DNA from: Macrostomum lignano
Lineage: Eukaryota
Direction: 5' to 3'
Assembly: GCA_002269645.1 (NCBI GenBank)
Contig: NIVC01000157.1
Span: 1-64,000, forward strand
DNA length: 64,000 nucleotides
Shown: positions 1-64,000 of the stretch, piece by piece
Numbering within the stretch: the first letter of the stretch is position 1
How the letters are laid out: each line of letters begins with the position of its first letter
Notes under the pieces: generated by a model
The model's database searches: none
The model's input: only the letters and a program-made list of their open reading frames with translations
Told to the model about the DNA's origin: nothing
Made by a program: the position numbers and the translations under genes

Positions 1-34440: not shown

Positions 34441-37400
34441 TCAGACAGTTCTCAAATCAAAGATCTGCTTCTGACGTTTCTTCTGCCTCTTCGACTTGGC
34501 CCGCCCGACGCCAGAGCCATCGGCAGCCTCGGCAGCCGGCGCATCCGGCTGCTGCTCGGCCGCCATGGACTGTAAAATCCTCAGAGCTGCCAAGTTGAAG
34601 CCGAGCAAATCGGTCAGGCCGTTGCCGCAGGCAGTCAGGCGGCTCTGAAACTTGGCCGCGGTGTCGCCAGCGGACACGGCCAGGCAGGGAAAGTGGAAGC
34701 TCAGCAGCAGGCAGGCGCAGCGGCAGACCCGCTCGGGCTGCAGTCCGCCAGCCGCCAGCGAGTCCAGAGCGGCAAGCAGGCGCTTGGCGTGCACAGCAGG
34801 CAGGGCTGAGATGGCCTGCTCAAGCTCGTGCAGAGGCTGCCGGCCCAGCCAGCTGCCCAGCGACTCCAGCGGCTTGTTGCTGCCGCCGCTGACACCGGCT
34901 GATGATGGCTTCGTCTCCCTGTCGGTGTCCGTCTCCCAGCGCTGAAGGGACAGAGTGGGATAGAATCTAGTCATTTATTGTGCTCTGCGTGTGTGGCAAC
35001 TCGGGAGACTGGGCCCAGCAAATGACAGAATGACCATACAGTGACACAATGACCATACAGTGACAGAATGACCATACAGTGACAGAATGACAATACAGTG
35101 ACAGAATGACCATGCAGTGACACAATCACCATAGTGACAGAATGACCATACAGTGACACAACAGCCACAGTGACAGAATGACCACAGTGACACAACAGCC
35201 ACAGTGACACAATGACCAGTGACCACAGTGACACAACGGCCACAGTGTCACAACGGCCACAATGACACAATGACCACAGTGACACAATGACCAGTGACCA
35301 CAGTGACACAACAGCCACAGTGACACAATGACCAGTGACCACAGTGACACAACGGCCACAGTGACACAACGGCCACAGTGACACAATGACCACAGTGACA
35401 CAATGACCAGTGACCACAGTGACACAACGGCCGCAGTGACAAAACGGCCACAATGACACAATGACCACAGTGACACAATGACCAGTGACCACAGTGACAC
35501 AACAGCCACAGTGACACAACGGCCACAGTGACACAACGGCCACCGTGACACAATGACCAGTGACCACAGTGACACAACAGCCACAGTGACACAACGGCCA
35601 CAGTGACACAACAGCCACAGTGACACAACGGCCACAGTGACACAACGGCCACAGTGACACAACGGCCACAGTGACACAACGGCCACAGTGACACAATGAC
35701 TAGTGACCACAGTGACACAACGGCCACAGTGACACAATGACCACAGTGACACAACGGCCACAGTGACACAATGATCAGTGACCACAGTGACACAACGGCC
35801 ACAGTGACAAACGGCCACAATGACACAATGACCACAGTGATACAATGACCAGTGACCACAGTGACACAACAGCCACAGTGACACAATGACCAGTGACCAC
35901 AGTGACACAACAGCCACAATGACCAGTGACCACAGTGACACAACAGCCACAATGACAGGCAGAGCACCAAGGCAATGCAGTCTGCAGCAGTCGCAGCCGT
36001 ACCTCCAGAGCAGCCAGCAACGCCTCGGCGCCGCGCACAGACTGCAGGCTCAGGCGGGACACCAGACCGCTAGCTGCGCTGTCAGTGGCCTCAGCCTGCT
36101 GCTCGGCCATCTCCTCCTCAAACTGAGCATCCTTCTCCAACTCGCGCTGCTCCTCAAGCACCAGCGGCTCGTCAGTTCTCTGCCAGGTGCGCACGGAGCC
36201 GTCCTGATCTACGCTAGCAAAGTAGTCCCCGGTGGGGGCAACTGCCACACAGGCCACGGCGGACTGATGGCCGTGCAGCGCTGCGACTCTGCGGAACTTG
36301 CCGGCGTCCCACAGTCGCAGACACTTGTCGGCGCCGCAGCTCACCAGCAGGCGCGATGATGACGACGAATCGGCGCCTTCGAAACCTTGTGGCATGGGGA
36401 CGAACGCCAGATCGGCAATGGCCAGGTCGTGACCGCGGAGAATCTTCTGACAGTCGCCGAACTGCAGGCCCCACAGGCGGATGGTGCGGTCGCCGGACCC
36501 GCTGGCCAGCAGGGAGGAGTCGGAGCTGGCCGCCAGGGCCGAGGCCGGCTGCGAGTGGCCGTGCAGGTGCAGGAACTGGCGCACTGAGTCGGTGAACAGA
36601 ACCCGGATGGAGTTGTCCAGCAGGCCGCAACACAGCAGGCGCGCATCCGGGGTGCTGCACACCGAGGCCAGGCAATCGTCCAGAGCGATGCTCCTGGCTA
36701 GCAGGAGGCCCAGGCGGCTGCTGAGACCGCCTTGAGCTGCCGCCCTGCTGATCTCGTAGCGCCACTGCATCGCCTGCCGCTCGCCTGAGCTGCCGCTGAT
36801 GAGGCCGCTGGAGTCGCTGAGCTGGCGCAGGCAGGTCACCGGGCCGCTGTGCGCCTGACCATCGGGTTGGTGGTTGGGGGCCTCGCTGCGTGATTTTTCT
36901 ATAAGTAGTAGCCTTAGCTGAATGCGCTACTTTGAGTAGAAATATACACATTTTACATGGATAAAGCTGTCAAGCAGAGAATACTGTTATCATTCTTTCA
37001 AAACTACACAAGTACGTCGGGCTCTGGGGAGGCTGGCCCAGCAACTGAGGATCTGGGAGGCTGGCCTAGCAACTGAGGATCTGGGAGGCTGGTGGCCCAG
37101 CAATTGAGGATCTGGGAGGCTGGTGGCCCAGCAACTGAGGATCTGAGAGCTTGGCCCAGCAGTTGAGGATCTGAGAGGCTGGTGGCCCAGCAATTGAGGA
37201 TCTGGGAGGCTGGCCAAGGAACTGAGGATCTGGGAGGCTGGTGGCCCAGCAACTGAGGATCTGGGAGGCTGGTGGCCCAGCAACTGAGGATCTGGGAGGC
37301 TGGTGGCCCAGCAACTGAGGATCTGGGAGGCTGGCCTAGCAACTGAGGATCTGGGAGGCTGGTGGCCCAGCAACTGAGGATCTGGGAGGCTGGTGGCCCG

Positions 37401-40400
37401 GCAACTGAGGATCTGAGAGCTTGGCCCAGCAGTTGAGGATCTGGGAGGCTGGTGGCCCAGCAACTGAGGATCTGAGAGCTTGGCCCAGCAGTTAAGGATC
37501 TGGGAGGCTGGTGGCCCAGCAACTGTGGATCTGGGAGGCTGGTGGCCCAGCAATTAAGGATCTGGGAAGCTGGTGGCCCAGCAACTGAGGATCTGGGAGG
37601 CTGGTGGCCCAGCAACTGGGGATCTGGGAGGCTGGCACAGCAACTGAGGATCTGGGAGGCTGGCACAGCAACTGAGGATCTGGGAGGCTGGCACAGCAAC
37701 TGAGGATCTGGGAGGCTGGCCAAGGAACTGAGGATCTGGGAGGCTGGTGGCCCAGCAACTGAGGATCTGGGAGGCTGGTGGCCCAGCAACTGAGGATCTG
37801 GGAGGCTGGTGGCCCAGCAACTGAGGATCTGGGAGGCTGGTGGCCCAGCAACTGAGGATCTGGGAGGCTGGTGGCCCAGCAACTGAGGATCTGGGAGGCT
37901 GGCCCAGCAACTGTGGATCTGGGAGGCTGGTAGCCTAGCAACTGAGGATCTGGGAGGCTGGCCCAGCAACTGAGGATCTGGGAGGCTGGTGGCCCAGCAA
38001 CTGGGGATCTGGGAGGCTGGCCCAGCAACTGAGGATCTGGGAGGCTGGCACAGCAACTGAGGATCTGGGAGGCTGGGAGGCAACTGAGGATCTGGGAGGC
38101 TAGGAGGCAACTGAGGATCTGGGAGGCTGGCCTGGCAATTGAGGATCTGGGAGGCTGGTGGCCCAGCAACTGAGGATCTGGGAGGCTGGTAGCCCAGCAA
38201 CTGAGGATCTGGGAGGCTGGCCCAGCAACTGTGGATCTGGGAGGCTGGCCAGGCAACTAGGGATCTGGGAGGCTGGCACAGCAACTGAGGATCTGGGAGG
38301 CTGGCACAGCAACTGAGGATCTGGGAGGCTGGCCCAGCAACTGAGGATCTGGGAGGCTGGTGGCCCAGCAACTGGGGATCTGGGAGGCTAGCACAGCAAC
38401 TGAGGATCTGGGAGGCTGGCACAGCAACTGAGGATCTGGGAGGCTGGCCCAGCAACTGAGGATCTGGGAGGCTGGCCCAGCAACTGTGGATCTGGGAGGC
38501 TGGTGGCCCAGCAACTGAGGATCTGGGAGGCTGGTGGCCCAGCAACTGAGGATCTGGGAGGCTGGTGGCCCAGCAATTAAGGATCTGGGAGGCTGGTGGC
38601 CCAGCAACTGGGGATCTGGGAGGCTGGCACAGCAACTGAGGATCTGGGAGGCTGGCACAGCAACTGAGGATCTGGGAGGCTGGCACAGCAACTGAGGATC
38701 TGGGAGGCTGGCCAAGGAACTGAGGATCTGGGAGGCTGGTGGCCCAGCAACTGAGGATCTGGGAGACTGGTGGCCCAGCAACTGAGGATCTGGGAGGCTG
38801 GTGGCCCAGCAACTGAGGATCTGGGAGGCTGGTGGCCCAGCAACTGAGGATCTGAGAGCTTGGCCCAGCAGTTGAGGATCTGAGAGGCTGGTGGCCCAGC
38901 AATTGAGGATCTGGGAGGCTGGCCAAGGAACTGAGGATCTGGGAGGCTGGTGGCCCAGCAACTGAGGATCTGGGAGGCTGGTGGCCCAGCAACTGGGGAT
39001 CTGGGAGGCTGGTACAGCAACTGAGGATCTGGGAGGCTGGCACAGCAACTGAGGATCTGGGAGGCTGGTGGCCCAGCAACTGGGGATCTGGGAGGCTGGT
39101 GGCCCAGCAACTGGGGATCTGGGAGGCTGGCACAGCAACTGAGGATCTGGGAGGCTGGTAGCCCAGCAACTGACGATCTGGGAGGCTGGTGGCCCAGCAA
39201 CTGAGGATCTGAGAGCTTGGCCCAGCAGTTGAGGATCTGGGAGGCTGGGAGGCAACTGAGGATCTGGGAGGCTGGGAGGCAACTGAGGATCTGGAAGGCT
39301 GGCCAGGCAACTGAGCATCTCAGGCAATAACTCAATGGAGCTCCAAACCAACCTGCAGCTGCTCAGCCACCCGGCCGTCGCTGAGGTCGCAGAGTAGCAG
39401 GCGGCCATCGGCGGTGCCGACGGCGGCGTACCGGTCGCCAGGCAAAAACACGCAGCGGGTCATCTGGCCGCCACCTGATCCGCTTTGATCTTCGCCGCCA
39501 CTGGAACTGGGGCAGGCGATGGTGAGCAGACAGGCAAGGCTGGAGAACCGCCACAGTTTCAGCTGACCGGCACTCAGCGTCATCACCGCCAGGCCATCGG
39601 AGCTGACGGTCGCCCATCGGACTGGGCCTTCGTGCCCATGGCTGATCTTTGAACCGAGCGAGTCCACCGTGACCGCCCCGTCCGAGTAGCTGAGACGGTA
39701 GGACAGGATCTGGAACATGGGATGTTAAAGCATTGTGGGATCTGGAAAAAATGGGGATCTGGGAGGTCAAGACACTGTGGGGATCTGGGAGGTCAATGCA
39801 TTGTGGGGATCTGGGAGGTCAATGCATTGTGGAGATCTGGGAGGTCAATGCATTGTGGGGATCTGGGAGGTCAATGCATTGTGGGGATCTGGGAGGTCAA
39901 TGCATTGTGGGGATCTGGGAGGTCAATGCATTGTGGGGATCTGGGAGGTCAATGCATTGTGGGGATCTGGGAGGTCAATGCATTGTGGGGATCTGGGAGG
40001 TCAATGCATTGTGGGGATCTGGGAGGTCAAGACACTGTGGGGATCTGGGAGGTCAATGCATTGTGGGGATCTGGGAGGTCAATGCATTGTGGGGATCTGG
40101 GAGGTCAATGCATTGTGGGGATCTGGGAGATCAATGCATTGTGGGGATCTGGGAGGTCAATGCATTGTGGAGATCTGGGAGGACGATGCATTGTGGGGAT
40201 CTGGGAGGACAATGGTAAGGTACATCAACACTTCCTGACTTCCCCACGGGAGCAAAGATAGAACACCTGTAAAAGTACATATACAACAAGCATCTAACCG
40301 AGTTATTGGCCAAGCTGACAAAGCACTCAAAGCGCAGCGCCTCAACCTGCCGATGGCTTCCTTGAGCGGCATCCACGGCTGCCTCATCGATGGCTCCAGA

Positions 40401-43090
40401 GGCTGGTTGCTCGGCCAGCCGCACGGGGCCAAGAGCAGGCCACCTGAGCTTGGCCGGAAACCCGGTCAGCATGCCGGCCGGTTTGAGCAGATCCTCAGCC
40501 GCCAGCCTGCTCGGCCGGTCCGCACCGGCTTTTCTAGCCGCCTTCCTTTGACGCTGCTTCAGTCGGGTGCGCTGCTCGGCTGAGCTGGGGCAGGCGAACC
40601 ATTCGAGACCGCGGGTGCCCGAGGCCACGCACAGCAGGCGGCCATCGGCTGTGGCGGCAAGCGAGTGCGTGCGGCCTTTGGTTGCCTTGGCAACGCTGCC
40701 TAGGAACTCAGCGGCCAGGGCATCCTGGAGTTTCAGGTGGATTTCGGGGAGATATTTGAGGTGGGATTTGGGAAGATTTCGGATGAGATTGGGGAGATTT
40801 TTAAATTGGATTTGAGAAAATATTTGATGGGATTTCAGGAAAATATTTGATAGGATTTGGGGAGATTTTGAATGGGATTTAGAGAGATTGTTGAATGGGA
40901 CTTGGGGAGTTTGTTGAATGGGATTTAGGGAAATATTTGATGGGATTTGGGAAAATAATTGATGGGATTTGGGGAGATTGCTGGGTGGGATTTGGGAGAT
41001 TGTTAAATGGGATTTGGGGAGATTGTTAGATGGGATTTTGGGGAGATTGTTGAATGGGATTTGGGGAAATATTTGATGGGCTTTGGGGAGATTGTTGGGT
41101 GGGATTTAGGAGATTGTTGGATGGAATTTGAAGAATGATTTGAAGAATATTTTGAAAAATGAAACCTCGAGATCGGCTGGCTGCAGCAGGGCCAGCTGCT
41201 CAGCCTCCTTAGCTGCATCAGTCTGAGCTCTCTTAGCCTCAGGTGCGCGATCGTCTTGAACTGAGAGGCGCCACAGGCGCAGCTGATTGTCGCACGAGCC
41301 CGTCACCAGGAGGTCCCTGGCGTCGCCAATCAAAGCGAAGTCCCAGATTTCGCCCGGGTGACCCGTCAGGGTTTTGAAGCAGACGCGTATGTCCAGATTC
41401 CAGAATTTCATGAGGCCGTCTTTGGAGGCGCTGAGCAGGCAGTTGCTCCACTGCTCCAGGAACTCTACCTGGTGCGGGAAATTATTGCGGAATTGTATCC
41501 GGGGGAAAGGAGTAAGAATAATTATGAGGATCCTGGCTCTGGATCCGGGAGGCTGGCCAAGCAACTGAGGATCCGGGAGGCTGGCCAAGCAACTGGGGAT
41601 CTGGGAGGCTGGCCAAGCAACTGGGGATCTTGGAGGCTGGCCCAGCAACTAAGGATTTTGGAGGCTGGCCCAGCAACTGGGGATCTGGGAGGCTGGCCCA
41701 GTAACTAGGGATCTGGGAGGCTGGCCCAGCAACTGGGGATCTGGGAGGCTGGCCCAGCAACTGAGGATCTGGGACGCTGGCCAAGCAACTGAGGATCTGA
41801 AAGGCTGGCCCAGCAACTTGGGATCTGGGAGGCTGGCCCAGAAACTGGGGATCTGGGAGGCTGGCCAAGCAACTGGGGATCTTGGAGGCTGGCGGCAGTG
41901 GTTACGGGTGAAGAAAAACCAGGACCCCAACAAGCCGCACCTTGGTGACGGCATTGGAGTGGCCCTGCAGGCGGAAGCCGCTCTCCCCCTCGATGCGCAG
42001 CACTGTGACGTCAGAGTCCATGCCGCCAGCGGCTAGCAGAGACCCGTCAGCGTTGAAAGCCATTGAAGACACTGCGTTCTTGTGGCCGCAAAACTTCACC
42101 AGCAGCTCGCCTGCAGTGCACAGGGTGGAAATTCTGTAGCTGATCATTTAGAAAACACACTGAAATCCGCTCCCTACCCTCACAAAACACACTGAAATCC
42201 GCTCCCTACCCTCACAAAACACACTGAAATCCGCTCCCTACCCTCACAAAACACACTGAAATCCGCTCCCTACACTCACAAAACACACTGAAATCCGCTC
42301 CCTACCCTCACAAAACACACTGAAATCCGCTCCCTACCCTCACAAAACACACTGAAATCCGCTCCCTACCCTCACAAAACACACTGAAATCCGCTCCCTA
42401 CACTCACAAAACACACTGAAATCCGCTCCCTACCCTCACAAAACACACTGAAATCCGCTCCCTACCCTCACAAAACACACTGAAATCCGCTCCCTACACT
42501 CACAAAACACACTGAAATCCGCTCCCTACCCTCACAAAACACACTGAAATCCGCTCCCTACCCTCACAAAACACACTGAAATCCGCTCCCTACCCTTACA
42601 AAACACACTGAAATCCGCTCCCTACCCTCACAAAACACACTGAAATCCGCTCCCTACCCTCACAAAACACACTGAAATCCGCTCCCCACCCTCACAAAAC
42701 ACACTGAAATCCGCTCCCCACCATCAAACACAGTAAAACCCGCTCACCTGTCCACAGGTTGTACAGCCGAATCCAGCCATCCGAGTAGCCAACAGCGAGC
42801 ACCGAGGCGCCAGCATGCCAGGCCAGGCGCGCCACAACGGCGCCGGCGCGCAGTCTCGGCCGCGCGGCCTCTTCGTCGGCGAAATCATCGTCGTCTTCTT
42901 CGCGAAATTTGCGAGCAGCCTGGCCGGTGACGGGGTTCCAGGCGATGGCGTCCTCAGCAGCGCCGGCCAGCACCAGAGGGCGGTGCCGCGTCACCGGGTC
43001 GGACACGGCCAGGATGTTGCAGCGAGGCGAAGCGGTCAGACCGAACCGGGAGTCGGCGGTGTACCGGGGGTACTCGTGGGTGACGGGCAT
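34441..43090 (-). CDS. WDR3: WD repeat-containing protein 3 / U3 snoRNP component Utp12 (Dip2), 983 aa
   Basis: 7 exons: 43090-42748, 42110-41941, 41468-41166, 40724-40299, 39709-39353, 36854-36003 and 34941-34441. Total 2952 nt, frame continuous, GT-AG. Motifs MPVTHEYPRY...FGL, LLSASKDGLMKFWNLD, SGSGDRTIRLWGLQFGDCQK, WQRTDEPLVLEEQRELE and a C-terminal Utp12 domain with LLGFNLAAL. Confidence 0.93.
35000..35955 (+). repeat. About 17-bp degenerate minisatellite (GTGACACAA[TGA/CGG]CCACA)n, WDR3 intron 6
   Basis: Direct reading of the sequence. Confidence 0.93.
37020..39310 (-). repeat. 28/31-bp CCAGCCTCCCAGATCCTCAGTTGCT minisatellite, WDR3 intron 5
   Basis: About 75 copies; reverse complement of the arrays at 19-21 kb. 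Confidence 0.97.
39750..40210 (-). repeat. 26-bp minisatellite (plus-strand unit TGTGGGGATCTGGGAGGTCAATGCAT), WDR3 intron 4
   Basis: About 17 copies sharing the GGATCTGGGAGG core with the 28/31-bp family. Confidence 0.95.
40735..41160 (-). repeat. Degenerate GGGATTTGGGGAGATTGTTGAAT-like repeat, WDR3 intron 3
   Basis: Imperfect tandem units. Confidence 0.75.
41535..41895 (-). repeat. 28-bp minisatellite of the CCAGCCTCCCAGATCC family, WDR3 intron 2
   Basis: About 12 copies. Confidence 0.93.
42152..42725 (+). repeat. 32-bp minisatellite (CCTCACAAAACACACTGAAATCCGCTCCCTAC)n, WDR3 intron 1
   Basis: About 18 copies filling nearly the whole intron. Confidence 0.97.
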
Positions 43091-43214
43091 GGCAGGAGCA
43101 AGCGCGAGTCGGTTTTTTAATGAGCACTTTTGAGCTGGCTTGAGCACAGAAGCTAGAGATACATGGGATGGATGGGGCAGAGACAGAGGGAATCGAACCC
43201 CTAGCACCGTGCGT

Positions 43215-43340
43215 GACTATAATCATGTGGGGCTTGACTAAAATCATGTGGGGCTTGACTAAAATCATGTGGGGCTTGACTATAATCATGTGGGGCTTGA
43301 CTATAATCATGTGGGGCTTGACTATAATCATGTGGGGCTT
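43215..43340 (+). repeat. 21-bp minisatellite (GACTATAATCATGTGGGGCTT)n
   Basis: About 6 copies upstream of WDR3. Confidence 0.9.
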
Positions 43341-43590
43341 TCCTAAATTGAAAGTGTAAAAAATAACTAAACTAAAAGAAGACTAAGCATGGTAAAAATA
43401 ATATCGGTTTTGATGTATTGAACTCTGCAATCAAAAAGTCATAATAGCAAAAAATGCAATGTTTTGTTGAGACAGACAAAAAGCACGTATTTGAAAGCTG
43501 AGATGCGCTTCAAAAAATCGAAATAAAAACACAACACGGTTGTTAGTTTTCTATCTGCAGAGATCCACAGAGTTGAGAGATTTTATCTCA

Positions 43591-43949
43591 TTAGGCACAA
43601 AGCATGGCCTCCTCGTAAGTCGGTGGCGGGCTGCGGTGTACATCAGGTTGGCCAAGCTGACGGTTCTGCCAGCAGCTCTGATCGCCATTGACTTGCCTGA
43701 AGGAGTTCAGCAGCATTGGAGGAGCAGAAGCTGCCGGGCAGGGGGGCGGATGCAGTCTGCTGCTGCTGCTAGCTGAGAGAGCAGCGCCACTGCGCGCTAA
43801 GGGAAACGGAGGTGCCAGCATGCAGCGATAGAAGCCGTAGCAGAGCAGCAATAGAAAAATCAGCGACACCACAATTAGGCCGATTGGAAGTGGCTGCGGA
43901 AACTGCAGCATTCTGCCGCAGCTGCCTGACCTGCTGCACCCGCCAGCTG
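43591..43949 (-). CDS. Probable last exon of a small single-pass membrane protein with a C-terminal PPxY (PPTYEEA) motif
   Basis: Hydrophobic stretch IGLIVVSLIFLLLLCYGFY followed by a Pro/Ser-rich tail ending SPPPTYEEAMLCA. A CTGCAG acceptor near 43950 keeps the frame open. Upstream exon not identified. Confidence 0.5.
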
Positions 43950-44244
43950 CAGTGTGTGTAATATATTGGGATTTGTTTAGGCATGAATAATGTATTCAGT
44001 TTTGCAATTAGCTAGAAGCTACTGATTGGTAACTAGGGATGATTGTCCAACAGACTACAAGTTGCTAAAATTATTCTATTAAATTATCTGTATGGAACAA
44101 TAAATTTTAAAGATAGTTTTATATATTTTCAAATTATCAAAATTCTATTCATTTAGTAGGTTGTTTGTGCAATTTTAGACATGAAACTTTGAATACCAAA
44201 CTGTTTTTTTTTATGTTTTTATATCTATACATTTAATACTACTG

Positions 44245-44379
44245 CCTATCTATCTGTCTATCAATCTCTACATATAAAAATCAAAACATATATGGATAGA
44301 TAGATAGACAGATAGATATATAGAGATATATAGACAGATAGATAGATAGATGGTAGATAGATGATAGATAGATATATAG

Positions 44380-44410
<31 letters not shown>

Positions 44411-44569
44411 CAGATAGATGGATAGATAGGTAGATAGATAGATAGATAGATAGACAGATAGATGGATAGATAGGTAGATAGATAGATAGATAGATAGACA
44501 GATAGATGGATAGATAGGTAGATAGATATATACAGATAGATAGACAGATAGATAGATAGATAGATAGAT

Positions 44570-44625
<56 letters not shown>

Positions 44626-44695
44626 GGATAGATAGGTAGATAGATATATACAGATAGATAGACAGATAGATAAATAGATATAGATAGATACAAAC
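44245..44695 (+). repeat. (GATA)n microsatellite
   Basis: Direct reading of the sequence. Confidence 0.95.
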
Positions 44696-47600
44696 CATTT
44701 TTGCATTTTTGATATATAGATATCTATATATATATATAGTCTGGGTATGAAAATAAATAAACCAAAAGTATTAAATTCTTTTTTAGAAACTAGTTTATGG
44801 GGGCCATAGCTTAGGCTCTAATTCAAGGATAATTACATTAATTTTGGGACTAATTGGATTTTTTCTTGTGATTGCTTGCATACTTAGCATCATTGTCATT
44901 GATTAAAGCCTAAAGGCTAGCCTCAAAGCTGCTATAAAGTGTATATGCCCAATGGTAAATTAAGTTAGGGCTACTACAAAGGCTGTCTCAAAAGTAGTTA
45001 CTTTCATTATATCTCTCATTCTGACAATCCAAATAACATCATTTTGCATAGTTTTATAGTGGCAACTCTCTTCTTCATATTAACTTGAACATCTTTAAAA
45101 TCAAACAAAGGAAACAAAAGTTACAAACTCATTTATTTGCATTCAAGTGTTGCTTAGGGGAGCAAGATTTATACCCTTTGGAGGAGAGAACACAGTGTAG
45201 CCAAGATTAATGTGCAGCTTTCATTGGCTTATTGGTCTAATGCTATCATTTACCACAATCCTTTTACACATTTACTGCACCCAGTTACCCATTTTTCAGC
45301 TTCCACTTTGAAATTTTGCTAGCCTACTAACTTACTATAAGTCTATAGTTGAGCTCCTGCTACATTTTAGTTTGTAACTTTTGATTCCATTGTCTGACTT
45401 TAAAAATGTTAAATTTTATATAAAGAGTTGCCATTATAAAACTTTGCAAAATAATGATATTTGAATCATCAAAACAAGAGATATAATGAAAAGTAACCCT
45501 ACTTTTGGGACAGCCCTCATATATCTTAGATAATAAGTATTATTTATATGTCTATGTCTATTGCCTAAACATATATATATGATTGAATATCTATCTAAGC
45601 TTGCTTTTTTGTTTAATGCTTCGTAAAGTTAGCAGAATGAGCTGCAATGTCTTATATTAATATTAGTTATGACACATTGCTTATAACATAGTCATAGAAG
45701 AATTTGTGAGGCCTATTTGCCTATAATAATGACCTAGGAAATTATAATTGCAAATAGTGAAAAAGGAACAAACTAGCAAAAAAAATTTTGCTAAAATATA
45801 TCCCTAGCCTAGATGACTCTACTCTAATTATATACCATTTTCAGGAAAATGCATTATCTGCATCAGAAAAAAAACTTTTAGGCTGTCAGCACTAAGAGAT
45901 AGCTCACCTAATCCTAGGCCTAATCTAGATATCAATTATACTTATAGATAGATATACTGCTCTGCACAATAACCACCTAGGCTAGGCCTATGCCAGAAAT
46001 TTAAGTCAGAAATTCAATTCTATTTTTGCATGTGAAATTAAAAAAAACATAACCAGTCATATAGAGTTTGCAGTGCTGGACTTTGCAAATTCATTAGGAC
46101 TTAGGTCCTCATTCCTCATTGTCTCCACCCTGACTGACTTTAATTACATTTCTGCTATACCACTTATATCTAGCACTAGCACTGGTCTACATTCAGACTT
46201 ACTTAATTGCAAGACTGCCATCCATGTACCTACTCAGAGGCTACGAATATATCTATCTATACTCGCCTATATATACGCCTAGGCCTATATCTATCTATGC
46301 TCCATCTAGTAGGGGCCTAGAATCAAGAAGTTTGAATAAGGCCTAAGAAGTCTAAATAAATGTGGGGTAATAATATAAATAAATCAGTACATATTGGCAT
46401 AAAATAGCAGCTTGCTACTGGTGCAACGCCGAAAGAAATAATAAAAAAATATCTACCTGATTACCATAAGAGCCTAAGTTGCGGCTTTTACCATTAGTTG
46501 CTTATTCGTGAAAAGCTAACTAGAAGTATTAGTGTTCTTGGAATTTTGTGTTTGAATTTTTTGTTATAGGGCCTACTTCACAATATAAACATTATGAAGT
46601 TGTTTAAATTACAGTTATGTGCTACCCATCTCTCTATTTTCCCAGCTGTTTTATATTTTAGGTTCAGACGTGTAATGACAATTCCAGCTCTTCGTTTCTC
46701 TTCCATAAAATCATCCCGTTTACCCTGCGGCCCCCACATTTCCCACCGTTTATATTGCTCATGATAGTTTATAAAAAGAGCCGCCCTGCGCAGGGTAGAA
46801 CCGCGCGCCTCTCTTTTCTTAAATTGCTATACAGCATATACTCATCGGCCCCTATGTAAGCCCAAATTCTGTCCGAGCGGTTACAGTCATTTCGGCGAAA
46901 ATTGACACTTCGGCGAAGGACATTTCGGCGAAAGTTGGATAATACTTAGAGATTTAGTATATTTGGATTGGTCATTTCGGTGAAAGGGGTATACGAACGG
47001 CGGGAATCTGACAAATCATTGACCGAGGGATCGAATCACGTTATTTTGTGACGGTGGTGTTATAACTGCAGTACGCTTGTATATAGTGTATGTGCTCAAA
47101 CTACGTACTGTCATATATATACTGTACTTGTAACCATATGCAGTATTTCTTAGTTTATACAATTATCGTATTGTCAGTTTTAAAAAAATGTATTTGTTTA
47201 AACGAACGAGTATAATTATTGTATACCCTCGAAACATTTCAATTTTCTAAGCAAGCAATCTTTAGTTTCAAGTTGTACATGTCACGAAAAAGTATAGCGA
47301 CATTAAAATTATGCGTGATTCTAGCTTTCGAAGCTTACCTTGATTAATAGATGTTTTGATAACAATTGCTTTGAGGTATCGACTGTTTGCTTGCGCGACG
47401 ACAAATGCAGTCATCGTTTAACAGCTGGGATTGGTTAGCGGGAATCACAGACGAGCGCACATTTCTGGAATATATCATGTTTCTTATAATTCGTGACTTC
47501 GTGCCTCTCGGGCATTTCAAGAACAAAAATCTGAAAAAGTGTTCGAAGGCCAGTTCGAGCAAGCTTAGTCGTATTGATTTCTTCTAAAGTCCTGGTTATT

Positions 47601-48069
47601 CAATTGCTGCGGGGGTCAGCTTGCCCCACAAGCTTTCATGATGAGACAATAATTACATGTAATTGCTAACGGCAAGTCTTCTCTTCACTGAACTTTATTA
47701 TGTTCGAGGCCACAGTATATATTTACATGTATGCAAGAGATTTTACTGTAAAGCCACAGGATTTTCCTGCGTCTAGAATCAACAAGCCGTGAGTTCTGCA
47801 TTTTTTGTCTCGATTTAGCTGTTTAAGACCTCTCTGCATGCACTTCATTTTTGAGCGTCTTCTGCAGTCAGGAGAGTTATGCTTTACCCATAAGGATTAC
47901 ATAAGTTCCTCTGTTTCCTTCATACTCCCTCTCCACCTCACTCTCCCCCCTCTGCCCCATTATCCCCAATTGTCTCCCTCACAGTTTCTTTCCCCCTATC
48001 TTCCGTCATCACCCTCAGCCTCCCTCTCTTCCCTAACTTAACTTTCTCTCTCTCTACTTTCTTCCAGAG

Positions 48070-48160
48070 ACAGAGACAGACAGACAGACAGACAGACAGA
48101 TAGATAGAACCTATAACTATGACAGACAGACAGACAGATAGAACCTATAACAAGACAGAA

Positions 48161-48223
<63 letters not shown>

Positions 48224-48281
48224 GAGCCAGCCAGCCAGACAGAACCTATAACTATGACAGAAAGACAGACAGACAGACAGG

Positions 48282-48314
<33 letters not shown>

Positions 48315-58716: not shown

Positions 58717-58789
58717 AGATTGTAGGGGCAGCACCAGTCACAGCCGCTTCCGCATCAGCCACAATCACGCCAGCATCAGCAGCATCACA

Positions 58790-61700
58790 ATGGCATCAAA
58801 ACGCCCAGCCGCTGAAGCCGCCATTTCAGCCTTGTGGGGGCAGGCTGGCCCCTCCAGGCAGCAACCACAGCATCAGCCTCTGCCCGCAAAGAGGGGACGA
58901 CAGCTAGGTGAGTCTTGCAAGTCTGTGTAAAAATTTCTTTTTCATCTTTATCTTTTACGAAACTCGGGATTATTGAATAATATAGGGCTGTTCTCTGTAA
59001 AAACTGTTTTTTTCATCTTTGGCATTCATTTGGCTTCGCAAACTCAAAATAAGGCTTATTGAAATAATAGGAGGCCCCGCTGTAAAACTGCTTTTCACCG
59101 GCAGTGATAAAATCAACCCCGATTTTTGGGCTCAGCATGATGATGTAATCACCGCGGTGGCAGGTATTCTAGCGGCGCAGTGATAAAATCAACCCCTGAT
59201 TTCGGGCATGATGATGTAATCACCGCTGCAATTGACAGTAGGGGTTTTGGCAGCAATAAAACTTGGCTGCTACAGTGAGGGTTATTAATCAGACAGTTTT
59301 AAAATCCAAAAGCGGCCGCGCGGTATTGTTGCTAGGTGTCAAGGAGGCACAATGGAGACACGTGCTGATAGGGGTTTTACAATGTCTGCTGCAGCAGGAT
59401 CAGTGTTATCAGGGTCATCAATCAAACATTTTTGACAGCCTAAAATTCGAAGCGGGGGTCAATCAACCCCACATTTCTTTTGTTGCTACGTGTCGGAACG
59501 TGTCGAGTTGGGGTTTTTACAACTCGCCGATTTTCGTTGCTTGGGGTGGGGCGATAAAATTGCTGCTGCTGCAGGCAATCAATCAAAACTTTTTGACAGT
59601 TGTAAAATTCCAAGCGGTCAGAATTTTAGTCACCATGCGCATTTTTATTGCAGATTTGGCTCAATTTCAACCCCCGCCCCAGCCCGACACTGTCGAAGGT
59701 GATGGTAAGGAGTTGATTTCATGAGTCATACACCCACCGCCTCTCGCAATTCTAATTTCAAAACCCTCCATTTTTCAGGCTTCATTGCGCGTCTTGGCGG
59801 GGCGAAAGCCCTGCCAAAATTTAAGGCAAAAGGCTACGAATATGTAGTGACATTCACCGCAGCAGCAGATACTACCGATATTCGTTCCACGTTTGAGGGC
59901 ATTATTTCTGTGCTCTGCTCAGATTTGCAAGCCGACGATTTCATCTCGGCCAAACTAACGGCCGACAACATGCTGCTCACGGTTAATGTACCGCCAGTCC
60001 GCCGCAGCCGCTTCACTGCAGAGCTGATATTTAAACATATCAACAAGGTTCTGCAGTCGGACTCCAGTGTCTTGGGCAACAACTTTAAATTGTTTTTGCT
60101 CAAGGCCTGGGTCCCGCGGGGCGGCTGCGGCAGCCTTTCGGGGTTGATGTGCTCCCCCAACTGCTCGCAGTCCTGAACGCCCAGTCACCCGGCCGGGATT
60201 TCGGCGCCCGCGTGTACAGTGCCGAGGAGGGCAATACGTGCGTGTACGCCCTACCCGGCCGCGAAGTGCTGAATCTGCACCTAATTGGCGAGCACTTTAA
60301 CGCTGTTTGCAAAGTGCCGCCATTTTTCGGGGCCCGCCGCTATTGCGACCGCTGCCAGCAGCCGTACGACTGCGTGTCTGGAGGGCACAAATGCGCCAAC
60401 ACCTGCCCTCAATGCAAAGTGCCCGGCTCCAATTGCAAGAGCCTGCGGTGCGACTACAAGCGCTGCGCTGATTGTGGCCTCAAGTGCTACAATCCGCAGT
60501 GTTTTGAGAACCACCGCCGAAAGAACCGGGCCGGCAGGTCTCGCTGCGACTCTGTCCGAGTCTGCCCCAAATGCGGATATTTGGAGGAGATGAAAGTTGG
60601 GCAAAGGGAGCCGGAGCACAAGTGCGGCCACATCAAATGCCCACTGTGTAAACAGTATGATGAGGCCGGCTCGCATTTGTGCTTCGTCAAGGCTCCCAAA
60701 GTGAAAGCATCGACTATGCCGTACGTGTTTTACGATACGGAAACATACACGGACGAGGAGAAGCAGCATCACGTGCATCTGGTGACTGCCGTCACGTGCT
60801 GCGAGACCTGCTCCGGCCGGGCGTTTCCGCGCGAGACTTGCCGCCTCTGCAATGGCCTGCATAGCGCCGCCAATTGTCTGACTGGCTGCGATCTGGGGGA
60901 GGAATTCTCCAATTGCGTCAGCCACTCAGACTGCGCCTGCCAAATGGCCGATTTTGTGTCTGTGGGCCCGGCCTCGCTGAATGCGTTTTTCGCCTGGCTG
61001 AGCACCACATTCCGAGGCGGCGCCATTGTTGTAGCGCACAATGCATCAGGCTACGATTCGTTCCTACTGCTTGGCGCTCTACTCAACGGCCTGGCCAAGA
61101 AGCGGCCACAAGTACTGTTCCAGGGCAGCCGGCTAATGAGCATGACGGTTGACAAATTGGTATTCAAAGATTCGTTAAATTTTATACCAATCCCGCTTGC
61201 GCAATTCCCAAAAGCGCTGGGGCTCGCTGACACAAAGCTGGCCAAGGGTACGTTTCCCCACGAGTTTAACAAGCCGGCTAATTGGAACTACGTGGGCTCC
61301 TACCCGGCTATTGAATATTATGGCGGCAAAGCAAACAAGGACTATGACTCAATCTGTGCTTGGCTAGCCTCGCGACAGGGCGAGTTGTTCAACTTTAATC
61401 GGGAATATCTCGATTATTGTTTGAGCGACACAGTCCTGCTTCGCGAGGGCTGTATCAAGTACAGGGCAATAATTGGAGACATTTGCGACGGCCTGGAACC
61501 ATTTGTACAGGCCAATACGATTGCCAGTTTGGCAATGGCCGTTTTCACCACCCGGTTTATGGAGCCCAACTCGGTCGGCGTGATTGCCCGGCAGGCCGAC
61601 CAGCAGTCATTTAAGGCGCGCAAGTGGCTGACTTATTTGAATGCCACCGAATTTGGCGGGCGGCTGCGCACCTGCGACTCGACTGGCGGCGAGGCTGTCA

Positions 61701-63552
61701 TTCTCGGCCGCAAGGTGGACGGCTTCGATGAGGCCAGCAACACTGTTTTGCAGTTTCATGGCTGTTTCTACCATGGCTGCGAGCAGTGTATGCCTGATCA
61801 GGATGTCGTCCACCCACTCAAACGGCAGCCTCTGAGCCATATCCGCCACGAGACTGAGTGGTTCACTCGCGAGTTGGAGCGGCACAATTACAGTGTTCGA
61901 GTCATTTGGGAGCACGAATACGACACTGTATTGGCATCGCATGCCGACTTTATCGCCGCAACTGCCCATCTGCGCGCTCCACTCAAGATGGAAGATGCGC
62001 TCTACGGCGGCCGCGTAGAGTGCTTTATCCCGCATGCTGTGGCCAGCGAGACTGAGACTCTCAAATATCGGGATGTGGTGAGTAGTGATACTACTAATAT
62101 AGTAGAATATTTTGCAAAAAAATACAGTTTATGAAAAAATAATGCTTTATTTCAACTGGCAGGTCTCTCTGTACCCGACGGTGCAGTCGAAAGACCCGTA
62201 CCCGATTGGCCACCCGGTGCAACATCCGACGCCGCAAGTGCTAGATTCTGACGCGCTGGCTAGTTACTTTGGTATTGCCAAGGTGACTGTGTTGCCGCCG
62301 TCAAATTTGCACATTCCGCTGCTGCCGTACAGAGTGCAAAAGAAGCTCTTTTTTGGGCTTTGCCGCACCTGTATGGAGCAGCAGTGCGGCGAGTGCTGCG
62401 ACCACTCAGACGAGCAGCGGGCACTGACTGGTACCTGGGCCACGCCAGAGCTGCGGAAGGCCTTCCAGTTGGGCTACCGGCTGCAGGTGGTGCACGCGCT
62501 GGCCTACTGGACAGAGCAGCGGACGGGCCTGTTCGGTGACTATGTCAGCACCTTCCTCAAGCTGAAGGCCGAATCGAGCGGCTCCCCTGGCATGTCGGAT
62601 GAGGACAAGGCCGCCTACATTGCCGATTTCTTTGCAAAGGAGGGCGTCACGCTGGACAAGGTCGAGCCCAACCCAGGACTTCGCTTTGTAGCGAAAATCT
62701 TTTTGAATTCGTAAGTATTCATAAATTTTGTTTTTTAAATGATTTTCTTCTACTATCAGTAGCACTTCCTTTCACAACACACAGGCTCTGGGGCAAATTT
62801 TGTCAGCGTGACGACCTGACATCGACCGAAATAGTATCCAGCTACGAGGACTGGCTCGCCCGGCTGACCGACCCCAACCTCAAAGTCAAGGCCTGCGAAC
62901 CGGTTGGCAGCGAGTTTATGCTGCTAGAGTACCGGCACCGCTATTTTAATCAGCGGCCGTTCCGGTACTCCAACGTACCGATCGGGGTCTTTACGACCAC
63001 GCAGGCCCGGCTGCGCCTGTACGAGGCATTGGAGGGGCTCGGCGAACGGGCCATTTACTGCGGCACTGACTCGTAAGTATTGCATTGGGAAAATTCTTTT
63101 AGAATTGATTACATGTAAATTAGCAAGTTGGCAATTATCTCGTTTTCTCTCCCCCACACAGGGTCGTTTACCGGCATTCCGAGGGCCAATGGGAGCCGCC
63201 CCATGGCACGAGCCTCGGAATGTGGACCGATGAGGTGCCCGCAGGCAGCCGGATGACCGACTTTGTAAGTGGGGGGCCCAAGCTCTACACTTACATTGTC
63301 GAGGATGCGGCCGGTGTCCGGAGTCAGGTCCTGAAGTGCAAGGGCATCCGCCTGACTCCAGAGATTCGGGAGCGCAGCGATGAATTGCGCAGTGCCCTAC
63401 TACACGGCGGCTCCCTGCAGCTGCCGCAGCTTCAGTTTAGGCGCGACAAGGCGTCTTGTACCATACACACTGTTAGTATGGACAAGACGTTTCAGCGCGT
63501 CCTGACGAAGCGCGTGTACGGGGCCTGCAGCAGGCCTTATGGTTATAAATAA
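58790..63552 (+). CDS. polB: Protein-primed family-B DNA polymerase (Polinton type), about 1210 aa, 5 exons, one frameshift near 60125-60148
   Basis: Exons 58790-58907, 59779-62077, 62163-62710, 62785-63072 and 63162-63552 with GTGAGT/GTAAGT donors and YAG acceptors. Motifs: ExoI FYDTET, ExoII AHNASGYD, FKDS, KGTFPH, ExoIII YCLSD, Vsr-like FHGCFYHGC, YGGRVE, motif A YRDV^VSLYP, motif B KIFLNS^LWGK, motif C YCGTDS^VVY, GPKLY and KCKG. Confidence 0.93.
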
Positions 63553-64000
63553 TGTGGCCCTTGCTTAATAAATATCTTGTTAAATTTGACTGAGTAAAAT
63601 CTATTTATTGTTGTACATATTTTGCATGTTAAATTAATGAAGAGTTACATACTACTATACAAATGTACATAAAGCATTTTTGTATTGTATGCAGCGAAAT
63701 TGCCAATGTAAAAATCTATTGTACATATTTTGCGTGTCAAACTTGTTTAAAATCATTTATGAAAAGAAAATTAATGAAAAACAATTTAAAATTTTCTGTA
63801 TATTCTATTTGCTGGTAATGCTGTACATAAATTATTTCCTGTAATATGCTACTGATTTAATGTAAATATATCTTCATTGTAAATACTTATACATGATGTA
63901 CGCTACACGGTTAGTTGACTCATTTGGTAGTAGATGAGATTAGTAATTCTCGCCTCTGCGTACATGTAGTATTGTACATGTAATTTTGGTGCGCGCGCGC

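Follow-up and report, generated by a model that had tools for sequence, protein, structure and literature searches.

The window analysed here is a stretch of 64,000 nucleotides at the start of contig NIVC01000157.1 of Macrostomum lignano, and near its right end it carries a spliced gene for a Vsr-type protein-primed DNA polymerase (pPolB2) of a Polinton derivative. The element carrying the gene is 9,859 bp long (G000:C157:54556-64414) and is bounded by a 6-bp target-site duplication, of which the left hexamer (54550..54555, + strand) recurs identically after the right end (G000:C157:64415-64420). The left terminal inverted repeat (TIR; 54556..54964, + strand) measures about 410 bp, begins with ACTACG and has a 90% identical inverted match at C157:63960-64414. 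The inner end of the right TIR (63960..64000, - strand) falls in the window and the repeat continues to G000:C157:64414. These values lie within the ranges applied to such elements, 100-1500 bp for the TIR and 5-8 bp for the duplication. A 6-bp duplication was likewise found in 5/5 elements of the same family (family A) and in L068 of a second family (family B). Three further reading frames are located on the - strand: a dUTPase ORF (55210..55734; Pfam PF00692, E 1.6e-30), which is cargo present in only some copies, a low-complexity ORF from the ORF list with no Pfam match and no assigned function (56214..56939), and a PC4-like gene (57546..58352; Pfam PF02229, E 6.4e-6). The last is arranged divergently from the polymerase gene, shows no intron and resembles the ORFs for PC4 that the genome's autonomous Polintons carry. 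The whole element sits inside a further copy of the same family (53893-54555 and G000:C157:64415-91000), and the locus is a cluster of nested, inverted and truncated family copies.

The polymerase gene is read on the + strand and probably starts at 58790. The probable first coding exon (58790..58907), which is not among the joints found, was placed by its ATG, donor and frame and by a like layout in family B; a TATA-like box lies upstream of it at 58707-58714. Intron 1 (58908..59653, 746 nt, phase 1) was proposed from splice signals and frame. Exon 2 (59654..59704, 51 nt) encodes a peptide that occurs in the gene models P0001 and P0002, and intron 2 (59705..59778, 74 nt, phase 1) corresponds to a GT-AG joint seen in sequencing run X2 only. 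The long exon that follows (59779..62077; Pfam PF03175, E 8.4e-15) holds the N-terminal region, a Cys-rich region, the exonuclease, the Vsr-like block and the start of motif A. The remaining coding sequence consists of an exon from motif A to motif B (62163..62710; Pfam PF03175, E 5.1e-12), an exon from motif B to motif C (62785..63072) and the last coding exon (63162..63552), with AATAAA at 63567. The studied copy is broken: a conserved motif C position, within the motif B to motif C exon, is substituted, and comparison with other copies shows about 0.3 kb to be deleted near 60135, a loss that breaks the frame and took intron 3 with it. This intron lies at profile position 253 and is present in 8/11 family A copies. 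The gene family has six introns, three in the catalytic motifs and three in the variable N-terminal part, and not exactly three as the sequence-only reading had counted. The same reading had described the preceding 2.3-kb exon as free of introns, which holds for the studied copy, but only partly reflects the gene, because the deletion took out intron 3.

The PF03175 matches, together with grouping among pPolB2 homologues, identify the product as a protein-primed family B polymerase of the Polinton/Maverick type. The nearest protein matches are Macrostomum lignano gene models in UniRef. Two of these, P0001 and P0002, mis-splice the catalytic exons; both are without the end of motif A and one is without motif B. 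Identity to homologues, including cnidarian, echinoderm and mollusc proteins, was 33-41%, and no match to the polymerase was found by sequence among solved structures. The Vsr-like nuclease block inside the polymerase (61604..61963, + strand) gave blastp matches with E values of 2e-10 to 6e-18, including P0310 (adintovirus PolB) and P0314 and P0336 (JGI label: Vsr), and had no match in NCBIfam or another curated library. The Vsr-like domain sits between the exonuclease and motif A, and on account of this block the polymerase was placed with the Vsr-type pPolB2 outlined in 10.1101/2023.08.22.554363.

The sequence-only reading had located a spliceosomal intron in each of the three catalytic motifs, and these positions were confirmed. 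The motif A intron (62078..62162, + strand; 85 nt, GC 0.26) lies in phase 0 within YRDV^VSLYP. The motif B intron (62711..62784, + strand; 74 nt, GC 0.28) and the motif C intron (63073..63161, + strand; 89 nt, GC 0.35) are both in phase 2, within the Ser codon of the respective motif. All three have GTRAGT donors and CAG acceptors, and the GC content of the region overall is about 0.53, so the description of AT-rich introns with consensus donors was accurate. GT...AG ends, consensus donors and pyrimidine-rich acceptors are the features of U2-type introns, and canonical ends at all three introns were found in 14/16 copies. A match to a host minimal intron size of 76-92 nt was not borne out, since a crude scan gave a single host candidate of 79 nt. 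A purpose-written spliced aligner, run with a profile of 91 homologues from outside Macrostomum, recovered all three introns with no coordinates supplied, at profile positions 866 (motif A, phase 0), 1055 (motif B, phase 2) and 1151 (motif C, phase 2). An extra call at 60876 was GC-rich with a weak donor and was treated as false, and GC-rich calls at profile positions 443-505 in Macrostomum were dropped.

The host spliceosome removes the introns from motifs A, B and C. Contig joints skipping exactly the three introns were found in the public runs X1, X5 and X6, which belong to three studies (P1, P2 and P3), and joints for the motif A and C introns were found in run X2. These four runs are probably RNA; their library type was guessed, none being recorded as RNA. 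Contigs containing the introns are also present in X1 and X2 and may be pre-mRNA or DNA. The claim that splicing is real held up in the junction check to this extent.

The three highest conservation peaks of the profile, in windows of ±3 codons, coincide with motifs C, B and A, in homologues that are intronless or unannotated. The probability of finding at least three of six introns in windows this conserved was P = 0.0016. As the choice of the motifs was post hoc, independent cases were sought.

At least 43 DNA matches were found in the genome, among 40 scored of 121 candidates. All three motif introns were present in 16/16 copies compared, with indels concentrated in the introns, and in 13/13 copies of a second comparison; the family A comparisons leave out about 20 further family A copies. 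Family B is 67% identical to family A, the synonymous sites being saturated; its introns occupy the same three bases and are unrelated in sequence. Introns A and B were found in 18/18 family B loci and intron C in 17/18, the remaining locus ending before motif C. The motif introns predate the split of the two families, which in the tree form one clade on a long stem. The exons are under purifying selection, with dN/dS values of 0.09 for 11 family A copies and 0.07 for 13 family B copies. Searches with the terminus patterns of the families gave 118 and 222 matches, compared to 1 and 0 for controls. Intron A of family A starts with an inverted repeat, AGTAGT-N3-ACTACT, resembling Polinton termini, which may be due to chance. 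A decayed, intronless, Vsr-bearing pPolB2 copy unrelated to both families was also seen (L033, G000:C234:57207-58499). The descriptive part of the explanation, comprising the gene, its splicing, the element, the families and selection, is held with near certainty.

The carriers differ from the autonomous Polintons of the same genome. The latter are about 17 kb long where both ends were seen and have single-ORF polymerases, and four of them begin with AGTAGT, whereas the intron-bearing elements begin with ACTAC. The ACTAC termini (window 54556, L068:1200) are close to the reverse complement of the AGTAGT termini. Twenty-five elements, chosen mostly by length from the first 100 termini listed per family, were examined for gene content. 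No integrase match at E<0.05 was obtained in them by tblastn with the genome's own Polinton integrases as queries, a search that a divergent, finely spliced gene could escape. With the ORFs of six autonomous Polintons, no capsid, packaging ATPase or protease was matched in the 25 elements, and PC4 and dUTPase were the only matches. Pfam Pox_A32 gave no match in the genome and, as it also missed ATPases seen there later, says nothing either way. That integrase and capsid are not detectable had been missed by the earlier reading, as had the broken state of the copy and the recurrence of the introns in distant lineages. We infer that the elements replicate by strand displacement and borrow integrase in trans, the latter because of the 6-bp target duplication. 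The idea of a segmented virus, with a second 9.5-kb segment bearing integrase and capsid between the same termini, received no support among the 25 elements. The 11 polymerase-less elements among them were palindromic rearrangements or were without an integrase or capsid gene, and integrase-bearing elements that were inspected have other termini.

Eight polymerase-less elements of about 9.5 kb (L097, L099, L104, L106, L107, L108, L109 and L112) are giant palindromes of one arm and resemble copy-back defective genomes; they were picked by length and give no estimate of the share of such forms. Among the terminus pairs listed, element length clusters at 8-10.5 kb (17/35 in family A and 28/34 in family B), and none of the 34 family B pairs exceeds 9.9 kb. 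This clustering hints at a size limit despite the lack of a detected capsid gene. Immediately inward of the terminus, 19 bases (window 54564-54582) differ widely among elements, and by eye were identical at both ends in 29/35 listed family A pairs, which is consistent with one end being copied from the other when the element replicates by strand displacement. Inside one copy (L103:2596-5495) ORFs resemble a THAP/P-type transposase by eye, and an element copy on G000:C2286 contains a 1,558-aa frame, another possible mobile element.

A search with the exon from motif A to motif B returned 56 proteins. Two exon-sized proteins from other samples share the exact borders at 59-68% identity and group with families A and B, and several distant proteins of the 56 end inside motif B. 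For P0175-P0178, P0182, P0187 and P0189 only the protein was at hand; introns were deduced from the protein ends and these cases were kept outside the statistics. A metagenome scan with P0175 gave no locus, the DNA locus of P0181 was found (L117), and IMG/VR scans yielded nothing of use. The metagenomic sample comprised the best 80 of 367 related loci. Introns were accepted on donor, acceptor, GC drop and frame break, conservation not being used, and 38 calls were dropped. Accepted introns were found at 19 positions in 18 of these best 80 loci, and the other 62 were without one, in line with the expectation that relatives are mostly single ORFs. Introns in the motifs were 56-158 nt long and contained no gene; some of the intron-bearing loci adjoin integrase, ATPase or protease genes. 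The positions included 867.2 in motif A, 1055.2, 1057.1, 1057.2 and 1059.0 in motif B, where four different bases are used, and 1150.1 in motif C. Others lay in the Vsr FHG motif, where each of the three phases occurs, and in Exo II, Exo III, GGRT and GPKxY motifs. Loci with introns are scattered: they belong to about nine clades, interspersed with intronless relatives, and some separate clades have introns at an identical base. One well-supported clade contains a graded series, with intronless loci (L125, L144), loci with intron A only (L122, L123) and loci with introns A and B (L120, L124). The occurrence of introns in the same motifs of distant relatives at shifted bases suggests targeted gain or retention.

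Twenty-three events were read from the tree by hand, many deep nodes of which are weakly supported. Profile positions 870-1050 were excluded from the statistics because the loci had been ranked on an uninterrupted exon from motif A to motif B. Mean conservation at the 23 events was 0.711, compared to 0.475 for uniform and 0.479 for junction-weighted placement, and was not reached in any of 100,000 simulations. The bias towards the most conserved sites, proposed from the single locus, was in this way found across loci as well. It persisted when motifs A, B and C were left out (P ~0.0006) and when neighbouring sites were collapsed to 13 clusters (P = 0.000025), and the outcome was the same with two borderline calls included. 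Seven of the 23 events lie within six codons of motif B. Indel-intolerant sites, which make up 47% of all sites, hold 21/23 events, and the motif B cluster remained significant among indel-intolerant sites (P = 0.0001) and among conserved sites only (P = 0.001). A proto-splice junction bias was rejected as the cause since junction weighting left the conservation bias unchanged. Within the sample reached, the cross-lineage bias is statistically strong, and neither junction bias nor indel intolerance alone explains the recurrence.

No intron longer than 300 nt was found in the 80 loci, and none of 279 proteins had an in-frame insert of more than 60 aa beyond profile position 500, as an intein would produce; no nuclease-bearing intron or intein was seen on these grounds. 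Similarity among introns was absent in 21 pairs and not convincing in 406 AT-rich pairs (best z 4.0), even for the same base in different clades. An introner origin was rejected for want of shared sequence, the many near-identical introns at unrelated sites that define introners not being found in the 21 + 406 pairs. Vsr presence was likewise rejected as a predictor of introns, the Vsr core occurring at similar frequency in intronless (42/54) and intron-bearing (11/14) loci. Two motif introns (L169:771 and L181:2150) are made up mostly of short tandem repeats, a composition that recent filler DNA would have.

Among known systems, inteins of family B DNA polymerases also occupy, at sites I and II, what we take to be motifs A and B. 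PMC549080 locates the third intein site, pol-c, in motif C and assigns all three to the active site; written as YGD|TDS, pol-c is 8 nt before the Macrostomum motif C intron. Archaeal and Mimivirus PolB inteins (PMC549080; PMC2814812) are likewise inserted in active-site motifs, whereas the Macrostomum inserts are removed by RNA splicing and contain neither a protein-splicing domain nor a nuclease domain. [quoted passage not shown] Homing nucleases are reported from Polinton-like viruses (PMC12220804), for which collaborative homing is described as well (PMC12220804; PMC11296320). Mirusviruses have spliceosomal homing introns (shintrons) with genes for HNH, GIY-YIG or Vsr-like nucleases (PMC12768974). 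Shintrons are also site-preferring GT-AG introns in core genes of a nuclear virus-like element. In contrast, the introns here are 56-158 nt long in the motifs, without the nuclease gene that a shintron holds, and they target a polymerase in an animal host.

With Vsr-type Polintons/Mavericks (adintoviruses), as far as the excerpts of 10.1101/2023.08.22.554363 and PMC8502044 describe them, the Macrostomum element shares the PF03175 polymerase with its Vsr-like block, TIRs and a 6-bp duplication. It differs in its six spliceosomal introns, its length of about 9 kb compared to 13-25 kb, and the lack of a detected integrase, ATPase or capsid, and its ACTAC termini differ from those of the four AGTAGT elements noted above. 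A chlorovirus DNA polymerase intron (PMC7019647) is also a short host-type intron in a viral family B polymerase and is about as conserved as the exons, but it is a single intron in a giant-virus PolB, and the text seen does not state its placement relative to the motifs. Dinoflagellate Polinton-like introners (PMC12166617) and Ginger1 transposase introns (PMC2836005) are likewise introns within Polinton-like or integrase-type elements; introners form repeated families reported to be depleted from coding regions, whereas the introns here are unrelated to one another and concentrated in catalytic motifs. The excerpts of PMC8502044 and PMC6431247 contain nothing on polymerase introns, and in the literature covered (subscription journals, Repbase entries and supplements being outside its scope) nothing described introns that split the motifs of a Polinton polymerase, or Polintons of Macrostomum.

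The observation at the single locus is solid. Homing elements are marked by a preference for conserved sites, with the precedents given above, and for this reason nuclease-directed, homing-like intron gain followed by trapping is favoured, as a tentative explanation that may well prove wrong. Introns would enter where a nuclease cuts, much as homing elements do. A co-resident Polinton would supply a site-specific nuclease that cuts the DNA of a conserved motif, the nuclease being possibly a passenger of a lost spliceosomal homing intron, a free enzyme or one fused to the polymerase. An intron at the cut site would abolish the target and leave the protein unchanged; the allele would therefore be immune and spread. 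It would then be trapped, because a catalytic motif tolerates only exact loss. The five intronless Polinton polymerases tested in this genome all lack the Vsr block, which counts for nuclease-directed gain. Counting against it, no nuclease-bearing intron or intein turned up in the 80 loci and 279 proteins, intron sequences are dissimilar even at the same base, Vsr block and introns are unlinked within pPolB2, and half of the six introns in Macrostomum are placed in the N-terminal part, which is poorly conserved. A wider reading, possible but doubtful, is that Polinton polymerase motifs are recurrent base-level hot spots of intron gain driven by nuclease competition among co-resident elements. 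The short introns would be relics of homing nucleases or immunity marks against them, and the Macrostomum carriers would be polymerase-only, helper-dependent satellite Polintons capped near 10 kb.

The high share of events at indel-intolerant sites is predicted equally by a pure retention filter. Introns could be gained at any site, for instance when breaks are repaired with AT-rich filler, and imprecise deletion in a size-limited element could clear all but those in indel-intolerant motifs. The unrelated intron sequences, two of them simple tandem repeats, the absence of nuclease-bearing introns from the 80 loci and the upper length of 9.9 kb among the 34 listed family B pairs agree with such a filter. 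It does not account for the motif B cluster that persists within indel-intolerant or conserved sites, for the use of the same base by separate clades or for the three introns kept in the variable N-terminal part of both families, and retention alone is on balance unlikely. The repeated use of one base could instead go back to a small number of introns already present in early pPolB2, which then moved by intron sliding and were exactly lost in most lineages; neighbouring positions are only 1-5 nt apart, and the weak support of deep nodes leaves room for this. Exact loss would however be required in 62/80 loci, the graded series of intronless, A-only and A+B loci fits stepwise gain, and the location of the original introns in the motifs would be left unexplained. 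Shared ancestry of this kind is decidedly improbable.

In the P element, activity is limited to the germline through splicing, and a similar role in control is conceivable here, an unspliced product being inactive, or else introns could break small-RNA targets in nascent RNA and allow escape from silencing. In 9/11 family A copies intron A has a length of 81 or 87 nt; it can be read through in frame in many and has a divergence of 0.025 compared to 0.137 at synonymous sites, all of which fits regulation, as do the intron-containing contigs of X1 and X2 unless these are DNA. In family B, however, the length of intron A is in most cases no multiple of three and its divergence is higher (0.088), and an intron anywhere upstream would be equally effective; selection for splicing is an improbable cause. 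The tissue-specific control suggested by the sequence-only reading found no support in the contigs. An artefact, in which AT-rich insertions in dead copies or joints from intronless DNA copies mimic splicing, would find room in the guessed RNA status of the runs and in the 40 of 121 candidates scored. The exact GT-AG joints in three studies, the presence of introns in every copy examined and the purifying selection on the exons contradict it; this reading is already largely refuted and very improbable.

How spliceosomal introns are gained and how their sites are chosen is an open question. With about ten lineages of one gene, a strong site preference and repeats at the same base, Polinton polymerases offer a countable test system for targeted gain and biased retention. 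If nuclease-directed gain is true, a targeted route of spliceosomal intron gain is at work in animal genomes. A published survey of 7,897 genomes admitted only genes with a match of 650 aa, an ORF of 900 aa and an integrase linked to them, and these filters exclude intron-split, integrase-less polymerase genes; the suspicion that such genes are hidden from ORF-based searches was well founded. Filters on ORF length and integrase drop two sizeable families, with 118 and 222 terminus matches, in a model flatworm.

Elsewhere in the window, host genes were seen at 18058-18750 (+ strand; SURF2-like) and 35778-36926 (- strand; WDR3-like, WD40). Repetitive frames with weak pre-ATP-grasp matches occupy 37007-39459 (- strand), with a related repeat at 19170-21050 and 41540-41900.
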